Virus record (IMG/VR): IMGVR_UViG_3300044833_000104 | Coordinates: 1-61,920 of that record | Reading direction: 5' to 3' (one strand) | From: a virus | Lineage: Duplodnaviria > Caudoviricetes | Length of the DNA: 61,920 nt | In this document: positions 1 to 61,920 of the stretch, piece after piece | Layout: each line of letters begins with the position of its first letter | Numbering within the stretch: position 1 is the first letter of the stretch | The notes under the pieces: model-generated | The model's database searches: none | What the model saw: the letters and a program-made list of their open reading frames with translations, nothing else | Told to the model about the DNA's origin: nothing | Program-made: the position numbers and the translations under genes

Positions 1-127
1 CGGTAAGAGGTGGCGGATATTCCTTCGAACCGAGAAGAACGGTAAGCCCGTCTTCCTCCCCATCCCCGACGAGATGAAACGGGCGCTCGATATCGTACCG
101 GTGCCCCGAGGATGCAAGGGAGAATCG
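1..127. repeat. Terminal direct repeat copy 1 (circular-assembly overlap)
   Basis: Bases 1-127 are identical to 61794-61920; the integrase frame runs through the junction. Confidence 0.97.
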
Positions 128-448
128 AAACACTTCTTCTGGAATGGTGTTAGTTCTGAGCGCACCATGAAGCATATCGCGGGTCGCGGGCTGCACTCCA
201 TTTTCAGGAGATCGGGGGTGCCAGCGGCACATGCCCATCGCTTCCGGCACACCCTGGCGACGGAGTTGATTGGCGCCGGTGCCAGCTTTGAGGTCGTCGC
301 GGACATCCTCGGGAATTCACCTGATGTCGTGCGGAAGCACTATGCAAAATGGTCACCGGCGCGACAGGTGAACATAGATTCGCTGATGGAGACCGTTCAT
401 TCGACCGCGACCTATACCACAATATCTCCGACTGACAGGGTCCAATGA
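1..448 (+). CDS. int: Tyrosine integrase, C-terminal part (continues from 61096 across the junction; 381 aa in total)
   Basis: HRFRHT (HxxR), VADILGNS and KHY catalytic motifs; in frame with the ORF starting at 61096. Confidence 0.95.
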   Translation, partial: GKRWRIFLRTEKNGKPVFLPIPDEMKRALDIVPVPRGCKGESKHFFWNGVSSERTMKHIAGRGLHSIFRRSGVPAAHAHRFRHTLATELIGAGASFEVVADILGNSPDVVRKHYAKWSPARQVNIDSLMETVHSTATYTTISPTDRVQ

Positions 449-451
449 GCC

Positions 452-636
452 GGGCACGTTTTGGGCACAGGCAAAAAATAGATCTGCAAGTCTTTGTTTA
501 TCAGCATGTTTACCGGTGGGCGGAGAGGGCCACGAACTTTTTGACGCTTAGCCTTTTCACCAACTTACTGATTTTACTAAGTGCCAGAAATGCAGGAAGT
601 GCAAAAAATGCAACCCGTGGGCACAAATTGGGCACG
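452..636. other. Probable attP region
   Basis: Directly after int. Paired arm-like repeats GGGCACGTTTTGGGCAC (452-468) and GGGCACAAATTGGGCAC (619-635); tRNA 3'-end-like segment on the minus strand (515-537, GTTCGTGGCCCTCTCCGCCCACC); IHF consensus AATCAGTAAGTTG on the minus strand at 561-573. Confidence 0.7.
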
Positions 637-792
637 CTGTTTTGCCGGACCTTCTACATTCACTTTCCGTTTCGTCGTCCACTATTGCCCTCGAAGTTTT
701 CCACATGTCCCTGTGCTTATCTCAATCCTGACCATCGGTTATCTCAATGTCGCCTAGCAAACATAGGGGTTACGTGTCATCAGAGATTCTGC

Positions 793-821
793 TTGTCTTT
801 TCCTGTAAGTGTGGTTACTGT
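793..821 (+). promoter_or_regulatory. Candidate sigma70 promoter of the 920-3493 operon
   Basis: TTGTCT-N17-TACTGT in an AT-rich intergenic region. Confidence 0.35.
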
Positions 822-919
822 GTTGATTCGTCGCACAGTTACCTTTTATGTTTTTCTTGGCCAGCGCCTTTCCCTTCGTAAGCTCTGTGTAGCGCATTCA
901 CGCGCCAAAGGAGCTTTCA

Positions 920-1099
920 GTGAAAACTCGTCTGGCTTTATTCTTCGCCTTTGTTATCGCCATGCTCGCGTCTATGCATATTGCCACGCGCAACTATGTG
1001 CCGGTTCTCGCGCAGTCAGGGCCTCCAGGAGTTCCACCTCCGTGCCCCCCGCTCTGCAACGACAAAGGCAGCCTCAAACCTGTGCCGCACAAGAAGTAG
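920..1099 (+). CDS. Small secreted Pro/Cys-rich peptide precursor, 59 aa (not in the ORF track)
   Basis: AAGGAG RBS at 908-913 and GTG start; MKTRLALFFAFVIAMLASMHIATRNYVPVLA-QSGPPGVPPPCPPLCNDKGSLKPVPHKK; basic N-terminus, hydrophobic core, VLA/Q cleavage-like site. Confidence 0.8.
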   Translation: MKTRLALFFAFVIAMLASMHIATRNYVPVLAQSGPPGVPPPCPPLCNDKGSLKPVPHKK

Positions 1100-1106
1100 A
1101 TCTCTC

Positions 1107-1136
1107 GCAAGGCGCTTCCGTATGGGGGCGCCTTGC
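1107..1136 (+). promoter_or_regulatory. Stem-loop between the peptide gene and the 7-TM gene, covering the downstream start codon
   Basis: GCAAGGCGCTTCC-GTAT-GGGGGCGCCTTGC, 13-bp stem with two GU pairs, no U-tract; TTG at 1133 lies in the 3' arm. Confidence 0.7.
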
Positions 1137-1882
1137 ATAGCCATATCTCCCATCCCCAGTTCATCCTCTGGCTGAGCGTCCTATCCGGGCAAACCCTCGT
1201 CGGAACAGTAGCCATGCTGCGACGTAATCGTATCTTGGCGCTCTATGTGGGGGTCGAGGTGGTGAATTCCCTCGCTCTTCTGTTCCTGGCCCGTGCAGGC
1301 TCAGCTTTGGCCTACTACAAAGGCTTTGTCGCGGGGACCACCGTCGACTATGCGGCGATGGCAATTCTCGTTGCCATGATCTATGGCACTATCCGCCAGA
1401 CCGGAATACCCAGCAAGCACCACGGCATTCTTCTTCAGATTCTTGCCGGGGGGCTCGCCGCCGTAGCGATCTTCGCCGCACCCTTCCCTCTTCAAACCAT
1501 CGCCCATCCTCAGTGGCGTACAGTGCTGGCGCTTGACCGGGTTGTCTTCAACTGGCTTGCGCTCCTCCTGTCCGTCGCCCCGTTTTACGCATGGATGATC
1601 GACGCTGCCAAAGATACCCGGCTGCTGCTGATCTACCTTGGCCTCGCGGTCTATGTCGCAGTCCATCTCCAGGCGTTGGACCTCGCTATTGCAAATCACT
1701 TTCGCTTCGCCAATCTCGGCGATTTTGCCTATTTTCTATCCCTTGTCCTGTGGTGCTGTTCCTCATTCTTCCAACCTGCTACTCATCAGTGGGACCCCGC
1801 AAAGACGGAGTTACTGAAGGAAGCACTTCGCCGCAAGCGGAGATCCCTTTACGAACAATCCACGCTAAGAAAGGTTTTTTAG
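1133..1882 (+). CDS. Polytopic (about 7 TM) membrane protein, putative peptide receptor
   Basis: About seven hydrophobic segments followed by a basic soluble C-terminal tail. Confidence 0.75.
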   Translation: MHSHISHPQFILWLSVLSGQTLVGTVAMLRRNRILALYVGVEVVNSLALLFLARAGSALAYYKGFVAGTTVDYAAMAILVAMIYGTIRQTGIPSKHHGILLQILAGGLAAVAIFAAPFPLQTIAHPQWRTVLALDRVVFNWLALLLSVAPFYAWMIDAAKDTRLLLIYLGLAVYVAVHLQALDLAIANHFRFANLGDFAYFLSLVLWCCSSFFQPATHQWDPAKTELLKEALRRKRRSLYEQSTLRKVF

Positions 1883-1885
1883 ACC

Positions 1886-2413
1886 ATGAATTCGATCTAT
1901 TCCGGAGCAGCAACTCTCCTGGCCGGAGCTGGGACCCTTAGTACCCTTGGCACCTTAGTCTTCCTTCACCGCGGAACCGACCCGTCTATCGAGTCCATCC
2001 TCGAATCTACTCGCCACCTTTCGCCTTCGGGCGAAGCCGCCCTGCAGGAGGTTGCCGAAGAAAAGCTTCTGGCAGACAAACTGCTGGCTCCTGTCGAACT
2101 ATCCAAGGGCGACCGATCGACCATCTTTTGGAACTCGCGGATTTTTCTCTGTCTGGCGAATTGTATGCGACATAAATACCCCGAGGATCGCGAGCTCTTG
2201 GCAATATTTGGGGACTTTCAGCGCGATCACACCAGAATCAAATGCCTCATATTCCTTTCCTTTGTTGAGCAGGTTATTGGTAAACTTGGCGTCTGCCAGA
2301 TTTCGGAGTATCACCGTAAGCTTTTAGAGACATACGGGGATGAACTGGATCTCCTCGGCCTGATATCAGAAAAATGTGGACCGGAAGGGACCGCCATACA
2401 AGCGCTCTTATGA
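1886..2413 (+). CDS. Hypothetical protein with N-terminal membrane anchor and helical soluble domain
   Basis: Starts 3 nt after the 7-TM gene; hydrophobic N-terminal 28 aa. Confidence 0.7.
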   Translation: MNSIYSGAATLLAGAGTLSTLGTLVFLHRGTDPSIESILESTRHLSPSGEAALQEVAEEKLLADKLLAPVELSKGDRSTIFWNSRIFLCLANCMRHKYPEDRELLAIFGDFQRDHTRIKCLIFLSFVEQVIGKLGVCQISEYHRKLLETYGDELDLLGLISEKCGPEGTAIQALL

Positions 2414-2781
2414 CTACAGATTCACGCGAAGGACTGCGAAAGCTGATTGAGGACCTGGAAGAACAGCTACGTCCACTGAAAAAGACGCTTGCGACCCTGG
2501 ATAAGCTTGCTGCTGCCCGCAATATCCCCCTGTCGGAAGAGTCGCGGTATGCCAATATGCGCCCGGTAAACGTGGCCAAGGACATCCTCAAAGAACGAGG
2601 CGAGAAGATACCAGAGGATGAACTTATAAAGACGCTTGTCGATGGCGGGATTACCTTAGGCAAAAAGCGTGGGATTTACAACGTCAGTGTCGGGTTTCGC
2701 ATTGCCTACAAAGCCGGGACGTTGACCGTTGAGGGTAAGAACAGACTCGTCGGCCTGCCCGAGTGGTCTAAGAAGAAGTGA
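2410..2781 (+). CDS. Coiled-coil plus winged-helix-like DNA-binding protein (repressor candidate)
   Basis: ATGA overlap with the upstream stop; heptad segment LRKLIEDLEEQLRPLKKTL followed by a wHTH-like pattern (VAKDILKERGEKIPEDELIKTL...GTLTVEGKNRLVGLPEW). Confidence 0.55.
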   Translation: MTTDSREGLRKLIEDLEEQLRPLKKTLATLDKLAAARNIPLSEESRYANMRPVNVAKDILKERGEKIPEDELIKTLVDGGITLGKKRGIYNVSVGFRIAYKAGTLTVEGKNRLVGLPEWSKKK

Positions 2782-2812
2782 CATACGACTGAAGGTTCGG
2801 GAAGGACACTCA

Positions 2813-3493
2813 ATGGGCATAAACAGATTGGTTGTGTTGATCATCTGCAGTGCTGGGCTGACCTTTGCACAGATGCCTGACCCAGTAAATGTCCCGTTTT
2901 CCTTCAAGGGCAATAGTCTGGGAATGACGCTGCAAGCCTTCAAGGCTTCCAATAACCAGGGCCAGGTCTGGATAGCATGGGGACCCACTAACTGGCGAGG
3001 TAAAGCAAAAAAAGAGAACCAAAAGCAGGTTCCGACTCCGCTTTGTACGGATGATTACCCGAGCCTCGCAGGTGGTTTGTCACCTGGTGAGGTGTTTTGC
3101 AATCCCGATCCAGCAGAGACTAACCCTCAAGCGCGAACCGTCGCAGGCCTCCTCTTGCCGGGCATCAGTTACTACTTCTACAACGACAAGCTGTATAAAA
3201 TCGAGATGCGCTTTGCTGCCCGGAACTACGCCGTTATTGGAGCGGCGTTTAAGGACAAATATGGCCCTGAACCGGATCGCATTGAATCTCAGTATCAGAA
3301 CGGCTTTGGTGCACACTGGGTCGGCGAGTCTCTTTTCTGGAAACGAGGCACGCAGGCGGTCCTTCTCTATGAAGGATCGCAGAACGGTCCGGGTCAAGAC
3401 CAATACAGCGACATAGGGTCATCGACTGCTACCTTTTCGGATAGCGCCCTCGCGCCTCCTCCTGTCAAACCTCACGGCAGGTCTGACTTCTAG
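2813..3493 (+). CDS. Secreted/periplasmic hypothetical protein
   Basis: GAAGGA RBS; signal peptide MGINRLVVLIICSAGLTFA-Q. Confidence 0.7.
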   Translation: MGINRLVVLIICSAGLTFAQMPDPVNVPFSFKGNSLGMTLQAFKASNNQGQVWIAWGPTNWRGKAKKENQKQVPTPLCTDDYPSLAGGLSPGEVFCNPDPAETNPQARTVAGLLLPGISYYFYNDKLYKIEMRFAARNYAVIGAAFKDKYGPEPDRIESQYQNGFGAHWVGESLFWKRGTQAVLLYEGSQNGPGQDQYSDIGSSTATFSDSALAPPPVKPHGRSDF

Positions 3494-3518
3494 CCCCGGC
3501 GGGTGACCGGGCGAACAG

Positions 3519-3546
3519 AAACCCCTCCGGAGAGGGGTTTTGCTTT
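3519..3546. terminator. Intrinsic terminator, probably bidirectional
   Basis: AAACCCCTC-CGGA-GAGGGGTTT followed by TGCTTT; T-rich tail also on the minus strand. Confidence 0.8.
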
Positions 3547-3720
3547 GTGCGGGCTGGGCTCGATACCAACTGGCCTCTCTCGGTTGTTTCAGACGGTTCT
3601 AGTGGGGCCATCCGCCGTCGAATGCATGTCCGTCCACGCTGCCACACAAACTCAATCTTTGGTGCCAGCCGCTCCCCGTGGTTGAGTTCCCGCTTGGGCG
3701 AGACACGGGAAGCGGCTGGC
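3544..3720 (-). ncRNA. Candidate structured RNA: tRNA-like cloverleaf (3650-3544) preceded by a 17-bp hairpin (3720-3664)
   Basis: Minus strand: closing stem TTTGTGTGG/CCGCACAAA, D-like arm GCGTG-GACGGA-CATGC, central arm TTCGACGG/CCGTC(T)GAA, T-like arm GTTGG-TATCGAGC-CCAGC; GU pairs favour the minus strand. Confidence 0.55.
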
Positions 3721-3792
3721 TGGCTCGACCCTAGCGGGGAGCTCAGAACATACATTAGCACCTCCAGGTCGTTTTCTATTCGCGACATAGAA

Positions 3793-3834
3793 CGACATAA
3801 TTATGTTGACTTAAATAAATCGCAGGAATAGGGT
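3793..3834 (+). promoter_or_regulatory. Early rightward promoter with overlapping palindromic operator
   Basis: CGACATAATTATGTTG (3793-3808) overlaps TTGACT-N17-TAGGGT (3806-3834); extra half-site CGACATA at 3783. Confidence 0.75.
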
Positions 3835-3864
3835 GTCTTCAACGACTTGTTGAGGGTCGCGAAG

Positions 3865-4080
3865 ATGCCAAAATTCCTATCTATAGTCAGGGTTCACTGG
3901 AACCCCCGCATGAGCAGCAAGCGCCTGAAAGAGCTGCTCAACACCCCAAACATCCACGAAGACGATGAGGACGCCATCCTTGGCGAACTCCAAATGCGGG
4001 ACGCTGAAGAGCTTCCGTACGACTATCCGTGCCTCGACTACTCCCTTCAGCGGCACGAAGCCATGGGAGGCCCGCGATGA
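3865..4080 (+). CDS. Hypothetical protein (start uncertain)
   Basis: First ORF after the promoter; ATGA overlap with the next gene. Confidence 0.5.
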   Translation: MPKFLSIVRVHWNPRMSSKRLKELLNTPNIHEDDEDAILGELQMRDAEELPYDYPCLDYSLQRHEAMGGPR

Positions 4081-4319
4081 GCGTAGACCTCCGCACGCTT
4101 CCGCCGGTGGGATACAAGCCCGGTACCAATCAGCCGATCTTCTCTACAATCCCGCCCGAGCAGCGCGCCAAGTGGCTGCAGAGATGGGCGCAGATGGACG
4201 CCGAAGGCAAAGAGGCGCGGCACTACACCCGCTATGAGTGGGATCTGCGCAAAACTTTCACCGAACTTGAGACGCGTGAGGAGCAGCTAGACGCGTGCAT
4301 ACGAAAGGGGCACCAATGA
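4077..4319 (+). CDS. Hypothetical protein
   Basis: GGAGG RBS; coupled by ATGA overlaps on both sides. Confidence 0.6.
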   Translation: MSVDLRTLPPVGYKPGTNQPIFSTIPPEQRAKWLQRWAQMDAEGKEARHYTRYEWDLRKTFTELETREEQLDACIRKGHQ

Positions 4320-4519
4320 TGACCTTGCCTTGGGCTCCAAACCCGAACAAATGCTCCGAGTGCAAAGGCATTGGCTTAGTTGTGCGCCAGGTCCCCTGCG
4401 ACCTCTATACCAACGGCTTCGCTACTGTCGCCGCCACTTGCCCTACCTGTCTTGGATCGGGCCGCAATATGCCCTTGCCGGTGGACGTCAAGCTCCTGGC
4501 TGCCGGGGGTGAGCGATGA
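4316..4519 (+). CDS. Small zinc-finger protein (CxxCxGxG repeats)
   Basis: CSECKGIG and CPTCLGSG. Confidence 0.6.
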   Translation: MMTLPWAPNPNKCSECKGIGLVVRQVPCDLYTNGFATVAATCPTCLGSGRNMPLPVDVKLLAAGGER

Positions 4520-4688
4520 TCAACACGGCTACATACCCCACACTCGCCTCCCAGCCTCCCGCGCAGCAGCCCAACACCCGCGATGCTGCCGTCAACCGCG
4601 CCTTCCCTTGTGCAGCCTGCAAGGGAGCAGGGAGCTGTTCTGTTTGCATGACCCTCTACACCGAAAGCACCTACGAGGACCGCGACCG

Positions 4689-4889
4689 ATGAGCCTCTCA
4701 CTCTCCATTCGACCTACCGATACAGGCGTCTCCATCGAACTCATGGGAATCATCCGCGTTTGCAAGCACTGCCGGATGCCGATACTGCGTGATTTCTTTG
4801 GCTGGAGTCACCCGGAAAACGGCGGCTTCTCCTGGTGCAACATGAGCGACGACAGCGAAGCCAAAGCAGAACCGGCGGTGGCGGCATGA
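4689..4889 (+). CDS. Hypothetical protein
   Basis: Coupled start; CKHC motif; ends in an overlap with the next gene. Confidence 0.5.
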   Translation: MSLSLSIRPTDTGVSIELMGIIRVCKHCRMPILRDFFGWSHPENGGFSWCNMSDDSEAKAEPAVAA

Positions 4890-5074
4890 CACCTGCACAG
4901 CAAATAGCCGGATACCTCAAACTCACCCGCGCCCACTACTACCTCAATGGCCGCCACAGCCCCAGCCCATGCCTAGCTCTGCGGAGTCTCATCGCTTTCG
5001 AGATGGAGTCGGAAATCCTGTTTATAGCGATCGACCTCAAGAACTTTTTGGAATATGACGAGGTGGCGGCATGA
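4886..5074 (+). CDS. Hypothetical protein
   Basis: ATGA-coupled. Confidence 0.5.
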   Translation: MTPAQQIAGYLKLTRAHYYLNGRHSPSPCLALRSLIAFEMESEILFIAIDLKNFLEYDEVAA

Positions 5075-5478
5075 ACTACACAATCTATCGCGGTAGTTGG
5101 CGGCGCGGCGGCGACCGTCAAGAGCTAACAGCAGATTTAGGCGACACCTCGCTATACCAAGCCAGAACGAAAATGATGTGCTGTCTGGGCCAGTGCGCCT
5201 TTGAGCTAGGCGTTTCTCTCGAAAAGCTAGAGGATGTTGGCGAGCCAGCGGACGTTTGTGACGAAGAAGATGCCCTCATATTCGGCCGCCTCCTAAACGA
5301 CGAAGAAGATTGGGGAAGGCAGAGCAAATTCTCTAATGAAGCCATTGGGATAAACGACAACGAAGCAATCACCGATAAGCTACGCGAAGAGCTCCTGACC
5401 AAGCTTGCTGTAAATCATGGCCATACGGTGACGTTCGTTGACGGGGTCGCGCCTTGGTTCGCGGAGGTTGCGGCATGA
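5071..5478 (+). CDS. Hypothetical phage protein
   Basis: GAGGTG RBS; ATGA-coupled; CCLG motif. Confidence 0.65.
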   Translation: MNYTIYRGSWRRGGDRQELTADLGDTSLYQARTKMMCCLGQCAFELGVSLEKLEDVGEPADVCDEEDALIFGRLLNDEEDWGRQSKFSNEAIGINDNEAITDKLREELLTKLAVNHGHTVTFVDGVAPWFAEVAA

Positions 5479-5678
5479 CCAACCTCTACGGCATGAACGA
5501 CTACTACCGATCCGGCCCGCACGAACCTGACACCCGCGATGACTATGACTCACTGCGCGACGAACCGGAGTGCTGCAACCCTAACTCCGCAACCAGCGAA
5601 GCCAATAGAGAGCAAACACAGAGAGCCAGCAATGTAGCTTGGCGGGCACGCCTGGAGGCCACTCGTGCACAGCAATAG
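5475..5678 (+). CDS. Hypothetical protein
   Basis: GGAGGT RBS; ATGA-coupled. Confidence 0.55.
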   Translation: MTNLYGMNDYYRSGPHEPDTRDDYDSLRDEPECCNPNSATSEANREQTQRASNVAWRARLEATRAQQ

Positions 5679-5973
5679 CAACTGGGGCGGCATCTGTGGT
5701 GCAGGCTTCCTCATCGTTCTCTGTGCGGCGATCCTGTGGGCCTCAGAGCATGAGCCGCAGATACTTGCCCTCCTCGAACGTGTGACCAACATGCTCCCAC
5801 CCAAAGGGGACGACTATGACACCTTCTAACCTCGCCCTCGGGCTTATTGCCATCGGTGCCGTGATGGTGGCCCTCATCCTTGTCGGCCTCGCCTCCGTGG
5901 CGTTGGACATTGCCCGCGTGTTCCGCAGAAGGAAGGTCCGCTGATGAAGAGGAAACGCACGAAAGATGCCGTA

Positions 5974-6294
5974 ATGAGTGGGTTTACGCAAGGACCATGG
6001 CAGTTCAACCCTGAGCGCGGCGATATCACAGCGCCGAGCGTCCCGAAAGAGTCCTCCCGCTTAGGTCGCGGGGATGATCGTGACGAAATTTGGAATTACT
6101 ACGGGGGCGAGCTTGTGGCTGAGACGGTTTCGGCATGTGACGGGCCGCTGCTCACCGCCGCGCTGGAACTCTATCAAGCCCTGCGGGCTCTGCGCTCCTT
6201 CATGTGGGCTCAAGGGTACGCGGACCAAACAGCGGAAATGGCGCAAGCAGATGCGGCGATCGCGAAAGTTGAGGCCCGGAGTAAGGCGGGATAG
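5974..6294 (+). CDS. Hypothetical phage protein (xTPGPW...AAPEL-type small family)
   Basis: FTQGPW N-terminus, LLTAALELYQALR, ADAAIAKVE C-terminus; resembles 10785-11102. Confidence 0.65.
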   Translation: MSGFTQGPWQFNPERGDITAPSVPKESSRLGRGDDRDEIWNYYGGELVAETVSACDGPLLTAALELYQALRALRSFMWAQGYADQTAEMAQADAAIAKVEARSKAG

Positions 6295-6299
6295 ACATT

Positions 6300-6380
6300 G
6301 ACATGGCGCGGCATAGCTTGGCATGGCACGGCTGGGCGCGGTATGGCGTGACAAGGGTTCCCGCTCTCAGGAGCGGGGGC
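6300..6380 (+). ncRNA. GGY-NN pentamer array 1 plus 3' hairpin (candidate guide RNA)
   Basis: GACAT GGCGC GGCAT AGCTT GGCAT GGCAC GGCTG GGCGC GGTAT GGCGT GACAA GG, then GTTCCCGCTC-TCAG-GAGCGGGGGC. Confidence 0.75.
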
Positions 6381-6421
6381 AAAACAAAAACGAACAAGAC
6401 CAACAAAGGAGAAATCGCACA

Positions 6422-7036
6422 ATGTACAAAACTCTAAATCGCACACTAACTGGCATCTCACCGATTCTTTTACACAACGGTCGGCTGGCAAACCCGCTCG
6501 ACCCAATGTCGAAGGCAATGAAGGAAGTAAGCGCTAAAAAGAAAAAGACCGATGACGACCACAAACTGATGTCAGACATTGAGTGGCTCGGTTCAATCTA
6601 CACAGCGAGCGAAATCAACGTGACAATTCGCGGCTATAACGTTGCCGTCAAGTGCGACGGACCTGTCTGCATACCGGGCGACAACATCTCATCCATGCTC
6701 GCACTTGCAGGTGCAAAGTCGCGCCGGAAACAAGCATTCACGGCTGGCGTGTTGGTGGATGGCGATTTCCCCTTGCAATACTCCGGCCCCTCAACTCTCG
6801 CAGAGTTGTTTGCGAAGCCCGCATATCGATACATCAAGGGCTGCCGAATCGGCCAGTCGCGTGTCATGCGAACGCGGCCAATTTTCCGTTCGTGGAGTTT
6901 ACAAATTGCAATTCAGTATCTGTCGGATTTGTTGAATCCGAATGAGGTTGATGAAGCATTGACGCTTGCAGGCGCACAGATTGGCTTGTGTGACTATCGC
7001 CCGAGGTATGGACGGTTCTCGGTGCAAGCCGCATAA
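6422..7036 (+). CDS. Stand-alone RAMP/Cas7-like protein (Vipr-like), 204 aa
   Basis: AAGGAG RBS; RAMP-like motifs LTGISPILLH, VCIPGDNISSML, RTRPIFRSW and a C-terminal Gly-rich loop AGAQIGLCDYRPRYGRF; flanked by pentamer arrays. Confidence 0.75.
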   Translation: MYKTLNRTLTGISPILLHNGRLANPLDPMSKAMKEVSAKKKKTDDDHKLMSDIEWLGSIYTASEINVTIRGYNVAVKCDGPVCIPGDNISSMLALAGAKSRRKQAFTAGVLVDGDFPLQYSGPSTLAELFAKPAYRYIKGCRIGQSRVMRTRPIFRSWSLQIAIQYLSDLLNPNEVDEALTLAGAQIGLCDYRPRYGRFSVQAA

Positions 7037-7049
7037 AAAGCCTTTTCAG

Positions 7050-7170
7050 GGTGAGGCAGGGCAGGGCAAGGCGTGGTCCGGTTTGGCAGGGCGAGGTGCG
7101 GCGGGGTTAGGTATGGCAAGGGCTGTTGCATCTTCCGAGATGCCGTAAGTTCCCCGTCCGAAAGGGCGGG
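7050..7170 (+). ncRNA. GGY-NN pentamer array 2 plus two 3' hairpins (candidate guide RNA)
   Basis: 14 of 14 perfect GGY-NN units at 7050-7119, then GCATCT-TCCG-AGATGC and CCCGTCC-GAAA-GGGCGGG. Confidence 0.8.
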
Positions 7171-7190
7171 ACACATTAGAAGTTTTGTTG

Positions 7191-7287
7191 GGCAACGCAC
7201 GGCAGTGCAGGGCGTGGTTAGGCATGGATGGGCCCGGTCTGGTTCGGCTTGGTATGGCAAGGAGTTCGCATCCTCCGGGGCGCGAAC
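7191..7287 (+). ncRNA. GGY-NN pentamer array 3 plus 3' hairpin (candidate guide RNA)
   Basis: 14 units at 7191-7260 (11 perfect GGY), ending GGTAT GGCAA GG like array 2, then GTTCGCATCC-TCCG-GGGCGCGAAC. Confidence 0.8.
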
Positions 7288-7311
7288 AAAAATTCTAAGT
7301 AAGAGGTTTCG

Positions 7312-7758
7312 ATGCTTTCAAAATATCCGTTTGACTGGGAAGAGCTTCAAAAGGGCGACATACTAACTACCGAAGAATTGCAGCGAATCACCGGCAAGAC
7401 GCCGGGGTCAGATGAGTTTCGTTTCGCATGTATGACGTTGCAGTCGCTGATTCAAGACAAGACCGGCTTCACCGTCAAGTTGAAAGGCGACGAGACTTTG
7501 CAGGTTCTAACAGACGCGGAAGCAGCAGAGCATAATAGCCGCCTCTTCGGACAGTTCATGCGATCGATGGTGTCTCGTCATGCACTCAACTGCGAGGTTG
7601 ACGTGGACAATCTGAATCCAACGTCACGCGCGAAACATGATCGGACGCTAGTCACTCAGTCGCGCTACGTTTCCGCAATCGTACAAACGACCAAGGAAAT
7701 CAGGATAGCCAAGCGCGATGAAGTGCCGGGTATCGAATCGGAGACGGAGGCCCACTGA
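7312..7758 (+). CDS. Hypothetical protein, possible accessory of the RAMP/pentamer locus
   Basis: GAGGT RBS directly after array 3; wHTH-like N-terminal half. Confidence 0.6.
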   Translation: MLSKYPFDWEELQKGDILTTEELQRITGKTPGSDEFRFACMTLQSLIQDKTGFTVKLKGDETLQVLTDAEAAEHNSRLFGQFMRSMVSRHALNCEVDVDNLNPTSRAKHDRTLVTQSRYVSAIVQTTKEIRIAKRDEVPGIESETEAH

Positions 7759-8036
7759 TGGAAACCTCTCGCCGCATCCGCGAAGTCCATGAGCGCAGTC
7801 AGGAAGAAGTCGCCAGGCTGCTTGCCATCTCGCAGGCCCAGGTAGCGCGTGCAGAGCAGTCAGCTTTACGCAAGCTGCGCGCCAACCCCGAAGCGAAGCT
7901 GCTGATGCGGTATGTCTCCCAGCACCACACCGGCGGTACTTCTCCCTACGTGGAGCCAGCGCTCATGCGAAAGTTCGGCGCCGGTTGTGAAGATGCCAGC
8001 TTTCTTACTATCAGCGGTTTTGCACCCAATCTTTAA
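7758..8036 (+). CDS. Sigma70 region 4-like HTH protein
   Basis: RSQEEVARLLAISQAQVARAEQSALRKLR. Confidence 0.75.
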   Translation: METSRRIREVHERSQEEVARLLAISQAQVARAEQSALRKLRANPEAKLLMRYVSQHHTGGTSPYVEPALMRKFGAGCEDASFLTISGFAPNL

Positions 8037-8051
8037 AAGGAGAAACACACA

Positions 8052-8609
8052 ATGTTAATGACAGAAATTCGCAAGCAGTCCCTAGGCGTTATTGAGCAGG
8101 TCAACGATGGTATCGCCGACCTCGCACGACAGGCTGAGGAGATTCTTGGCTATGGCGTGCTTTCAAGAAACTTCGTCACAACCGCAATCGAACTCACCAC
8201 TCTGCAGACTGCGCTCAAGGAACTCGATATCGATGTGATGGTTCCCGGAGATGTTCAGCATTACCAGAAGGAGCGGCAGATCGAGCAGACCAAGGCCAAT
8301 TTTGAAGTTTGGCTGAAGGATTTCATGTCTTCCGGTACGGCAGGTCGCTACAACCGATTCGATGGCCCTGCTTGGGTCGAGGAGAAGATTGCCGAGTACA
8401 AGCAGCCCATCCCGGAGTTTGTGCTGGCGAAGGCCGTTCAGATAAAGCAGCGAGTTCCGGACTGTGAGATTTACGTGGAATACCTGTCCGATCATCCGGA
8501 CCCGTTCCTCATCATAGCGATCCCAGAAGGTCGGCCTTACTACCCCGCGAAAGAACGCTACCACGTTGAGGTTTGGGCAGAACCGAAGTTCGAAGGTCGT
8601 ATCCGCTAG
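8052..8609 (+). CDS. Hypothetical phage protein
   Basis: AAGGAG RBS; 185 aa; PIPEFVL, PDPFL and WAEPKF motifs. Confidence 0.7.
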   Translation: MLMTEIRKQSLGVIEQVNDGIADLARQAEEILGYGVLSRNFVTTAIELTTLQTALKELDIDVMVPGDVQHYQKERQIEQTKANFEVWLKDFMSSGTAGRYNRFDGPAWVEEKIAEYKQPIPEFVLAKAVQIKQRVPDCEIYVEYLSDHPDPFLIIAIPEGRPYYPAKERYHVEVWAEPKFEGRIR

Positions 8610-8670
8610 AGCAACGCCGGGGTGCGCATGGCAACGCACAAATCTTTTGGAACCACGGAAAGGAATACCC

Positions 8671-9414
8671 ATGTCCAGCACCGCACTCGCAAGAGAAGAG
8701 CGCCATGAAATTACTGTACAGCCCACAGTGATGGAGATTCTAAGCAACGCTGTGCTGTCTGGAAAGGCGGATGTTAGCGTGATCGAGCGCCTGACCAAAT
8801 TGCAGCGAGAGCAAGTGGAGTATCAGGCAATGGTCGAATTCAATGAGGCCATGCACCGCTGCCAACAACAGATGAGGCACATCAACACAGACATGCAGTC
8901 GGATAAGGGTCGGTATGCCAGTTACAAACAAGTGGATAAGGCGATCCGGCCCATCTACACCGGCGAAGGCATATCCCTTTCTTTCTCTGACGGCGAGCCG
9001 ATAGCTCCCGACACCCTGCGCCTCCTCTGCTACGTCTCTCGCGGTGGCTACACCCGCGTCTACCACAAAGATATGCCCATCGATACGAAGGGAGCCAAGG
9101 GCAATGACGTGATGACGCGCACCCACGCTCAAGCCTCGGCTGATTCGTATGCAAAGCGCTATCTCGTCAAGGACATATTCAACCTTGCCGTTGGGGAGGC
9201 CGATGACGACGGCAACGGGGGCGCCCCAATGGAAGAGACAGAGTTTGTCTCCTGGCGAGACAACATCCTCAACTCTGCTGACGAGGATGACCTGCGGAAG
9301 TTTTTCAACGCAGCTTTTCAAGAAGCGACGAGGGCCAAGGATAAGCTCGCGCTCCAATCTTTCCGTGACGCCCGTGATCGACGGCGCAAGGAACTAAAGG
9401 AGCAAGCTCAGTGA
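8671..9414 (+). CDS. ERF-family single-strand annealing protein
   Basis: RYASYKQVDKAIRPI and ASADSYAKRY...FNLAVGEADDDGN; adjacent to an exonuclease. Confidence 0.85.
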   Translation: MSSTALAREERHEITVQPTVMEILSNAVLSGKADVSVIERLTKLQREQVEYQAMVEFNEAMHRCQQQMRHINTDMQSDKGRYASYKQVDKAIRPIYTGEGISLSFSDGEPIAPDTLRLLCYVSRGGYTRVYHKDMPIDTKGAKGNDVMTRTHAQASADSYAKRYLVKDIFNLAVGEADDDGNGGAPMEETEFVSWRDNILNSADEDDLRKFFNAAFQEATRAKDKLALQSFRDARDRRRKELKEQAQ

Positions 9415-10139
9415 AAGTCGTTTCTTGCTCGCAACACTCCCACGAGTGGTTTGAAGCTCGCGTCGGCCATGTTACCGGCTCAGAAATGGGCGCCGTGCTC
9501 AACTACCTCAAGCGAGGTGGCGAGTCTGCGGAGCGACGCAATTATCGGTTCAAGATTGCCGCCGAACTGCTGACCGGCATGGGTCAGGGAGAGGGCTATG
9601 TATCCGCCGCGATGGACTGGGGCAACGAGCAGGAACCCTTCGCGCGTGTGGCCTATGAGGTGCGGAACAACTCACAGGTCAAGCAGGTGGGTTTCGTCCT
9701 TCACGATACGATACCGTTCTTTGGCGGATCACCTGATGGCTTGGTCGATGAAGACGGTGGGCTGGAGTTGAAGTGTCCAGAAACCACCACGCACCTGAAA
9801 TGGATGCTTGACGGCGTGGTTCCAGAGCAGCACCGGGATCAGATGTACAGCTACATGGCGCTCACCAGGCGGAGGTGGTGGGACTTCGCATCGTACGATC
9901 CGCGTCCGCTGGACCCACGCTATCACCTGTTTACCAAACGCCTCGACTGGGATGACAAGCGCGTAGGGGAGATTGAGGGCGGGGTGAAGCAGTTCCTCGC
10001 CGAAGTCCACGACATGATCGAGCGGATCAAGGGAGTATGCCCACTCGTTGACCAGTTACGCAAATCAGTGGATATCGAGTCGGAGCTAGGCATTACCGAT
10101 GACGACATTCGGTGGGCGAAGGAGCACGTGGGCCCATGA
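9411..10139 (+). CDS. YqaJ/lambda-exonuclease family protein
   Basis: QHSHEWFEARVGHVTGS, MDWGNEQEPFAR, GGSPDGLV, LELKCP. Confidence 0.92.
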   Translation: MKVVSCSQHSHEWFEARVGHVTGSEMGAVLNYLKRGGESAERRNYRFKIAAELLTGMGQGEGYVSAAMDWGNEQEPFARVAYEVRNNSQVKQVGFVLHDTIPFFGGSPDGLVDEDGGLELKCPETTTHLKWMLDGVVPEQHRDQMYSYMALTRRRWWDFASYDPRPLDPRYHLFTKRLDWDDKRVGEIEGGVKQFLAEVHDMIERIKGVCPLVDQLRKSVDIESELGITDDDIRWAKEHVGP

Positions 10140-10360
10140 ACCTCTTCCGCATCCCTACTACCATCCGCAAGGTGTCGAAGCGCCGCAAGGCACGCTCTGG
10201 TAAGCCAGGGAAGCTCGGCATCGTGCGGCTTTATGGGGCTGCCAAGACAGCTTTGCGCCGGCACTGCTATGAGCGGGACCACGAACGGTGCGTCGTGTGC
10301 AAGAAGTGGCTCCCGTTCGAAGGGCCACTGATGGAGCGCATGCACATGGCGCACGTAGAA
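10136..10360 (+). pseudogene. Truncated HNH-type nuclease (N-terminal part)
   Basis: YERDHERCVVC...MHMAHV, after which the expected N..LCxxCH half is missing. Confidence 0.6.
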
Positions 10361-10491
10361 GGAACGGGCCGCGCTACAAGATGCTTGGCAACTCCATGGC
10401 CGTGCCGGTCATCCGGTGGATCGCTAGGAGGATTTTAGAAGTGGATTCGTTGCCCGCAACTACTGAAGCAAGCATAGCTAACCAAGTATAG
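10361..10491 (+). pseudogene. C-terminal remnant of a C5-cytosine DNA methyltransferase
   Basis: NGPRYKMLGNSMAVPVIRWIARRI matches motif X; no upstream MTase motifs. Confidence 0.8.
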
Positions 10492-10503
10492 AGAGGGAAC
10501 GAG

Positions 10504-10731
10504 ATGAAATTTGGGCATAAGGAAACCGGGGATGTTCTTGAGGTTCCGCCTCCTGATCTTACTGGCAGGGCCGTGGTGCGCTTCAATGGGCGAACCGTGG
10601 AAAGAGTGCTTTATAGCGATGACGATGGAGGCTCCGTTACAACCCAAGATGGGCGAATTTTTAGCGGCGAGGAATGGACCGCATACCTTGTCGAACAGTT
10701 GAGAGTAGGAGCATGGAAGGTAATTCATTAG
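10504..10731 (+). CDS. Hypothetical protein
   Basis: GAGGG RBS; ORF track. Confidence 0.55.
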   Translation: MKFGHKETGDVLEVPPPDLTGRAVVRFNGRTVERVLYSDDDGGSVTTQDGRIFSGEEWTAYLVEQLRVGAWKVIH

Positions 10732-10784
10732 AAAATTTCCTAGCCTAACCGCCCCGGCCCCAACGAATAGAGAGGAAGAGATCG

Positions 10785-11102
10785 ATGAGCGAATTGACGA
10801 AAGAACGCTGGCACTACCAAGAAGAGAGCGATGCCTACACCCACATCGTTCGCGGACCAAGCAATGAGCACATCGTTCAGTTGTCGCAGGATACGAGCGG
10901 GAAAGCTGAAGGGAGAGCCCGTCTTATGGCCGCTGCTCCTGAACTCCTAGAAGCGCTGAGGAAGGCAGAGGCGTTCATTGAGGACGAATTGAGTGTACGC
11001 AAGACATCATATCTGCCGGAAGGTTCGCCCTATATCGACGAAGCGCAGACCGTGCTCAATCTGGTTGCCGCAGCCATCGCTAAATCCGAGGCTACCCGAT
11101 GA
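10785..11102 (+). CDS. Hypothetical phage protein (AAAPELLEAL family)
   Basis: ARLMAAAPELLEAL...AAIAK. Confidence 0.7.
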   Translation: MSELTKERWHYQEESDAYTHIVRGPSNEHIVQLSQDTSGKAEGRARLMAAAPELLEALRKAEAFIEDELSVRKTSYLPEGSPYIDEAQTVLNLVAAAIAKSEATR

Positions 11103-11827
11103 CCGACATGAAATCAGACGCGCTACCAGAGGGCCCGGAGAAGCAAATGCAAGAAAATATGCAGGCTGTTATTGGGGTCATCGAGGATTCGAAGAACACT
11201 CTTTGCGCATTCGACCACAACAGCACCTGCAATTGCGATCGGTGCGCGACTCGGGATCTTCTGGATGAAGCCATTGTCCTCTTGCGAAACGTTATTCCTG
11301 CCGCCCCCTCTCCCCTTCCCGTAGCGACAAGGGACAAAAGTGAAGGCGTGAGACTGGGTGCAATTCCTCCTCCGCCCGATCCGCCGCCGCTTCCTGTCGA
11401 TGAGAAATTCACCCTTTGGCTGGACGATGAGGGTGACTACATGATTCAGTCGCAGGTGAGGTCAGGGCTTCTCGCACATGGATCAACGCCGGAGGATGCT
11501 GTGTGGTGCATGAGGCAGGTGCTTGAATTGGCGGCATCACTTGTAGCCAATCCCGTAGCCGAGATGACAGACGAGGAAGCAGTCAGAGCGGTTTATCCAG
11601 GGGCATTTCCTCGCTCTGAAGCAACTAGTGAGGGCGCAGGGGCCGTTATTGTGCAATATTACACAGCTTCCTGCGGGTATGAGCATCTGGAGAACCTGAG
11701 CAGTCATATTCACTACGATTGCAGTAAGAGTGATGACCCGGATGATCCTGCGGAGGACGAGGCGTATTTGCTGGCATGGTCTGATGCCCGCTCCAAGCTC
11801 CAGCCAGTACCACCTAACCATCTTTGA
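11099..11827 (+). CDS. Hypothetical mosaic protein with a central HicB-like segment
   Basis: DDEGDYMIQS..SGLLAHGSTPEDAV resembles the HicB/UPF0150 motif; Pro-rich linkers. Confidence 0.5.
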   Translation: MTDMKSDALPEGPEKQMQENMQAVIGVIEDSKNTLCAFDHNSTCNCDRCATRDLLDEAIVLLRNVIPAAPSPLPVATRDKSEGVRLGAIPPPPDPPPLPVDEKFTLWLDDEGDYMIQSQVRSGLLAHGSTPEDAVWCMRQVLELAASLVANPVAEMTDEEAVRAVYPGAFPRSEATSEGAGAVIVQYYTASCGYEHLENLSSHIHYDCSKSDDPDDPAEDEAYLLAWSDARSKLQPVPPNHL

Positions 11828-11842
11828 TACGAAAGGGAGATT

Positions 11843-12205
11843 ATGACGATTTCTACAGAGAATGCTCCGACAAAACCAAAGATTTTCGTGTTCATCAACC
11901 AGCGTTATAGCAACGGAGATGAGGTCCCCTTCGCGATGGCCGAGGATGGGGCTGGTTTGGCATCGCACTTTTGCTCTGCTGGATGGGCGCGTCATGACAT
12001 GGGATTCGGCGGCTCTACATGGAAGCATGAGCACTATAACGCACATTACCCCAATGGCTGGGAGTTGGAGTGGGTCGATGATTTCGATTCTCACGAAGGA
12101 TTGAAGGCGGCTATAGCTCGGGCAGATGAGGCCGCAACGCCTGAACCAGAAACGCCTGAACCTGTAGCCCCTCTAGGGGAGAGCCCCAGTACCGAGAAGG
12201 AGTAA
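11843..12205 (+). CDS. Hypothetical phage protein
   Basis: GGGAG RBS; ORF track. Confidence 0.65.
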   Translation: MTISTENAPTKPKIFVFINQRYSNGDEVPFAMAEDGAGLASHFCSAGWARHDMGFGGSTWKHEHYNAHYPNGWELEWVDDFDSHEGLKAAIARADEAATPEPETPEPVAPLGESPSTEKE

Positions 12206-12208
12206 TGG

Positions 12209-12406
12209 ATGAGCATGACGCGCAATGAATTCAAGCAAGAAGCGGCAATCAGGTGTCTTCAAGCACTACTGGCGGGAAGCGAGACCTTCAGTATTCACAC
12301 GCCGCTCCGCGATGTAGCAGATCGAGCCGTTGCCCTTGCGGATGCCCTAACTGTCGCTTATGGAGATGCGGTACTGGAGGCATTCTATGAGGCCAAAAGT
12401 GAATAA
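12209..12406 (+). CDS. Hypothetical phage protein
   Basis: AAGGAG RBS; MTRNEF..AA...AVALADAL pattern. Confidence 0.65.
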   Translation: MSMTRNEFKQEAAIRCLQALLAGSETFSIHTPLRDVADRAVALADALTVAYGDAVLEAFYEAKSE

Positions 12407-12449
12407 CCCTGATACCGAACTCTCCCCCCCTGTATACCGGAGGTAAGAG

Positions 12450-12977
12450 ATGCCGAATCATGTAATCAACGAGGTTATTTTTCATGGCGACAGTGAGTTC
12501 CGCCGAAAAGTGCGGAGATTTGCCATCAACGCCAACGGCGAGATTGACTTCACGCTGATGCTACCGATTCCGCTCTATTGCTGGCAGGGTGGAGTTAGCT
12601 CGCTACATCAGAAGAGGTTCCCTGACAACGCGCTTTATTGGTGTGCTAAACACTGGGGGACGAAATGGGGAGCATATGGTCAGAAGCCCATTGAGGAGAC
12701 AGAAGACTCGCTGATTCTCCGGTTCGATACGGCATGGAATGCGCCATTCGGCTGGCTTGCGGCGATGTTCAACGCGCTACAAGTGGGCTTCGAGGTCAAC
12801 TGGTTCAGCGAAGGCGAGAGTCGAGGCCATAGCGCAAAGTTCGACATGGGCGATAAGTGGGGCATGCAATACACCGAATTGGCGGAAATTTCTGATGACA
12901 TGCAAAAGCACCTGCACCTTCTCCGCTGGGGTGTCGAATCGTTCCCCGAAGAAGAGGAAGAAACTGAACCTGAGTAG
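12450..12977 (+). CDS. DUF1281/YubB ferredoxin-like family protein
   Basis: MPNHVIN, WCAKHWGTKW, FDTAWNAP. Confidence 0.75.
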   Translation: MPNHVINEVIFHGDSEFRRKVRRFAINANGEIDFTLMLPIPLYCWQGGVSSLHQKRFPDNALYWCAKHWGTKWGAYGQKPIEETEDSLILRFDTAWNAPFGWLAAMFNALQVGFEVNWFSEGESRGHSAKFDMGDKWGMQYTELAEISDDMQKHLHLLRWGVESFPEEEEETEPE

Positions 12978-12994
12978 CTATACCGGAGGAAGAG

Positions 12995-13177
12995 ATGGAG
13001 GATCGTTGTGGATGGATGTGTGAGGGCGGCGGCAAGCAGTGTATCTATCCTGCGGGACATTCAGAAAAAGTCCACAAATGGGGACCGTTGCCCGCGTGGG
13101 CATGTGCTTACCATGAAGACGATTCAGATAACGAAGAAGGGTTACAAGAGATGCCGCAGGTGCTTGGCAATCGCTAA
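12995..13177 (+). CDS. Small Cys/His-containing hypothetical protein
   Basis: Follows a repeat RBS. Confidence 0.6.
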   Translation: MEDRCGWMCEGGGKQCIYPAGHSEKVHKWGPLPAWACAYHEDDSDNEEGLQEMPQVLGNR

Positions 13178-13199
13178 TTCGCTATACCGGAGGAAAGAG

Positions 13200-13592
13200 A
13201 TGGAAGCACATTTCGTAACGTTTTATAGTCCTGGCACCTTTCTCCACGAAGAGAGCACCAAGCCGATTGAAGCTTGGGACGTGAAGGTTGCCTCAACAAT
13301 GGCCCGCGAAATCAGCGAGAGGTACGGTGCGAAACCTTTCGGGTTTAGGTTCACGACTCGGAGCCGGGAAGATAAGGATCTTGATTCAAGGGTTAGCAAG
13401 ACGAGTCGGATGTACTTCCTTGGCGGCAAGGTGGAGACGCTGGCACAGGTAAAGGCGCGGGCAACTCCTGATGACAGAATCCTCGTTTCCAATATGGAAT
13501 GCAAAGGCTATGAGCGCATCATTACGAACACAAACTCGTGGAAGGTGACAATGCCACTTGGGAAGAATGACATCGTGCTGGACTGGAAGTAG
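13200..13592 (+). CDS. Hypothetical phage protein
   Basis: Follows a repeat RBS; HFVTFYSPGTF. Confidence 0.7.
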   Translation: MEAHFVTFYSPGTFLHEESTKPIEAWDVKVASTMAREISERYGAKPFGFRFTTRSREDKDLDSRVSKTSRMYFLGGKVETLAQVKARATPDDRILVSNMECKGYERIITNTNSWKVTMPLGKNDIVLDWK

Positions 13593-13612
13593 CTATACCG
13601 GAGGATACACAA

Positions 13613-13879
13613 ATGAGCGATTTACGAATTAAATGCATCCTGTGGGGTTGCTGGTGCGATGAGAATAGCGCTTGTCCCAAGTGTGGCGCGGCACTGTACG
13701 ACGCCGATTTCATTCAGATCGGCAAGCTGGCATGGATGCAGCGAGTGCGCGATTTCTTCAAGGGAAAGTATAGGTTCCTTGCCACCCACCGATGCCAAGT
13801 CTGCGGGAAGCACATGTGGTTTACGCGCTGGTCGCCATGCTGCTCAGATGAGTGTTACAGCAACTGGCTCCCGTTCTAA
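13613..13879 (+). CDS. Cys-rich zinc-finger hypothetical protein
   Basis: CPKC, CQVC, CCSDEC. Confidence 0.65.
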   Translation: MSDLRIKCILWGCWCDENSACPKCGAALYDADFIQIGKLAWMQRVRDFFKGKYRFLATHRCQVCGKHMWFTRWSPCCSDECYSNWLPF

Positions 13880-13903
13880 ATTTGAGTACCGGAGGACACA
13901 CAA

Positions 13904-14122
13904 ATGAGCTGCGGAACAAGACTTTATTCGCACGATGACTACGAACTGGCAAGACAACTGGAGAGCGATGGAGAACACAGCCTCGCTCAAAGCATAAGGC
14001 GTGGCGATTGTCTAGATAGTTACGATCTTCGCCGAGCCGAACACGCCTTAGAGCGGCGAGGGTTGCAGAGGGATTGGGACTACAAGGAAGACCGCTGCCA
14101 TTGCTCACATGACAACGAATAG
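13904..14122 (+). CDS. Hypothetical protein
   Basis: Follows a repeat RBS. Confidence 0.65.
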   Translation: MSCGTRLYSHDDYELARQLESDGEHSLAQSIRRGDCLDSYDLRRAEHALERRGLQRDWDYKEDRCHCSHDNE

Positions 14123-14145
14123 ATGAGTACCGGAGGACACAAGAG

Positions 14146-14322
14146 ATGACGACTGACATGGAAGATAAATGCTGGGCCGATGTCAAAGGTGAGCATATTG
14201 TGTGCACTCAAACCTACTGCCATGACGATGTGCCCCACATACAACACTGCGGGCGATGCGGTGAAAACCTAGACGAAGCTCAATTGGCTGTGATCGCTGC
14301 CCAACCCGTAGAGAGAAAGTAG
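14146..14322 (+). CDS. 58-aa Cys-containing hypothetical protein (not in the ORF track)
   Basis: Follows a repeat RBS; MTTDMEDKCWADVKGEHIVC...CGRCG. Confidence 0.6.
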   Translation: MTTDMEDKCWADVKGEHIVCTQTYCHDDVPHIQHCGRCGENLDEAQLAVIAAQPVERK

Positions 14323-14327
14323 GAGAG

Positions 14328-14552
14328 ATGAAACGAAGCGTTCCTTGGCTACGGCTATCGGAATGGGTTGCAACTACATGGGAGCTACAGGCGTCTTTTA
14401 CGCCATCAGAGTCTGCAAATCATGGCCACTGTTCTGGTTTAGCAGTGTTCGGATGGTTTGGAAGCGTGGCAATCTTCGCGCTTGTCGTGACTCAATTACG
14501 GAAACGCGGGATCTTTCCCGGCGAAAAGAAAGCTGAGGCCTCTCATGAATAA
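14328..14552 (+). CDS. Small membrane protein
   Basis: AGGAG RBS; one hydrophobic segment. Confidence 0.5.
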   Translation: MKRSVPWLRLSEWVATTWELQASFTPSESANHGHCSGLAVFGWFGSVAIFALVVTQLRKRGIFPGEKKAEASHE

Positions 14553-14751
14553 ATCGACCCCTAAGCCTGAAGAAATATCCCCAGCCTCGCCACTATGCGA
14601 GTGTGGCAACCCCATGATCAACAAGGATAAGTCAACCCCACAGTGGCAAGTCTATGACACCGTGTGCTCAAAGTGTGGTTCTAGAAGCCCTCAAGCGGCT
14701 GCGATGGTGCGAGAGATTATAGTGTCAAGTTTCAAGAAAGGTAAGCGATGA
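14545..14751 (+). CDS. Small zinc-finger protein
   Basis: CECG and CSKCG. Confidence 0.55.
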   Translation: MNKSTPKPEEISPASPLCECGNPMINKDKSTPQWQVYDTVCSKCGSRSPQAAAMVREIIVSSFKKGKR

Positions 14752-15458
14752 ATAACACCCCTAAGCCCGCTCCACCCAAACGCAGCCTTAGCGAAATATG
14801 CGAGGAGCTTTGCCCTGGAGTCACCGCACGCAATGCTGGTGCGTTCACCCGAGAGCCCGGAGTATGTGCGCACGGACTGAAGAATTGTGTCAGCCCGATG
14901 TGTGCCGCTCCACTCGCCGAACCCGCACAGCCAACGTATGCTTGGCCCAAAGTCGAAATCAAGCAAGAAGGCGAGCCTGAAGATATTGTTTGCCAAGCGT
15001 GCCAGCGACCCTTTACGGCGGAGGATGTGCTTGGGTGGACAGTAGTGTGCCCGAGTTGCAAGGGACGCAGCGGCGATCCATACTCACACGATCCGTTCGA
15101 CTGCCCTACTTGTGGCGGAAAAGGTAAAGTGCTTGCTTTCCCTCAAGTTGAGGCTGCCTATCTTGCCTCCGAACCCGCACAGGGGGAGCCACAAGGCTTA
15201 GTAGCACGAGAGGCACCAGAGGATGCGTGGATCGATTGTCCAGACAGTCAGGGATGGTGGTGGCACTGGGACGGGGATTACGCACACGCACCGTTCATCT
15301 ACAGCATCCTTACGAGTCTTTCGCGCAAGATCAACCGGGAGTTCATTGCCTGCCCCGATAGCCGTTGGTGCAACGACGTTGGCGGTAAGTGGATGAAGAT
15401 TCCTCAGCCGGCCCCACCAGCCAAGCTAGCCCCCTCGGACGATAAGGAGCAGCAATGA
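14748..15458 (+). CDS. Mosaic Cys-rich protein with DnaJ-type zinc-finger repeats
   Basis: CPSCKGRSG, CPTCGGKG, repeated EPAQ linkers. Confidence 0.6.
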   Translation: MNNTPKPAPPKRSLSEICEELCPGVTARNAGAFTREPGVCAHGLKNCVSPMCAAPLAEPAQPTYAWPKVEIKQEGEPEDIVCQACQRPFTAEDVLGWTVVCPSCKGRSGDPYSHDPFDCPTCGGKGKVLAFPQVEAAYLASEPAQGEPQGLVAREAPEDAWIDCPDSQGWWWHWDGDYAHAPFIYSILTSLSRKINREFIACPDSRWCNDVGGKWMKIPQPAPPAKLAPSDDKEQQ

Positions 15459-15781
15459 CAACTAGACGCGCAAATCCCCCATTCTTTATTCTTCCGATCA
15501 TCCTTCTCGTAATGTCGTCAAACCTGGTGCTCATGAACCGCAGCCGATATTCGTCCTATACCGCGCGTCTCGACTGGCATGAGGACTACAAGAAGCCGTA
15601 TCGATGGGTAGGGATTGGTGGCAGTCTAGAAGAGGTGAAGCGCCTCGATGTTGACGGCAAGGAGTGCGGCGTCATCTATAGAAATGCTGACCAAACTTGG
15701 ACTGCCTACGGCATGGGGTTCAGCGACTACCGCGTAAGCAAATCAGACGCAATCGCTGCGGTCAATAAGAACTGCTACTAG
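15455..15781 (+). CDS. Hypothetical protein with N-terminal TM/signal segment
   Basis: AAGGAG RBS; FFILPIILLVM. Confidence 0.6.
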   Translation: MTTRRANPPFFILPIILLVMSSNLVLMNRSRYSSYTARLDWHEDYKKPYRWVGIGGSLEEVKRLDVDGKECGVIYRNADQTWTAYGMGFSDYRVSKSDAIAAVNKNCY

Positions 15782-15814
15782 CCCCATCACCCAGCAAGGA
15801 TAAGGAGTAATTCA

Positions 15815-15955
15815 ATGACGAATCAGCAAATTGTAGATGAGATCGAGAGTGCGTTGCCGTCAAAGCTGCCCGCGAAAGTGAAAGAGAAGATTCTGGATCA
15901 CGTGTGGGATGTTCTCAATGATGAAATGGGCATGGATCTTGAAGATAAGGAGTAA
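15815..15955 (+). CDS. 46-aa hypothetical protein (not in the ORF track)
   Basis: GATAAGGAGTAA RBS; MTNQQIVDEIESALPSK. Confidence 0.55.
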   Translation: MTNQQIVDEIESALPSKLPAKVKEKILDHVWDVLNDEMGMDLEDKE

Positions 15956-15959
15956 CTCA

Positions 15960-16196
15960 ATGGATCTGAAGAAACTGGAGAAGGTAGACAGATTCGACAA
16001 GAACCTCGATTGGTCGGCACATCGATTGCTGGACAGGTATGTATTAGTGCAGCACTACGACCAAGCCCTCTCCCTCATACGGTCGCAGCAAGAGCTGTTG
16101 AGGGCGTACCGGGATACCCACTACCACGGCATCATGAGCGGTTGTGAAACATGCAAAGCCGCTGACGCCCTATTGCCCCCTATCGAGGAGAAATAA
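15960..16196 (+). CDS. Hypothetical protein
   Basis: GATAAGGAGTAA RBS. Confidence 0.6.
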   Translation: MDLKKLEKVDRFDKNLDWSAHRLLDRYVLVQHYDQALSLIRSQQELLRAYRDTHYHGIMSGCETCKAADALLPPIEEK

Positions 16197-16197
16197 C

Positions 16198-16500
16198 ATG
16201 AACTGGAAAACTTTTTGCCGATTAGCAGGAAAGTTCGACTACGAGAAGCGAACCATGACGGAGCCTGCCGATACGATTCCGGTTCACATAAAGCGGCGCG
16301 ACTACCAGTCAGCCAAAGCCTACGTCGAGGGCTACAACTCCGGCCTAGAGACCGCTGCATATGTATTGGAGTGCGGAAGCTTTCTGTCGAATGAATCTCC
16401 TGAATACAAATGGGCGCATCGGGTTGCTAGCCTAATTCGTGCGCGAAAAACCCTCGACCCCGCTGCGTTGCCCCCTATCGCATCGGAGCAACCCAAATGA
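16198..16500 (+). CDS. Hypothetical protein
   Basis: GAGGAG RBS. Confidence 0.55.
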   Translation: MNWKTFCRLAGKFDYEKRTMTEPADTIPVHIKRRDYQSAKAYVEGYNSGLETAAYVLECGSFLSNESPEYKWAHRVASLIRARKTLDPAALPPIASEQPK

Positions 16501-16730
16501 CGCCAGATTGGGTAATTAAGTTAGAAGCTGAGCCCTGCGAGTGCGTGTCGTGTCCCGATTGCAACAGTGGGCAGGTCTATTACGACATCGGAGGCCGCTA
16601 CATCGGAAAGAATCGGATGGATGACATGTGCGAGATGGAAACCTGCGATACCTGCGGGGGAAGCGCAATTACCGATGAATGCGAGCGATGTATACAGTTG
16701 AACGACTATGACAGAGAGGAGCAACCGTGA
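16497..16730 (+). CDS. Small zinc-finger protein
   Basis: CPDC, CDTCGGS, CERC. Confidence 0.6.
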   Translation: MTPDWVIKLEAEPCECVSCPDCNSGQVYYDIGGRYIGKNRMDDMCEMETCDTCGGSAITDECERCIQLNDYDREEQP

Positions 16731-16895
16731 ACCACAAAATCTACTTGATGGTTTCGGAGGCAATCAATACCCACGATCTGGCCTGCACCTGCTATATCTG
16801 CGAGGCCTTCACGAATGCCGGAGACGGTTCTAAAGGGCACGCTGCGGCCTGCCTTGCAGTAGCTGACAAACTCTGCGGTAATTCGGAGCAACCCC

Positions 16896-17090
16896 ATGAC
16901 TGACGCAAGGGTGCCTAAGAATCTGTGGATCTTGATGTATCGCTGTACCGATGGCCGATATTTGCCTTCTATGGATCATTTCTGCGGTTGGAGCACACGC
17001 AAGGCTGCAAGATGGAAGATAAAGCAAATTGGGGCCGCTCCCGGTGCTTACAGAGAATTCAAGTACGTTTCAGAACCGAGGAACCCATGA
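16896..17090 (+). CDS. Hypothetical protein
   Basis: GGAG RBS. Confidence 0.5.
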   Translation: MTDARVPKNLWILMYRCTDGRYLPSMDHFCGWSTRKAARWKIKQIGAAPGAYREFKYVSEPRNP

Positions 17091-17133
17091 TTACCCTAGC
17101 GTTGTACCTATTGCAGGCGAGGAGATGGACTAG

Positions 17134-17406
17134 ATGAGCATCGCGGAAAACAAAGCGCGCTATGAAGGAACCGGACTCCAAGCTCTGATGGAAGCCTCTG
17201 ACCATACTGTTTGCGACCGGTGTTATTGCTGCGATTCCACGATGGAGTCGGCAACATGCTGGCAGTGTGGCGGGTTTCCTGGGGACGATGAGGACGATTA
17301 TCCATGCTCCGTCTGCCACGATGAAGGCGAGATTTTCTACAGAGAATGCCTCGGACGCTGCGACGATGACGGTAAGCACGAAAAGAAACTCGGAGGCAAG
17401 CCATGA
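17134..17406 (+). CDS. Cys-rich zinc-finger protein
   Basis: CDRC, CWQCGG, CSVCHDEG. Confidence 0.6.
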   Translation: MSIAENKARYEGTGLQALMEASDHTVCDRCYCCDSTMESATCWQCGGFPGDDEDDYPCSVCHDEGEIFYRECLGRCDDDGKHEKKLGGKP

Positions 17407-17690
17407 AATACGCTCTACTCTCTCTCTTGCTATTGGCAGGATGCAAACAGGCGGAGCCGCCGATCCAAGCCAAAAGAATTACCGTGATGTCCGATACGGA
17501 CAACTACATCTTCACGGTTCGTGAGCCAGTCGTTGGTCTGTCTATGCTTCGAACGTGCGATTATGCACCCTTGTGGGCAGGCCTAACCGCAGATATCGGC
17601 GTCCAGTGGTTTAGCCGGCAAGATTGGGATAACGGGCCGAGCAACTGCTATAAGGTGCTATATGTGCGCCCAGTCGGAGCCAAGCCATGA
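17403..17690 (+). CDS. Putative lipoprotein
   Basis: MKYALLSLLLLAGC lipobox. Confidence 0.7.
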   Translation: MKYALLSLLLLAGCKQAEPPIQAKRITVMSDTDNYIFTVREPVVGLSMLRTCDYAPLWAGLTADIGVQWFSRQDWDNGPSNCYKVLYVRPVGAKP

Positions 17691-17988
17691 GCCCCATCCT
17701 GAAGACACGGAGAGATGCGTGAGCGACCTTTGCCCAGCCTGTCACCAGCCCTTGCCAGTGAAGGGTGAACGTTCGTGCGCACGATGCCATAGGTCCATCA
17801 AGCGGCATGATAAGTGGCATGCGATCGGCTCTCTAATAGTCCACAAAGATTGCAAGGATGTTACTTTGTCTGGGCGTAAAATAGAGAAACAAGCCCAACT
17901 AATCGACGTGTCGCTGTAACTCCCACCTACTAACCGGCCTCGGCCAGTACTACGGAATCATCAATATCTATTCCCTAGAGGCTGGCTC

Positions 17989-18411
17989 ATGCCCAAAACG
18001 TTGCTTGTTTCAATTCCGCTCACACCCCCCAGCGTCAATCACTACATGAAGCACCGCGTGGCGTCACTCAATGGACGCGATACGGTGATGAGTTATCCCT
18101 CGCGCGAAGCTAAGGAATGGTGGAAGGCTGTCGGGATTTGTGCCGGCGGCCGATCGCTCATAGCTGATGGCTTCGAGATCGCCTACGTGGTCTACCAGGG
18201 CAGCAACGAGCGCGGAGACGTGGACAACTATGCCAAGTGCATCCTCGACGCGCTGGTGAAGGCTGAGGTGATCGACAGCGACCACAAGGTCACGGCCCTG
18301 CATGCCTACAAGGTACGAGACCGCGCCAACCCACGCACAGAGATATTCATTCGACCAGTCGGGCAGCTTGCCCTTCTGGATGCACCTATGCCAGCGAAAG
18401 AGGATTGGTAA
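17989..18411 (+). CDS. rusA: RusA-family Holliday junction resolvase
   Basis: PPSVNHY and RGDVDNYAKCILDALVKAEVIDSDHKV. Confidence 0.9.
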   Translation: MPKTLLVSIPLTPPSVNHYMKHRVASLNGRDTVMSYPSREAKEWWKAVGICAGGRSLIADGFEIAYVVYQGSNERGDVDNYAKCILDALVKAEVIDSDHKVTALHAYKVRDRANPRTEIFIRPVGQLALLDAPMPAKEDW

Positions 18412-18414
18412 GCC

Positions 18415-18951
18415 ATGGCGAGACCCAGAAAACTTCGCCCCGTCACGATACCGATAGGCCTGTCTGTCGCATACGTTGAACTAACACAGGGGCAATACGC
18501 GGTCATCAATAGTGAGATAGCAAGCCTTGTCGGTCAGTACAACTGGCACGCGCAGTGGGCCCCAAATGTCAGCAGCTTCTATGCGGTCAGGCATGATCGG
18601 AGCGGTCAGAACGAATATCTCGGCATGCACTCCTTCATCACCGGCCTTAGCCCTACAGATCATTGCAACCATGAAACGCTGAATAACCTACCACACAACT
18701 TACGAGGCTGCACGACTATGGAAAACTCCGCGAATCGAAAGAAGCAAAAGAATCGCAGCGGCTACAAGGGAGTGACCGTTGAACACGGTAGATACCGCGC
18801 CTCCATCAGAAAAGACAAGAAACTAATCAGCCTGGGAACCTATGCCGAGGCGGAAGTAGCTGCGCGTGTTTACGATGCCGCCGCGATCCATCATTATGGC
18901 CAGTTCGCCAATATCAATTTTCCATCAGAGCACCAACAACCAACTCAATAA
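18415..18951 (+). CDS. HNH endonuclease with C-terminal AP2 domain
   Basis: TDHCNHETLNNLPHNLR, SGYKGV, LGTYAEAEVAARVYDAAA. Confidence 0.9.
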   Translation: MARPRKLRPVTIPIGLSVAYVELTQGQYAVINSEIASLVGQYNWHAQWAPNVSSFYAVRHDRSGQNEYLGMHSFITGLSPTDHCNHETLNNLPHNLRGCTTMENSANRKKQKNRSGYKGVTVEHGRYRASIRKDKKLISLGTYAEAEVAARVYDAAAIHHYGQFANINFPSEHQQPTQ

Positions 18952-18963
18952 AGGAGTCCCACC

Positions 18964-19629
18964 ATGCCAAACGTATTTATCTCAAAGGGTAAGCGAGTCA
19001 AACTCACCCTCCGCGACGCCGCACTGCTCCGAAGAGGAGAAGAAAAGCGGCATCACTTCAAAGTAGACCTCATTCTCTCCGACGGGGACGATGCCCTCAA
19101 TGGGATGCCCGAGTGGGTTCAGAACGCCTACACCAGCCTCATAAAGACGGGCAACCTCGCCACCATGCAGAAGTTCGATGTGCGGCTGGAGAATGCGACA
19201 GTGGAGATGTTCCCGACTCCGAAGAGCCGCAAGTTCTTCTCTCCGATCATGGATGCGACGCTCAGCAGCTTTGTGATGACCCGCACCGGCAAGGGGGATG
19301 AAGATGCGGTCGTGACACTCTCTTTCTCTGCATACTTTCCGGGTCGCAAAGAGATTCACGAGTGGACGTTCGACCACAAGACGGCTAACTTCTGGGCTGC
19401 GTTCGAAGAGGCGCAGGGAGACCTCAACTTCGCCGGCACGGGTGCGGAGGACGACGACCAGGAGGATCTTCCCCTCGGTGAAGAAGAGGAAGAGGATGAA
19501 CTGGAGGCCCAGGCCACGCACCGCAATGCCAAGGTCGTAGCCGCTCCCAAGCCCACGCCTCCGGCCAAGAAGCCTCTCACGGAGTCTCAGCAGATAGCGA
19601 AGGCCAAAGAAGCCATCCAGTTGATGTAG
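18964..19629 (+). CDS. Hypothetical protein with acidic C-terminal region
   Basis: AAGGAG RBS; 221 aa. Confidence 0.7.
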   Translation: MPNVFISKGKRVKLTLRDAALLRRGEEKRHHFKVDLILSDGDDALNGMPEWVQNAYTSLIKTGNLATMQKFDVRLENATVEMFPTPKSRKFFSPIMDATLSSFVMTRTGKGDEDAVVTLSFSAYFPGRKEIHEWTFDHKTANFWAAFEEAQGDLNFAGTGAEDDDQEDLPLGEEEEEDELEAQATHRNAKVVAAPKPTPPAKKPLTESQQIAKAKEAIQLM

Positions 19630-19638
19630 CTCACCACA

Positions 19639-19662
19639 GCGGCGGGTCTTCGGGCTCGCCGC
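19639..19662 (+). other. Stable UUCG hairpin upstream of dnaB
   Basis: GCGGCGGGTC-TTCG-GGCTCGCCGC; no U-tract. Confidence 0.6.
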
Positions 19663-19686
19663 CCCCAACCTACTTAGAAGGCCTGA

Positions 19687-21087
19687 ATGAGCACGCAAGA
19701 ACTACCGCTTCCGAAGAGTGAACACATCGAAGTAGCCGTGCTCGGTGCGATCCTGCTGCAGCCGGAGTCGCTAATTCACGCGCAGGAAAATCTCCGCGTC
19801 AATGACTTCGCGCTGGACTCGCACCGGCGCATCTACGCCGCTATCCTGCAGGTTGCGAAGGCAGGTTTGAATGTCGATTACAACACCGTCCGGGACGAGC
19901 TCAGTCGCAGGAAAGAACTGGACTCCGTGGGCGGCCCCGGCTACGTGTTGTTTCTTGGCGAAGGCATCCCGCGAAACTTCAACATCGAGAGTTACATCAG
20001 GGTCGTCAAAGAGAAGAGCCGCCTCCGAGCCGCTATGTTGCTGGCCAACCGCATCGAGTCCGAGGCCAGCGATGAGCAGGAAGACTCACAGCATTTACTC
20101 GAGCGCACCATCGAGGAGTTCAAAGACCTTGCGGAAGACTCCCCGGACGTTGATATGCAGCACGTCGGAGCATTCCTCGCCACCCAGGGGGACGACTCAG
20201 AGGCTCTTGAGGCCATGGCGACCACCGGGGGCCTCATGCTGGGCTGGACACAGTGGGATGAGGTGACAGGGGGACTGCAGCCGGGGGAGTTGATCGTCCT
20301 TGCAGCCATGGCGAGCTCCGGGAAGACGGCGTGGGCCTGCAATGCTGTCTACTACACGTCGGTGGTCCTCGGAAAGGTGACAGCTTACTTCCCGCTCGAG
20401 GATGGCCGGGGTGCCGCCGTCCGCAGAATGATCTCCGCTGCCACAGAGGTAGACCATCGCGCCATCCGCGACGGGAACCTTGGCCCACGCGACCAGTCTC
20501 TCATTCTGGAGTGCCGCGCCCAGCTCGCAGTCGCCCCGCTGTACCTCGATGAGACTCCCGAGATGACCATGACCCGCATCAAGGCGAAGTGCGCCAAGCT
20601 GAAGCGCCAGAAGCTCGCCGAGGGGCATCCCACAGGCCTCGACCTCATAGTGATCGACCAGTTGAGCCACACCGAAAACACGGACGTCTACGAGAGGGGC
20701 GTCAATCCAGAGGAGATAATCGGCCGTCAGGCGAAAGCGGCTAAGAAGATCGCCAAAGAACTAGGCGTCCCGGTCGTTTTGCTTGTCCAGTTGACGCAGG
20801 AGGCGGCGAAGCGTACCGACCCAACCCCGAGGATTACGGACATTGCGGGTTCGGGGAAGGTGAAGAACCATGCGGATATCGTGGTATTCCTGCACCGGCC
20901 CGAACTCTTCGACAAAGCCGACGAGTCTTTGAAGGGTCAGGGCCACATGATCTTTGCCAAAAACCGCCAAGGCGAGACGAAGACCTGCATCTGCACCTAC
21001 CGGGGTCGCATCCTGAAGTGGGAGGACGACACGCAGCCAACTCCGAAGCAGACGTCCTTCGATGCCTACCACGAGGTCTACCATTGA
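19687..21087 (+). CDS. dnaB: DnaB-like replicative helicase
   Basis: EVAVLGAILL N-domain, GGLQPGELIVLAAMASSGKT, LIVIDQL, PVVLLVQL, KNRQG. Confidence 0.92.
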   Translation: MSTQELPLPKSEHIEVAVLGAILLQPESLIHAQENLRVNDFALDSHRRIYAAILQVAKAGLNVDYNTVRDELSRRKELDSVGGPGYVLFLGEGIPRNFNIESYIRVVKEKSRLRAAMLLANRIESEASDEQEDSQHLLERTIEEFKDLAEDSPDVDMQHVGAFLATQGDDSEALEAMATTGGLMLGWTQWDEVTGGLQPGELIVLAAMASSGKTAWACNAVYYTSVVLGKVTAYFPLEDGRGAAVRRMISAATEVDHRAIRDGNLGPRDQSLILECRAQLAVAPLYLDETPEMTMTRIKAKCAKLKRQKLAEGHPTGLDLIVIDQLSHTENTDVYERGVNPEEIIGRQAKAAKKIAKELGVPVVLLVQLTQEAAKRTDPTPRITDIAGSGKVKNHADIVVFLHRPELFDKADESLKGQGHMIFAKNRQGETKTCICTYRGRILKWEDDTQPTPKQTSFDAYHEVYH

Positions 21088-21136
21088 ATAGAACCTGCTG
21101 GGTTAGTGGTACTGTAGCGGAACAAGTGGAGGGTTT

Positions 21137-21274
21137 ATGTTCAAAAAGCCGTGGAAGGTCGTCTACACCGATTTCGGTGAAAGCATGGGGACTGACTCTA
21201 AAAGTAAGATTGTTGATGCCGACGGAAAGCCGATAGTGGTGATCGGAACGGGCGTGGATGGACAAAATAGATAA
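21137..21274 (+). CDS. 45-aa hypothetical protein (not in the ORF track)
   Basis: GGAGG RBS; MFKKPWKVVYTDFG...IVDADGKPIV. Confidence 0.45.
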   Translation: MFKKPWKVVYTDFGESMGTDSKSKIVDADGKPIVVIGTGVDGQNR

Positions 21275-21292
21275 GCGGGAAACTTAAACAAC

Positions 21293-21321
21293 AAAAGCCC
21301 ACCGCCTGATAGCGATGGGCT
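21293..21321 (-). terminator. Terminator at the convergence of the two genome arms
   Basis: AGCCCATCGC-loop-GCGGTGGGCT followed by TTTGTTGTTT on the minus strand. Confidence 0.65.
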
Positions 21322-21361
21322 CCGTTGGCTCTGGCGATTCTCCGCAACCTCCTTTCCTCTC

Positions 21362-21874
21362 CTAGTCCGATTTGTAGATACACTTTCCAATGAAAAGACT
21401 GCTCAGGTGCAACGTCTCCGGCGTGATGAGATAGTCGTATCCGCTCAGCGTATTCAGCGGCTCTAGACCCCCATGCTGCATAAAATCGGTCATCAGATTT
21501 GAGCAGTCCCGCGCTTTCTTGTTGTGGATCCGGCGATGGATAGCCAGACCGAGGATTCCCAAATAGTCATACGGCATGCCTATTTGCGATTCCAACCTAT
21601 CGTGCGCGGCGTTGAATGCTTTCTGGGGTACCGGAATGGCGTACGTTCGCTCTCGAATCGGCTTTATCCAATCGAGTGGCCGCGCTTGCACACCCGTTCC
21701 CGCATGCGCCCCGGTCCACGATTTACCATCTCTCGATAATGCTTCGCAGTGAATCCAGAGTGAGTTGGTCCACCACGCAATCAGAATCGTGACAAGTGCC
21801 GACAAGTAAGACATGGGCTTTCGGATCGTTAGCCGGTCAAAGGCATAGATAAAGCGGATGGTCAGCGCGGGCAT
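21362..21874 (-). CDS. Permuted papain-like (YiiX/YaeF-type NlpC/P60) enzyme
   Basis: WIHCEAL (His first), IGMPYDYLG, DCSNL (Cys later), ITPETL. Confidence 0.7.
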   Translation of the reverse strand: MPALTIRFIYAFDRLTIRKPMSYLSALVTILIAWWTNSLWIHCEALSRDGKSWTGAHAGTGVQARPLDWIKPIRERTYAIPVPQKAFNAAHDRLESQIGMPYDYLGILGLAIHRRIHNKKARDCSNLMTDFMQHGGLEPLNTLSGYDYLITPETLHLSSLFIGKCIYKSD

Positions 21875-22224
21875 TAGGCCACCTGAGCGATTTGCTGATA
21901 GATGGTTAGGTCTAGGCCGCCTTCAGCCTTCACGTAAGCCGCCAGAGCCGCTTGGACGTCGGCCTCGATGTTCCCAATCTGGGTCAGGGTAGCGACTGGC
22001 ATGTTCGGCGTGGCCTTGAGCACGGCAATCACACCCTGCATGGCGCCGAGGGCGGAGAGCGTGTCCTGCGTCTTGGTTTGGCCCGAGCCGATGGACGTGA
22101 ACAGACCCGCGACCGGCGCGGCTAGGCTGCTGATGAGGGTCGCGGTGCTGGCCCCGATGACGCCGCTGTTTGAAAGGATGACCGGCACCAATGTGCCGAG
22201 GATGGTCAGAATCGTAGTCAGCAT
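21874..22224 (-). CDS. Hydrophobic lysis-cassette protein
   Basis: TAATG coupling; MLTTILTILGTLVPVIL. Confidence 0.6.
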   Translation of the reverse strand: MLTTILTILGTLVPVILSNSGVIGASTATLISSLAAPVAGLFTSIGSGQTKTQDTLSALGAMQGVIAVLKATPNMPVATLTQIGNIEADVQAALAAYVKAEGGLDLTIYQQIAQVA

Positions 22225-22604
22225 TACTTCACCCCCTGAGTTGTCGTTAGAGTGGCCTGCGCCTGCTGTGCCGAAGCCAAGGCCGTTTGCGCCTGCGCCA
22301 GCGTCTGACTCCCCGCGTGGTATGCCTGATACGAGGCGTTGGCTAGGTTGGTCGCCGTGATCAGCCCGTTGAGGTAGGGCTTCTCCGTCGCCTGTTGCGC
22401 CGAAGTCTGCGCCGTGTAGTTGATCTTCTCTTGATTGACGAAGGCGTTCACCGCCGCCAACGATTCCCCGAGAGTCTGGTCCGCTGAGTTGAGGTATCCC
22501 GGCGCCAGGGCTGCCGCGGGGGTGGTCGATGTTGCCGTGACGCATCCCGACAAGGGGAGCAGCAGCAGCGGTAGAAGAATCAGGATGAATAGTGCTTTTT
22601 TCAT
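22224..22604 (-). CDS. Lipoprotein in the lysis cassette (spanin candidate)
   Basis: MKKALFILILLPLLLLPLSGC lipobox; helical Ala/Gln-rich body. Confidence 0.65.
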   Translation of the reverse strand: MKKALFILILLPLLLLPLSGCVTATSTTPAAALAPGYLNSADQTLGESLAAVNAFVNQEKINYTAQTSAQQATEKPYLNGLITATNLANASYQAYHAGSQTLAQAQTALASAQQAQATLTTTQGVK

Positions 22605-22616
22605 TTGTAACCTCGA

Positions 22617-22868
22617 TTATTTTGGGCTAAGTACCGACTCCTCTTTATTGACAGGAGGAGTAACGATGGGAGCAGTGGTCAGGCGCGTGTTTGTGATATT
22701 GAAAACTTGGTGGAACCAGTCGTAAACCCATGCATAAATCGTTTCCCATGTCCATGGGGTGCCAGGGGTCGGGGCTGTCTTCACCGCAGCGGTCGTCAGA
22801 TTTAGGACCATGGCGCCGATCGCTACGCGGTTGCCATAGAGGTAAAGCCACAGCTTCATTTTGTCCAT
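22617..22868 (-). CDS. Small membrane protein, holin candidate
   Basis: GGAGG RBS; hydrophobic segments; position in the lysis cassette. Confidence 0.5.
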   Translation of the reverse strand: MDKMKLWLYLYGNRVAIGAMVLNLTTAAVKTAPTPGTPWTWETIYAWVYDWFHQVFNITNTRLTTAPIVTPPVNKEESVLSPK

Positions 22869-22881
22869 GTTGCCTCCAGAA

Positions 22882-23157
22882 TTAGCATTGTTTCGTCCTG
22901 TCTTGACGCCAGTTTCTGTAGGCGTGACGCAGCATCCTTCGGAACCCTGGGAACTCTCTGTCGAGCGACGGAAGCCTCTCGCGCCAGTTCAATGCGAACC
23001 CGGCCATAAGATCGACTAGCACCTCATAGCAATAGCGGGTCTTGGGGTAGCATCTGAGCAACAACGAGGGCGGTAGGAAATTGCACAGGAGAGCGTTGAT
23101 AGCGACGAAGGCGCATATGCGGAAGAAATCGTGCCGTAAATCATGCATTAGCGTCAT
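22882..23157 (-). CDS. Small membrane-associated protein, holin candidate
   Basis: ATGA overlap; FFRICAFVAINALLCNFLPP; basic tail. Confidence 0.5.
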   Translation of the reverse strand: MTLMHDLRHDFFRICAFVAINALLCNFLPPSLLLRCYPKTRYCYEVLVDLMAGFALNWRERLPSLDREFPGFRRMLRHAYRNWRQDRTKQC

Positions 23158-23561
23158 GCAGGCCTCTTCCGCCACTGCAAAAATACGCTGGAGCTCGCAA
23201 TGATTCCCAGCACGGCACCGATAATTCTCTCTTCCCCACGGAGGCCGGATAAGTCGCCCTCCATCTCGTAAACTGCCTTCCACTGCTCCTTGACCGTGGC
23301 GTCGGTGGTCCTCAAATGCTCATTCAGCGCCACGATGTTGTTGTCTTGCACGGCGTCTTCGGCGGTGATCACCGGTACATACTGCAATCGCTGTGGGGTC
23401 TGAGCGTAGGAGGGTGGGTGGTGCCCTCCAAAGGCGATGAATATGCAGACAGTGATGGTAATAAGCCTTAGCACGAGAAGGACCTTGCCGACTTCCAGTT
23501 TCCTCACTCGCGGCTCCATCGCGCCGTCATCACTATCGTCACTCAGCGCTTTTCTTGACAT
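23154..23561 (-). CDS. Membrane protein with two TM segments and a coiled coil
   Basis: N- and C-terminal hydrophobic stretches; lies downstream of the endolysin. Confidence 0.6.
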   Translation of the reverse strand: MSRKALSDDSDDGAMEPRVRKLEVGKVLLVLRLITITVCIFIAFGGHHPPSYAQTPQRLQYVPVITAEDAVQDNNIVALNEHLRTTDATVKEQWKAVYEMEGDLSGLRGEERIIGAVLGIIASSSVFLQWRKRPA

Positions 23562-23599
23562 GGGCGACCCTCTTTATTTTTGAATTTGAAGCCGCACGA

Positions 23600-24118
23600 T
23601 TACGCTAAGGCTTGTACTGCATTCATCCGGTTCAACCAGCCGTGGACGAACCTCAACTGCGTCGGGTCGTTTGCCGCGAGCCTTTGGAAATAGGCCCTCT
23701 GAAACATTCCGTACTGCGTCATCACATCCGGGAAGCTGTTGACTTTGGCGAGTGTCTGCGGCCCCATCCCACCATCGGGATTCGCGCCCACAGACATCTG
23801 GAGGAGCTTCACCGCTTCCCTGTTCCCTTCGACTACCGCCATGGAGAGCAGGGCCGTGGCGATCGCCTGAGAGTCGATTTGGGCCAGCAGGATAGGGTCT
23901 GCATACTGCTCGACGAGGACGTTTTCCGCAATCACGAGGGCGTGGTCGCGGTCCATGTCATCGTAGAATCCCGTCTTGGTGAGGTCGGGGTGCCACCTCT
24001 CCGCAATGCCGAAGCGTGTTCTTCCGCCGCGGTCATCCTTGTAGCCAGTCACTTCCCCGACCATCGTTGCGTCTTCCTGTTTCAGGACGAAATCCACCGC
24101 TGCTTTTATGTCTGCCAT
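23600..24118 (-). CDS. Endolysin, glycoside hydrolase family 108 with peptidoglycan-binding domain
   Basis: LKQE..DRGGRTRFGI, DGGMGPQTL, FVHGWLNR. Confidence 0.88.
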   Translation of the reverse strand: MADIKAAVDFVLKQEDATMVGEVTGYKDDRGGRTRFGIAERWHPDLTKTGFYDDMDRDHALVIAENVLVEQYADPILLAQIDSQAIATALLSMAVVEGNREAVKLLQMSVGANPDGGMGPQTLAKVNSFPDVMTQYGMFQRAYFQRLAANDPTQLRFVHGWLNRMNAVQALA

Positions 24119-24145
24119 GATGCCTCCTTGGGGCGAAACGAGAGG

Positions 24146-26290
24146 CTAGTGGCAGTCTGGAACGATGACGCCATTGACGGTAGAGACGGCACAGGTGTAG
24201 TTGACAGTCCCCATCTTGGGCGCGGTCACTGCTACGGTTGCTGTCTTGGTCGAGCTCTTGAAATTGACTGTATCTGTTGGCGTAAATGTCACTGACAGCG
24301 TTGCCGTGCCTATCGGCAGATAGGTTCCCAGCGCAGGCGAGTAGGTGAACACCCCCGGCGTTGATGCCGTGGCATTCAGCTGGGCAGTGGACAGCGTAGA
24401 GGTGACAACCAAGGCCGCTGGGGCCCATGTAATGACGGGCGCGGCCTGCACAACTGGAGGAGGCGGAGGAGGCGGCAGGGGCAGGGCTGCTCCAACTACC
24501 TCAAACGCTCCGATGGAGGGCTGGGCTGGCCGCAGAGCGCCTGCATAGTCTGTGGTGACCCCGGCAACAGCGGCTCCAGCTCCTATGGCCGGACTGCCCG
24601 CCGTCAAGTGCGGGTCGATGGCGTCGATGTTCGACTCGGCGGTCAAGAGCGGATCGCCGCACTGGAAGGCCGTCTCGCCGGGGAGCGTGTTGTCCGGGCA
24701 GCCGGTTCTCATCGTGCTCCAGAGATTGTTCGTCGCGGTGATGTTGGCAGCGCCTATGCCGGTTTCGAAGTAGAACCCGGATGCGAGTTGGTTGAAATTC
24801 GCCGCGTCGGGGTAACCCTTGTTGATGTTGTTTTTGAAGATGATCTTTGTGGTCGGGCAGCTACCGCTTTTGCATCCGGTGTCGTACATCGTAGTCCCGT
24901 AGCCGACTGAGGTGTTGTTGGCCAGGGTGAGGGTCTGACCCTCCTTCATGCTGAAAGACCACTCATCGCCAGCGGCGCGGCAGAGGTCATGCAGGTTGGC
25001 ATTCCACCCGGGCGGATTTAGAGGAGCATTCGATGCCGTGCCGAGAAAGCGGCAGTTGCTGACAGAGACGGAATTTTCAACGCTGGTTGGGCCGCCCGCG
25101 CCGGTTTTGAAGGTTGCGCCTTCGTTGCCTTCCGCCCACGAGTTTGTAACATGAACCTGTGGGTTGTGGGTGAGGTCGTCTCCTTGGTGGAGGCCGTCAA
25201 AACCGTCTTGGGTGTTGTGGTGAAAAACGCTGCTATCGATGTTATAAATAGCGTCTCCCATAGCGATCAGGACGAGACCATCCCCATACCCCCACCCGCC
25301 ATCATCGTTGCCGTAGTTGTAGGAATTTTGATTGGGGGGAACGGCGAGGTTATATGGCTTGACCGCGTTGAATCCATTCCACCCCACATCGATGTGGGAG
25401 ATGTTGATCGTCCCAACCGATTCGCAGGACGCATTACACCCGCCGCCGTCAGCATCCCACCCGCCCATGCCGTTACCTTCGATGAACAGGTCGGAGGCCG
25501 TGGACACGTCGCTGGCGGTTGTGTTGTAGTGGCTTCCGTTGATGCCCTCTTCCGCCAGCCCTACGAGGGCAAGGTCTTTGAGGGTAAAGTTCGACGGACC
25601 TTGCCCGGTGTAGGACTGCATGAGGATGCCGACTTTAGCGAAGTTGTTCTTGTCCTGCACGCACGACCCTGTTACTGCGTTGTTCACGCGAACGCAGGTG
25701 TCCGGCTGGGTCAGTTCCATGCACTCTAGATCGACGTAGTTTGAACCGTGAAGATCAAAGAGGGCGTTGACTCCGTCGGTGCCTTCGATGACGGTCGGAT
25801 TGAGCAGGAGGGTGTGGGTGGGGTTATGGCACGCGCCTGCGTTTTTGCCGAGGATTCGGGTAGGATTCCCAGCCGAACCATTTGGCGGCGGCGGCGGATG
25901 GCAGCCATCTGTTCCCCCAGTGCTGGTACACCAGGGCCACGCCTGCCCCAGCCCGTTGAGCGGCTTGCCGTGGTAGTAGGGGCCAAGGTCTTCATATTGC
26001 ACCGTGTCGCCACCCGCGATGCGCCACGCAAAGGTGGACTGATTGAGCAGCCAGTACAGGTGATTTACGGCGCACGGCTGTGCCGTTCCCGATCCGGGGT
26101 AGGCGGCGTTCGTGGTGCCGGTGCATTGCGTTGCCGTGCCGCCGTCCAACCGGACATACCAGGTAGTCGGTGTGGGCGCTACGATGCCGCTCTGCATGGC
26201 CATGATGGAGCTGACGTGCGGGCGGTAGGTTTGGGCGGGAAGGCTCAGGCAGCATAGAACGGCGGCGAACACGAGCAGGAATCTGCGCAT
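24146..26290 (-). CDS. Secreted parallel beta-helix (pectin-lyase-like) protein with C-terminal Ig-like domain
   Basis: Signal peptide MRRFLLVFAAVLCCLSLPA-Q; Asn/Gly/Asp-rich coils (HHNTQDGFDGLH); DPHLTAGSPAIGAG...PSIGAFE end motif; poly-Pro linker. Confidence 0.75.
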   Translation of the reverse strand: MRRFLLVFAAVLCCLSLPAQTYRPHVSSIMAMQSGIVAPTPTTWYVRLDGGTATQCTGTTNAAYPGSGTAQPCAVNHLYWLLNQSTFAWRIAGGDTVQYEDLGPYYHGKPLNGLGQAWPWCTSTGGTDGCHPPPPPNGSAGNPTRILGKNAGACHNPTHTLLLNPTVIEGTDGVNALFDLHGSNYVDLECMELTQPDTCVRVNNAVTGSCVQDKNNFAKVGILMQSYTGQGPSNFTLKDLALVGLAEEGINGSHYNTTASDVSTASDLFIEGNGMGGWDADGGGCNASCESVGTINISHIDVGWNGFNAVKPYNLAVPPNQNSYNYGNDDGGWGYGDGLVLIAMGDAIYNIDSSVFHHNTQDGFDGLHQGDDLTHNPQVHVTNSWAEGNEGATFKTGAGGPTSVENSVSVSNCRFLGTASNAPLNPPGWNANLHDLCRAAGDEWSFSMKEGQTLTLANNTSVGYGTTMYDTGCKSGSCPTTKIIFKNNINKGYPDAANFNQLASGFYFETGIGAANITATNNLWSTMRTGCPDNTLPGETAFQCGDPLLTAESNIDAIDPHLTAGSPAIGAGAAVAGVTTDYAGALRPAQPSIGAFEVVGAALPLPPPPPPPVVQAAPVITWAPAALVVTSTLSTAQLNATASTPGVFTYSPALGTYLPIGTATLSVTFTPTDTVNFKSSTKTATVAVTAPKMGTVNYTCAVSTVNGVIVPDCH

Positions 26291-26393
26291 GGTGAATCTC
26301 CTTTGCAGGTGATAGTGGGATTTTGGGAGTTCGGTCAAACCCTTGAAAAAAAAGCTGTTGTTTTGTGTTGCCGTACCCTACACTTCCCAGACA

Positions 26394-27413
26394 ATGGCAA
26401 CTGCGGTACTCAGCCCTACAGAGATTTCGGCAAAGCACCGCATCCCCACCCTCGACGGATGGCGCGGCATCGCGATCCTTCTGGTGCTGGTCAGCCATTT
26501 GCAGTGGGGCTTATTCCACCACGAGATCATCTCGACGGGCATTCATGGAGTCGCAGTCTTCTTCGTGCTCAGCGGCTACCTGATCACCTCAAAGCTTCGA
26601 GAGGAGTATCAGCAGACCGGCTCGATCAACCTCAAACACTTCTTCATCCGAAGGCTCTTCCGGCTCATGCCCGCCGCATGGACCTACCTGCTGGCGATTG
26701 GATTGATGACGCGACACGGGCTTGTACTTGGACGCCACACGATCCTGGCCTGCCTGCTGTTTTATCGCAACTTCAACCAACTCATTGATGCTGGGCCCGG
26801 CTCTTTCATTACCGGCCATTTCTGGTCGCTCTCGATCGAGGAACAGTTTTACCTCTTTTGGCCTTCCACTCTTTTACTTCTGGGATTCAGGCGAGTTCGC
26901 TATTTCTGTCTCGTCGTTGCGGTGATCGTGGCAGCAGTACGGTTGCACCATTGGTCGATGCTGATGACCATCGAGCCGGCAGAGTCGTTCGCAACGCAGT
27001 ATCGAGCCGACGCGCTTTTTGTTGGTTGCGCTGCGGCCCTTTCGGTTCCGCTTCTATCCAGATACGTTCGCGGATGGATGCTCGCACCTCTGTGCGCCCT
27101 TCTGATTCTCTGCATTTCGAAATACAGCCTGCTCATCCCTCTCTGGGAGCCGGTCGTCATCGCTCTGGCCATTTTTTCCACCTCTACAGGCAGCCATCCG
27201 GTGATGGCCCGCACCCTCGAATGGAAGCCGCTGGTTTATCTAGGAACCATCTCTTATTCGCTCTATCTTTGGCAGGAACCCTTTCTCTGGACGCACATCG
27301 ACGGAGCAACGTCTGCGGTGGTGCGGCTAGCTGTCGTCGCCGGAACCGCAGTGCTGAGTTACCACTTCATCGAAAGGCCGATGATCGCATTTGGAAGGCG
27401 GTTGATCCCCTAA
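26394..27413 (+). CDS. Acyltransferase family 3 (OafA/Oac-like O-acetyltransferase), moron
   Basis: LDGWRGIAILLV, GVAVFFVLSGYLIT, RRLFRLMP, HFWSLSIEEQFY, LGTISYSLYLWQ; opposite strand to the late genes. Confidence 0.93.
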   Translation: MATAVLSPTEISAKHRIPTLDGWRGIAILLVLVSHLQWGLFHHEIISTGIHGVAVFFVLSGYLITSKLREEYQQTGSINLKHFFIRRLFRLMPAAWTYLLAIGLMTRHGLVLGRHTILACLLFYRNFNQLIDAGPGSFITGHFWSLSIEEQFYLFWPSTLLLLGFRRVRYFCLVVAVIVAAVRLHHWSMLMTIEPAESFATQYRADALFVGCAAALSVPLLSRYVRGWMLAPLCALLILCISKYSLLIPLWEPVVIALAIFSTSTGSHPVMARTLEWKPLVYLGTISYSLYLWQEPFLWTHIDGATSAVVRLAVVAGTAVLSYHFIERPMIAFGRRLIP

Positions 27414-27423
27414 AGCTGAGCAT

Positions 27424-29961
27424 CTACAGCGTAGCGTTGCCCACGGTGACCCAGTTGAGCAGATTGTTTAGCACATAGTTGGCAGCGTCAGATGCAACGC
27501 TGATTCCTCCAAAGCCGATCTTGGTTGGCGTAATGAAGGTGCCCACTGCCTCCGAATAAAAGTTGATGAAGTTCACGCCGTCGAAGCTGTAGTCGAAGAA
27601 GAGGGTAGTGCCACTGTTGCGAAGCTGCACCCAAAGCGGGGAAAAGAAAGGGGAAATAGGATTTCCGGTAAATTGCGTTGGGCCGGATGCCACCGTTGAA
27701 TTATCTGAATTGACATTGTTGATCCTCTCCACGCGCGGCAAGATTCCAGTCGTTTGGGTGAGAAATTCAAAGCCCATCAGCTTCGTACCATCGTAGAAAT
27801 AAATCCCAGCGTCCTGTGAGCTTACGAATCCCTTGCCTATCGCCATTCTGAATTGTGCTTGAACCTTGTACGGCGTACTTGGCTGTGCAACAAATAATCC
27901 GCGCCAGTTCAAAGAGCTACTATCGACTATATGCATCAGGATCGGCCCGCTGCTAGAGCCGTTTTGAATCGCCGTTGAGGCACCCTGATTCACCCAGGTG
28001 AAGCTTGACAGCGCGGGGCAGCTACTTCCACCACCGCCTCCGCCGCCTGCTGCCCACTTCGTTCCTGTTGCTTGTGTTGAATCAGCCGTGAGCACCTGCC
28101 CATCTGAGCCAACTGGCAAACGTGTCGCAGTCCCGCCCGTTGCCCCGGCGATCACGTCACCCTTCGTAGTCATCGGGTTCGCGAACCCGGCTGGATTTGC
28201 CGCCCACTTCAATCCCAGCACTTGCGACGAGTCCGCAGTGAGTACCTGCGTGTCAGCGCCGACTGGAATACGGGCGCTGGCCGTGCTATAGCCTGCGAGA
28301 TCGCCCTTGGTGGTAGTTGGCGAACTTCCTCCTGCTGGCACAGCCCAAGTCGCATCTTCGCGCAGGAATTTGGTCGTTCCTGCTGTCGCTCCCGGATCGG
28401 GTACAGCTCCAACCGCGTGACTGCTTCCAGAGGCAACCATGACCGGGAGATCAGTGGCGGCAACTGCACGAAATGTAGGAACCGCTGCACTACCCGAGGC
28501 GGGGCCAGCAAACACAAGGTTCGCACTCTGGGCGTTGTCTGTGATTGCAATGGCAGGCGTCGTGGTTGGATTTGTAACCGTGACAGTCTGCCGCGACGGA
28601 ACCGAAGCCGAGACCCTGCTGACTGACCCCGTACCCGGCGCAATAGACATCTTCAGCGCGATCAGGGAAAGCCCAACACTGCCGCCTGTGGTACCAAACC
28701 CAACCGTATTCGAGTAGACGCCAGCAGCAGAGGCAACCCCGTCGAATCCGGTCACAATAAAAGGGGTGGTTCCGATATTAGATTGGGTGGCAACTTGCGG
28801 CCATGTGGGTGTGGTCGAGATTGCTCCCACTCCAAGCGTGGCCGCTGACAAATGAAGTATGTCGCCATAAGCGGTAGTTGTCACATTGCCCGTTCCCAAC
28901 GTGGCTCCGTTGGATATTGAAAGTGCGGGAACGTAGGCATCGACCGTGCTCTTCGGATACTCGTAAAGATTGACCGTTGGCTTGACGTTAGGGCTGATAT
29001 TTAGCGTGACTGTGTTGGCACCGCCCACTATGTTGGTGGCGATAAACACGCCCGAGGTAAAAGGCGTACCTCCACTGACTCCCTGCAAGTTGTAAAGCGT
29101 ATAAGTGTTTCCCTGAGTGTCGCTGCACGTAGGCGATGAGCCGCCTGCTGAGTTGTAAATAAATTCAAGCAGAATAGTGTTGCCTGCCACCGTGTTTGAA
29201 GCAAAAGTGGTAGCGAGCGTGCTGACCAGGACAGCCGAGCCGGATACCTCCTGAATCAAAGCGCTTCCGCTGACGATCTGAACCGCCAACGAGATGGCTC
29301 CACTGCCTAGGTCACTCACAGCAACCGACGCGCTGCTCTTGAGGTTGAGCACTGTGGACGAACTGTTGGCCGTTCCGTCGTGCTGGAGGGCGATACTGCT
29401 CCCGCTCGCTGGCACGGAAAACGTCCCATCCGCCTTCAGGAACTTCCCCGCAGCCGCCGAGCCCGCAGGAGGAGCAGGCACCGCACCTGCCGCTCCGCCT
29501 GAACCAGAATCGCCAGTGAACGCGCTGATCGCCAGCGTACGGTTTGCTGACAAGTCCCCGCCGCCCGTAAGAGGCGCAGTAGTCGCGATTGTTCGGCTCG
29601 TCGGAACCTTCGCAGCGAGGTCCGTGACGAGGTTAGTGACCTTCGACTCGGGCAGGCTGGGAATGTCCGCTGCGACCAGCGCACGCAGGATTACTGTTCC
29701 GCTAGATCCATCCGGCGTTGCCAGAACTTCATTCGCGGGGCCAGATGGCAGCACCGCCGACATCGTCCCGTCCGCAGCTACCGTGGTCGTCGTCCCATCC
29801 GGCTTTACCGTTCCCCGCAAAGACGCTGTGGCCTTTTGAGGGTAGAAGCTGATCGACTGTAGCGGTGCAGCACCGTCGGTCTGCGGCTTGACGTTCTGAT
29901 CCCCGGTTGGAGCCGCCGGGGCGGTGCTGTTGAGCAGGATGCTTACTGTTGGAGTGGGCAT
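27424..29961 (-). CDS. Tail fibre / receptor-binding protein
   Basis: Gly/Ser/Thr/Ala-rich; duplicated modules (TTKGD..RxPVGxDxQVLTADS twice; GAVPxP..KFL..D.T..VP twice); C-terminal lectin-like beta domain. Confidence 0.8.
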   Translation of the reverse strand: MPTPTVSILLNSTAPAAPTGDQNVKPQTDGAAPLQSISFYPQKATASLRGTVKPDGTTTTVAADGTMSAVLPSGPANEVLATPDGSSGTVILRALVAADIPSLPESKVTNLVTDLAAKVPTSRTIATTAPLTGGGDLSANRTLAISAFTGDSGSGGAAGAVPAPPAGSAAAGKFLKADGTFSVPASGSSIALQHDGTANSSSTVLNLKSSASVAVSDLGSGAISLAVQIVSGSALIQEVSGSAVLVSTLATTFASNTVAGNTILLEFIYNSAGGSSPTCSDTQGNTYTLYNLQGVSGGTPFTSGVFIATNIVGGANTVTLNISPNVKPTVNLYEYPKSTVDAYVPALSISNGATLGTGNVTTTAYGDILHLSAATLGVGAISTTPTWPQVATQSNIGTTPFIVTGFDGVASAAGVYSNTVGFGTTGGSVGLSLIALKMSIAPGTGSVSRVSASVPSRQTVTVTNPTTTPAIAITDNAQSANLVFAGPASGSAAVPTFRAVAATDLPVMVASGSSHAVGAVPDPGATAGTTKFLREDATWAVPAGGSSPTTTKGDLAGYSTASARIPVGADTQVLTADSSQVLGLKWAANPAGFANPMTTKGDVIAGATGGTATRLPVGSDGQVLTADSTQATGTKWAAGGGGGGGSSCPALSSFTWVNQGASTAIQNGSSSGPILMHIVDSSSLNWRGLFVAQPSTPYKVQAQFRMAIGKGFVSSQDAGIYFYDGTKLMGFEFLTQTTGILPRVERINNVNSDNSTVASGPTQFTGNPISPFFSPLWVQLRNSGTTLFFDYSFDGVNFINFYSEAVGTFITPTKIGFGGISVASDAANYVLNNLLNWVTVGNATL

Positions 29962-32900
29962 TAGTTCCCTACCTCGAAAGCCTGCGGTGCAGGCCATCCA
30001 CCCGGTAACGGGTTGGCCGATGCTCCAGCCGCGTGCGTGACTTGGATCGCACCCATGTAGGTGTACCCGGGGATGCCTACTTTGGCTGTGGTTAGCTCCG
30101 CAAAGACAGCAAGCACCGGGCTTTGATCACCCAGGTAGTCTGGATCTTGGATGGTCACGTAATACCATGTTGGCGTGCCACCCGGGTCAGGGATCGAGAT
30201 TGACCGCGCGTGATAGCTCACCGTCCCGCTCGTGAAGGCCACCGTAACCGCAGCGAGTGCGATATGCGTGGCGTCCGGCTGCGAAAGCGATATCGCTGGC
30301 GTGTTGGCGTAGTTCGTATTGTTGATCAGCGTCGAGCCTCCGCCATCGATGGAGCCGGGAATCGTCGGCTGCTGGAAGCCCTGCGCCGTAAGCTCCTCGG
30401 TCGGACTCCAGTCATAGATCGATGGGTCGGTCTCCTGCACATCGATTTCGGTTCCGAGCAAAGTTACCTCGTTGCCGTCCGCCTGTTGCTTGTTGATGGT
30501 GAAGCGGTGCGCCGCAATCTCCAGATACTTGTTCACCCAGCCGAGCAGCGGCAAGGTCATCTGCACGACGTCGAGCGCGGTCGTCTTGTACATCGCCATG
30601 TTGTAGCTGAAGGTTCCGGTGCCCTGTTGCCGTCGCCGCATCAACTCGATCTTGCAAAGCCTCTGCGCCGTCGGGCTTGAGATGGTAAAGGGCAACTGGA
30701 TATCGAGCCATCGCCGATCTCCGCCGTCGGCATATAGATTCACATCGCCAAACGGGATCATCGGAGAACTGGGGCCCGTATAGCCGTGGTCTATGTCCTG
30801 CGCATACGGTGGTATGTCGCTAGACTGCCAGTTGTTCGCCGGGCTGACATATGTGCCCTTGACGCCGTTGTAGAGGTCGCGGATGGAAACTTTCTGGCGC
30901 CAGCGGAAGGGGCCGGCGGCAATCGCGAGAGTCGGTGCCGTGTTCCCGAACGGCGCTATGACAATAGGGCCGGTGTAACCGCCAGGGAGGCTGTAGTTGA
31001 CGGCGATGGAGATGGCCATGCCAGCAATGTCACCGAATATCGCACCATCCAGCGAATACTCAAGCGCCATGTTCGCACTGAACGCAGCGAGCGCGGCTAC
31101 TGGATCAGTGAAGGTTATGTCGCCAACAAATGTTCCGTTTGCATGGTCGGGAATAGTCACGCCCGGGACGGTTGCACCGAAAACACTCTCGGAGTATTGC
31201 GAAGTAACGTTGGCAACGCATTTGATAGAGACAACGGTAGCCCCCGCAGGAAGCGACGGCATCGCAACGCCGGTCCATGTTGCATGTGCCGTGCCACGGT
31301 CTCCGGTGGTGACGGGCGGGATAGTTCCTGTGACCGATAAGGCGACAGGGGCAGGGGTAGTGCTCGTTGGCGGACTCACTGAGGCAGCGCCCGTCCCGGT
31401 AGTTGTTCCCGATGCTGGAGGATAAGCCCACGCTGTATATAAGCCAGAGACAGTGCCGGGGGGCGATGTTGGGCCGACTTCGCCACTGCTTCCAGCCCAT
31501 GCCGCTGGCCAGATCACGAACTGGCCCTGCGTGTAGGTCAGCCGGCCGCCGCATGAGGTCAGAAGGTTTTGCAGCACCTCGCCACGTTTTACAGTCAGCG
31601 GGAAGCCACCGTTGCAGTCATAACGCGGCACCGTTCCGCCCGCCGCCGTCGGCACCAACTCATCGCAGATGTTGGCCGCAGCTATCAGCTTGTCCAGCGG
31701 AATCTCTGTGCCGTAAGCAGCCTTGAACCCGAATACCGGATGCGCCAGATAATCGGCGATGATGAGCGCCGGGTTTTCGGTATAGCCTGTTCCAGCCGCA
31801 TTCGACGTGCCTGGTCCGGTCGAAAGCTGTATGTCATAGACATAGTGCCCCATGTCGTCATGGGCATCGGTGAAGGCCATCACTTGTAGCTGGCTCGTAT
31901 CTGTGGTGGGCGAGAGGGCGATGCTATCCCAGCCCTTGGGATGATCAGGAGAGTTATAAATCTGCGTCCAAGTGGTTCCGTTGTTGAGCGTGTACCAAAT
32001 CCCAGCCGACCGGCCGGTGAAGGTGAATGGGTTTACAGCAGAGAGGATGTTGAGATAGAGCGTTCCCGGAACCGGCGAGGCAGGCAGAGAGGCGAACTGC
32101 CAGACGCATCCGACATAGATGTGGTTATGGAGAATTTCTGCCGAAGCATAGGTGGTCAGGTCCGCATCTACGGCGCTGCCGGGATTCTGATATCCATCTG
32201 TCGTTCCGCTATCGAGGCCGAAATTGTAGCCCTGATCTACTCCCAGTTCATAGGCACCGACATGCCCATTGCTTCCCCAGCCATTGAGTAGCGTCGTCGG
32301 GCGCTGGAGGACGTTCGAGATTGCCGAGGCTCGCGGGTCGTAGATATCGTTCTTCCCGGAGATGCGGAAGGCAATCGTCGGCAGGCCGTTGGCGAAGATT
32401 GCGTCGTTGTAGTGCAACCGCAAAAACACAGATGTTTTGCCAAGGAGTTTGTGAGCTGCGGTCCACGGATTGCCGGGATAGGTGACGAGGTTGCCGGGGT
32501 CGCCATCATAAGGCGTTCCGCTGATCATGCCGGGGAAGGTCTCGGTGTGATCGCCGAGCAAAACCTCCATGTGAATCTTCGCCTTGTAGTTCGGCCACAG
32601 CGTCAATGCATCCCCGGAGCCCGAAATCGTCGTTGCGGCACCACCGCAGAGATACGAGAAGGTGACGCTGTCTATGACCGTCACCGCAAAACGCCCGTTG
32701 AAGGTGCCGTCCCAGACATTCTCAATTTGCAGCGTATCGCCTGTTTGAAGGTCTGTGATACCTGCTGTCAATACCGCAGTAACGACGTCATTGGTCCGGG
32801 TCAAACTGACGAAACCTACCGCTTGCTGGGTCGGCTCAAAGCTGCACCCGTTGTTATCCAGCCGAACCCGTTGGCCATCGAACAGCAGGGCATCCACGTT

Positions 32901-33194
32901 CTTGCAGGCGTGGCAGGCAAGCATGATAACCAAGTCGAGATACTTATTGCTGTCATCGTGCTCGCTGATATGGACAAGGACGCCGCCAACCTTTGCGCGA
33001 CCGTAGACAACGTTCCACGGTGCCGTTGGATTGCGGGAGAGCAAGGATGTGCCAGTGAGCGGCCCTTTAGATAACAAGGTGCCGATGCCGGTGAGCAGCG
33101 TGCCGATGCCAGCCATGATGAGCATTGGGTTGCCGAGTAAGATGCCCCCGGTTATCTCCAAGCCGCCAATGATGATGCCGACGTATTTAGACAT
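29961..33194 (-). CDS. Tail tip / central tail fibre (gpJ-like) protein
   Basis: VVYGRAKVGG, YTENPALIIADYL, YNGVKGTYVSP, LPFTISSPTAQRL; position in the tail module. Confidence 0.85.
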   Translation of the reverse strand: MSKYVGIIIGGLEITGGILLGNPMLIMAGIGTLLTGIGTLLSKGPLTGTSLLSRNPTAPWNVVYGRAKVGGVLVHISEHDDSNKYLDLVIMLACHACKNVDALLFDGQRVRLDNNGCSFEPTQQAVGFVSLTRTNDVVTAVLTAGITDLQTGDTLQIENVWDGTFNGRFAVTVIDSVTFSYLCGGAATTISGSGDALTLWPNYKAKIHMEVLLGDHTETFPGMISGTPYDGDPGNLVTYPGNPWTAAHKLLGKTSVFLRLHYNDAIFANGLPTIAFRISGKNDIYDPRASAISNVLQRPTTLLNGWGSNGHVGAYELGVDQGYNFGLDSGTTDGYQNPGSAVDADLTTYASAEILHNHIYVGCVWQFASLPASPVPGTLYLNILSAVNPFTFTGRSAGIWYTLNNGTTWTQIYNSPDHPKGWDSIALSPTTDTSQLQVMAFTDAHDDMGHYVYDIQLSTGPGTSNAAGTGYTENPALIIADYLAHPVFGFKAAYGTEIPLDKLIAAANICDELVPTAAGGTVPRYDCNGGFPLTVKRGEVLQNLLTSCGGRLTYTQGQFVIWPAAWAGSSGEVGPTSPPGTVSGLYTAWAYPPASGTTTGTGAASVSPPTSTTPAPVALSVTGTIPPVTTGDRGTAHATWTGVAMPSLPAGATVVSIKCVANVTSQYSESVFGATVPGVTIPDHANGTFVGDITFTDPVAALAAFSANMALEYSLDGAIFGDIAGMAISIAVNYSLPGGYTGPIVIAPFGNTAPTLAIAAGPFRWRQKVSIRDLYNGVKGTYVSPANNWQSSDIPPYAQDIDHGYTGPSSPMIPFGDVNLYADGGDRRWLDIQLPFTISSPTAQRLCKIELMRRRQQGTGTFSYNMAMYKTTALDVVQMTLPLLGWVNKYLEIAAHRFTINKQQADGNEVTLLGTEIDVQETDPSIYDWSPTEELTAQGFQQPTIPGSIDGGGSTLINNTNYANTPAISLSQPDATHIALAAVTVAFTSGTVSYHARSISIPDPGGTPTWYYVTIQDPDYLGDQSPVLAVFAELTTAKVGIPGYTYMGAIQVTHAAGASANPLPGGWPAPQAFEVGN

Positions 33195-33197
33195 AGA

Positions 33198-33626
33198 TCA
33201 AACCCGCCATGCTCTTACAGCGTGGTTGAGAGAAATTCGGCAAAGTCCCCGAGCACGGCACACGATAATTTCGCTCCAATTCAGCGCGATAATGCCAAGG
33301 GAAAAGTCTCGTGCGCGTTCGATGATCACGATGTCTCCGGTTTGAACGCGGCGCACCGGAATTTCCGGCATCTGTAACTTGGCGGTGATGCTTGCAACGA
33401 TGGCCTGTACTGATGTGGCACCGGTTGCTGCCTTGATCAATCGGTAGGCTTCGCCGCGGGAGCTGTACTTGTCGCGGAAGTCGCTGGCCGGGTCAACGCC
33501 GGTCATCTCGCGAACGGCGCTGCACACGAACAGGCAGCAATCCCACGAGCCGTAGACAAAGCGATCATGCGCATGGGTGCGAAGAAAGGAGTCCAGGCGA
33601 GCCTGCCAATCGGGTAAGCGTGTCAT
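33198..33626 (-). CDS. Tail-associated NlpC/P60-like protein
   Basis: DWQARL..FVYGSWDCCLFV..MTGVD. Confidence 0.8.
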   Translation of the reverse strand: MTRLPDWQARLDSFLRTHAHDRFVYGSWDCCLFVCSAVREMTGVDPASDFRDKYSSRGEAYRLIKAATGATSVQAIVASITAKLQMPEIPVRRVQTGDIVIIERARDFSLGIIALNWSEIIVCRARGLCRISLNHAVRAWRV

Positions 33627-34207
33627 TGATTGTTGATGCTTGAAGGCGTCCGGCCCCAGTAGATAGTCACATCCTGAATGCTGGCCACGAACTCCATGCC
33701 GCGGTCGCCGGGATAATCCAACTGCTGATCTTCGTTGGTGTAGCGTCTGTCCACTGCCACGTTCATCTCCACCAGCCGGTTTTCGCAGTTGATGGAGATT
33801 GTGCAGGTCTGCCCGTCGACATCGACGGTGGGCTGATCCATGCGCCCCGCCCACGAGATAACAGGGGTGTCGATTAGGGCAAGGGTTGCATCGAACAGGC
33901 CCAGTCGCACCAAGACGGGAAGTCCGACCTGAAACTCCGTCATTATGTCGGCCAACAGAGTGGTGTCGATGCCGCTCATGGTAAGCGTGATTCCCTTGGC
34001 GTCGATGCTCGATCCTTCTTCGATAGTTGAGATGGAGCCAAGAGTACCGACGCCAAGCCACGTCAGACCGCCCCAAACGATCGAGCCGCGCCCCGTCCAT
34101 ACGTAGATCGGGCCGTTGACAAAATGCGCCTCGACAAACAACGCGGGCCGCGGATTGGTTGATTGAATCGCCGCGAGTTGCCCTGAACTCAATCCGTCGC
34201 GCGGCAT
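33623..34207 (-). CDS. Minor tail / baseplate hub protein
   Basis: WTGRGSIVWGG..WLGVG, RRYTNEDQQLDYPGDRG; synteny. Confidence 0.78.
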   Translation of the reverse strand: MPRDGLSSGQLAAIQSTNPRPALFVEAHFVNGPIYVWTGRGSIVWGGLTWLGVGTLGSISTIEEGSSIDAKGITLTMSGIDTTLLADIMTEFQVGLPVLVRLGLFDATLALIDTPVISWAGRMDQPTVDVDGQTCTISINCENRLVEMNVAVDRRYTNEDQQLDYPGDRGMEFVASIQDVTIYWGRTPSSINNQ

Positions 34208-34828
34208 CTAGAGGGCCTCTCTGCAATCGAATTGAAGGCCGTATACACGCGCCGCCGTCTCCGACCACTTTCGCGCATTGGTCTTGAGACGCATGAGAAC
34301 CTTTACGTTGTTCAGAATGATTGAATCGCCGTCGGCGGGCGATTCACGCAGACTCGGCCAGATGCTCAGAGCCGCGTTGCCACTGCCATCTGCGTTTGCC
34401 GTGCCTAGATTGCGATAGGCGCGGTACCCAATCTGTAGCCAGTCGCCGGGTAGAAGAATCCCGCTTGCTCCTGCCGTCCATCCCTTCGTGTTTAGCGAGA
34501 ATCCGCTTTGCGATGCGCCGTTGACCAGCGGCGTGCCTGCACCGCTCCCCTGCGGAGCAACCGCCAACGGGTCTCCGAGTTGGAAGACGTTCGCCTGCCC
34601 TCGCAGCCCAAGTTGGAAGGCAATCCACGCCTGCGCCTGCACGTGAGTCAGTGGAGGGTAGGAGACGGATGCCTCCAGCCATCCCTGCTGCCAGTCCTGC
34701 ACCTGTTGCTGGCCGGTGAAGGGCGAGATGCTCAGCGCAATGATGTCCGTTGCCGTAAAGTCAATCGTCGCCGGTGCCGATGGCGTCGTCGGCATCGAAA
34801 TGATGTTCCAACCGTTGAATGTGGGCAT
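34208..34828 (-). CDS. Distal tail (Dit-like) protein
   Basis: SPFTGQQQVQ and LRGQANVF; follows the tape measure gene. Confidence 0.75.
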   Translation of the reverse strand: MPTFNGWNIISMPTTPSAPATIDFTATDIIALSISPFTGQQQVQDWQQGWLEASVSYPPLTHVQAQAWIAFQLGLRGQANVFQLGDPLAVAPQGSGAGTPLVNGASQSGFSLNTKGWTAGASGILLPGDWLQIGYRAYRNLGTANADGSGNAALSIWPSLRESPADGDSIILNNVKVLMRLKTNARKWSETAARVYGLQFDCREAL

Positions 34829-34831
34829 CGG

Positions 34832-37800
34832 TTACCGTTGCGGCGTGCGCTTGATGCGCTCCGCGTTGACTTGAACCGCATTACTGACGGCAGATCCATG
34901 CACGGCAATGAGCGCTGCGCGGGTGCGCTGCTCAGTCAACACTGGATCAGTGCCGCGGGCATCGATCGTGTAATAGGCGGTGTTTCCCGGCGAGCCCTGA
35001 CCGCGCCGTGCCGCCGTGTTGCCCGCAATCTGGCCTGACGCCGCAGCCATGGTCGATGTAGTCCCTCCCATCGTGTAAGCGCTGCTTGGCGCAGTTACGG
35101 TGCCACCATCGGCATAGCCTACCCAGCCGCCGGCGGCAAAACCGGGAGCCTTACCGACCTTGCCGCCCTTATTGATGTGGTTCAGAAGCCCCTTGAACTT
35201 AGCCGCGGGAGCGGCCCGAACGACGAACTCTCCATTCGATAGCTTCGCCGGAATACTGTCGCTCGTTCCAGTGCCAGGGCCGGAGATGGGGCCGCCGCCG
35301 GCAGCGGCAACGGCGGCCATATCAGCACCACCACCACCACTGTCGCCGAAGAGACTACTCAAGTCGAAGCCGCCACTACTCCCGCTACCTCCGCCACTTC
35401 CACCCGTACTGCCACCGCCACCGAGAGCTTGAAGAAAACTGCCGCCGCCGCCACTACTTCCGCCAGCACTCTTCACCCAGAACGGGTTACCCTGCGAGCC
35501 ATCTGGTTTGGAGGAGGTCTGCTTGCCGCCAAAGATGCCGCTAATCATCGAAAGTAAGCCGTTGCCAATACCGGTAACGCCGCCGCCACCGCCAGAGCCT
35601 CCTCCAATGCCAGCGCCGCCGTCGCCACTACTATCGCCACCACCATCGTTCTGGTCCGGTCCAATGCCCGTTATGGCATCGCCGACGCTTGACCCAATTC
35701 CGGTTATTGGAGTGCCGCCGCCACCGCCGCCCCCGCCATCGTTTTGATCAGGCCCGATGCCGGTTATGGCATCGATGCTGGGTAGACCCGGGATGCCGTG
35801 GCTGCCCCCGAGGCCGAGAGCGTCACCGCCAGGGGAGGTCACGCCGGTGCCCATGACGCCGGTGCCGATACCGAGAGCGCCTCCCTTGACACCACCGATA
35901 CCACTAGCCGCCCCCAGCGCCACGCTAAGGGGGTTGCTCTGTGAACCGCCGCCCGTTCCCCCCATCCCGCCGCCCGCTGCCATCTGTACCCAAAGCGGAT
36001 TGTTTTGCGATCCGTCCGGCTTGCCCTTCATGGCGTTGCTGAGATTGCCGAGAGGTCCGGAGAGGGACGGGAACGCCTTGCCAAGCGCGCTAAGGCCCGT
36101 TTGCATACCCTTCTGAATGGTCTGGTTGACCATCTGCCGCCCGATGTCCTGAAACATCTGCGCGAAACTCGTTTTGCCACCGGTGACAAGTTGCGTCAGG
36201 TTGTCCGAAAGTTTGGTGAACGCTGAATGCAACGCGTCGTAGATTACCTGACCGGCAGTTATGGCCGACTTCTGCATGTCGAGAAAGAATGCATTCACGC
36301 CATCGGCAGCGGTGCCTTCGGCGAGCAACGACTTGACCGTTTCGTCGATCAGGTGGTTGAAGTTCTCCTGTTCCTTCATCGCGATTTGGAGGCTTTGCCC
36401 GTAGCTGATGACGCCACCTTGGACCTGTTTCAACGCCGCTACTGTGTCAGCCAACTTCTCCTGTTCGAGCGCATATTGCTCTGCGGGAGACTTGAGTGCG
36501 CGGGCGTTTTGCAGGTCAGACGCACGCTTCTCCTCCTCGTTCAGGGCGACCATTGCCGCGCGTTGGGCAAGTAGCTGATCTTTCAACCCGCCGGACGCCG
36601 CTCCTGCAATCTGCACGTCGAGCGCATACAGCTTGGCCGCGAGTGCTGCATCATCTTGCGCCGCAAGCGAGCCGAGGATGGCATCGTTTACGATCTTGCG
36701 AGCTGCGAGTTCCTGTTGCAGGTTGATGATGTTGCCCTGGATGGACTGACTCTCTTTGGCTACCGACTCCGCATAGATTTCCTGTGAGCGTGTGAGGATT
36801 TGCGCAAGGCTTCCGCCCTTCGCCCTCAGTTCATTCCACGCCTGGGTGACTGCAGTCTGGCGGAGGACCGCATCCGACCCCTTATCCATCGCCTGGACCA
36901 TGAGGCCAGATTGGGCGATGCTCAAGGCCGATGCGCGGGACGTCGTTCCCAGCAGATTGAGGAGCGTCGTCTTTGCTTCGTTGTCCGATATCTGGGCGTT
37001 CTTCTCCCGGATGAGCGATTGCGTTGCCTGGTCGACCAGCGATGCATAGTCCTTTGTCTTCGCGCCCGTCTGCTTGGCAATCTCCTCGCCGAGCTTCATG
37101 ATTTCGTTGCTGGCTTTGTTGGCTGCAGCTACCTTGCGCTGCGCCTCCTCCTCAAGGCCGGCCGCGGCAAGCGTCTGCTTCGATTCGTCCAACTTCTCCT
37201 GCAGATTCGCGAGCAGCTTTCCGACCGGGCTTTCTTTCTGCTTGCCAAGGCCCGAGGTATCAGGAGGCGGCAGGCCGGGAGGTGGTTTCACCGTGCTCAA
37301 CGGGGAAGCGGGCTTCGTATCTTTCGCGACGCGCTGCTTCTTCGCCTCGTTCAGTGCACCGATGACAAACTTAGGCGTCAAGGCTTTATTCAGCCGATCG
37401 TTCGCACCTTTCAGCCGCTCGATTGCCTTGTTGACGAAGTTTCCGACGTAGCCATCGAGCCTATCGTTTGCCCCCTTGAGGTCCACCGCCTGCACGAGGG
37501 GATTCTGCGTAATCCACCTGACTACGCCGGACCACAGCGCCTTAATCTCATCCATCTGCCCCTTGAAGAACTTCACCGTTCCATCTACCGCCCAACCCAT
37601 CGCGATCCATGCTGCGTTCCATATATCGCGAAGCTGGTAGACGGAACCGCCGAGGCTGAAGGTGGCATCGCGGAACTTATAGATGGCGACACCGAGGCCG
37701 ACGAGTGCCCCAATTGCCAGGGTGATCGGTCCACCTATCGCGGCGAGGGCTCCGCCGAAGACATAGGTTGCAGCGGCACCGATGCCCTCTTCGGCAGCCA

Positions 37801-38878
37801 GCAGCCCGACGAATGAGGCAGTGTATTTGAGCCATGCGCCGAACTCAGCCAGAACCGGAATCACCTTGCTCAAACCCAGGCCGCTGATGACCAGCTTCGA
37901 TATTCCCGCTCCGACCTTCTCGATTCCACCTCCAGCCAGATCGCCGATGACTGGAATGGCAATTGCGGCGATCTTTAGCCCCGCCAACGTCTCTAATGCC
38001 TTCGTGAGGCCGTGGGCATGCTGTGTCGCGAAGTCGAGCGCATCGCCCAGCAGGTGAATCGCGCCAGTTACTTTCTGACCGAACTGCGCAGCGAGGTCGG
38101 GCAGATTCATATTCGTCGCGACGCTTTGCAGTTTGCCGATGAAGTCGGAGAGCGCCGGGAGCACTGCGCTGAGCAGAGAAAAGCCCATGCCCTTCAAAAC
38201 CATGTGCAGTTCTTCGATTCGCTCTTTTGCCTCGGCCGATACCTGTGCGGTGGAAGTGCCGATCACCAATCCGAAGCGATGAGCCTCCTCATTGACAGCA
38301 GCCTGCTCCTTGCCGAGCTTGTTGAGCATGGGAATCAGCGCTGCGCCGCCTTTTCCGAACAGCGCCATCACCAAGGCTGTTTTCCCAGCCCCGTCGCCCA
38401 TCTTGGCGACCTTGATCGCAACCTGCTCCATCATGACGCCGGAATCTTGCAGATGCCCCTTGGAATCAGCGACGGTTACGCCAAGCTTGCCGAAAATCTT
38501 CTCTAGCTGCGAATTGCCGTTCTGCGCCTTTAATGCGGAGACGCTGAGCCTCTCCAGCCCCTTGGTAACCGTCTCAGTTGCAACTCCTGTCAGCTTCGCC
38601 GCATAGCTCAGCACCGACATTGTCTCCGCCGTGGTGCCGGCAGCCGTCGCCATCTTGCCCATAGCGTCGGCAGTTTCGAGAGCGCCGTTGATCGCAGCGA
38701 TCGTGCCCGTAGCAATAGCGCCAGCCATCGCGATGCCAGCGACGGCAATCCTATCCAGCGATCGCTTGATGTCGTTGGCGGTTTTGGCCGACAGCGAGCT
38801 CATCTTGTCCATCGATTGCGAGAAAGAGGCAGTGTTCGCCTTCAGATCGATGGTCAAGACGCCCACGACTACTGACAT
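34832..38878 (-). CDS. Tape measure protein
   Basis: 1348 aa, Ala/Gly-rich helical; VGVLTIDLKANTASF N-terminus; GPGTGTSDSIPAKLSNGEFVV. Confidence 0.93.
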   Translation of the reverse strand: MSVVVGVLTIDLKANTASFSQSMDKMSSLSAKTANDIKRSLDRIAVAGIAMAGAIATGTIAAINGALETADAMGKMATAAGTTAETMSVLSYAAKLTGVATETVTKGLERLSVSALKAQNGNSQLEKIFGKLGVTVADSKGHLQDSGVMMEQVAIKVAKMGDGAGKTALVMALFGKGGAALIPMLNKLGKEQAAVNEEAHRFGLVIGTSTAQVSAEAKERIEELHMVLKGMGFSLLSAVLPALSDFIGKLQSVATNMNLPDLAAQFGQKVTGAIHLLGDALDFATQHAHGLTKALETLAGLKIAAIAIPVIGDLAGGGIEKVGAGISKLVISGLGLSKVIPVLAEFGAWLKYTASFVGLLAAEEGIGAAATYVFGGALAAIGGPITLAIGALVGLGVAIYKFRDATFSLGGSVYQLRDIWNAAWIAMGWAVDGTVKFFKGQMDEIKALWSGVVRWITQNPLVQAVDLKGANDRLDGYVGNFVNKAIERLKGANDRLNKALTPKFVIGALNEAKKQRVAKDTKPASPLSTVKPPPGLPPPDTSGLGKQKESPVGKLLANLQEKLDESKQTLAAAGLEEEAQRKVAAANKASNEIMKLGEEIAKQTGAKTKDYASLVDQATQSLIREKNAQISDNEAKTTLLNLLGTTSRASALSIAQSGLMVQAMDKGSDAVLRQTAVTQAWNELRAKGGSLAQILTRSQEIYAESVAKESQSIQGNIINLQQELAARKIVNDAILGSLAAQDDAALAAKLYALDVQIAGAASGGLKDQLLAQRAAMVALNEEEKRASDLQNARALKSPAEQYALEQEKLADTVAALKQVQGGVISYGQSLQIAMKEQENFNHLIDETVKSLLAEGTAADGVNAFFLDMQKSAITAGQVIYDALHSAFTKLSDNLTQLVTGGKTSFAQMFQDIGRQMVNQTIQKGMQTGLSALGKAFPSLSGPLGNLSNAMKGKPDGSQNNPLWVQMAAGGGMGGTGGGSQSNPLSVALGAASGIGGVKGGALGIGTGVMGTGVTSPGGDALGLGGSHGIPGLPSIDAITGIGPDQNDGGGGGGGGTPITGIGSSVGDAITGIGPDQNDGGGDSSGDGGAGIGGGSGGGGGVTGIGNGLLSMISGIFGGKQTSSKPDGSQGNPFWVKSAGGSSGGGGSFLQALGGGGSTGGSGGGSGSSGGFDLSSLFGDSGGGGADMAAVAAAGGGPISGPGTGTSDSIPAKLSNGEFVVRAAPAAKFKGLLNHINKGGKVGKAPGFAAGGWVGYADGGTVTAPSSAYTMGGTTSTMAAASGQIAGNTAARRGQGSPGNTAYYTIDARGTDPVLTEQRTRAALIAVHGSAVSNAVQVNAERIKRTPQR

Positions 38879-39219
38879 GCGATATCTCCAGTCTTTGGAA
38901 AGCTTGCGAACGCGGCCATAATGTCCTCGCCGGTGAGCGGCTTGACAGGTTGCGGGGGGAAGGGATGGAGCATGAAAATCTCAGGGTTGAAAGGTTTATC
39001 CGGGCGGCAAAAAGAGAAGTTTGCCGAGGTCGCGGAGATGATGCCGACCAACAACTCCTCGCGCTGGAGCTGCTCAAGTTGACGTTTGCGCAAGGCGTGC
39101 AGCATGCGTGGCGTCATCTCCAGCCATTCGTCATCGCTCAGCCGCAACTCCTGCCGTGCGATGGACCATGCTTCCAACCAGGTGAGCGGCGGCCTTACTC
39201 GACCGCCGTCGTAGGGCCC
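38869..39219 (-). CDS. Tail assembly chaperone, -1 frameshift extension (gpT-like)
   Basis: Open -1 frame from the heptamer at 39219 to 38869; LSDDEWLEMTPRML. Confidence 0.75.
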   Translation of the reverse strand, partial: GPYDGGRVRPPLTWLEAWSIARQELRLSDDEWLEMTPRMLHALRKRQLEQLQREELLVGIISATSANFSFCRPDKPFNPEIFMLHPFPPQPVKPLTGEDIMAAFASFPKTGDIACQ

Positions 39220-39545
39220 TCGCCCTCCTCCGGTTCAGGCATCGACGCAGCCCACGCCTTGAGTAGGCCTTCCTGAACCATGACGAGGTTTTGCGGCCCG
39301 ATGAGATTGCCGACCTCCTCGAGCGTGTACTTCGCGCCCGCCCGTTGGAGGCAGAGATAGAGCAAGGCGCGGACCAGCTTCGCTGACGGGCGCAGTAGGT
39401 TCGCCTCGCCAGTCAGCACGTTCAAGCCGGTCAACTCCTCACAGTCGATGAGTACATTGTGCGAAACGACGAGAGGCCAGTCTTTCCCGTCGAGGCGGAT
39501 TTGCACTTTTTGAATCAGTTTGTCTGCAATCTTGCGCGGCGGCAT
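39195..39545 (-). CDS. Tail assembly chaperone (gpG-like)
   Basis: Between the tail tube and tape measure genes. Confidence 0.78.
   Translation of the reverse strand: MPPRKIADKLIQKVQIRLDGKDWPLVVSHNVLIDCEELTGLNVLTGEANLLRPSAKLVRALLYLCLQRAGAKYTLEEVGNLIGPQNLVMVQEGLLKAWAASMPEPEEGEGPTTAVE
39213..39219 (-). other. Programmed -1 frameshift heptamer G GGC CCT
   Basis: XXXYYYZ in the correct phase near the 3' end of gpG, joining the downstream frame. Confidence 0.7.
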
Positions 39546-39601
39546 GAATACCTTCTTTTTTTTGGGATTTGTTTATATCGGGCCGGGGGAGGGCTGCTTG
39601 G

Positions 39602-40045
39602 TTACACGACGGTTTCGGTGATGGATCCGGCGATCTCAATCGTCAGCGTGAAGGAGTTCAGCACGCTTGGCTCAAGTGGCCCGTTGTCATACTTCGAGAT
39701 GAAGCCGAAGCCCACGCAGGTATAGACCTGCGTTCCGCTGTTGATGGGTGCCGTGATCTTGAATGGGAACACCGTCCGTGCTGTGGCCAGGGCGAGGATG
39801 TTCAGTTGAGTCGTATCGCCGATGAAATTTCCGCTCACGTCGATCGTTCCCGGCAGGATCAGTCCCGGTAGTTTCTCTTCGGTCGCGTTCGGGCTCTGCA
39901 GGTGGGTGGCGTTGATGACCGGAATGGTGGCGAGGTTCGGCTTGATGGTCTTTACCTCGGCCATCGCTGTATAGGTAGTCGGGCTGGACGCGTCGCCCGT
40001 GAAGAATGTCGCGAGGTATCCAATAGTTGCTTTGGTTTTTGGCAT
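39602..40045 (-). CDS. Major tail tube protein
   Basis: AAGGAG RBS; INATHLQSPNATEEKLPGL. Confidence 0.85.
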   Translation of the reverse strand: MPKTKATIGYLATFFTGDASSPTTYTAMAEVKTIKPNLATIPVINATHLQSPNATEEKLPGLILPGTIDVSGNFIGDTTQLNILALATARTVFPFKITAPINSGTQVYTCVGFGFISKYDNGPLEPSVLNSFTLTIEIAGSITETVV

Positions 40046-40131
40046 GGGAATGCTCCTTTGGGGCGATTTGGTGGTGCAAAATGAAAAACCCGCCAATTCG
40101 GCAGGCTAAGACGTTCGAAGGTGGGTGCACC

Positions 40132-40530
40132 TCAGCTCGAATCGAAACAGACCAGGTACTCGAGGATGCGGATGTAGTTGCGCGCATTGTCGTCGAAAAA
40201 GTCGATTGAGTTCGTTTTGAAAATTCCATGGACGACTGTCGAATCAGCATCCGTGAGAGTGCCGTGATAGCCGCTCAGCACGTCGTTGATGGCCTTCGCG
40301 AGGCTGATGGCCTGCGCTCCGCTTGCTCCAATGCATTTGAGTTGAATGCGTGTCGAACTCTGGGAAACCGGCCCCTGAAGCTCATAGTCAGTGGGGTCCG
40401 ACACCACCTCATATATCCAACTCGGCAACGAGAAGTCCTTGGGAAGCTGGGCCAGGAACCCGCCCGTCGGAGAGATTCCCACAACCGTCGCATCGCCCTG
40501 CACCAGCAGTACGAGCCCCTGTTCGATCAT
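40132..40530 (-). CDS. Tail terminator / completion protein (DUF3168-like)
   Basis: Synteny; LPSWIYEVVSD. Confidence 0.78.
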   Translation of the reverse strand: MIEQGLVLLVQGDATVVGISPTGGFLAQLPKDFSLPSWIYEVVSDPTDYELQGPVSQSSTRIQLKCIGASGAQAISLAKAINDVLSGYHGTLTDADSTVVHGIFKTNSIDFFDDNARNYIRILEYLVCFDSS

Positions 40531-40961
40531 GATTTCAGCGAGTCCACGCCCGCTCGCATTTCTTCGGTAAATGCATCCAGAGCCGCCTTGTTCGCCTCAT
40601 CGAAGCCCGGTCGCATGAATGGTTGCGTTGGTCCGTGCAGGCCGAACTCGACGAGAAACCCCCACACGCCAGGGGATTGTTTGCCGTCTTCGCTTTTGTA
40701 CTCAGGCCCAATGGTGGCGACACCCGACTCTTCCTTTGGCGAGAGCTTCACTTTCTTGATCATGGAATCACGCAGCTCGCCGGGGTGCCGCTGGGGCGTT
40801 CCTTTCTTCATCACCGGGGCCTTCGCCTTCGCAGCGGCGAGAAGCACGTCGGCACCGGCATTCAGCCCCTTGCGCATCGCCTGCTTGGCGAGCTTCGGCC
40901 CAGCCTGCGCCAGCGCGTCCTCCACACCCTTCAACCCTTCCACATTTACGGTGATATTCAT
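40527..40961 (-). CDS. HK97 gp10-family neck protein
   Basis: AKAKAPV..GELRDS, LVEFG..QPFMRPGFD. Confidence 0.88.
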   Translation of the reverse strand: MNITVNVEGLKGVEDALAQAGPKLAKQAMRKGLNAGADVLLAAAKAKAPVMKKGTPQRHPGELRDSMIKKVKLSPKEESGVATIGPEYKSEDGKQSPGVWGFLVEFGLHGPTQPFMRPGFDEANKAALDAFTEEMRAGVDSLKS

Positions 40962-41296
40962 TGATTTTGGCTAAGCGCAAGGCAGTTCAATACAAGAATC
41001 ACGCTGCGCTCCCCCGGGTTCTCGACTGCCTGGATGACATAGATGCCGTTGAGCGTTTGCACCCGCATGTTCGCCATGATGCCCGTCTGCCAGCGAATCT
41101 TGACGGTCAAATACAGTTGCGTCGTGTCCTGCCCAGCCTTGAGCACATCGATGCCGCGCACCGGATCGATCTGCGCCCATGTCGTTACGAACGGAGTCCA
41201 TGCGGCGGCAGTACCTGAGATATCACTTACCGTTGTCTCCTGCAGGATGCTTATCCGGTGCACCATCTTGCCGGGGTCGAGCATCGGCCACGACAC
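40958..41296 (-). CDS. Head closure protein
   Basis: PGKMVHRISI, WAQIDP, IRWQTGI. Confidence 0.85.
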   Translation of the reverse strand: MSWPMLDPGKMVHRISILQETTVSDISGTAAAWTPFVTTWAQIDPVRGIDVLKAGQDTTQLYLTVKIRWQTGIMANMRVQTLNGIYVIQAVENPGERSVILVLNCLALSQNQ

Positions 41297-42003
41297 TATC
41301 TTGCCCTCTGCTGAGCGCCATAGGTGAGGCAGGAGGTTACGGTGTAGGGATACTCCTGCGCCGGTCCTGCGCCCTTCTCAAACGGAAGCAGATTGTTGTA
41401 CCAAGCCGAGATGAGAAGCAACATCCCGGTCTTGATGCGTGCGCCCGGCCCGATCCAGAATGGATCCGTGTTCGAATAGCCGCTCGTAAAGCGCATCAGA
41501 ATCGACGACGAAGGCCATGGCGTGAAGGTCGGCCAGGTGCCATTGTAGGGAGGAGCGACGATGGCTGGCTGCTTCGCGACATCAACGATGTAATCCGTGT
41601 CTTCGACCATGGTCGTATAGTCACCGTTAGAGTCGCGATATTTCAGGAGGTCGACGGAGATTGTGGGCGTGCGCATCTCCAGCCGATAGGACGGCCAGTA
41701 ATCCATGCTCAAGTCCCACTGCTTGCGGACGAGGTCGCGATTCTGCAAAATCTCCGCCTGCTCCCGCGCACCCGAGATATACATGCTGATGCGCGCGTCT
41801 TCGAAGGAGTCCGCCGGGGACCGAAGCGGTACCTTCAAAGCGTCTTTTACGAAATCGAGGTCCAGCGGCTCGACGAAGGATTGCTGTGGCGAAGTATCGG
41901 TGAGATTGAGGCTGCTATAGGCGACTAGCGCCCCATACAAACCGAGGTTTGCGTAGGTTCCATATGCGCCACCGCCGCCAACGAAAGGACCCCAACTGCT
42001 CAT
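41296..42003 (-). CDS. Head-tail connector (gp6-like)
   Basis: VEPLDLDFVKDALKV, ISGAREQAE, IKTGMLLLISAWY. Confidence 0.85.
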   Translation of the reverse strand: MSSWGPFVGGGGAYGTYANLGLYGALVAYSSLNLTDTSPQQSFVEPLDLDFVKDALKVPLRSPADSFEDARISMYISGAREQAEILQNRDLVRKQWDLSMDYWPSYRLEMRTPTISVDLLKYRDSNGDYTTMVEDTDYIVDVAKQPAIVAPPYNGTWPTFTPWPSSSILMRFTSGYSNTDPFWIGPGARIKTGMLLLISAWYNNLLPFEKGAGPAQEYPYTVTSCLTYGAQQRAR

Positions 42004-42551
42004 AGAGCCGCCTCTCTAAGGCAATGCGTCATCCGGCTCCATTCGTCATAGGTAAAGAAGCTGCATTTTGCATAATTACAACTCTGACAGCATGCAACAA
42101 CGTTTCCGGGAATGTAGCCAAGCGCATTATCTTTTCGGTCCATTTGGTATGCCATGCTCGACCCCTTGGTCATATAGCGCGCCCAAACGAGCGGCACCCA
42201 GCAATAGTGGCACCGTCCTTCGCCAATGATTGCGGCGAAGTCATCATAGGAAAGCGTGAACAGATGCGTTCTTTGCTTTGGGTTTGTAGTGGATGTCGCG
42301 GAGTTTCTGGTTGCGTTGAACAGCGACTCGTATGGACGAAGATTCCCATCGCGACATCTGCTGCATTGAGTCGACTTGCCGCCCTTTAGATTGCTTCCAG
42401 ATACGAGCGCCTTGGTGCCGCAAACACATGAACAGCTATAAGACAGGGTGTGCTGCATTCCAATCCTTCCCACTAGGGAAAGGACGGTCCAACTACCAAA
42501 TTTCGTTCCCGCTGCGATCTCTCGCCGGTTGTGGGCGATGGCTACACTCAT
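42000..42551 (-). CDS. HNH-type homing endonuclease
   Basis: CSCVCG, CHYC, DRKDNALGYIPGNVVACCQSCNYAK. Confidence 0.85.
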   Translation of the reverse strand: MSVAIAHNRREIAAGTKFGSWTVLSLVGRIGMQHTLSYSCSCVCGTKALVSGSNLKGGKSTQCSRCRDGNLRPYESLFNATRNSATSTTNPKQRTHLFTLSYDDFAAIIGEGRCHYCWVPLVWARYMTKGSSMAYQMDRKDNALGYIPGNVVACCQSCNYAKCSFFTYDEWSRMTHCLREAAL

Positions 42552-43264
42552 AGTGGCTGCACCTCGAGCGGACCCGCCCATTTGAATACCGAGTTAGCAG
42601 GAAACACGTCGCCGATGACCATGTGCTGGTAGCGATCCTCTAAGGTGTTGCAAGGATCGACAAGGTTGTACCAGTGATATTTGCGCACCCGGTCCTCTTT
42701 ATGCAGATAGCCGTAATGAAGGAGCCGCACGGGCAAGGGCTTGATCTGGTCGAGCAACTGAGCAGGTGCCGACGAGCAATGGAAGTTGCCGCCGTTCGCC
42801 GTGCGCATGAACGTCAAATTGCGGGCGGTAAGTTGGAAGATCGAAGGGCGTCGGAACTCTTTGTACCAGCGGTCCACCCGAATCTGGTCCTCTTTATCCC
42901 ACAGGTAGACGATATGCATCGAGCCGCACACGATGCCCTCAGCTATTGCCTTCCGGAGCGCTGGGAGGTCGCGCGAGTCAAGCTCCTCGTCACCGTCCAG
43001 GCACAGAACATGGTCGCCGACCTTCGCGCCGGCGGCCCATACTTGCTGCAGCAACCAATCTTTGTCCTGGCCCTCATGGATAAATCCGCGCATGCTAAAG
43101 GGCGTACATAGAACAGTTGCACCATGCGCTGCCGCGACTTCGCGCGTGTCGTCCGTGGAATTGTCATCCATGATGAGGATCTGGCAGCACACAGGCTTGA
43201 GCGAGTCGATCACTCGACCAATCCAGCGGCCCTCATTCTTCACGCGAAGCATTCCATAGGTCAT
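42548..43264 (-). CDS. Glycosyltransferase family 2
   Basis: RVKNEGRWI, MDDNSTDDT, LCLDGDE, LLHYGY. Confidence 0.88.
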   Translation of the reverse strand: MTYGMLRVKNEGRWIGRVIDSLKPVCCQILIMDDNSTDDTREVAAAHGATVLCTPFSMRGFIHEGQDKDWLLQQVWAAGAKVGDHVLCLDGDEELDSRDLPALRKAIAEGIVCGSMHIVYLWDKEDQIRVDRWYKEFRRPSIFQLTARNLTFMRTANGGNFHCSSAPAQLLDQIKPLPVRLLHYGYLHKEDRVRKYHWYNLVDPCNTLEDRYQHMVIGDVFPANSVFKWAGPLEVQPL

Positions 43265-43533
43265 ATACATGACTCCCTTTTACGGGCCATGGCTGTATCA
43301 AAGAAGAACCGGACCTCTTTTAGTTCTGAGTCGATAGTGTCTGGTTTTTTACCCATCTTCTCCAACTCAATGCGGAGTCCGCCATAGTCAATATTTAGGC
43401 CGGCATTTTTGACCTGAATCGCAGCGAGGGAAAGAGGAAAGCCATACGTCTCCCTAAAGAAAACCATCGTCCTCGCATCGGCATACCCGAAAGCGCTAGC
43501 TACTGCCATTCGGCCTTCATTGGTGCCGACCAT
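43261..43533 (-). CDS. Small protein resembling an alanyl-tRNA synthetase helical segment (start uncertain)
   Basis: FFRETYGFPLSL..VKNAGLNIDYGGL versus the AlaRS pattern LYDTYGFPxDL...GxxVDxxGF. Confidence 0.55.
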   Translation of the reverse strand: MVGTNEGRMAVASAFGYADARTMVFFRETYGFPLSLAAIQVKNAGLNIDYGGLRIELEKMGKKPDTIDSELKEVRFFFDTAMARKRESCI

Positions 43534-43559
43534 GGACTCTCCTCCCGAAATTCTCATTT

Positions 43560-44114
43560 TTAGTTGTGCACCCAGAGATACCCCGGCGCTTTGGTATGGG
43601 TGGCGCCGGTTTTGATGAGAGCTTCAATGAGCAGCGCGTCGGCAGCACGATCCATTCCCGCGGGGCCGTCGAATCCGTTGAACTTATCGCGCCGAAGAAG
43701 AAACCCGCCTTTGTCGATGCAGCCGGCGACTGGGGCAACATCCATCGGTGCATAGCTCACGCCGTGCCCGTCGTAGATGCAGTCGCAATAGATCAGGTCC
43801 GCCTCACTTGCGGCCAACATCGTCTGCAAAAAGCGGGGAACATAGTATCCGTCGTCACTCGGGAAGCATAGGTGCTCGCCTTGCGCCAGGATCGCGCCAT
43901 AGTTGGCCGAGTAATAGCAGTCCGCCAAGCGGGTCGCATGATATTGGAATCGCGTATCCCCGAGCTGCTCCACAACCTGTCGATTCGCCTCGATTGGGGA
44001 GTTGTCCATCACCAACACTTCGAAGTGCGCCTCGCTTTGAATTTGCAGTGACCGCAGCAGGCAGGCGAGATGCAAAGGCCGGTCAAAGGCGGAGACCACA
44101 AAGGAGCACCTCAT
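43560..44114 (-). CDS. Glycosyltransferase family 2
   Basis: SFVVSAFDRP, FEVLVMDNS, FPSDDGYY. Confidence 0.85.
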   Translation of the reverse strand: MRCSFVVSAFDRPLHLACLLRSLQIQSEAHFEVLVMDNSPIEANRQVVEQLGDTRFQYHATRLADCYYSANYGAILAQGEHLCFPSDDGYYVPRFLQTMLAASEADLIYCDCIYDGHGVSYAPMDVAPVAGCIDKGGFLLRRDKFNGFDGPAGMDRAADALLIEALIKTGATHTKAPGYLWVHN

Positions 44115-44782
44115 AGTGATGTATGCTCCGCCCCGTACTTTTGCTTGAAGATGGCCGCGTTCTGTCTCAAATCTGCTGGTTGCCTCGGATCTCCCCGGAA
44201 CGTCGACCGCAGCGAGCCATGATCGACGTAGCACCCGTCAAAAATGCCAATCTTCAGCCCGGCGCGCCGCACGCGCAGGCAGTAGGAATCGTCTTCGAAG
44301 CCGTATCCCGTGAACTCCTCGTCGAGCAACCCGACAGTGTTGATTGTGCTTCGCGGAATGAAAACGCAGACGAAGCAGACCATCCGCGTATCTTCGCGCA
44401 GGCCGATCCCTTGCGGTAACTGGTTTGCGTTGCCGACGATGTTCGTCACAGCCCCGATGATGCCGTACTTGGGGTGCTCCTCCGACGCTCTCTGCATGGC
44501 GGCGAGACCGCCGGATGTCCGCAGAAGAGCGTCATCGTTGAGCAGGACCACGTCGTTGTTCCCGGCGCAACCAATGCCGATATTGCAGTTGCGCGCATAG
44601 ACAAAAGGCGTCTCACCCACCACGCGAGAATAGGAGGGGTGTGGCGGAATCCACTCGTTTCCATTGCTCCGGTCCCACACCACAATCGTGTCGACGCTCT
44701 CCTCATGACGAGCGACCGCCTCAGCGCATGGCGTCAGATTCGAGAGTGTGCGGCTGGGGATGATGACGGACAGATTGTTCAT
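44111..44782 (-). CDS. Glycosyltransferase family 2
   Basis: SVIIPS, VVLLNDDA, GLLDEEFTGYGFEDDSYCLR. Confidence 0.9.
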   Translation of the reverse strand: MNNLSVIIPSRTLSNLTPCAEAVARHEESVDTIVVWDRSNGNEWIPPHPSYSRVVGETPFVYARNCNIGIGCAGNNDVVLLNDDALLRTSGGLAAMQRASEEHPKYGIIGAVTNIVGNANQLPQGIGLREDTRMVCFVCVFIPRSTINTVGLLDEEFTGYGFEDDSYCLRVRRAGLKIGIFDGCYVDHGSLRSTFRGDPRQPADLRQNAAIFKQKYGAEHTSL

Positions 44783-44998
44783 TTAGCGTTCGCCTGTCGG
44801 CCATTCTTGCCACTGTACCTGATTGGTGAGGGTGGAGTGGACATAACCCATAGCTCGCCTCACTGCTTTCTCGGTCAAGGCCGGGTCCGTGCCGCGTGCG
44901 TCGATGGTGTAAGAAATCTCGTTGGCTGGTTTCACATGCGGGTCAATCAGGTCCGCCCATTTGCGGAGTATCTGTGCTGTCGTAGATCGAATCTTCAT
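44783..44998 (-). CDS. 71-aa protein carrying a copy of the tape-measure C-terminal motif
   Basis: YTIDARGTDPALTE versus TMP YTIDARGTDPVLTE. Confidence 0.6.
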   Translation of the reverse strand: MKIRSTTAQILRKWADLIDPHVKPANEISYTIDARGTDPALTEKAVRRAMGYVHSTLTNQVQWQEWPTGER

Positions 44999-45006
44999 CG
45001 GTGCGC

Positions 45007-45351
45007 CTACTTTCGTGCTGAGCATATCGAACAGTAACAACCGGGTTTGTGATGCAAGAGCGCGTAACTGACTGTGTCGCTTGGAAGGTCGATACTCAGC
45101 GTTTCTCCACTTACTTGCGACTTTAGAACGGTCGTATGCGCGATTCGTTTCGCCTCTTCTGGATTCTCGATAAGCGCGTCGGCTATCTCGCGAAACTGCT
45201 CCTCGGTGACGAAGCACTCCGACGTCATGCGGATCGGCTCGTTCACGTTGGCCGTTAGCGTGAGCGAGAACTTTGTGGCGAGCTGCGGCACGATACCCAC
45301 ATCTATCAGCCGTCTCATAATTGCCGAGTTGCTCGCGGTGATTGGTTTCAT
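45007..45351 (-). CDS. Hypothetical protein
   Basis: ATGA-coupled to the upstream glycosyltransferase. Confidence 0.6.
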   Translation of the reverse strand: MKPITASNSAIMRRLIDVGIVPQLATKFSLTLTANVNEPIRMTSECFVTEEQFREIADALIENPEEAKRIAHTTVLKSQVSGETLSIDLPSDTVSYALLHHKPGCYCSICSARK

Positions 45352-45944
45352 GTGATTGGTTTCCAGTTGTCGCCCATGCAGCGCGGGCTCGTATTGCTTG
45401 GATGGTTCGTTGCATACATCAGTTCGCCAGCATCGGCGCTGATAAGCTGCTTGGCCGCGCTTGCGACCGACACGAAGACGTTATCCTCGCCGATGTTCTT
45501 TGGTTCAAAGGGGTGTGCGGCCCACCACTCGCGCCGATAGCAGAGCGAGGTGCCGAGCGCATAGTTCCTTGTGCCTTCGTAGTTCCACCACGTTTTGCCA
45601 TCCGTGAACCGCATCGAATGGAAGCCTGCGAGAGCCAGCCCGCTTTCGTTGAGCATGTCGACCTGACGCGCCAGGCGCCCGCTCCCGCTCCAATCGTCAT
45701 CGTCCCAGTGGCAGATAACCTCGCCGATGGCGTTACTACAGCCGAAGTTACGCTTCTCTCCGATGTTGCGCTGCTCGGCCAGGTGTATCAGCCGGATTCG
45801 GTTATCGACGGGAACGAGATCCCGCACGTCCTCGCCGTCCGCGAGGATCAAAAGCTCCAACCGAGGATACGTCTGCTGCTGGAAACATTGGATCGCCTTC
45901 GGAAGCCACTGCCTTCGGTTCCGCGTCAGGCAAAGGCACGTCAC
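45348..45944 (-). CDS. Glycosyltransferase family 2
   Basis: TCLCLTRNRRQWL, QQTYPRLELLILADG, IGEKRN, HWDDDDW, IGED. Confidence 0.88.
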   Translation of the reverse strand: MTCLCLTRNRRQWLPKAIQCFQQQTYPRLELLILADGEDVRDLVPVDNRIRLIHLAEQRNIGEKRNFGCSNAIGEVICHWDDDDWSGSGRLARQVDMLNESGLALAGFHSMRFTDGKTWWNYEGTRNYALGTSLCYRREWWAAHPFEPKNIGEDNVFVSVASAAKQLISADAGELMYATNHPSNTSPRCMGDNWKPIT

Positions 45945-46143
45945 AAAACGGTTGCCGCGGGCCCACCTCGGGAGCTTCCGGGACGATAACTTTGGTCTCG
46001 TATTCCACGCGGGGTGGGGTGGCATGGCGCACCATGCCGGACTTCAAAAGTCGCGCCCCCAGTTCGTCGCCGGGGTCGAATTCCTGATCGGCGGCAACGG
46101 TTCCATAATCGCCGGTCAGTTGGCTGTTTGCGATTACTCTCAT
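45802..46143 (-). CDS. Small head-module protein
   Basis: ATGA-coupled; usual position after the capsid gene; its 3' end overlaps the glycosyltransferase. Confidence 0.55.
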   Translation of the reverse strand: MRVIANSQLTGDYGTVAADQEFDPGDELGARLLKSGMVRHATPPRVEYETKVIVPEAPEVGPRQPFCDVPLPDAEPKAVASEGDPMFPAADVSSVGAFDPRGRRGRAGSRSRR

Positions 46144-46838
46144 GCGAATAGTCTTCCTAATTCTGCAGCCCATTGATCGGGATGCTTTGCGTGCTTCCTT
46201 TGATTGCAAAGGGCGCAAAGTATCTGCGCATTCTCTATGGAGTGTGCCCCGCCGAGTGCCAGCGGCATGACGTGATCGAGATGGAAGTCATCGCCGACCG
46301 ACTGGCGGCATCCGGCGCATTTACCCTTTTGCCGGTCGTAAAGTTCTGCTATCTGGTCTGCCGTGATATTTCCGCCAGAGCCGACGGTCCGTGCGCGCCG
46401 ATTAGCAACATACTCCCGATTCTTCGCCGGATTCAGCTTCCTCCATTCGATTAGCCGCTTCTTATGAAATTCCGGATGCCTCTCGCGGTGCAGTCTGCAG
46501 TTTTCCTGCTTTTTTTCTGGGTGGGTTACCGTGTATTTCCTGTGAATCGCTTTTCGCTTCTCTGGATTCGCCTTATTCCATTCTGTCGCTCGATCAATCG
46601 TTATCTGCGCGTTGGCCGCTTGCCATGCCTTAGCTCGCGCCTTATATGGAGCGGGGTTTGCTGCATAACGGGCCCTGTTCTTGGTCCTCTCCTCATCCCG
46701 ATTGGCCGCGTAGCGTTCGGCATCGCGCTTATTCAAACGCTCGCGATTGGCTTCTCGATACTGCCGCAAATATTCGCGTTTCTTGCACGCCTTGCAGGCT
46801 CCGCATTCGCATGAGGCCGCGCGTTTCTTGGTTGTCAT
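46140..46838 (-). CDS. HNH endonuclease
   Basis: CAGC..HLDHVMPLALGGAHSIENAQILCALCNQRK. Confidence 0.9.
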   Translation of the reverse strand: MTTKKRAASCECGACKACKKREYLRQYREANRERLNKRDAERYAANRDEERTKNRARYAANPAPYKARAKAWQAANAQITIDRATEWNKANPEKRKAIHRKYTVTHPEKKQENCRLHRERHPEFHKKRLIEWRKLNPAKNREYVANRRARTVGSGGNITADQIAELYDRQKGKCAGCRQSVGDDFHLDHVMPLALGGAHSIENAQILCALCNQRKHAKHPDQWAAELGRLFA

Positions 46839-46947
46839 GCCTCTAAAATCCTCCCTATCGCGAGGCATACAGTAGCACAAATCGTGCGGGTTCTAGTCAC
46901 CTTGGCAGATGAGCAGAACCCGCATTCGGGAGAGTTCTACTTAGGCG

Positions 46948-48129
46948 CTATGGGCTGGTCGTGAACGTCCCGCTGACGTAACTGGCGGGGCGTTTGACAA
47001 TCAGCACCATGCGTTTTTCGGCCCTCACTGCAACCAGGTTTTTTACGAAGTAGTCCTGGTGCTCGGTGCTGACTTCCACCTGCATTTCCATACGGTCCCT
47101 AATTTGCGAGGCGATGGGGCTTCCACTGCCGACAAGGAAGGTACCGGATGCGATGCTGGTGGTGTAGACCACATCGAGGCCGAACAGAGAAGGCCGCACG
47201 TTGGTCTGGGGATCACCGAGGATATAGCGTCCGAAGGAATCCTTGGTCAAGCGCATTTCGAACCAATCGTTCGGATGCAGAATAATGAAGGTTGGATCGA
47301 GTTCCTTGGCGGCCGTGATCTGCTGAATGGCGCGGCCGACGATGTCGATCTTGTTCCAGCCCTTCACGGCAGAGAGTAGGGCGGTGTTGAACCCACTCGC
47401 CTGCGTAATCAACCCGTGCAGATTCTCGCCGGTGTTGTCACCGCTGAGCAACTGCAATTCCTCGGCTAAGTTAACGTAGAAAGGAAGCGTGGAATTGATG
47501 AATCCGCGGAGTTCGGTGAAGTCGTCGAGGATCTGCTTTGTGGCAGGAATCCAGGTCGCGATGGTCCGCACCTTCTCGCTGATGGACTGGAAGGTGACGG
47601 CGTTCTCGGGCTTGGTCGACGCTTCCACGACCGGCGACGCGATTGTCATCGGCACGTTGACTTTCACGAAGTCGACAACCTGCATGGTGGTGGGGGCGGC
47701 GCTGAGCAGATCGCGCACCTTCAGGGTCTGCCGCGCTTCCGGCGTAATTCCGGGAATGCGGTCGATCTGGAGGACGCCAGAGGTTGCCTGCCCAACAGCC
47801 GCGGACGTGATGGTGGTTTTGCGTTCCATCAATTCCTGGATATCGGATGCCTTCAATTGAATAACCGCGCTACCGCGCCGGTCCTTCATCAAACGCTGAA
47901 GGCTTTCGCACTCCGTGATTGTCTTCTCGAGGCTGCTGCCCTGGCTCGGGTCAGAGACGTGCTTCTGAGCCAGCTTTACGTCGAGTGCGTCGACCTGCGT
48001 CTGCAGCTTGGTGATGACGGTTTTGGTTTCCTCGAGCATGGTGCCGTTCGCCTTCTGCTCGGCGTCGGCCTTGTCGAAGTGCGTCTTGAGCTCTGTTTGG
48101 AGCGTAGCGAGTTGATCCTTCAGTTCCAT
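46948..48129 (-). CDS. Major capsid protein, HK97 fold
   Basis: Coiled-coil delta domain, VEASTKPE, AEELQLLSGD, FVKNLVAVRAEKR. Confidence 0.95.
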   Translation of the reverse strand: MELKDQLATLQTELKTHFDKADAEQKANGTMLEETKTVITKLQTQVDALDVKLAQKHVSDPSQGSSLEKTITECESLQRLMKDRRGSAVIQLKASDIQELMERKTTITSAAVGQATSGVLQIDRIPGITPEARQTLKVRDLLSAAPTTMQVVDFVKVNVPMTIASPVVEASTKPENAVTFQSISEKVRTIATWIPATKQILDDFTELRGFINSTLPFYVNLAEELQLLSGDNTGENLHGLITQASGFNTALLSAVKGWNKIDIVGRAIQQITAAKELDPTFIILHPNDWFEMRLTKDSFGRYILGDPQTNVRPSLFGLDVVYTTSIASGTFLVGSGSPIASQIRDRMEMQVEVSTEHQDYFVKNLVAVRAEKRMVLIVKRPASYVSGTFTTSP

Positions 48130-48169
48130 GATAGGAACTCCTTTATTTAGATTTTTTGGTCCGGTTGAC

Positions 48170-49234
48170 TTATTTCTTCGGAATCAGCGACAGGATGCCG
48201 CCGAGTATTTGCGTCTCCTCCGAGTGGTCTTCAACCGGCTCGGTTTTCGTTTCCTTCGCGGCTGGACCCGATTTCGGAGTGTCGTCGTCCAAATCATCCA
48301 CTGCTGGATTCTCCGGGTCGTCGTCGGCTTCGTCATCGAATAGTGCGTTGAAAATGTCGTCTGCGCTCTTCACGTGTTCATGAGCCTCTTTCATGCTCTT
48401 CAACGTGGAAGCGCTAAATTTCTTTCCTTCCTTCAACTCCAGAGGGGCGACGAGGCCCTTGGCCTTGCGGCTCAGCGCGGCGCCAAAGCTCTTCTCTTCC
48501 ATCCGAAGTTTGCCCATCAATTCCATGTCGCCGTACTCGGCGGAAAGCCAGTCCAGATACTGCGGGAGATAACCCAGAAAGGCCTCAGAGAATTGCTCGA
48601 TGATCGTCTGCGCTGCGGTGACCTTGTCGTCCTTGGTTACGCCGCTTGCCCAGACAAGGCTCCCGAGCGCCTGGAACAGAGCGCAGCGCATCTGCCAGCC
48701 GGCATCCTGCAACTGCACCTCGGCTAGCTCCGTGTTGAAGTCGTCCTTTGTCTCGGCTCCGCCCAGACTCTTGATGGAGGTGACCATCGCAGATTCGTTC
48801 ATTGGGAACGTAACGATCGAACCTTCCCAGAGCCGCACTTCCTTGAGCTGGCGCACGCCGTTCTCGACCGAGGCTTTGATGGTGTCGAACCCGATGGACA
48901 TGCCCTTGATGACGCGGGCCTTGAGCAGGATGTAGGCCTTCTTTGCTTCCGGTAGGGCCATAAGCAACTGGCCTTTGACGTTTAGCGCAGTAGCCGAGTC
49001 GACTAGCGTGAGTGTGCCGATAGGTTCATCGGTTTTGTGCTGCCAAAGAAGCGGAATCTCCGAACCGCGCTCCTGGATGGTCTTCGTAAACGCGCCCGGC
49101 AGGATCGAATCGCCACCCAGATCGACGTTGTTGTAGACGGCAAGCTGGCCTTCGAAGCTGCCGTCTTCCCCGAGCGATTTGACTTGGACGGAGAACCGCG
49201 GCTTCGCCGATTTGGCGTTGATGGATGGAGGCAT
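48170..49234 (-). CDS. HK97-family prohead protease with acidic extension
   Basis: PLLWQH, GMSIGF, LWEGSIVTFPMN. Confidence 0.93.
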   Translation of the reverse strand: MPPSINAKSAKPRFSVQVKSLGEDGSFEGQLAVYNNVDLGGDSILPGAFTKTIQERGSEIPLLWQHKTDEPIGTLTLVDSATALNVKGQLLMALPEAKKAYILLKARVIKGMSIGFDTIKASVENGVRQLKEVRLWEGSIVTFPMNESAMVTSIKSLGGAETKDDFNTELAEVQLQDAGWQMRCALFQALGSLVWASGVTKDDKVTAAQTIIEQFSEAFLGYLPQYLDWLSAEYGDMELMGKLRMEEKSFGAALSRKAKGLVAPLELKEGKKFSASTLKSMKEAHEHVKSADDIFNALFDDEADDDPENPAVDDLDDDTPKSGPAAKETKTEPVEDHSEETQILGGILSLIPKK

Positions 49235-49249
49235 GATGTTCCTTTCGAT

Positions 49250-50632
49250 TTATTCGCTGATGCGCACGAGCGATGCAGGCTGGCTTGTCGCGGGGGTTCC
49301 AGGAAGCGCCGTGACCGGTTGCTGATTTAGTTGGATATGCTTGACATCTCCACCCTTGTATGGGTTCATGTCCTCAAGGTCGCGGACCTCGTTTGGATCC
49401 ACCACCGCGTTCTGCAGCATGATCGAGTAGCCCTGCATGCGGGTCAGGAAGTCGCCGCGGAGCAGTTCGTTGGTGTTGTGTTTGAAGTAATAGCCCTTGG
49501 CCTTCTCGTCCGGCGTGAGCACGCATCGCCATAGGTCCTGCTCCCAGCGTGTAAACCACGGCTGCATCGTAACTTTCACAAACTCGAGGGCCAACTGCTC
49601 GATGTTAGAAAATGTGGCGCGACTCAGATCGCCGACGAGATGAGGAGATAGCAGAAACCAGCGGCAAATCTCGTGAATATCGAAAAGCCGCGTCTCCAGC
49701 ATCTGTGAGTCAACGGCGCTGAGACCTGTCTGCTGATACGTCGCGCCAAGACCATCGAGGATGGGAACCTTGTGCGGCTCAGCGTAAGTCTTTTCCCAAT
49801 CGGCGCGGAACTTGTCGAAGCTCGCATCATCCTGGAACTTCTTATCGAACTTCAGCAGGTACGGCACCCGCCCGCCACCGGCATAGAAGCGCGCAACGTT
49901 CCTTTCGACTGATAGCGATGTGCCGATCGACTGCCGCGCCATCGTAATGACCGAGTATCCGCGAAGACCGTCCCACCCTATCCCTCGAATGTGGAGGATG
50001 TCCTGGGGCTTGCCTGGATCAAGCGCATAGGCCGTCTCATTGTTACCGGCGACGCCGCCAATACCATGCTTGACGATGTAGACAAGGCGCTTCTGGCCAG
50101 TCTTTTCGCGATCTACTGTCACCTGCCCAGGATCCAGCGCGCGCAGTTCAATCGCTTCACCGGTTCCGCTGCGCCGGATAATATGCGCATAGCCGTTGCC
50201 CTGTAGTGCGCAATGGCTTGTCCGTGTCTCCTGAAAGCTCATCGCCGACATTTCATCATTCGGCGCGTTCTGGAGTGCGTTGAACATCGGCTTGTCTTCT
50301 GCGAGCCGCTTCGCTCCATTCTTCCGTTGGAGCATCACCAACGGCGTTGCACCCTGCGTCTCGCTGATTATGCGGTTGCAGGCCCACACAACAGAATGGT
50401 TGAGCGCGGTCTCGAGCGATACGGGTTCACCCGACCATGCCGGCATCCCGCCCGACAGAAGCGTGTAAATTCCGGGGTAGCCGTTGCGCGCATACCAGCC
50501 GGCGTTGACGGCATCGAACGAGATGCCACCACCCTTCTGCCCACTGATGTCGAGCGCGAGAGTCTCGGCTCCCATCCCTGCCTTGACTGTTCTGAATGCT
50601 CCTTTGACCGCGTCGACGATGGCTGGAAACAC
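49250..50632 (-). CDS. Portal protein, HK97 family
   Basis: VWACNRIISE, ILHIRG, ATFSNIEQ, PNEVRDLE. Confidence 0.95.
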   Translation of the reverse strand: MFPAIVDAVKGAFRTVKAGMGAETLALDISGQKGGGISFDAVNAGWYARNGYPGIYTLLSGGMPAWSGEPVSLETALNHSVVWACNRIISETQGATPLVMLQRKNGAKRLAEDKPMFNALQNAPNDEMSAMSFQETRTSHCALQGNGYAHIIRRSGTGEAIELRALDPGQVTVDREKTGQKRLVYIVKHGIGGVAGNNETAYALDPGKPQDILHIRGIGWDGLRGYSVITMARQSIGTSLSVERNVARFYAGGGRVPYLLKFDKKFQDDASFDKFRADWEKTYAEPHKVPILDGLGATYQQTGLSAVDSQMLETRLFDIHEICRWFLLSPHLVGDLSRATFSNIEQLALEFVKVTMQPWFTRWEQDLWRCVLTPDEKAKGYYFKHNTNELLRGDFLTRMQGYSIMLQNAVVDPNEVRDLEDMNPYKGGDVKHIQLNQQPVTALPGTPATSQPASLVRISE

Positions 50633-52323
50633 TAGTTGAGGCTCCGCAGTCCGGTATAGGTCATAGTGTTCGATTCCGCCACTAGGGCTGGGCTGAGCAT
50701 GGTTATGGTCGCCGCCAATCCGTCGATACGCTTCGACGATTTCAGTCGTTCTGGTTTCGTGGGTTGGCAGTTGTCCTTGCGGTCATACTGAAGCTGCATG
50801 CAGGCAGCGTGCCAGTTGTAAACCGGGTTGTTGCCATGGCGGATCTTCTGATCGAGATATGCTGCGAGGATGAACTTGGTTGGGTAGCTCAACTGCATGA
50901 AGTTCTGCTGCACCTCGATCGCGTTGATTCCCTCATCGTTGAGTTCCATCGCCTCGGTGCGAAAGTTGCAGCGGTCGAAGGCGAGGTCTTGAAGATCAAA
51001 CATCTCCCGGCCCCAGCGGATCCTGTCCTTGACGACGCGCAGGTCGATCGCATTCCCGCCGGTTGCTGTCACGAATCCGCGCTTCACCCAATCCGCGAAC
51101 GGCAGGCGGCAGATGCGCTCGAGTTCCGGCACCCTCTCCTCCGGAACAAAGAAGAACGGCAGGAACGTCCAGACGCCGTTACCGCCAAAGGGTTCGAAGC
51201 CAAACACCACTGCTGTAAAGTCCGTGGTCCAGGAAGCGTCCACGCCCACATGGCACTGCTTGTCGATCAGCCCCCACTTGCGGATGAGGAGTTCGACGTC
51301 ATATTTCGGCCATTCCCGAAGATCCACATCTCCACCACATGCCTGCCATTTCGCCATATCGATGATCGGCTCTTGCTGGCTGGCTATGGGGACGTTGAGG
51401 TGATACCGGAGGAACTTCGACCGGTTCGCCGGCTGCGCGATCGCCTTATCGAGCTCGACCACTATCGCAGCGTCTTTCAGGAAACCGCCCAGATCCTCAT
51501 GGCTTGGGTTCGCCATGACGCGGGCTTCGCGCGATTTCCAATACTCAGGGTCGCTCTTGATCTTCGCGTTGTCAGCCTCCCAGATGGCCGGATAGAACTG
51601 TGGAGACTGAACAGAGCCTTCGAGGACCTTCTTCGCAAACTCATACTCCCCAAACCATAGGGGAGACTCGTACTCGGCGCCGGCAGTCGTGATCGCTATG
51701 TCCAATGGCTCCTCACGGCTGATCTGCCCTTTTGTGGTGACGTCGTAGAGGGTTTCCGCCTTCGCATTCTTCCAGCGGTGCATCTCATCGCGGATGTTCA
51801 GACTCGGCCGGATGCCGTCCTGCACGTCGCCGTCAGCAGAGAGCACCTGATAAGTGCCCCCGCCGTCGCGCCGGATGATTCGCTTTGTGCTGGGGAGGAC
51901 CTTCAGCCGGGAACGGAGGTCGGGGTTCGCATTCACCAACATCGCCGCGGCCTTGAACACGATCCCTGCTTGTTCCTTCGCCGCCGCCGAGCCGTATGCT
52001 TCCGGGTTGAGTTCGTCCTCCATGAGGATGTGATAGAGAGGTAACCCGGCAGTGATGAATGACTTACCGTTTTGCTTTGCCGTCGAGATGTACGCGCGCC
52101 GATGCTGGCGCTTGCCGTCAGACGCCTGTACCTTTCCGAAGAGTGCGCGAAGCACTGTGCGATGCCAGCCCATGAGCGCCAGGTTTAGTGGTGGGTAAAG
52201 CACCCGCTCGTAGAAAGCCTCGACCTTGCAGCCGCGGCACTGCGGTTTCCCGTTCGACCTCGTCTCGCACCATGTATCCGCATTGCAGTAAGCGCAGGTG
52301 TCAGGACGGTAGTTGCTACCCAC
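50632..52323 (-). CDS. terL: Terminase large subunit
   Basis: AKQNGKS, IRDEMH, ITTAG, GVDAS..DFTA, RIDGLAA. Confidence 0.95.
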   Translation of the reverse strand: MGSNYRPDTCAYCNADTWCETRSNGKPQCRGCKVEAFYERVLYPPLNLALMGWHRTVLRALFGKVQASDGKRQHRRAYISTAKQNGKSFITAGLPLYHILMEDELNPEAYGSAAAKEQAGIVFKAAAMLVNANPDLRSRLKVLPSTKRIIRRDGGGTYQVLSADGDVQDGIRPSLNIRDEMHRWKNAKAETLYDVTTKGQISREEPLDIAITTAGAEYESPLWFGEYEFAKKVLEGSVQSPQFYPAIWEADNAKIKSDPEYWKSREARVMANPSHEDLGGFLKDAAIVVELDKAIAQPANRSKFLRYHLNVPIASQQEPIIDMAKWQACGGDVDLREWPKYDVELLIRKWGLIDKQCHVGVDASWTTDFTAVVFGFEPFGGNGVWTFLPFFFVPEERVPELERICRLPFADWVKRGFVTATGGNAIDLRVVKDRIRWGREMFDLQDLAFDRCNFRTEAMELNDEGINAIEVQQNFMQLSYPTKFILAAYLDQKIRHGNNPVYNWHAACMQLQYDRKDNCQPTKPERLKSSKRIDGLAATITMLSPALVAESNTMTYTGLRSLN

Positions 52324-52331
52324 TTACAGCC

Positions 52332-52754
52332 TCAGTTTGGTGCTATTCCACATAACGCCCTCTCGAGCGTCCATCCCCATGACGGCTCGTTGCCTTGCAT
52401 CCCTAGGGGCGGCTGTATGACTGGCGGCGACCGATTAACTCCAGCTTCCTCGCGCGAAGACGCCAATCCGAGACTCTTTAGCATTCGGTTCAAGCTGGCT
52501 ACCATGCGACTCTCAGCCGTTATCAGGGGATTCAACACCTTCGTTCCATCGCGCCCCTTCACCATCGTCTGAAACTTGCCGGACTTCATCTGCTTCGTCT
52601 TCTCCCGACGGATGGCCAAAAGCGTGGAGTGCTGCCGGCAGTAATTGGCCAGCATCTCCAGATCTGCATCGACGTCAATGCTTCCGACGAGCTCTTGCCA
52701 CTTCTTTTTCGCTTGGTAATCGAGATCCGAAGGCATTCCGGGCGCGGTTTTCAT
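52332..52754 (-). CDS. terS: Terminase small subunit (P27-like)
   Basis: AKKKW..DLEMLANYC..LNP..LGLASSR; directly upstream of terL. Confidence 0.85.
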   Translation of the reverse strand: MKTAPGMPSDLDYQAKKKWQELVGSIDVDADLEMLANYCRQHSTLLAIRREKTKQMKSGKFQTMVKGRDGTKVLNPLITAESRMVASLNRMLKSLGLASSREEAGVNRSPPVIQPPLGMQGNEPSWGWTLERALCGIAPN

Positions 52755-52900
52755 TCCACCCCCCTTTTTTTCGACGTGAAAAGTTTGCGGTTGACTTGAC
52801 CGTGGTTCCGAGAGCCTAAGCGGTTAGAGATTTGACCCGCCCCTGCCTACCCCCTTGCCCTAATGCCCGTACCACCGCCTGCCTGGATGGGGCGGCCTAG
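52755..52900. other. Probable cos region
   Basis: Non-coding gap between the HNH gene and terS, with GGGGCGGGTCAAATCTCT on the minus strand; usual position in HK97-like phages; exact cut site not determinable. Confidence 0.45.
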
Positions 52901-53021
52901 GCTCTACGAAGGTAGCTCCCCGAGTCCTTCATGGCGTCTGATGTCGGTGACTGTGAGCACACCAGTGCCAAGCAGCGTGCGGTAGAGGTCAAGCCGTTCT
53001 GCTATGGTGAGTTCGCGAGAC

Positions 53022-53474
53022 TCAATGATCTGCGCTGCTTCTGGCTTTGTCATTGGGGTTGTTCTCTCTCATGGTCTTGGCACTGTGACACTCATTGCAG
53101 CGCGTCCGGTAGTTGTCGAGGTCGAGTCGGAGGTCTGGACGCTCCTGTATGGGTATGTCGTGGTCGCCGTGCAGGTGTCTCTTGCCGCGATGCCATTGCT
53201 CTCTTAGCTCTTCGAGAATGACATGGGTGGGTGGGTCATCGAGGCCATAGGTTCTGGCATCGCGGACAAGGTCTGGTTCCCATCCGCAGTCGACGCACTT
53301 CCACCCGTCACGGATGAAGCACTGGATGCGGAGTTTGCGGTGGTGTTCGTCATAGCCACGTTGGGTAGGTGAGCCGCGGCGCTCGTCGCTTTGCTTCTGA
53401 CAGTGTGTGCAGCGCGAACCGTTCGCTACCTGCCGACCACAGCCGTTCGAGCAGTTACGCTTGGTGAGTCGCAT
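53022..53474 (-). CDS. Terminase-associated HNH endonuclease
   Basis: RGSPTQRGYD, CVDC, DHDIPI..NYRTRCNECHSAKT. Confidence 0.88.
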   Translation of the reverse strand: MRLTKRNCSNGCGRQVANGSRCTHCQKQSDERRGSPTQRGYDEHHRKLRIQCFIRDGWKCVDCGWEPDLVRDARTYGLDDPPTHVILEELREQWHRGKRHLHGDHDIPIQERPDLRLDLDNYRTRCNECHSAKTMRENNPNDKARSSADH

Positions 53475-53751
53475 CGCCACGTAGCAATGCGCTGGGCATG
53501 AAGTCGCTGGCGTATGGGCTGCTGGCAGGGATGCCGGCGTAGCGATTTTCCCACGCATCCTCCATCTCGCGCACTTGGTGCGGAGTCATAAGCGTCTCGC
53601 ACGTAAACTCACCCACGAAGGAGACGGTGCCGGGCGCGATCGTTCCACCCATTGCAAACTCGGGCTTTGCTGTCAGCGCTGCTGCAACCGGAGCCATCAC
53701 CACTGCGACGGGAGCCATTGCGCCCCAAGTTAGAAACTGTCTGCGATTCAT
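53455..53751 (-). CDS. Small protein with twin-arginine-like leader and TMP-like motif
   Basis: MNRRQFL; FAMGGTIAPGTVSFVGE. Confidence 0.6.
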   Translation of the reverse strand: MNRRQFLTWGAMAPVAVVMAPVAAALTAKPEFAMGGTIAPGTVSFVGEFTCETLMTPHQVREMEDAWENRYAGIPASSPYASDFMPSALLRGDATHQA

Positions 53752-54188
53752 CTCTTCACCTCTACGCTTGCCCTGCATCCTGTCGTTGCTACAGCATCAA
53801 TGAACGTGCGCGGCGCGGGAGTCTGCGTGGTCTCGTGCCGCTTCTTGTTGGGGTTGAGCGATACGCCTTTGAACATCAGCTCGGCGGTGAAGTCTTGAAT
53901 CGCCCACTTCATCTGCATCTCGTCGCTAGCTTGCTGAATATAGCGAGCGACATACCGGTGTTCGCCAAAGGCAAGCTCAAAGCACCATCGCAACTGATGG
54001 TCAAGCCAGTATTGCCGAGGCGCTGGCGTCGTGAGTCGGAAGCCCTCGGGGAGTTCGCAGTCGGCCAGGCGCTTGGTCTTGCAGCGCATCTCCACCTGTT
54101 CGTCCATGCTGCGAGCGTCGGGATCGCGTGCGTTGTCGACGTCGTTCCACATTGGGCCGGTGGACTTGGAGACGGTCATCGCTCTCAC
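53748..54188 (-). CDS. Hypothetical protein
   Basis: Coupled on both sides. Confidence 0.55.
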   Translation of the reverse strand: MRAMTVSKSTGPMWNDVDNARDPDARSMDEQVEMRCKTKRLADCELPEGFRLTTPAPRQYWLDHQLRWCFELAFGEHRYVARYIQQASDEMQMKWAIQDFTAELMFKGVSLNPNKKRHETTQTPAPRTFIDAVATTGCRASVEVKR

Positions 54189-54565
54189 GCCAGCACCAAC
54201 TCAGGCTCTCTCTGCCCCGCCGGTACGTGGCGGCCCTTGAATCCCACCTTCAACTGCATCGTGTGCACCGGTCCGCTTTGGGTCTTCTGCCATGTGCCGG
54301 AGGCGTTCTCGGTGTAAGTCGCAGCATTGTGGAACCTGTCAACCCAGCGCATTTCCCCGCGCGCTACGGCATCCACAACCTTGCCCCTGGTGTAAAAGGT
54401 GACGCCATCAGATCCCACCACGGCCCGACGAGGGTCAATTGAGATAGCCTCGCTGGCTGGCACAACCAACACACAACGCCTCTCGTAGGGTCTTGCTAAG
54501 AGGCTCACATGCACGCGAGGGCGCGCAAACTTGGCTGCAGGACGTGCGATCATCCATGACCTCAA
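54185..54565 (-). CDS. Hypothetical protein
   Basis: ORF track; AVARGEMRW segment shared with 54739-55044. Confidence 0.55.
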   Translation of the reverse strand: MRSWMIARPAAKFARPRVHVSLLARPYERRCVLVVPASEAISIDPRRAVVGSDGVTFYTRGKVVDAVARGEMRWVDRFHNAATYTENASGTWQKTQSGPVHTMQLKVGFKGRHVPAGQREPELVLA

Positions 54566-54738
54566 TGAACTGGGATTGGGTGATACCGTCTTACTGGCCG
54601 AAGCCGGTTAGGTTTTGGTGGGGATATTTAGAGGGTGGGTCTGCCGTACATCGCTAAGATCGAGCCTGATTCGAGCGGCTTCCTCGTAACAATTGCTCCG
54701 GCTCTTAGCGGGGAGCAACGTTTGGTTTCAGTTGTCTA

Positions 54739-55044
54739 CTACTGCAGAGCGATGCTTTGACTCTGCTCACTCACTAATCTTGCCGTGCAATCAATCGGTG
54801 TTGAATTGACAACCTTTTCCAAGTCCATCAAGTGCGGCTGGCTATCGGGACGCCGCGTGTATCTCGCCAGAAAAGCCTCAGGTGTTTCAATCAACTCGGC
54901 GGTATTCTCGTCAATCCAAGCCATCTCACCACGAGCCACCGCCAGATTTACTTTGCTGCGAGTGAAGTGAGGATGTGTCAGGCATCCTGGCTTCTTGCGA
55001 TGATCTCGCGCCATGCTTGCCGTCAATACACACACTTTACGCAT
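54739..55044 (-). CDS. Hypothetical protein
   Basis: ORF track; AVARGEMAW segment. Confidence 0.55.
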   Translation of the reverse strand: MRKVCVLTASMARDHRKKPGCLTHPHFTRSKVNLAVARGEMAWIDENTAELIETPEAFLARYTRRPDSQPHLMDLEKVVNSTPIDCTARLVSEQSQSIALQ

Positions 55045-55118
55045 AGTCTGGTTTCACGGTTCGGGTTTGAATATAACACGGTGCACCGGAAATGGTGCAA
55101 TAGTTTATTTCTGGGCCG

Positions 55119-55343
55119 CTAATACTTGCCGTTGATATCGCGGAGCCAGAACAATTGCTTGACGCTGACCCAGTTGGAATTGGCTATCTTGGTGACGAAG
55201 TCTGATTCACTACGGGTCATCTCGGCGCGGATTTCTGTCAGTCGCGAGACGATGCGGTCCTTCTCGGCCATGCGCTCATCCTGCGTCAGTGTGCATTCGC
55301 TCAGATCGTTGTCTCCCATCGCTCTCTCCCTTAGTATTCCCAC
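55119..55343 (-). CDS. Hypothetical protein
   Basis: ORF track; SVKQLFWLRDI. Confidence 0.55.
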   Translation of the reverse strand: MGILRERAMGDNDLSECTLTQDERMAEKDRIVSRLTEIRAEMTRSESDFVTKIANSNWVSVKQLFWLRDINGKY

Positions 55344-55669
55344 TCTGGCGCTAATCCACTTTTACAGCGACCGCAAGTTAGGTCAGACTCTTTCAGTTCA
55401 ACATCGGCCCAAATGATCATCGGACGACCGCAGTCTTTGCAGTGAATCTGATCTATCGGGCGGTCTTCATCCTCTATGGGATCTTCATCTTCATCTTCAT
55501 CATCCCGCAACTGATCGTCGCAATCGCACGGGCGTTCTTCGCAGCAAAACTCGCACCAATCGCCCTCGTCCTCGACGTCGGGGTCATCGCAGCATTCGCA
55601 GTAGCATCCATTGCCGGAGCATCCGGAACACATGCCGCTAAAACATGCCGGGCACAAAGCGCCGATCAT
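55331..55669 (-). CDS. Cys/Asp-rich small protein
   Basis: Multiple CxxC motifs and an acidic tract. Confidence 0.55.
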   Translation of the reverse strand: MIGALCPACFSGMCSGCSGNGCYCECCDDPDVEDEGDWCEFCCEERPCDCDDQLRDDEDEDEDPIEDEDRPIDQIHCKDCGRPMIIWADVELKESDLTCGRCKSGLAPEWEY

Positions 55670-55863
55670 CGTTCGCTCCTGTGCTTGGTGGCGTTGGTGG
55701 CCTTCACTGCGTCGCCCTTATGCTCTTTGCAGTATCCGATGTTGTGCTTGGTGGGGTGTCGGTAGAGCGCAGGCTTGCCGCAGTGGCAGGTCTCGGGGTC
55801 ATGGCGCCGCTTTCCATTCCTATTCAATACGTCCATTTCGTTTCCCTCTGTTGAATTGGCCAA
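55666..55863 (-). CDS. Small zinc-finger protein
   Basis: CHCG..YCKEH. Confidence 0.5.
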   Translation of the reverse strand: MANSTEGNEMDVLNRNGKRRHDPETCHCGKPALYRHPTKHNIGYCKEHKGDAVKATNATKHRSER

Positions 55864-55940
55864 TGAGATTTGTTTTTGAAGTGCCGACGCTATGGAAGCC
55901 GTCGGCGCTCAAGGGGCTATGGGTTCTGCGTTGCGTTGGG

Positions 55941-56345
55941 TTAGGCGGTGGTAGTGGTGTCGCTCGTGGTGGTGGTCGCCGGTGCCGGTGCCGCAGCCTT
56001 CAGGCCAGCATCGACCGAAGACAGCGAAGCGTTGATGGCCTGAGCGGTCGCGAGAGGGCCGCTGAGATCAACTCCGGGGTTGGCTGCCTGCGCTGCCGCA
56101 AGTGCGGCTTCGAGGGCTTGGGCGTCGGCTGCAAGTCCGGTAACGGTGGTCTGAATACCGGCGAGGGCTGTGTTGAGGTCGTCAAGCTGGGACATGATAT
56201 TCTCCTGGTTGTTCAAAATCAGGCGTAGCAGCCGCAGTGTTTCTTTCTCCGCTGCGCTGCAGTGCTCCTCGAATATTTCGATTAGGCTCACTGGTCTGCC
56301 TCCTGTGCCGCTCACAGTACAACAAGTCGTGCAGGTTTTATTCAT
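55941..56345 (-). CDS. Ala-rich coiled-coil protein (possible internal start at 56195)
   Basis: MSQLDDLNTALAGIQTTV preceded by CAGGAG. Confidence 0.6.
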   Translation of the reverse strand: MNKTCTTCCTVSGTGGRPVSLIEIFEEHCSAAEKETLRLLRLILNNQENIMSQLDDLNTALAGIQTTVTGLAADAQALEAALAAAQAANPGVDLSGPLATAQAINASLSSVDAGLKAAAPAPATTTTSDTTTTA

Positions 56346-56730
56346 GCGGCGGGAATTTCCAGTGGATGATGTCGCCGCTGAATGGGAGCCGCTCTACCGG
56401 CCAAAATCGCATCATCGCAAATAGGTCCGCAAAACCATCACGCACCGCCAAAGCCTGCATCTCATCTGCCGCAAGCACTTCCCCGTCGACGGTGATGCGG
56501 TGGTGGTTGCGCTCACGAGGGCCAGCCTTTACCAGTTCAATCGTGATGTCCTGTACGCGCGTGATGGTTGACTGGATCACCTTGCGGCACTGCTTCGTCC
56601 GCATGGCGTAGTAGCCGTAGAACGTCTGTCCAGGCTTGGGGCGGTTCTGACGCTTGCCGCGGATGGTGTGCGTCTTGGCCCCACTCTCTACGAATGGCAC
56701 AAACTGCTTCTGGAAGCTGTAGGCTGGCAT
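56338..56730 (-). CDS. ASCH-domain protein
   Basis: SFQKQF..VESGAKTHTIR, LAVRDGF. Confidence 0.75.
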   Translation of the reverse strand: MPAYSFQKQFVPFVESGAKTHTIRGKRQNRPKPGQTFYGYYAMRTKQCRKVIQSTITRVQDITIELVKAGPRERNHHRITVDGEVLAADEMQALAVRDGFADLFAMMRFWPVERLPFSGDIIHWKFPPHE

Positions 56731-57020
56731 TATGCTGCCTCCGCGAACAATTCGAAGATGTGCCAGACGAACACACGATCAAACACTGTGCCCAAATAGC
56801 AGGGGTTCTTTGGCAGGCAGTGACCGGTTCCAGCGATATGAAAACGCCGCTCGATCGGCGCAGCATCAGCATCGATGAGGCACCAGAGGGTGACGACACC
56901 GTTCTGCATCCCAACGTGTTGTATGCCCGTCGACGGCGGAATTTGCCTGCTTACCGTGTCATCGAAGACGACGCCATTTACATCGAACAGTGGGTATTTG
57001 TACATCCTCAGATCAGCCAT
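56730..57020 (-). CDS. Hypothetical phage protein
   Basis: YKYPL..LWCLID..GTGH..YLGTV..VWHIFE. Confidence 0.7.
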   Translation of the reverse strand: MADLRMYKYPLFDVNGVVFDDTVSRQIPPSTGIQHVGMQNGVVTLWCLIDADAAPIERRFHIAGTGHCLPKNPCYLGTVFDRVFVWHIFELFAEAA

Positions 57021-57667
57021 TACGCCGCCTCTTTCTTGAATCCCTCAGCCTTGCGCTTCGTGTACAGTTCCACCCACTTCCGCTCGATCTTCTCCCCAGC
57101 AACTGCACGGAAGGATTCCAACTCGTCCAACTCCTCCGGCGGCCGAGTCAGGTCCAACGCAGGATGCGCCCAAACTGCCTCGAGCCCGGCGCGCGCGCTT
57201 CCGTAGCCCATGTCGCACAGCGTCGCCATGACGAGGTCCGGGAAGACTGGAGGCTCCACAGGTGGGTTGCCGCGGTTGGTGAGCTTGCGGCCATGCCGGC
57301 GCTGCGCGATGATCAGCTTGCGGAACCACTCCCTGGCCTCGCATTCAAACTGCGGCTCTGAGGGTGCGCTGGCATACCGGCGAATCTCCGCGACGGTGGG
57401 GCGGAACGGCGAAGACTCCAGCACCTGCGTCAGAGCTGCATCGAAGCGCTCCTCACCGATCTCTGCCAACGTTTTGAGCCACAAGCTGAGCATGAGGTCT
57501 CTCGAAGAGGGATCGAGCGGTTGTGATTGGGTCAGCGCCTCCGCCATCGCTATCCGGCTGAGCATCCAGAGCTCGGTTGCGTCTGAGGGCGAGAGTTGCG
57601 TTTGTGCTGTCGGCGATATCCGCCGCTCGGTTCGGTTTTCCATTGCTGCCTCCGGGTTGATTTCCAA
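57020..57667 (-). CDS. Putative helicase loader / replication partner
   Basis: PFRPTVAEIRR; directly downstream of the initiator. Confidence 0.6.
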   Translation of the reverse strand: MEINPEAAMENRTERRISPTAQTQLSPSDATELWMLSRIAMAEALTQSQPLDPSSRDLMLSLWLKTLAEIGEERFDAALTQVLESSPFRPTVAEIRRYASAPSEPQFECEAREWFRKLIIAQRRHGRKLTNRGNPPVEPPVFPDLVMATLCDMGYGSARAGLEAVWAHPALDLTRPPEELDELESFRAVAGEKIERKWVELYTKRKAEGFKKEAA

Positions 57668-58454
57668 ACTTGTCAGTGCGGGCCGAGGCCCAATTCAAGG
57701 CGCGGCCCACCCATGCGCTCAACGGGTCCGAGTGCGAGACTGGACTGTTGGCGCGGTTATTCAAAAGCGTTTTCCATTGCTCGAGCGTGAACTTTGGGTT
57801 TTTCTTCAGAAATGCGCTGAGCCTTCCCGCCTCCTGGCCATCCCACGGCTCTTCGCTCAGAGTCGGGTTTTTGTGGAGAAAATACTTCCGGAACGCATCG
57901 CGGAACTCCTGATGCCGAGGATCAGGCACCTTCGCCGGCTTCTTCACTCGCTCGCCGACAGGCGGGTGAGAAGGTTTTTGCTCTTGGGGTTGTTGCTCTT
58001 CCACGAAAGCAGAAACAGAGACAGAAACAGAAGGCTTTATTTTCGTGGTGTTTGGCTTTTGTTTGGGTTCCGTTTCTAAACCCGTGGCTTTATTTTCAAA
58101 ACCCAACGCTTTTTTAGGACGTCCACCAAGCCTGCCATTGCCTGACTGTTTCGCGCTGAACTCAGCCTGCTTTTCAGCCTCGCGGATCATCCGAATGTTG
58201 GCGCGCAGACCGGACTCGACGATGGGGAATTTACCTAAAAGCATCTCGCGGCTGATAGCCCACTGCTCGGGGCTCATCCGTGCCCAGCGGCGTAGCTTGT
58301 TCTCGTCATCCGGCAAGTAACCGTGGCGGTCCTGCTGCCATGCGATGCACAGCAATAGCGTGTAGGCTCCCACCTCGTTCAAGTCCATCGACTGAACGTC
58401 TGGCGAAGCCATGAAATCACCTGGATAGAAACGAAAAGCCGGTGACTTACCCAT
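57453..58454 (-). CDS. Replication initiator, YdaU/DUF1376-like
   Basis: PAFRFYPGDF..EVGAYTLLL, NGRLGGRPKK; internal AT-rich repeats. Confidence 0.8.
   Translation of the reverse strand: MGKSPAFRFYPGDFMASPDVQSMDLNEVGAYTLLLCIAWQQDRHGYLPDDENKLRRWARMSPEQWAISREMLLGKFPIVESGLRANIRMIREAEKQAEFSAKQSGNGRLGGRPKKALGFENKATGLETEPKQKPNTTKIKPSVSVSVSAFVEEQQPQEQKPSHPPVGERVKKPAKVPDPRHQEFRDAFRKYFLHKNPTLSEEPWDGQEAGRLSAFLKKNPKFTLEQWKTLLNNRANSPVSHSDPLSAWVGRALNWASARTDKFGNQPGGSNGKPNRAADIADSTNATLALRRNRALDAQPDSDGGGADPITTARSLFERPHAQLVAQNVGRDR
58010..58115. other. Candidate replication origin inside the initiator gene
   Basis: AT-rich; GGCTTTATTTTC twice (58032, 58086) and CAGAAACAGA repeats. Confidence 0.4.
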
Positions 58455-58845
58455 CGACGTCCAACCCTTCCAAATCTTCTTCACCCATCAACATCTCCAT
58501 CGGCTCATCCATCGACACCCGCGGCGCTATCAGGAACCGTTGCGCGCCTGGAACCCGTGTGAACATCCCCCGAGCCTTCATGCCGCCGTCCATGACCGTC
58601 TGGGAGTTGCCGTAGACCATGGGCTTCAAGATCACCGATCGAGCGTCCGGGGTCATAGCCCGCAACCGGTCCTCGCCTCCAAGTCTCCGCAACCGGCGGA
58701 AGGGGATGCCGAGCTCTTCGGCGTAGAGGCGTGCGGAGCTAATTGCGGGGCCAACTCCTAAGCACTTCTTGCACCCACGCGTGGTTCTAGCGTCCATCAA
58801 GCCATCACAGTGGGGGCACTTTATCTTCTGGGAGGGGTGGGGCAT
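58447..58845 (-). CDS. Hypothetical zinc-finger protein
   Basis: CPHC..CKKC; TAATG-coupled. Confidence 0.55.
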   Translation of the reverse strand: MPHPSQKIKCPHCDGLMDARTTRGCKKCLGVGPAISSARLYAEELGIPFRRLRRLGGEDRLRAMTPDARSVILKPMVYGNSQTVMDGGMKARGMFTRVPGAQRFLIAPRVSMDEPMEMLMGEEDLEGLDVDG

Positions 58846-59900
58846 TAGGCGGGCACCTCGGCGAAATCTGAAGCTGTGAAGAAAAGGCCCTGCGCTGGCT
58901 TCAGGCATGCGGGGCTGAACCAGATGCGTTCACGCCCAGCATTCTCTCTGCCGGTTCCTTCGCCCTGTGAGCCATAGCCGCCGCGAGACTTCCACGCGAC
59001 ACACTCCCAGCTATCCGGCATGTCGTGCTCGCCGTCATAGCCGCACAGCGCAATGCGCAGATCCCGGTGGCTTCCGTTCTCTATCGCCCAGCGGCGGACC
59101 TCATGAGCGACGTCTGATGAGTCCGAGGCGTAGAGGTCATCCTGCCGCCCGGCGGTGTCGGCGTAAGGCGGATCGAGGAAGACACCCGTGATGCCATGCT
59201 TGAAAGTCACAGAAGGGCCGCAGATGCGTTCCCAGTTGCCACAGCACACTCGCACCTTGCGAAGTCTGTCGGCGAGCTGTTGCATGTAGGCCAAGAGAGG
59301 CGTTCCCGAGGTGCGGTCGCTTACGCATGCTTCCACGCCCGTGCCCGCGTCCCCGAGGTGAGGTAGCTGCCTGTTTACTCCTCGGCCCGCGTCCCCGAGG
59401 TGAGGTAGCTTACGGTGTACGCCCGTGCCCGCGTCCCCGAGGTGAGGTAGCTGCCTGTTTACTCCTCGGCCCGCGTCCCCGAGGTGAGGTAGCTGCACCG
59501 AGCACCATCCCGATCCAATCCATATGCACTGTCCCCATACCCACCAGCCTGCAATCTTCGCATCGTAAAACTCCGGTTCCACCTTCATTCGTTCGCGAAA
59601 CTCTTCCTGTCCGCAAAGCCATAAATGCCGCGCGTGCTGATCCGCCTCGTTCACTGGGCTATCGGCATACTCCGCGACTGCCTCGGGGTCATGCTGCAGC
59701 GCCCTCCAAAAGTTGGCCACCATGCAATCCAAGTCGTTGACGGTCTCTATGCCGCGTTGGCTCTCGCGTCCCAACAGCACCGCGCCAGAGCCAAAGAAGG
59801 GCTCGACGTAATTGGGAACGTCACCAAGGCGCGACCAAACAAGATCGCTGACGCGAGATTTTCCTCCGAACCAAGGAAACGGGGCCTTGAGAAGGCTCAC
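58845..59900 (-). CDS. DNA adenine methyltransferase (Dam/D12 class)
   Basis: PFPWFGGKS, YVEPFFGSGAV, ETVNDLD, FLDPPY. Confidence 0.92.
   Translation of the reverse strand: MSLLKAPFPWFGGKSRVSDLVWSRLGDVPNYVEPFFGSGAVLLGRESQRGIETVNDLDCMVANFWRALQHDPEAVAEYADSPVNEADQHARHLWLCGQEEFRERMKVEPEFYDAKIAGWWVWGQCIWIGSGWCSVQLPHLGDAGRGVNRQLPHLGDAGTGVHRKLPHLGDAGRGVNRQLPHLGDAGTGVEACVSDRTSGTPLLAYMQQLADRLRKVRVCCGNWERICGPSVTFKHGITGVFLDPPYADTAGRQDDLYASDSSDVAHEVRRWAIENGSHRDLRIALCGYDGEHDMPDSWECVAWKSRGGYGSQGEGTGRENAGRERIWFSPACLKPAQGLFFTASDFAEVPA
59335..59495. repeat. In-frame tandem repeat, 4 x 42 bp (2 x 84 bp), within the MTase
   Basis: QLPHLGDAGRGVNR / QLPHLGDAGTGVHR / KLPHLGDAGRGVNR / QLPHLGDAGTGVE. Confidence 0.95.
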
Positions 59901-60226
59901 GCCGTCACCTCGAGATACTCAACCGGTATGCCGAGTTCATGGGCGATGGCAATCTCAGCGGCAACGCCTCGGCTCACGGTCCAGCCGTCCATCATTGCGA
60001 CGATGACCTTGGAGCTTGCGGCAATGAACTCATGATCAAACTGCTTCCAGTAGTCCCAGCAGCGCGGAAGTTCACACCGGACGGCTATCGGATGGGTGTG
60101 CGCAATGGGACAGAAGATGACAAGGCCCGTCGCCATCAGACGCCCGGCGATCCGGCATACTTCATCGAACCGGCGCTCCTCGACAGCGTGGTCGGGGCGA
60201 GAGTAAGGGCTTGCGAGATAGATCAC
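59897..60226 (-). CDS. DUF1937 / nucleoside 2-deoxyribosyltransferase-like protein
   Basis: IYLASPYS, FCPIAHTH, GWTVSRGVAAEI. Confidence 0.8.
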   Translation of the reverse strand: MIYLASPYSRPDHAVEERRFDEVCRIAGRLMATGLVIFCPIAHTHPIAVRCELPRCWDYWKQFDHEFIAASSKVIVAMMDGWTVSRGVAAEIAIAHELGIPVEYLEVTA

Positions 60227-60603
60227 GCAGCCTCCCGCTTCTCGCCCACGACCATGCAAATCTCAATGACCAACCGTGTCTGCACCTCATCGAAGAAGCC
60301 GATATGGCAGTCCCTCGGGTCGATCCCTATCTCTTGCGCAAGCCAGCGGTAAGCGGCTTTCCTTGTGGGATCGGGCGGCCAACCGTTCGCAGGCCCAACC
60401 ATCCCCCATAGTTGGTTGAAGGCGACGTAAGCGCGCTTCTGCAGCCCTCGCAGCGATTCCTTTGCCAGCCGCCCCATCGGCTTGAGCGTTGGGCTTCCCG
60501 GATAAATCTTCACCCAGGCCCTACAGCGACGGCATGACCACTTTCCATCCCCGAACTCCGCGGGGTCGTTGCAGTAGGGGCACCGTGGCTCCGCAAGGCT
60601 CAT
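60223..60603 (-). CDS. Zinc-finger protein (DUF3268-like)
   Basis: CPYC..CRRCRAWV..PMGRLA..AYRWLA..CHIGFFD. Confidence 0.78.
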   Translation of the reverse strand: MSLAEPRCPYCNDPAEFGDGKWSCRRCRAWVKIYPGSPTLKPMGRLAKESLRGLQKRAYVAFNQLWGMVGPANGWPPDPTRKAAYRWLAQEIGIDPRDCHIGFFDEVQTRLVIEICMVVGEKREAA

Positions 60604-60785
60604 CGGCCACCGGCCTTCGTAAGCCAGCGCTCAAACTGTTTCTTCTCAATAAAATCGCGTAGCCGCAGGCAAACGAAGGGCAACCCAATGACGCAAAGGG
60701 CTGCGCAGAACAACGCAAGGTCCAAATACATGTTGAGTCCGCTCCAAGGTCGGTGAGAACAGACACTAGCACCGATGATGGACAT
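60600..60785 (-). CDS. Small membrane protein
   Basis: First gene of the leftward arm; one TM segment. Confidence 0.45.
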   Translation of the reverse strand: MSIIGASVCSHRPWSGLNMYLDLALFCAALCVIGLPFVCLRLRDFIEKKQFERWLTKAGGR

Positions 60786-60848
60786 ATTTCAACAAAATTA
60801 TCTCGACATAATTATGTCGTTGACATATCGCATCAGTTTGGGCAATAG
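60781..60848. promoter_or_regulatory. Divergent promoter region with a perfect 16-bp operator
   Basis: CGACATAATTATGTCG at 60804-60819 abutting TTGACA (60820-60825); extra GACATA half-sites at 60781 and 60822. Confidence 0.8.
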
Positions 60849-61094
60849 TTGGCACTCGGAGAAAACCCCATTCCAATCCAGTCACACCCCGACCCGTTCG
60901 AGCGCCACTACACCCCGCAGGAGTTGGGCGAGCTGTGGAGATTCGAAGAGACCACCATCCGCCGCATGTTCCTCGACGAGCCCGGCGTCCTCAAAGTGGG
61001 AAAACAAGGGCGCAGGGATGGAAAGCGAGACTATGTCAGCATTCGCATCCCCGCCTCAATTGCGCAGAAAGTCTATGAACGAAGAACGAGATAG
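60849..61094 (+). CDS. xis: Excisionase-like HTH protein
   Basis: HYTPQELGELWRFEETTIRRMF..SIRIP; directly upstream of int. Confidence 0.78.
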   Translation: MALGENPIPIQSHPDPFERHYTPQELGELWRFEETTIRRMFLDEPGVLKVGKQGRRDGKRDYVSIRIPASIAQKVYERRTR

Positions 61095-61095
61095 A

Positions 61096-61920
61096 ATGGC
61101 CGCCATGCTTACCATCTGGCGAAGGCACACCTCTTCCTGCCGCTTCAGCGGCAAGGGCAGAGACTACCTCAAATGCGATTGCCCGCTCTGGGCGGATGGC
61201 TATGTCGACGGCAAGCGCGTCTTACGCAGATCGCTGGGCACAAGAGATATGGCGCGTGCACGCAAGAAGGCCGTGGCGCTCGAGTCGCCGGACAGCCGGA
61301 TCTACAAGTCTGTAGCGGACGCGGTCGACAGCTTCCTCGACCATTGCCAGAGTGAGGGCCTAACCTTCGCGACATATCGGAGATACCGGAACGCCCTGAC
61401 GAAGCTGCGAGAGTTCTGCGCCGACCGCAACGCCGACAGCCTCAACGAATTGGATACGGAGATACTTGATGCGTTTCGCGCGAACCGCAAGTTGAAGCCG
61501 ATCACCTCTTCAAAGGAACTCCAGATACTTCGTCAGTTCTGCGGTTTCTGCGCCGACCGCCGCTGGATGGAAGGCAACCCAGCCAAGCGCATCAAGGGGC
61601 CGCGCAACATTAGGCCCAACGATGTCGAGCCCTTTACGCCAGCGGAGATAATCCAGATCATTCAGGCGTGTGAGGCAATCGGTCAGACAGCCTATGAGCG
61701 GCTACGGGCGAAGGCGATGGTGCTTACCTTCCGCTACACGGCGCTTCGGCTTGGGGATGTGGCAATGCTGGCACGCGACCGCATCAGCAAAGACGGTAAG
61801 AGGTGGCGGATATTCCTTCGAACCGAGAAGAACGGTAAGCCCGTCTTCCTCCCCATCCCCGACGAGATGAAACGGGCGCTCGATATCGTACCGGTGCCCC
61901 GAGGATGCAAGGGAGAATCG
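61096..61920 (+). CDS. int: Tyrosine integrase, N-terminal part (runs off the end and continues at 128-448)
   Basis: Own translation: MAAMLTIWRRHTSSC..CDCPLW..RRSLGTRD, core-binding domain, RYTALRLGDV (catalytic Arg), TEKNGK. Confidence 0.93.
   Translation, partial: MAAMLTIWRRHTSSCRFSGKGRDYLKCDCPLWADGYVDGKRVLRRSLGTRDMARARKKAVALESPDSRIYKSVADAVDSFLDHCQSEGLTFATYRRYRNALTKLREFCADRNADSLNELDTEILDAFRANRKLKPITSSKELQILRQFCGFCADRRWMEGNPAKRIKGPRNIRPNDVEPFTPAEIIQIIQACEAIGQTAYERLRAKAMVLTFRYTALRLGDVAMLARDRISKDGKRWRIFLRTEKNGKPVFLPIPDEMKRALDIVPVPRGCKGES
61794..61920. repeat. Terminal direct repeat copy 2 (circular-assembly overlap)
   Basis: Identical to 1-127. Confidence 0.97.

What the first reader, a model, noticed from the sequence alone, without database searches (positions are those of the whole stretch)
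920..2781. Secreted peptide, 7-TM protein, anchored partner and wHTH protein: candidate phage peptide-signalling operon
Seen: a 59-aa ORF missed by the track, with a strong RBS, a signal peptide and predicted mature QSGPPGVPPPCPPLCNDKGSLKPVPHKK (possible CPPLC disulfide). It is followed by a hairpin, a roughly 7-TM protein, a membrane-anchored protein 3 nt later and an ATGA-coupled winged-helix-like protein. The operon lies between attP and the early promoter, where immunity genes normally sit. Established: arbitrium in Bacillus phages uses a secreted peptide with an intracellular RRNPP receptor. No TPR receptor or histidine kinase is visible here. Inference: a mechanistically different, membrane-receptor-based density sensing that feeds the lysis/lysogeny decision; it could also be a captured host signalling cassette.
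Basis: partly seen in the sequence, partly recalled or inferred. Interest (0 to 1): 0.82.

Follow-up and report, generated by a model that had tools for sequence, protein, structure and literature searches.

The report
Phage exported-peptide and membrane-protein cassette
A group of temperate soil phages carries, beside the integration site, a conserved four-gene unit for a tiny exported cysteine/proline peptide, a seven-helix membrane protein, a membrane-tethered partner and a small winged-helix protein; it looks like an outside-to-inside relay, but its function is untested.

Summary
The window is a complete 61.9-kb phage record. At 920-2781 it has a 59-aa signal-type peptide ORF, a hairpin, a 7-TM protein, an N-anchored protein 3 nt later and an ATGA-coupled winged-helix protein.

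The same order recurs in every related locus that reaches far enough: peptide 4 of 4, anchor 5 of 5, wHTH 4 of 4.

New points:
- The 7-TM gene starts at TTG 1133, inside the hairpin, so its start is hidden and probably coupled to peptide translation.
- The peptide is the most conserved product and evolves as coding sequence.
- The 7-TM protein is N-out/C-in.
- The wHTH model has a long N-terminal helix, and its closest fold is the RNA-polymerase delta (HARE-HTH) domain, not significantly.

None of the proteins hits Pfam, PHROGs, NCBIfam, PADLOC or PDB.

Best reading (about 0.4): a peptide / membrane-complex / regulator relay with SdpC-SdpI-SdpR-like logic, not a member of that family. Arbitrium-like density sensing is not supported: the peptide is too conserved, and Sec export in a probably diderm host reaches only the periplasm.

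This scan noted the same module before on other DNA.

The parts
448..760 (.). Probable attP region downstream of int (context, not mapped)
   Evidence: Direct repeats GGGCAC-N5-GGGCAC at 452-468 and 619-635, a 9-nt periodic triple at 579-612 and TTATCTCAAT twice at 717-748. GC is 47% against 56.9% for the genome. The sequence is not conserved in L002/L003, which carry other integrases.
793..821 (+). Putative promoter of the cassette, TTGTCT-N17-TACTGT
   Evidence: Both hexamers are identical in window, L002 and L003 while the spacer varies (alignment A2). It falls below the threshold of the consensus scan (0 promoter-like sites). Inference only.
868..955 (+). 88-nt block covering the 5' UTR, SD and first 12 codons of the peptide ORF; identical in three phages except the first base of the start codon (GTG versus ATG)
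   Evidence: Alignment A2. The neighbouring genes are only 45-74% identical at protein level.
880..916 (+). Predicted 5' UTR hairpin that pairs the peptide's Shine-Dalgarno GGAG (910-913)
   Evidence: -15.9 kcal/mol for 875-925, z -2.1, with 5 of 200 shuffles as good. The block is invariant, so no covariation can be tested. A lead only.
920..1099 (+). 59-aa precursor of an exported Cys/Pro-rich peptide (signal or anchor segment 1-31; tail QSGPPGVPPPCPPLCNDKGSLKPVPHKK)
   Evidence: Present in 4 of 4 loci with upstream DNA plus P0018 and P0061. Indels are in threes. This frame has the lowest dN/dS.
1107..1136 (+). 13-bp hairpin 8 nt after the peptide stop; its 3' arm holds GGGGG (1124-1128) and the TTG start (1133-1135) of the 7-TM gene
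   Evidence: -25.5 to -27.8 kcal/mol in 4 of 4 loci. The loops differ in all four while the stem is kept (one A-U to G-U change).
1133..1882 (+). 249-aa 7-TM protein, N-out/C-in, with a basic cytoplasmic C-terminal helix; undescribed family
   Evidence: 16 homologues; TTG start supported by 15 of 16; AF2 model, pLDDT 73.6; K+R inside 7-13, outside 0-5, in 17 of 17; 38 clusters at E<=1e-3. No family or fold match.
1886..2413 (+). 175-aa protein with one N-terminal hydrophobic segment followed by basic residues, so the domain is predicted to be cytoplasmic; no known relatives
   Evidence: 5 sequences, 45-54% identical; MxxIxSGAAxLLAGA conserved. No match.
2410..2781 (+). 123-aa protein: long N-terminal helix (3-37) plus a C-terminal winged helix; start overlaps the anchor stop (ATGA)
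   Evidence: pLDDT 79; H-b-H-H-b-b; best PDB fold is the RNA polymerase delta N-domain, E 0.017, not significant. Pfam HARE-HTH in 1 of 7 members, E 0.02.
2813..3493 (+). Extra gene for a 226-aa secreted protein, present only in this window, inside the same transcription unit
   Evidence: signal peptide. Absent in L002, L003 and L005, where the terminator follows the wHTH gene directly. No family.
3518..3548 (.). Two-way intrinsic terminator (A tract, GC hairpin, T tract) that closes the cassette
   Evidence: present after the last cassette gene in 4 of 4 loci, with differing stem sequences. Sequence read.
3793..3808 (.). 16-bp operator-like site overlapping the -35 TTGACT of the early promoter (context); its perfect palindromic twin is at 60804-60819
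   Evidence: 0 and 1 mismatch. Relatives carry other sequences at the same place.

Best explanation
The cassette is one translationally linked unit that builds a small transmembrane relay.

The proposed steps are:
1. The first gene makes a Sec-type precursor. Its Cys/Pro-rich, basic tail ends up outside the cytoplasmic membrane, either free in the periplasm or still anchored.
2. Ribosomes that finish this ORF open the hairpin hiding the SD-like run and the TTG start of the 7-TM gene. Peptide and 7-TM protein are therefore made together, and the anchored protein and the wHTH follow by close coupling.
3. The 7-TM protein (N-out, C-in) and the anchored protein form a membrane complex. Its outer face meets the peptide. 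Its conserved cytoplasmic loops and basic C-terminal helix hold or release the coiled-coil/winged-helix protein.
4. The winged-helix protein in turn acts on DNA or RNA polymerase.

This is the logic of SdpC (exported peptide), SdpI (polytopic immunity and signalling protein) and SdpR (wHTH repressor sequestered at the membrane), built from unrelated proteins plus one extra partner.

Shown here: the gene set, its conservation, coding selection on the peptide, the hairpins, the predicted topology and the predicted folds. Inferred: export, every protein contact, and the output. The output could be autoregulation with self-protection, or input into phage gene control.
For: - Conserved order and coupling in all informative loci: peptide 4 of 4, hairpin 4 of 4, anchor 5 of 5, wHTH 4 of 4.
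- The cassette is kept in a phage (G002) that shares almost no structural genes with the window. Between window and G001 it is more diverged (43-59%) than the structural genes (64-94%). It therefore behaves as one mobile functional unit.
- The peptide is under coding selection and is the most conserved product.
- The 7-TM start lies inside a conserved 13-bp stem that begins 8 nt after the peptide stop.
- The positive-inside rule gives N-out/C-in in 17 of 17 sequences. Cytoplasmic segments have mean column identity 0.77 against 0.68 for outer segments.
- Invariant motifs TGIP and A-x-D-x-R (A159, D161, R163) and the C-terminal helix are cytoplasmic.
- Basic residues follow the anchor's hydrophobic segment in 5 of 5 sequences.
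- The wHTH fold has a long N-terminal helix suited to pairing.
- No enzyme signature or family is found in any product.
- Sdp logic is taken from PMC2910880 (abstract and Introduction read).
Against: - No contact between any two products is shown.
- No member hits the SdpI or ArsR/SdpR families.
- The best fold relative of the wHTH is an RNA-polymerase-binding domain, not a sequence-specific repressor, and that match is not significant.
- Outer segments of the 7-TM protein are short (2-10 residues), leaving little surface for a 28-aa ligand.
- A highly conserved peptide could equally be a small structural subunit.
- The 5' UTR hairpin is statistically weak.
- Only 4-6 sequences underlie most counts, and two relatives come from one metagenome.
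- Host and expression are unknown.
Confidence: 0.4

Rival explanations
1. Prophage-expressed exclusion or abortive-infection system of the Rex / Sbash gp30-31 type. The 7-TM protein would be a membrane effector (channel or entry block). The anchored protein and the wHTH would sense an incoming phage. The small exported peptide would be an accessory membrane or periplasmic subunit.
For: - The cassette sits beside the integration cassette with its own putative promoter, so it could be expressed in lysogens.
- Lambda rexAB is expressed with cI, and Sbash 30/31 pairs a polytopic membrane protein with a cytoplasmic partner (passages of PMC6426596). RexA binds DNA non-specifically (abstract start of PMC11077077 in the listing).
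- The cassette moves between unrelated phage backbones and diverges faster than the structural genes, as accessory defence genes often do (general knowledge).
- D72 and D135 are invariant and D183 nearly invariant inside the membrane helices.
Against: - No PADLOC match for 5 of 5 products.
- No DUF4747/RexA-like domain in the Pfam scan.
- Seven TM helices rather than four.
- Rex-like systems have no exported peptide. Here the peptide is the best-conserved part and its translation appears to gate that of the 7-TM protein.
Confidence: 0.2
2. One reading: a phage cell-to-cell communication system. Released peptide would report lysogen or infection density through a membrane receptor to a regulator that sets lysis or lysogeny.
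For: - The peptide, membrane protein and wHTH are conserved together at the position between the two operator-bearing early promoters.
- No XRE/CI/Cro-type family appears among the 30 early-arm ORF products scanned. The cassette's wHTH is therefore one of few regulator candidates. Another is a Sigma70_r4-like protein at 7758-8036.
Against: - The peptide is more conserved than its presumed receptor (81-87% against 59-74%), so there are no private codes.
- Sec export in a diderm host ends in the periplasm (established knowledge). The host is probably Acidobacteriota, on weak evidence.
- Window and L002 share the operator half-site GACATAAT, yet helix 3 of their wHTH differs at most positions.
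- No RNA or induction data exist.
Confidence: 0.12
3. Toxin plus immunity: the exported peptide is a bacteriocin-like killing factor against non-lysogens, and the 7-TM protein is its immunity protein, with the other two proteins regulating it.
For: - The peptide is small, cationic at the C-terminus and carries two Cys, and it is encoded immediately before a polytopic membrane protein.
- SdpC/SdpI gives a precedent for a toxin with a polytopic immunity and signalling protein (PMC2910880).
- Strong conservation of the peptide would fit a conserved host target.
Against: - No export route across an outer membrane is encoded in the cassette.
- No bacteriocin or immunity family matches.
- No processing enzyme is present.
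Confidence: 0.1
4. The short ORF is only a leader whose translation controls the 7-TM gene; its product has no role of its own.
For: - Two hairpins hide the SD of the ORF and the start of the 7-TM gene.
- An 88-nt block covering the 5' UTR, the SD and the first 12 codons of the ORF is identical in three phages except the first base of the start codon, which points to constraint at the nucleotide level.
Against: - The C-terminal two thirds shows synonymous change with conserved residues: dN/dS 0.26-0.35 in this frame only.
- The Cys pair and the PHKK end are invariant in 6 of 6.
- The layout is that of a signal peptide, with indels confined to the hydrophobic core.
Confidence: 0.08

Closest known systems
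SdpC / SdpI / SdpR of Bacillus subtilis (PMC2910880: abstract and Introduction read)
   Same: An exported peptide, a polytopic membrane protein proposed to bind it outside, and a winged-helix regulator proposed to be held at the membrane inside. SdpI homologues are often in operons with their regulator.
   Different: - No sequence or fold relation: Pfam found no SdpI-named family in 36 members and no ArsR-type HTH family in 7.
- Seven TM helices with an N-out tail instead of a 6-TM core.
- An extra anchored protein.
- The peptide is encoded in the same operon and translationally coupled.
- The carrier is a phage, and the host is probably diderm.
Arbitrium (AimP/AimR/AimX) of Bacillus phages (abstract starts in the listing, e.g. 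PMC6458997)
   Same: A phage-encoded secreted peptide next to a regulator, in a temperate phage.
   Different: - The arbitrium peptide is internalised and binds a cytoplasmic receptor; here no such receptor exists and a membrane protein takes its place.
- The peptide is long, rich in Cys and Pro, and highly conserved between phages.
agr genes of Clostridioides difficile phage phiCDHM1 (PMC3901668, passages read)
   Same: A phage-carried pre-peptide gene together with genes for membrane proteins of a peptide-sensing pathway, thought to be captured from the host.
   Different: That phage carries AgrB (PF04647) and a histidine kinase (HATPase_c). None of these domains occurs here.
Lambda RexA/RexB and mycobacteriophage Sbash gp30/gp31 (PMC6426596 passages; PMC11077077 abstract start)
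   Same: Prophage-borne pair of a polytopic membrane protein and a cytoplasmic, possibly DNA-binding partner, located near the immunity or integration genes.
   Different: - Those systems have a four-TM channel protein and a DUF4747 partner and no exported peptide.
- No family match here.
N-terminal HARE-HTH domain of RNA polymerase delta subunit (PDB 8x6g_E, 2krc, 6zca_D)
   Same: Best structural match of the wHTH domain: 72 aligned residues, rmsd 2.5, TM 0.67 on the target. One of 7 family members touches Pfam HARE-HTH at E 0.02.
   Different: - The matches are not significant (Foldseek E 0.017 or worse).
- A 37-residue N-terminal helix is added.
- The function of the domain here is unknown.

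Membership tests
Arbitrium / RRNPP peptide signalling | Cytoplasmic TPR-type receptor that binds the re-imported peptide | tested here: not met
   No TPR or RRNPP family in the 5 cassette products (Pfam at E<=1; NCBIfam). No such family among the 30 other early-arm products.
Arbitrium / RRNPP peptide signalling | Short mature peptide (5-10 aa) released from the C-terminus of a secreted pro-peptide, differing between phages | tested here: not met
   The predicted tail is 28-32 aa and 81-84% identical between phages whose other cassette proteins are 47-74% identical. Processing itself was not testable.
SdpI immunity/signalling family | Sequence membership in the SdpI family (6-TM core with its two conserved motifs) | tested here: not met
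   No SdpI-named Pfam family among the 11 families listed for 36 scanned members of the 7-TM family at E<=0.1. The Pfam accession for SdpI is recalled, not looked up.
SdpR / ArsR-type autorepressor | ArsR-type wHTH domain | tested here: not met
   No ArsR-type HTH family for 7 of 7 members at E<=10. Foldseek lists CadC/SmtB only at E 0.14-0.2.
Sdp-like relay (mechanism, not family) | The membrane protein binds the peptide outside and sequesters the regulator inside | not testable with these tools
   Only topology could be checked, and it is compatible. The one complex prediction gave no verdict (see Tried and rejected).
Agr quorum sensing | AgrB peptidase and AgrC histidine kinase | tested here: not met
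   No AgrB or HATPase_c domain.
RexAB-like exclusion | Four-TM RexB-like protein with a DUF4747 RexA-like partner | tested here: not met
   Seven TM helices. No DUF4747 in the Pfam scan. No PADLOC model.
HARE-HTH winged helix (Pfam PF05066) | Profile match above the curated threshold, or a significant fold match | tested here: inconclusive
   1 of 7 members at E 0.02. The top PDB folds are RNAP delta N-domains at E 0.017-0.08, TM 0.43-0.67 on the target.
Known 7-TM sensor modules (7TMR-DISM, GPCR, rhodopsin) | Profile or significant fold match | tested here: not met
   7TMR-DISM_7TM in 1 of 36 members at E 0.011. Best PDB match E 0.13, TM below 0.47. The PDB sequence profile search gave nothing below E 0.79.
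Sec signal peptide | n-h-c layout with a -3/-1 cleavage site | tested here: inconclusive
   MKTR n-region, 15-residue hydrophobic core and V-L-A|Q present in the window; the LAQ motif is kept in 6 of 6 sequences. The c-region is long (12 residues), and no dedicated predictor was available.

The most novel reading that the evidence does not exclude
The cassette is the lysis-lysogeny sensor of these phages. The winged-helix protein is their missing repressor-type regulator. Its availability is set at the membrane by a 7-TM receptor complex that reads a phage-made exported peptide. This would be the first transmembrane, non-RRNPP, kinase-free peptide-sensing switch in a phage, and the first in a diderm host.
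Probability: 0.12. Interest if true: 0.9.

Novelty: new variant of a known kind. Interest (0 to 1): 0.6.

Why it matters
No phage of Acidobacteriota-type soil hosts has a described decision or lysogenic-conversion module. No phage is known to couple an exported peptide to a kinase-free membrane protein and a small winged-helix protein.

All four products belong to families with no description in Pfam, PHROGs, NCBIfam, PADLOC or PDB. The 7-TM family has at least 38 clusters at 50% identity in public data.

If the relay reading holds, it adds a new construction for outside-in signalling in bacteria and phages, and a candidate for the missing regulator of these phages. If the exclusion or toxin-immunity readings hold, it is a new accessory system of soil prophages.

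Two results are directly testable: the start codon buried in a hairpin just behind the peptide stop, and the unusually conserved peptide.

Tried and rejected
- **Family libraries.** Pfam, PHROGs, PADLOC and NCBIfam gave nothing at or above threshold for the five products, for 36 members of the 7-TM family or for 7 wHTH members.
- **PDB and viral fold libraries.** PDB sequence profiles gave nothing for the wHTH (best E 0.27), the anchor (0 hits) or the 7-TM protein (best E 0.79). Foldseek against PDB and BFVD gave nothing at E<=0.001.
- **ESM Atlas.** For the anchor, scores were below 0.9 and the Atlas model was poor (pLDDT 0.42), so I did not use it.
- **Rfam.** No match in 400-4000 at E<=1.
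- **tRNA search.** No complete tRNA in L001-L003.
- **Consensus promoter scan.** No site found.
- **tblastn.** The 7-TM protein and the wHTH had no match in 50,697 phage records or 72,556 plasmids.
- **Searches for more loci.** The genome-contig scans found no relative (115 pattern matches, 0 confirmed; 0). I therefore could not test the claim of chromosomal peptide/7-TM pairs.
- **Complex prediction.** Anchor residues 28-175 with the wHTH: no answer, score 0.00 in two runs, controls not folded. This is no evidence either way.
- **Sequencing runs.** No RNA holder is listed. The laid runs are contigs of the probable source sample and one small-share run. They showed no host junction at attP and say nothing on expression.
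- **wHTH as operator-binding repressor.** Comparing helix 3 with operator type in four phages was not decisive.
- **Pairing of P0018 with P0012.** This rests only on an equal longest-contig length.
- **Supplements.** Supplements of the papers were not opened.
Full report
**What the window is.** The window is a whole virus record of 61,920 bp with direct terminal repeats, rated 100% complete. The repeat is 127 nt, so the integrase gene runs across the ends (61097 to 448). A large terminase at 50632-52323 has only 33% identical relatives among 50,697 deposited phages. A small terminase, HNH, ERF/YqaJ recombination genes and a D12 methylase confirm a tailed temperate phage. Downstream of int, 452-748 holds several short direct repeats and low GC (47% against 56.9%), as expected of attP. 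The site itself is not mapped.

**The observation.**
- The 59-aa ORF (920-1099) has AAAGGAG 6 nt before a GTG start, an MKTR n-region, a hydrophobic core (Kyte-Doolittle 2.16) and V-L-A|Q.
- A 13-bp hairpin (1107-1136, -25.8 kcal/mol) follows 8 nt after the stop.
- The next ORF is a seven-helix membrane protein. The next starts 3 nt after its stop. The last overlaps by ATGA.
- Two corrections apply. First, the 7-TM gene does not start at the ATG used by the gene caller (P0001, 222 aa) but at TTG 1133. Of 16 homologues, 15 keep the extra N-terminal helix, with H2 and Q9 at least 90% conserved, and AF2 models it at pLDDT 87-90. Second, this window has a fifth gene (2813-3493, a secreted 226-aa protein) before the terminator at 3518-3548. 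In L002, L003 and L005 the same two-way terminator follows the wHTH gene directly.

**Conservation.**
- A word-based search of 5.8 billion proteins gave 16 homologues of the 7-TM protein (43-84% identity), all from metagenomes or viral contigs.
- A full HMM search of 1.84 billion representatives gave 38 clusters at E<=1e-3, 22 of them at E<=1e-10 and 6 at E<=1e-30. They range from 108 to 288 aa, and all but two lie between 222 and 288 aa.
- DNA could be fetched for five related loci: two IMG/VR phages (L002, L003) and three short metagenome contigs (L004-L006).
- The peptide ORF lies upstream in 4 of 4 loci that hold upstream DNA. The anchor gene lies downstream in 5 of 5, and the wHTH gene in 4 of 4, with two paralogues in L003.
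- Two further peptide sequences exist as called proteins (P0018 on 7 contigs, P0061).
- The earlier-findings index shows that this scan noted the same module on other DNA (e1-6274587, e1-6342775, and more distant forms e1-6087746, e1-6202825, e1-6192416).

**Is the small ORF a gene?**
- All four indels among the aligned copies are multiples of three, and three of them sit in the hydrophobic core or at the signal end.
- Among L002, L003 and L004, dN/dS is 0.26-0.35 in the peptide frame, 0.80-0.91 in the second frame and 1.8-4.2 in the third. Comparisons with the window are less clear (0.59-0.77, 0.50-0.92 and 1.04-1.15). Each pair rests on 11-37 substitutions.
- GPxGxPxPCPPxC, both Cys, LAQ and the terminal PHKK are kept in 6 of 6 sequences.
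- The peptide is the best-conserved product of the cassette. It is 86% identical among L002, L003 and P0018 (81-84% for the last 32 residues). The corresponding figures are 59-74% for the 7-TM proteins, 48-55% for the anchors and 47-59% for the wHTH proteins. The window's peptide is 59-63% identical to the others against 45-50% for its 7-TM protein.
- Part of this conservation is at the nucleotide level. An 88-nt block (868-955) covering the 5' UTR, the SD and the first 12 codons is identical in three phages except the first base of the start codon (GTG in the window, ATG in L002 and L003).

**RNA features.**
- The hairpin behind the peptide stop is kept in 4 of 4 loci. The loops differ in all four and the stem is preserved, with one A-U to G-U change.
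- Its 3' arm contains GGGGG and the TTG start of the 7-TM gene.
- A ribosome terminating at 1097-1099 would reach the 5' arm, so translation of the 7-TM gene is probably coupled to that of the peptide ORF. This is inference from geometry.
- A second predicted hairpin (880-916) pairs the peptide's own SD. It is only weakly better than shuffles (z -2.1, 5 of 200 as good), and because the block is invariant it cannot be tested by covariation.
- A putative promoter, TTGTCT-N17-TACTGT (793-821), has identical hexamers and a variable spacer in three loci. It is too weak for the consensus scan.
- Rfam has no match in 400-4000.

**The proteins.**
- 7-TM protein: the AF2 model has pLDDT 73.6, seven TM helices and a C-terminal helix at 222-248. 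The positive-inside rule gives N-out/C-in in 17 of 17 sequences, with K+R of 7-13 inside and 0-5 outside.
- The invariant motifs TGIP (90-93) and A159, D161, R163 (with K160 nearly invariant) and the C-terminal helix are cytoplasmic. D72 and D135 are invariant and D183 nearly invariant in the membrane helices, facing a peptide tail that ends in KPVPHKK.
- Outer segments are short (2-10 residues).
- No family or fold is recognised. The Atlas lists hypothetical Acidobacteriota clusters as nearest neighbours, and sensor domains of GGDEF proteins and histidine kinases only at TM 0.48-0.61.
- Anchor: the hydrophobic N segment is followed by basic residues in 5 of 5 sequences, so its domain should be cytoplasmic. 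It has no relatives anywhere.
- wHTH: the AF2 model has pLDDT 79, a helix at 3-37 and then H-b-H-H-b-b. The best PDB folds are N-domains of RNA polymerase delta subunit (E 0.017-0.08). Fur and ArsR-type regulators follow. Pfam HARE-HTH appears in 1 of 7 members at E 0.02. None of this is significant.

**Context.**
- A perfect 16-bp palindrome at 60804-60819 abuts the TTGACA upstream of xis-int. Its one-mismatch twin at 3793-3808 overlaps the TTGACT of the early promoter.
- On the circle the two sites enclose xis, int, attP and the cassette.
- Among 30 early-arm ORF products scanned, no XRE/CI/Cro-type family appears. Only a Sigma70_r4-like protein does (7758-8036, 23.9 bits against a cut-off of 24.1).
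- The relatives have other sequences at the same promoter: AGACATAAT repeats in L002, ACACTAGTGT in L003 and TTCTTATATAAGAA in L005.
- Window and L002 share a half-site, but helix 3 of their wHTH differs at most positions. Whether the wHTH reads these operators therefore stays open.
- Whole-record comparison: window and G001 share structural genes at 64-94% identity but the cassette at only 43-59%. G002 shares almost no structural genes yet has the cassette (45-61%), next to a different integrase. The cassette is a mobile unit tied to the early-promoter side, not to a particular integrase.

**Interpretation.** The parts and their predicted sidedness fit an outside-in relay. The peptide tail lies outside, the 7-TM protein plus anchor span the membrane, and the wHTH lies inside.
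- The closest described logic is SdpC/SdpI/SdpR. There the exported peptide binds the polytopic protein, which then sequesters the wHTH autorepressor (PMC2910880). I tested membership and it fails, so this is at most 'works like'.
- The arbitrium-type reading is weakened by the peptide's conservation, by Sec export in a probably diderm host, and by the lack of any link to the operators.
- A Rex/Sbash-like exclusion system (PMC6426596), a toxin-immunity pair and a pure leader ORF remain as rivals.
- Nothing was found on expression (see Tried and rejected).

**Limits.**
I therefore could not see the contexts of 11 of the 16 close homologues or of the distant clusters, and could not test the earlier claim of many chromosomal peptide/7-TM pairs.
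- Counts rest on 4-7 sequences.
- The literature searches found no description of such a cassette. They cover open-access text only.

Noticed in passing
window 3549-3790; L002 7700-7920; L003 8130-8340; L005 1500-1740: About 250 nt of non-coding DNA between the cassette terminator and the early promoter is partly conserved in all four loci. Rfam gave no match.
   Followed up: no
window 3793-3808 and 60804-60819: Twin 16-bp palindromic operator-like sites at the two outward early promoters. Relatives carry different sequences at the same position, suggesting different immunity types. The protein that binds them is not identified.
   Followed up: partly
window 868-955: An 88-nt block (5' UTR, SD and first 12 codons of the peptide ORF) is identical in three phages except the first base of the start codon, although their flanking genes are about 50-70% identical. 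It could be an RNA element or a recombination joint. The predicted SD-pairing hairpin is weak.
   Followed up: partly
window 2813-3493: Window-specific gene for a secreted 226-aa protein, inserted between the wHTH gene and the shared terminator. No family in four libraries.
   Followed up: partly
L003 7267-7674 and 7710-8078: This relative has two wHTH paralogues in tandem. The first has a longer wing and is only 30-33% identical to the window's protein.
   Followed up: partly
L002 6001-6849: In this relative the 7-TM ORF lacks the usual stop and runs about 30 codons into the anchor gene in another frame (282 aa, P0007).
   Followed up: no
window 1133-1213: The deposited gene call for the 7-TM protein (P0001, 222 aa) starts at ATG 1214 and loses the first TM helix. 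The peptide ORF is not called at all.
   Followed up: yes
window 7758-8036: A stand-alone Sigma70_r4-like HTH protein (23.9 bits, cut-off 24.1) is conserved in both related phages at 59-63%. It is another regulator candidate.
   Followed up: no
window 452-748: Arm-site-like direct repeats in the presumed attP region: GGGCAC-N5-GGGCAC twice, a 9-nt periodic AAGTGCA-like triple, and TTATCTCAAT twice.
   Followed up: partly
window 968 and 2750-3990 (run X1): Contigs of the probable source sample include diverged relatives of the cassette region (loose ends and 90-95% identical pieces). Several related phages therefore coexist in that soil sample.
   Followed up: no

What the first reader, a model, noticed from the sequence alone, without database searches (positions are those of the whole stretch)
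6300..7758. Candidate RNA-guided system: lone RAMP/Cas7-like gene flanked by three GGY-NN pentamer arrays
Seen: three non-coding tracts with strict 5-nt phase, a near-constant GGY triplet and a variable dinucleotide (11, 14 and 14 units at 6300-6354, 7050-7119 and 7191-7260). Each ends in AAGG plus a stem-loop. They bracket a 204-aa gene with RAMP-like motifs (SPILLH, IPGDNI, terminal Gly-rich loop). There is no CRISPR array, cas1, cas5, cas6 or nuclease. Established: Cas7 RAMPs polymerise on guide RNA with a fixed nucleotide period. Inference: each tract is a separate small RNA, one subunit grips each GGY and displays NN, so the dinucleotides together spell a gapped target, probably for nuclease-free silencing of competing phages or host genes. 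This matches my unverified recollection of recently reported phage VIPR systems, so it may be a new member rather than wholly undescribed.
Basis: partly seen in the sequence, partly recalled or inferred. Interest (0 to 1): 0.95.

Follow-up and report, generated by a model that had tools for sequence, protein, structure and literature searches.

The report
Phage VIPR RNA-guided silencing locus
This phage carries a VIPR system, a recently described CRISPR-like relative in which a small protein lines up along repeat RNAs to recognise and silence rival DNA; it is a new example of a known kind, not a new kind.

Summary
Three arrays of GGYNN pentamers in strict 5-nt phase (11, 14 and 14 units, + strand) lie around a 204-aa gene, and no shuffle of the window comes close to them.

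VIPR systems are described in three 2026 bioRxiv preprints. The 204-aa protein is a full-length homologue of the tested SUSP1 Vipr (33% identity, E 2e-35; PDB 'SUSP1 Vipr protein', E 4.6e-26). It folds as a RAMP and keeps the published GGY-contact residues.

In 123 of 160 homologous loci, GGYNN arrays sit beside the gene on its own strand, with variable NN. The gene is not 'lone': the 148-aa gene downstream (7312-7758) is a remote homologue of SUSP1 vap1. Each array ends in a hairpin whose stem changes by paired substitutions.

The window is a complete 61.9-kb tailed-phage genome with no Cas1, Cas5 or Cas6 match.

Targets are unsettled. vrRNA2 matches (22/24 over 12 units, 23/28 overall, 1-nt skip) the first codons of a small zinc-finger gene in phage contigs that share tail proteins with this phage. 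That score is not significant on its own.

No RNA data could be obtained.

Verdict: a new member of a known kind, most likely type II.

The parts
6300..6354 (+). vrRNA1 repeat tract, 11 GGYNN units (3 degenerate: GAC, AGC, GAC); NN = AT GC AT TT AT AC TG GC AT GT AA
6357..6380 (+). vrRNA1 3' tail hairpin (10 bp stem, 4-nt loop)
   Evidence: MFE fold, z -4.0 for the whole vrRNA; covariation with 6 other tails
6422..7036 (+). vipr gene, 204 aa (P0001); AAGGAG about 12 nt upstream of the ATG
   Evidence: 33% identity, E 2e-35 to SUSP1 Vipr YP_009199429.1; PDB 36pp 'SUSP1 Vipr protein' E 4.6e-26; phrog_4652 E 3.4e-45; RAMP fold, pLDDT 95.7, VIA Z 10.0-8.1 and Foldseek E 1.7e-4 to Csm3/Cmr4/Cas7-11
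7050..7119 (+). vrRNA2 repeat tract, 14 of 14 GGYNN units; NN = GA AG AG AA GT CC TT AG GA GC GG TA AT AA
7128..7143 (+). vrRNA2 3' tail hairpin (GCAUCU-UCCG-AGAUGC). The MFE fold of the naked RNA does not use it; it is seen by eye and through the alignment.
7153..7170 (+). second hairpin (7 bp, GAAA loop) between vrRNA2 and vrRNA3; role unknown
7191..7260 (+). vrRNA3 repeat tract, 14 units (first four partly degenerate, one GGA); NN = AA AC AG AG GT TA AT TG CC CT TC TT AT AA
7264..7287 (+). vrRNA3 3' tail hairpin
7312..7758 (+). vap1-family accessory gene, 148 aa (P0121): N-terminal helix/strand domain plus a long helical hairpin

Best explanation
This is a VIPR (Viral Interference Programmable Repeat) locus, most likely type II. 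It sits in the early region of a complete 61.9-kb tailed phage and comprises vrRNA1, vipr, vrRNA2, vrRNA3 and a vap1-family gene.

By homology with the SUSP1 system, the mechanism is as follows. Vipr protomers bind one per pentamer along each vrRNA and form a helical filament. Neighbouring protomers sequester each GGY through conserved His, Arg, Asp, aromatic and Arg residues. The NN dinucleotides are left exposed. Together the NN pair with double-stranded DNA read as NNx, so one base in three is skipped, often the codon wobble base. The bound filament blocks transcription without cutting. The 3' hairpin caps the RNA. Vap1, a putative DNA-binding protein, assists.

The likely purpose is to silence a competing phage or satellite in the same host.

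Shown here: the arrays, the homology, the fold, the conserved contact residues, the co-occurrence of arrays with the gene, the tail covariation and the vap1 link.

Inferred: expression of the RNAs, filament formation, DNA targeting and silencing in this phage.

Only a candidate: vrRNA2 may target the start of a small C2HC zinc-finger gene in a distantly related phage.
For: Literature. VIPR is defined as a Vipr RAMP plus vrRNAs of 9-16 GGY/NN repeats with a structured 3' tail plus a vap gene. It is mostly phage-borne. It follows a 1-nt-skip dsDNA rule and represses transcription (paper 1, Results and methods sections 18, 20, 26 and 27). Vipr forms a filament with one protomer per repeat, and the contact residues are named (paper 3, sections 5-6).

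Vipr protein. P0001 is 33% identical to SUSP1 Vipr over its full length, E 2e-35. That protein is YP_009199429.1. The PDB chain 'SUSP1 Vipr protein' matches at E 4.6e-26, and at 2.6e-53 with the A1 profile.

Contact residues. SUSP1 H17, K33, R138, D177 and R179 align to identical H18, K34, R152, D191 and R193. W178 aligns to Y192 (alignments; residues). H18 and R152 are invariant and K34 and R193 are at least 90% conserved among 56 homologues.

Fold. The model has pLDDT 95.7. The top 18 VIA rows are all CRISPR RAMPs, Z 10.0-7.9. Foldseek gives E 1.7e-4 to Csm3, probability 0.99-1.0.

Arrays in homologous loci. 123 of 160 loci have at least one array on the vipr strand within -1 kb/+2 kb. That is 266 arrays in 438 kb near the gene, against 3 elsewhere on that strand and 2 on the other strand in 628 kb. 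Entropy at N4 and N5 is 1.94 and 1.99 bits over 3,155 units.

Closest relative. L004 (66% identical Vipr, a 61.6-kb phage) has the same layout with different NN.

Tails. 7 tails share a 10-pair helix. 85.7% of cells are paired against 74.2% in shuffles (0 of 500 reach it). 6 pairs carry double changes (3 of 500). Slid controls give 31-51%.

vap1.

Genome context. The record is a complete phage with direct terminal repeats. It encodes terminase, portal, major head protein and DnaB, and ERF and YqaJ. It has no Cas1, Cas6 or Cas5d match. There is no self-target: the best is 19/28, no better than under the other skip rules.
Against: No RNA evidence.

No sigma-70-type promoter or intrinsic terminator was found on the + strand near the arrays.

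The MFE fold of naked vrRNA2 does not use its tail hairpin, and whole-vrRNA z-scores are unremarkable except for vrRNA1.

The tail is a plain hairpin, not the pseudoknot reported for the SUSP1 clade.

The tail covariation rests on only 7 related sequences from 2 phages.

The vap1 link is remote: BLASTP finds nothing, and hhalign against the single SUSP1 sequence gives probability 12.8%, E 0.0022.

No statistically secure target was found:
- Exact 20-24-base patterns gave 0 hits in viral contigs.
- The full vrRNA2 pattern with up to 3 mismatches gave 0 of 4 records and 0 of 401 genomes of one phylum.
- All three guides gave 0 of 5 related phage records.
- The one candidate scores 23/28, a score expected by chance many times in a collection of that size.

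Six of the 39 units are not GGY.

The type II assignment could not be checked against the paper's classification tables, because supplements are closed.
Confidence: 0.9

Rival explanations
1. The locus is a VIPR by descent but no longer a working DNA-targeting system. The arrays would be decaying remnants, or would serve as decoys or sponges that titrate the Vipr of rival phages. This would resemble the solo vrRNAs of satellites and VIPR-null phages described in paper 2.
For: 6 of 39 units are degenerate, mostly in vrRNA1 and at the 5' end of vrRNA3. No secure target was found. Paper 2 reports decoy and solo vrRNAs (abstract and passages).
Against: vipr and vap1 are intact, each has a Shine-Dalgarno-like sequence, and the contact residues are conserved. 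vrRNA2 is 14/14 perfect. Paper 1 notes that internal degeneracy is common in working vrRNAs. Failure to find targets is expected for a phage from a poorly sampled environment.
Confidence: 0.06
2. The tracts are binding sites for an oligomeric RNA-binding regulator, in the manner of TRAP (11 triplets with 2-3-nt spacers) or CsrA sponges. On this reading they regulate the phage's own translation or transcription rather than guiding the protein to DNA.
For: A conserved triplet with a 2-nt spacer and 11 or 14 repeats resembles the TRAP site layout (recalled from general knowledge, not from a call). The tracts flank the gene that would bind them.
Against: The protein has a RAMP fold, not a TRAP or CsrA fold. 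It is a homologue of a protein shown to guide DNA binding (papers 1 and 3). The NN positions are close to maximal entropy across loci, which suits a variable guide rather than a spacer.
Confidence: 0.02
3. It is a minimal or degenerate CRISPR-Cas (class 1) remnant, that is, a lone Cas7.
For: The best structural matches are Csm3, Cmr4 and Cas7-11.
Against: There is no repeat-spacer array. There is no Cas1, Cas6 or Cas5d match in the genome. PADLOC and NCBIfam give nothing for the protein. The period is 5 nt rather than 6 nt. Sequence identity to the Cas7 proteins is only 10-18%.
Confidence: 0.01
4. The pentamer tracts are chance or structural DNA repeats with no RNA role, for example G-rich slippage products or two-tetrad G-quadruplex-forming DNA.
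For: GG every 5 nt could in principle form G-quadruplexes (general knowledge, not tested).
Against: The arrays are strand-specific and tied to vipr in 123 of 160 loci from many phyla. Each array is followed by a covarying hairpin. The phase scores are far above those of the shuffles.
Confidence: 0.01

Closest known systems
Escherichia phage SUSP1 VIPR (type II; Vipr YP_009199429.1, vap1, four vrRNAs)
   Same: - Vipr of about 200 aa, 33% identical over its full length, with the same GGY-contact residues
- GGYNN arrays of 11-14 units on the gene's strand, upstream and downstream
- a GGUAUGG motif at the repeat-tail junction in several vrRNAs of both phages
- a vap1-family gene of about 146-148 aa
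- phage-borne, with no cas genes
   Different: - Here two vrRNAs lie between vipr and vap1. In SUSP1 the three downstream vrRNAs follow vap1. The window's layout (arrays upstream and between the genes only) occurs in 7 of 63 vap1-bearing loci.
- The tail is a simple GC-rich hairpin rather than the pseudoknot tail reported for the SUSP1 clade (paper 1).
- There are three vrRNAs rather than four.
- The host is unknown and environmental (57% GC). The nearest relative was binned with a Pyrinomonadaceae MAG.
- The targets are not established.
Pseudomonas prophage VIPRs (the P. fulva clade of paper 1; here Pseudomonas phage vB_Pae_LESphi2 P21_9 and P21_8)
   Same: It has the best identity to P0001 among named phage records, 37.6%. 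The gene downstream of its vipr joins the same vap1 family (iterations 2-5). It lies next to the cI/cro early region.
   Different: In LESphi2 vap follows vipr directly. I did not examine its arrays in detail, and I did not verify whether it belongs to the paper's P. fulva clade.
CRISPR-Cas class 1 backbone RAMPs (Csm3, Cmr4, Cas7, Cas7-11 domains)
   Same: RRM core, G-rich loop and thumb hairpin. Best structural neighbours: VIA Z up to 10.0 with rmsd 3.6 A over 136 residues, and Foldseek E 1.7e-4. Both polymerise along a guide RNA with periodic base flipping (paper 3).
   Different: - Period of 5 nt with three guide bases sequestered, against 6 nt with one base flipped
- The guide is encoded as repeats and is not acquired as spacers
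- No Cas1, Cas5 or Cas6
- 10-18% sequence identity
TRAP-type repeat-triplet RNA binding (Bacillus trp RNA-binding attenuation protein)
   Same: A conserved triplet separated by short variable spacers, with one protein subunit per repeat (recalled from general knowledge).
   Different: The fold is unrelated. In TRAP the spacers carry no information and the RNA is the regulated target, not a guide.

Membership tests
VIPR system | Vipr protein homologous to the experimentally characterised Vipr (SUSP1 YP_009199429.1) | tested here: met
   BLASTP 33% identity, E 2e-35, residues 3-202 of 204. phmmer against PDB 36pp 'SUSP1 Vipr protein' gives E 4.6e-26; the A1 profile gives 2.6e-53. The accession is tied to the gene.
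VIPR system | RAMP fold with RRM core, glycine-rich loop and thumb, without a second RRM | tested here: met
   AlphaFold model pLDDT 95.7. The top 18 VIA rows are CRISPR RAMPs, Z 10.0-7.9. Foldseek gives probability 0.99-1.0. G184, G188 and G197 are conserved near the C-terminus, and the beta-hairpin 136-155 carries the invariant R150 and R152. I assigned the thumb and G-loop through the alignment to SUSP1, not by inspecting a complex.
VIPR system | Residues that read GGY and the skipped base (SUSP1 H17, R138, D177, W178, R179, K33) | tested here: met
   They align to H18, R152, D191, Y192 (aromatic kept), R193 and K34 (alignments; residue list from paper 3 section 5-6). The helix-1 pocket residues E71 and M72 fall in a gapped part of the alignment and probably correspond to D87 and N88; I placed these by eye.
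VIPR system | vrRNA tracts: at least 4 (typically 9-16) GGYNN units, conserved GGY, hypervariable NN, on the vipr strand in the flanking intergenic DNA | tested here: met
   11, 14 and 14 units; 33 of 39 are GGY; NN entropy 1.75 and 1.96 bits. 123 of 160 homologous loci have the same.
VIPR system | Conserved structured 3' tail directly after the repeats | tested here: met
   A hairpin follows each of 7 vrRNAs (3 in the window, 4 in L004). It has 10 pairs, 6 of them with compensatory changes, and 85.7% of cells are paired against 31-51% in slid controls. It is a hairpin, not the SUSP1-clade pseudoknot. The sample is small.
VIPR system | Adjacent vipr-accessory (vap) gene | tested here: met
   The 148-aa gene is found downstream of vipr in 28 of 160 loci by tblastn. 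Its HMM reaches SUSP1 agp038 (vap1) at E 5.4e-4 before any SUSP1 sequence was added. Pairwise tests are weak, so the homology is remote.
VIPR system | vrRNAs are expressed as discrete small RNAs and co-purify with Vipr | not testable with these tools
VIPR system | Guides match natural dsDNA targets under the 1-nt-skip rule (at least 80% NN match) and not the phage's own genome | tested here: inconclusive
   The best self match is 19/28, no better than under the other skip rules. There is one candidate, vrRNA2 against the start of a 67-aa gene in phage contigs, at 23/28 (82%), or 22/24 over units 1-12. That score is not significant in collections of this size, and vrRNA1 and vrRNA3 gave nothing convincing.
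VIPR type II | Vipr clade of SUSP1 and P. fulva, vap1 accessory gene, tandem (non-staggered, ribozyme-free) vrRNA arrays | tested here: inconclusive
   In favour: direct similarity to SUSP1 Vipr, a vap1-family gene, no Rfam ribozyme match in 5800-8200, and separate non-overlapping arrays. The paper's phylogeny and type tables are in supplements I could not open, and I built no tree.
CRISPR-Cas class 1 | Repeat-spacer array plus cas genes (Cas1, Cas5, Cas6 and others) | tested here: not met
   No such array in the TRF output. No Cas1, Cas6_C or Cas5d match in the whole 61.9-kb genome, with positive controls. No PADLOC or NCBIfam match for P0001.

The most novel reading that the evidence does not exclude
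This clade may be a natural case of VIPR-mediated conflict between phages outside Enterobacteria and Pseudomonas.

On this reading, vrRNA2 of this environmental phage (possibly Acidobacteria-associated) silences a promoter-proximal small C2HC zinc-finger gene. That gene sits antisense between the tape-measure and distal-tail genes of a rival phage lineage that shares tail proteins with this phage, and so probably shares its host. Because of the wobble-skipping code, one guide would cover all five allele variants seen.

If true, the clade also shows a distinct vrRNA design: a plain hairpin cap and guides placed between vipr and vap1. The conserved last two units (GGUAU GGCAA) would then act as part of the handle rather than as guide.
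Probability: 0.3. Interest if true: 0.5.

Novelty: new member of a known kind. Interest (0 to 1): 0.35.

Why it matters
VIPR was first described in 2026 and has been characterised in only a few Enterobacteria and Pseudomonas phage systems. This locus adds a complete, well-preserved example from an uncultivated 61.9-kb phage.

It shows three things. The GGY-reading residues are kept at 33% identity. The 3' cap can be a simple covarying hairpin. The vrRNAs can sit between vipr and vap1.

It also offers a concrete and testable guide-target pair in a related phage.

The specific locus and its relatives may be useful for comparative work on how tails and accessory proteins co-vary, and for enlarging the set of programmable, nuclease-free DNA binders. 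It does not open a new category.

Tried and rejected
Family and RNA libraries
- Pfam gave nothing for P0001 or P0121 above the cut-off.
- PADLOC and NCBIfam gave nothing for either protein.
- Rfam gave no match in 5800-8200 at E up to 1.

vap1 by pairwise methods
- BLASTP found no alignment.
- hhalign against the single SUSP1 sequence gave probability 12.8%, and against LESphi2 P21_8 1.2%. Only the profile search made the link.
- The PDB fold search for the vap model matched only its helical hairpin, at non-specific Z below 8. The PDB sequence search gave nothing, E 0.24.

Promoters and terminators
- None was found on the + strand near the arrays.

Target searches that found nothing
- Exact NNx patterns in viral contigs: vrRNA2 units 1-12, vrRNA2 units 3-12 and vrRNA3 units 3-12, and the vrRNA3 18-base seed.
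- Full vrRNA2 pattern with up to 3 mismatches: the L004 phage genome plus 3 Acidobacteria MAGs, and 401 genomes of the phylum of one of those MAGs.
- All three guides with up to 3 mismatches in 5 related phage records.
- Window guides against 1.22 Mb of VIPR loci, and 221 foreign guides against the window. Skip-1 was no better than skip 0, 2 or 3 (17 against 14, 18 and 16 guides at 80% or more).
- Window and L004 guides against 126 kb of close relatives.
- vrRNA1, vrRNA3 and L004 guides do not converge on the candidate-target contigs.

Other target results
- The vrRNA1 seed gave one hit at 20/22 in an unrelated contig of 47% GC, with the skip base not at wobble in the open + frame. I treat it as chance.
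- The other 5 of the 10 metagenome seed hits for vrRNA2 scored 19-22/28 and are unrelated to one another.
- The 67-aa candidate target has no informative Pfam or Atlas match. One of its 12 homologues carries PF13913.

Readings considered and dropped
- Coding periodicity: a 5-nt period cannot be a reading frame.
- TRAP-like binding site, CRISPR remnant and G-quadruplex DNA: see the rival explanations.
Full report
OBSERVATION

- 6300-6354 reads GACAT GGCGC GGCAT AGCTT GGCAT GGCAC GGCTG GGCGC GGTAT GGCGT GACAA.
- 7050-7119 is fourteen perfect GGYNN units.
- 7191-7260 is fourteen units, of which the first four are partly degenerate.

I scored runs of GGY in 5-nt phase (+1 for a hit, -1.5 for a miss). 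The three tracts score 14, 7.5 and 6.5, all on the + strand. Nothing else in the 61,920-bp window reaches 4 on either strand. One hundred first-order Markov simulations of the window gave a mean maximum of 3.2 and never more than 5.

Of the 39 units, 33 are GGY. The entropy of the five positions is 0.51, 0.29, 1.02, 1.75 and 1.96 bits, and 14 of the 16 dinucleotides occur at NN. Each tract ends in CAAGG followed by a hairpin. Tandem Repeats Finder did not report the tracts, because the units are too divergent.

WHAT IS KNOWN

Paper 1 is bioRxiv 10.64898/2026.04.26.720920. I read the whole Results, methods sections 18, 20, 26 and 27, and passages.
- It defines Viral Interference Programmable Repeat systems as a minimal RAMP (Vipr), vrRNAs of 9-16 GGY/NN repeats with a structured 3' tail, and a vap accessory gene.
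- The systems are mostly in phages and prophages.
- The NN dinucleotides pair with dsDNA while skipping one target base per repeat, and binding represses transcription.

Paper 3 is 10.64898/2026.04.26.720927. I read the abstract and sections 5-6.
- It reports filaments with one protomer per repeat.
- It names the residues that hold G1 (H17, D177), G2 (R138, W178), Y3 (E71, M72, R179 and others) and the skipped-base region (K33).

Paper 2 is 10.64898/2026.10.15.759431. I read the abstract and passages.
- It shows that SUSP1 needs vipr and vap1 to grow on satellite-bearing hosts.
- It gives the Vipr accession, YP_009199429.1.

THE PROTEIN

The ORF at 6422-7036 (P0001, 204 aa) has no Pfam, PADLOC or NCBIfam match. 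It matches phrog_4652, of unknown function, at E 3.4e-45.

In the SUSP1 record, YP_009199429.1 is AVU07_agp039. It lies between two long intergenic regions full of GGTNN-type repeats. P0001 aligns to it over residues 3-202 at 33% identity, E 2e-35. The PDB sequence file holds 'SUSP1 Vipr protein' (36pp, six chains). P0001 matches it at E 4.6e-26, and a 56-sequence profile matches at E 2.6e-53.

Through these alignments, SUSP1 H17, K33, R138, D177 and R179 correspond to identical H18, K34, R152, D191 and R193. W178 corresponds to Y192. H18 and R152 are invariant, and K34 and R193 are at least 90% conserved, among 56 homologues.

An AlphaFold model built on that alignment has mean pLDDT 95.7. 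Its best PDB neighbours are all CRISPR RAMPs: Csm3, Cmr4, Cas7-11 domains, and type IV and type VII Cas7. VIA-align gives Z 10.0 to 7.9 for the first 18 rows, and Foldseek gives E down to 1.7e-4 at probability 0.99-1.0. SPILLH contains the G1-binding His. IPGDNI begins helix 1 of the RRM. The C-terminal G-rich loop carries D191, Y192 and R193.

RELATED LOCI

The family is large: 305 proteins at E up to 0.001 in the word-indexed search and 131 phage records. I fetched 80 viral loci and 80 genome loci spread over many phyla.

In 123 of these 160 loci, at least one GGYNN array (score 5 or more) lies on the vipr strand within 1 kb upstream or 2 kb downstream. That is 266 arrays in 438 kb. Elsewhere there are 3 on that strand and 2 on the opposite strand, in 628 kb. 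The 37 loci without a call include short contigs and perhaps systems with other repeat consensus.

Across 3,155 units, N4 and N5 have entropy 1.94 and 1.99 bits. Positions 1-3 are biased by the way the arrays were called.

The closest relative is L004, a 61.6-kb phage with terminal repeats whose Vipr is 66% identical. It has one array upstream and three downstream, then a homologue of the 148-aa gene. Its NN are different, apart from a short shared stretch in the upstream array.

TAILS

The seven vrRNAs of the window and L004 all carry a GC-rich hairpin that starts one to eight bases after the last GG.

On their alignment, a 10-pair helix has 85.7% of cells paired, against 74.2% in shuffles (0 of 500 as high). 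Six pairs have changes on both sides (3 of 500). Versions with the 3' partner slid by 1-3 columns give 31-51%.

Seven sequences from two related phages is a small sample, and I derived the structure from these same sequences.

For vrRNA2, the naked-RNA MFE fold prefers another pairing. A second hairpin follows at 7153-7170. The tail is not the pseudoknot described for the SUSP1 clade.

THE ACCESSORY GENE

The 148-aa ORF at 7312-7758 has no library match and no BLASTP similarity to SUSP1 agp038, the gene next to vipr. However:
- tblastn finds it directly downstream of vipr in 28 of the 160 loci.
- An HMM of 28 such sequences (A2) was searched against 5,997 ORFs from all the loci. The search converged on one ORF in each of 66 sources, all on the vipr strand.
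- hhalign against the single SUSP1 sequence is colinear but weak, at probability 12.8%.
- The model (pLDDT 90) has a small N-terminal helix/strand domain and a long helical hairpin.
- In BFVD it matches uncharacterised phage proteins, including a 146-aa protein of Escherichia phage adrianh (E 4.7e-4). That phage encodes a vap1 98.6% identical to SUSP1's. That the two adrianh proteins are the same is inferred from length only.

I therefore call it a vap1-family gene, remote but supported. So the RAMP is not 'lone'.

Among 63 vap1-bearing loci, arrays lie between vipr and vap in 18. The window's layout (arrays upstream and between the genes only) occurs in 7.

CONTEXT

The window is a whole IMG/VR virus record with direct terminal repeats, 100% complete by CheckV. 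It encodes:
- terminase, portal, major head protein and a DnaB-like helicase
- a tape-measure-sized protein and tail proteins
- ERF and YqaJ recombination proteins just downstream of the locus

It has no tRNA gene and no Cas1, Cas6 or Cas5d match.

Among five phage records that share its 1,077-aa tail protein, only one has any Vipr-like match, and that one is weak. One 98%-complete relative has none. The module is therefore accessory.

TARGETS

Following paper 1, I replaced each GGY by one wildcard.
- No guide matches the phage's own genome. The best is 19/28, and other skip rules do as well.
- Exact 20- and 24-base patterns found nothing in viral contigs.
- The full vrRNA2 pattern with up to 3 mismatches found nothing in L004's genome, in three Acidobacteria MAGs, or in 401 genomes of that phylum.

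An 18-base seed (vrRNA2 units 4-12) gave 10 metagenome hits and 2 viral hits. Seven of these 12 are one gene family, which I call 'family A'.
- It is a 67-aa ORF starting MG[RK]KKVPLSEAGY.
- It lies antisense between the tape-measure and distal-tail genes of phage contigs.
- The match starts at codon 2.
- The NN fall on codon positions 1-2 and the skipped base on wobble.
- A TACAAT lies 7 nt before the ATG.

The whole guide matches 23/28, and units 1-12 match 22/24. The last two units, which vrRNA2 and vrRNA3 share, do not match any of 11 protein variants.

These contigs share three tail proteins with the window phage, at 29-56% identity. The window itself lacks the small gene.

Against this reading:
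- By a binomial estimate of mine, a score of 23/28 is expected by chance many times in collections this large.
- The seven hits are one evolutionary event.
- The supporting features were noticed after the fact.
- vrRNA1, vrRNA3 and L004's guides do not converge on these contigs.

The vrRNA3 seed found nothing, and the vrRNA1 seed found one unrelated contig at 20/22. I rate this target a candidate, at about 0.3.

LIMITS

- No expression data could be had.
- No complex prediction was possible.
- Closer relatives could not be fetched.
- Earlier findings of the scan were not open.
- The supplements of the papers, which hold the type tables and the locus lists, were closed, so I cannot say whether this locus or L004 is already in their set.

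VERDICT

The locus is a new member of the published VIPR kind, most likely type II. It has a hairpin rather than a pseudoknot tail, and its vrRNAs lie between vipr and vap1. It is a clean, complete example with a testable candidate target, but it is not a new category.

- Interest: 0.35
- Confidence in the VIPR assignment: 0.9

Noticed in passing
window 59343-59496: Tandem repeat of a 42-bp unit, 3.7 copies (also scored as an 84-bp period, 1.9 copies, 100% match). It lies close to a primosomal-protein-like gene at 57453-58484 (-). It may be an iteron or origin region.
   Followed up: no
window 7758-8036 (+): A 92-aa gene whose ATG overlaps the vap1 stop. It shows weak sigma-70 region 4 / HTH similarity (Pfam E 3.1e-5, just under the cut-off; NCBIfam SigB/F/G E 1.8e-5). 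The LESphi2 locus has an annotated 'sigma factor' gene just upstream of its vipr. tblastn found no homologue in the 160 loci.
   Followed up: partly
L184:1102-1836 (record G406, a 62.5-kb phage with terminal repeats whose tail protein is 66% identical to the window's): A diverged Vipr-like ORF (E 7e-8 to P0001 residues 99-201; C-terminal GRFRPRNNGFYGRF). No GGYNN array scoring 4 or more lies within about 1.5 kb. It may be another VIPR type with a different repeat consensus. A 98%-complete sister phage (G405) has no Vipr at all.
   Followed up: partly
L174:5686-5889 (-), L169:6790-6993 (-) and five other loci: A conserved 67-aa C2HC zinc-finger-like ORF. It is inserted antisense between the tape-measure and distal-tail genes of phage contigs, with a TACAAT 7 nt upstream of its ATG. 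It looks like a moron-type insertion, and it is the candidate target of vrRNA2.
   Followed up: partly
window 7153-7170: An extra 7-bp hairpin with a GAAA loop between the vrRNA2 tail and vrRNA3. It is followed some bases later by a short U-rich run. It may mark a processing or termination site.
   Followed up: no
L073:4759-4913, L048:1798-2083, L021:2584-2678: Some homologous loci carry very long GGYNN runs (19-31 units) or runs set back to back. These may be the 'staggered' or fused arrays mentioned in paper 1.
   Followed up: no
window 6300-7260 compared with L001 27600-29260: The motif GGUAUGG recurs at or near the repeat-tail junction. It is seen in all three window vrRNAs and in three of the four SUSP1 vrRNAs, although the proteins are only 33% identical. 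It may be part of a conserved handle.
   Followed up: no
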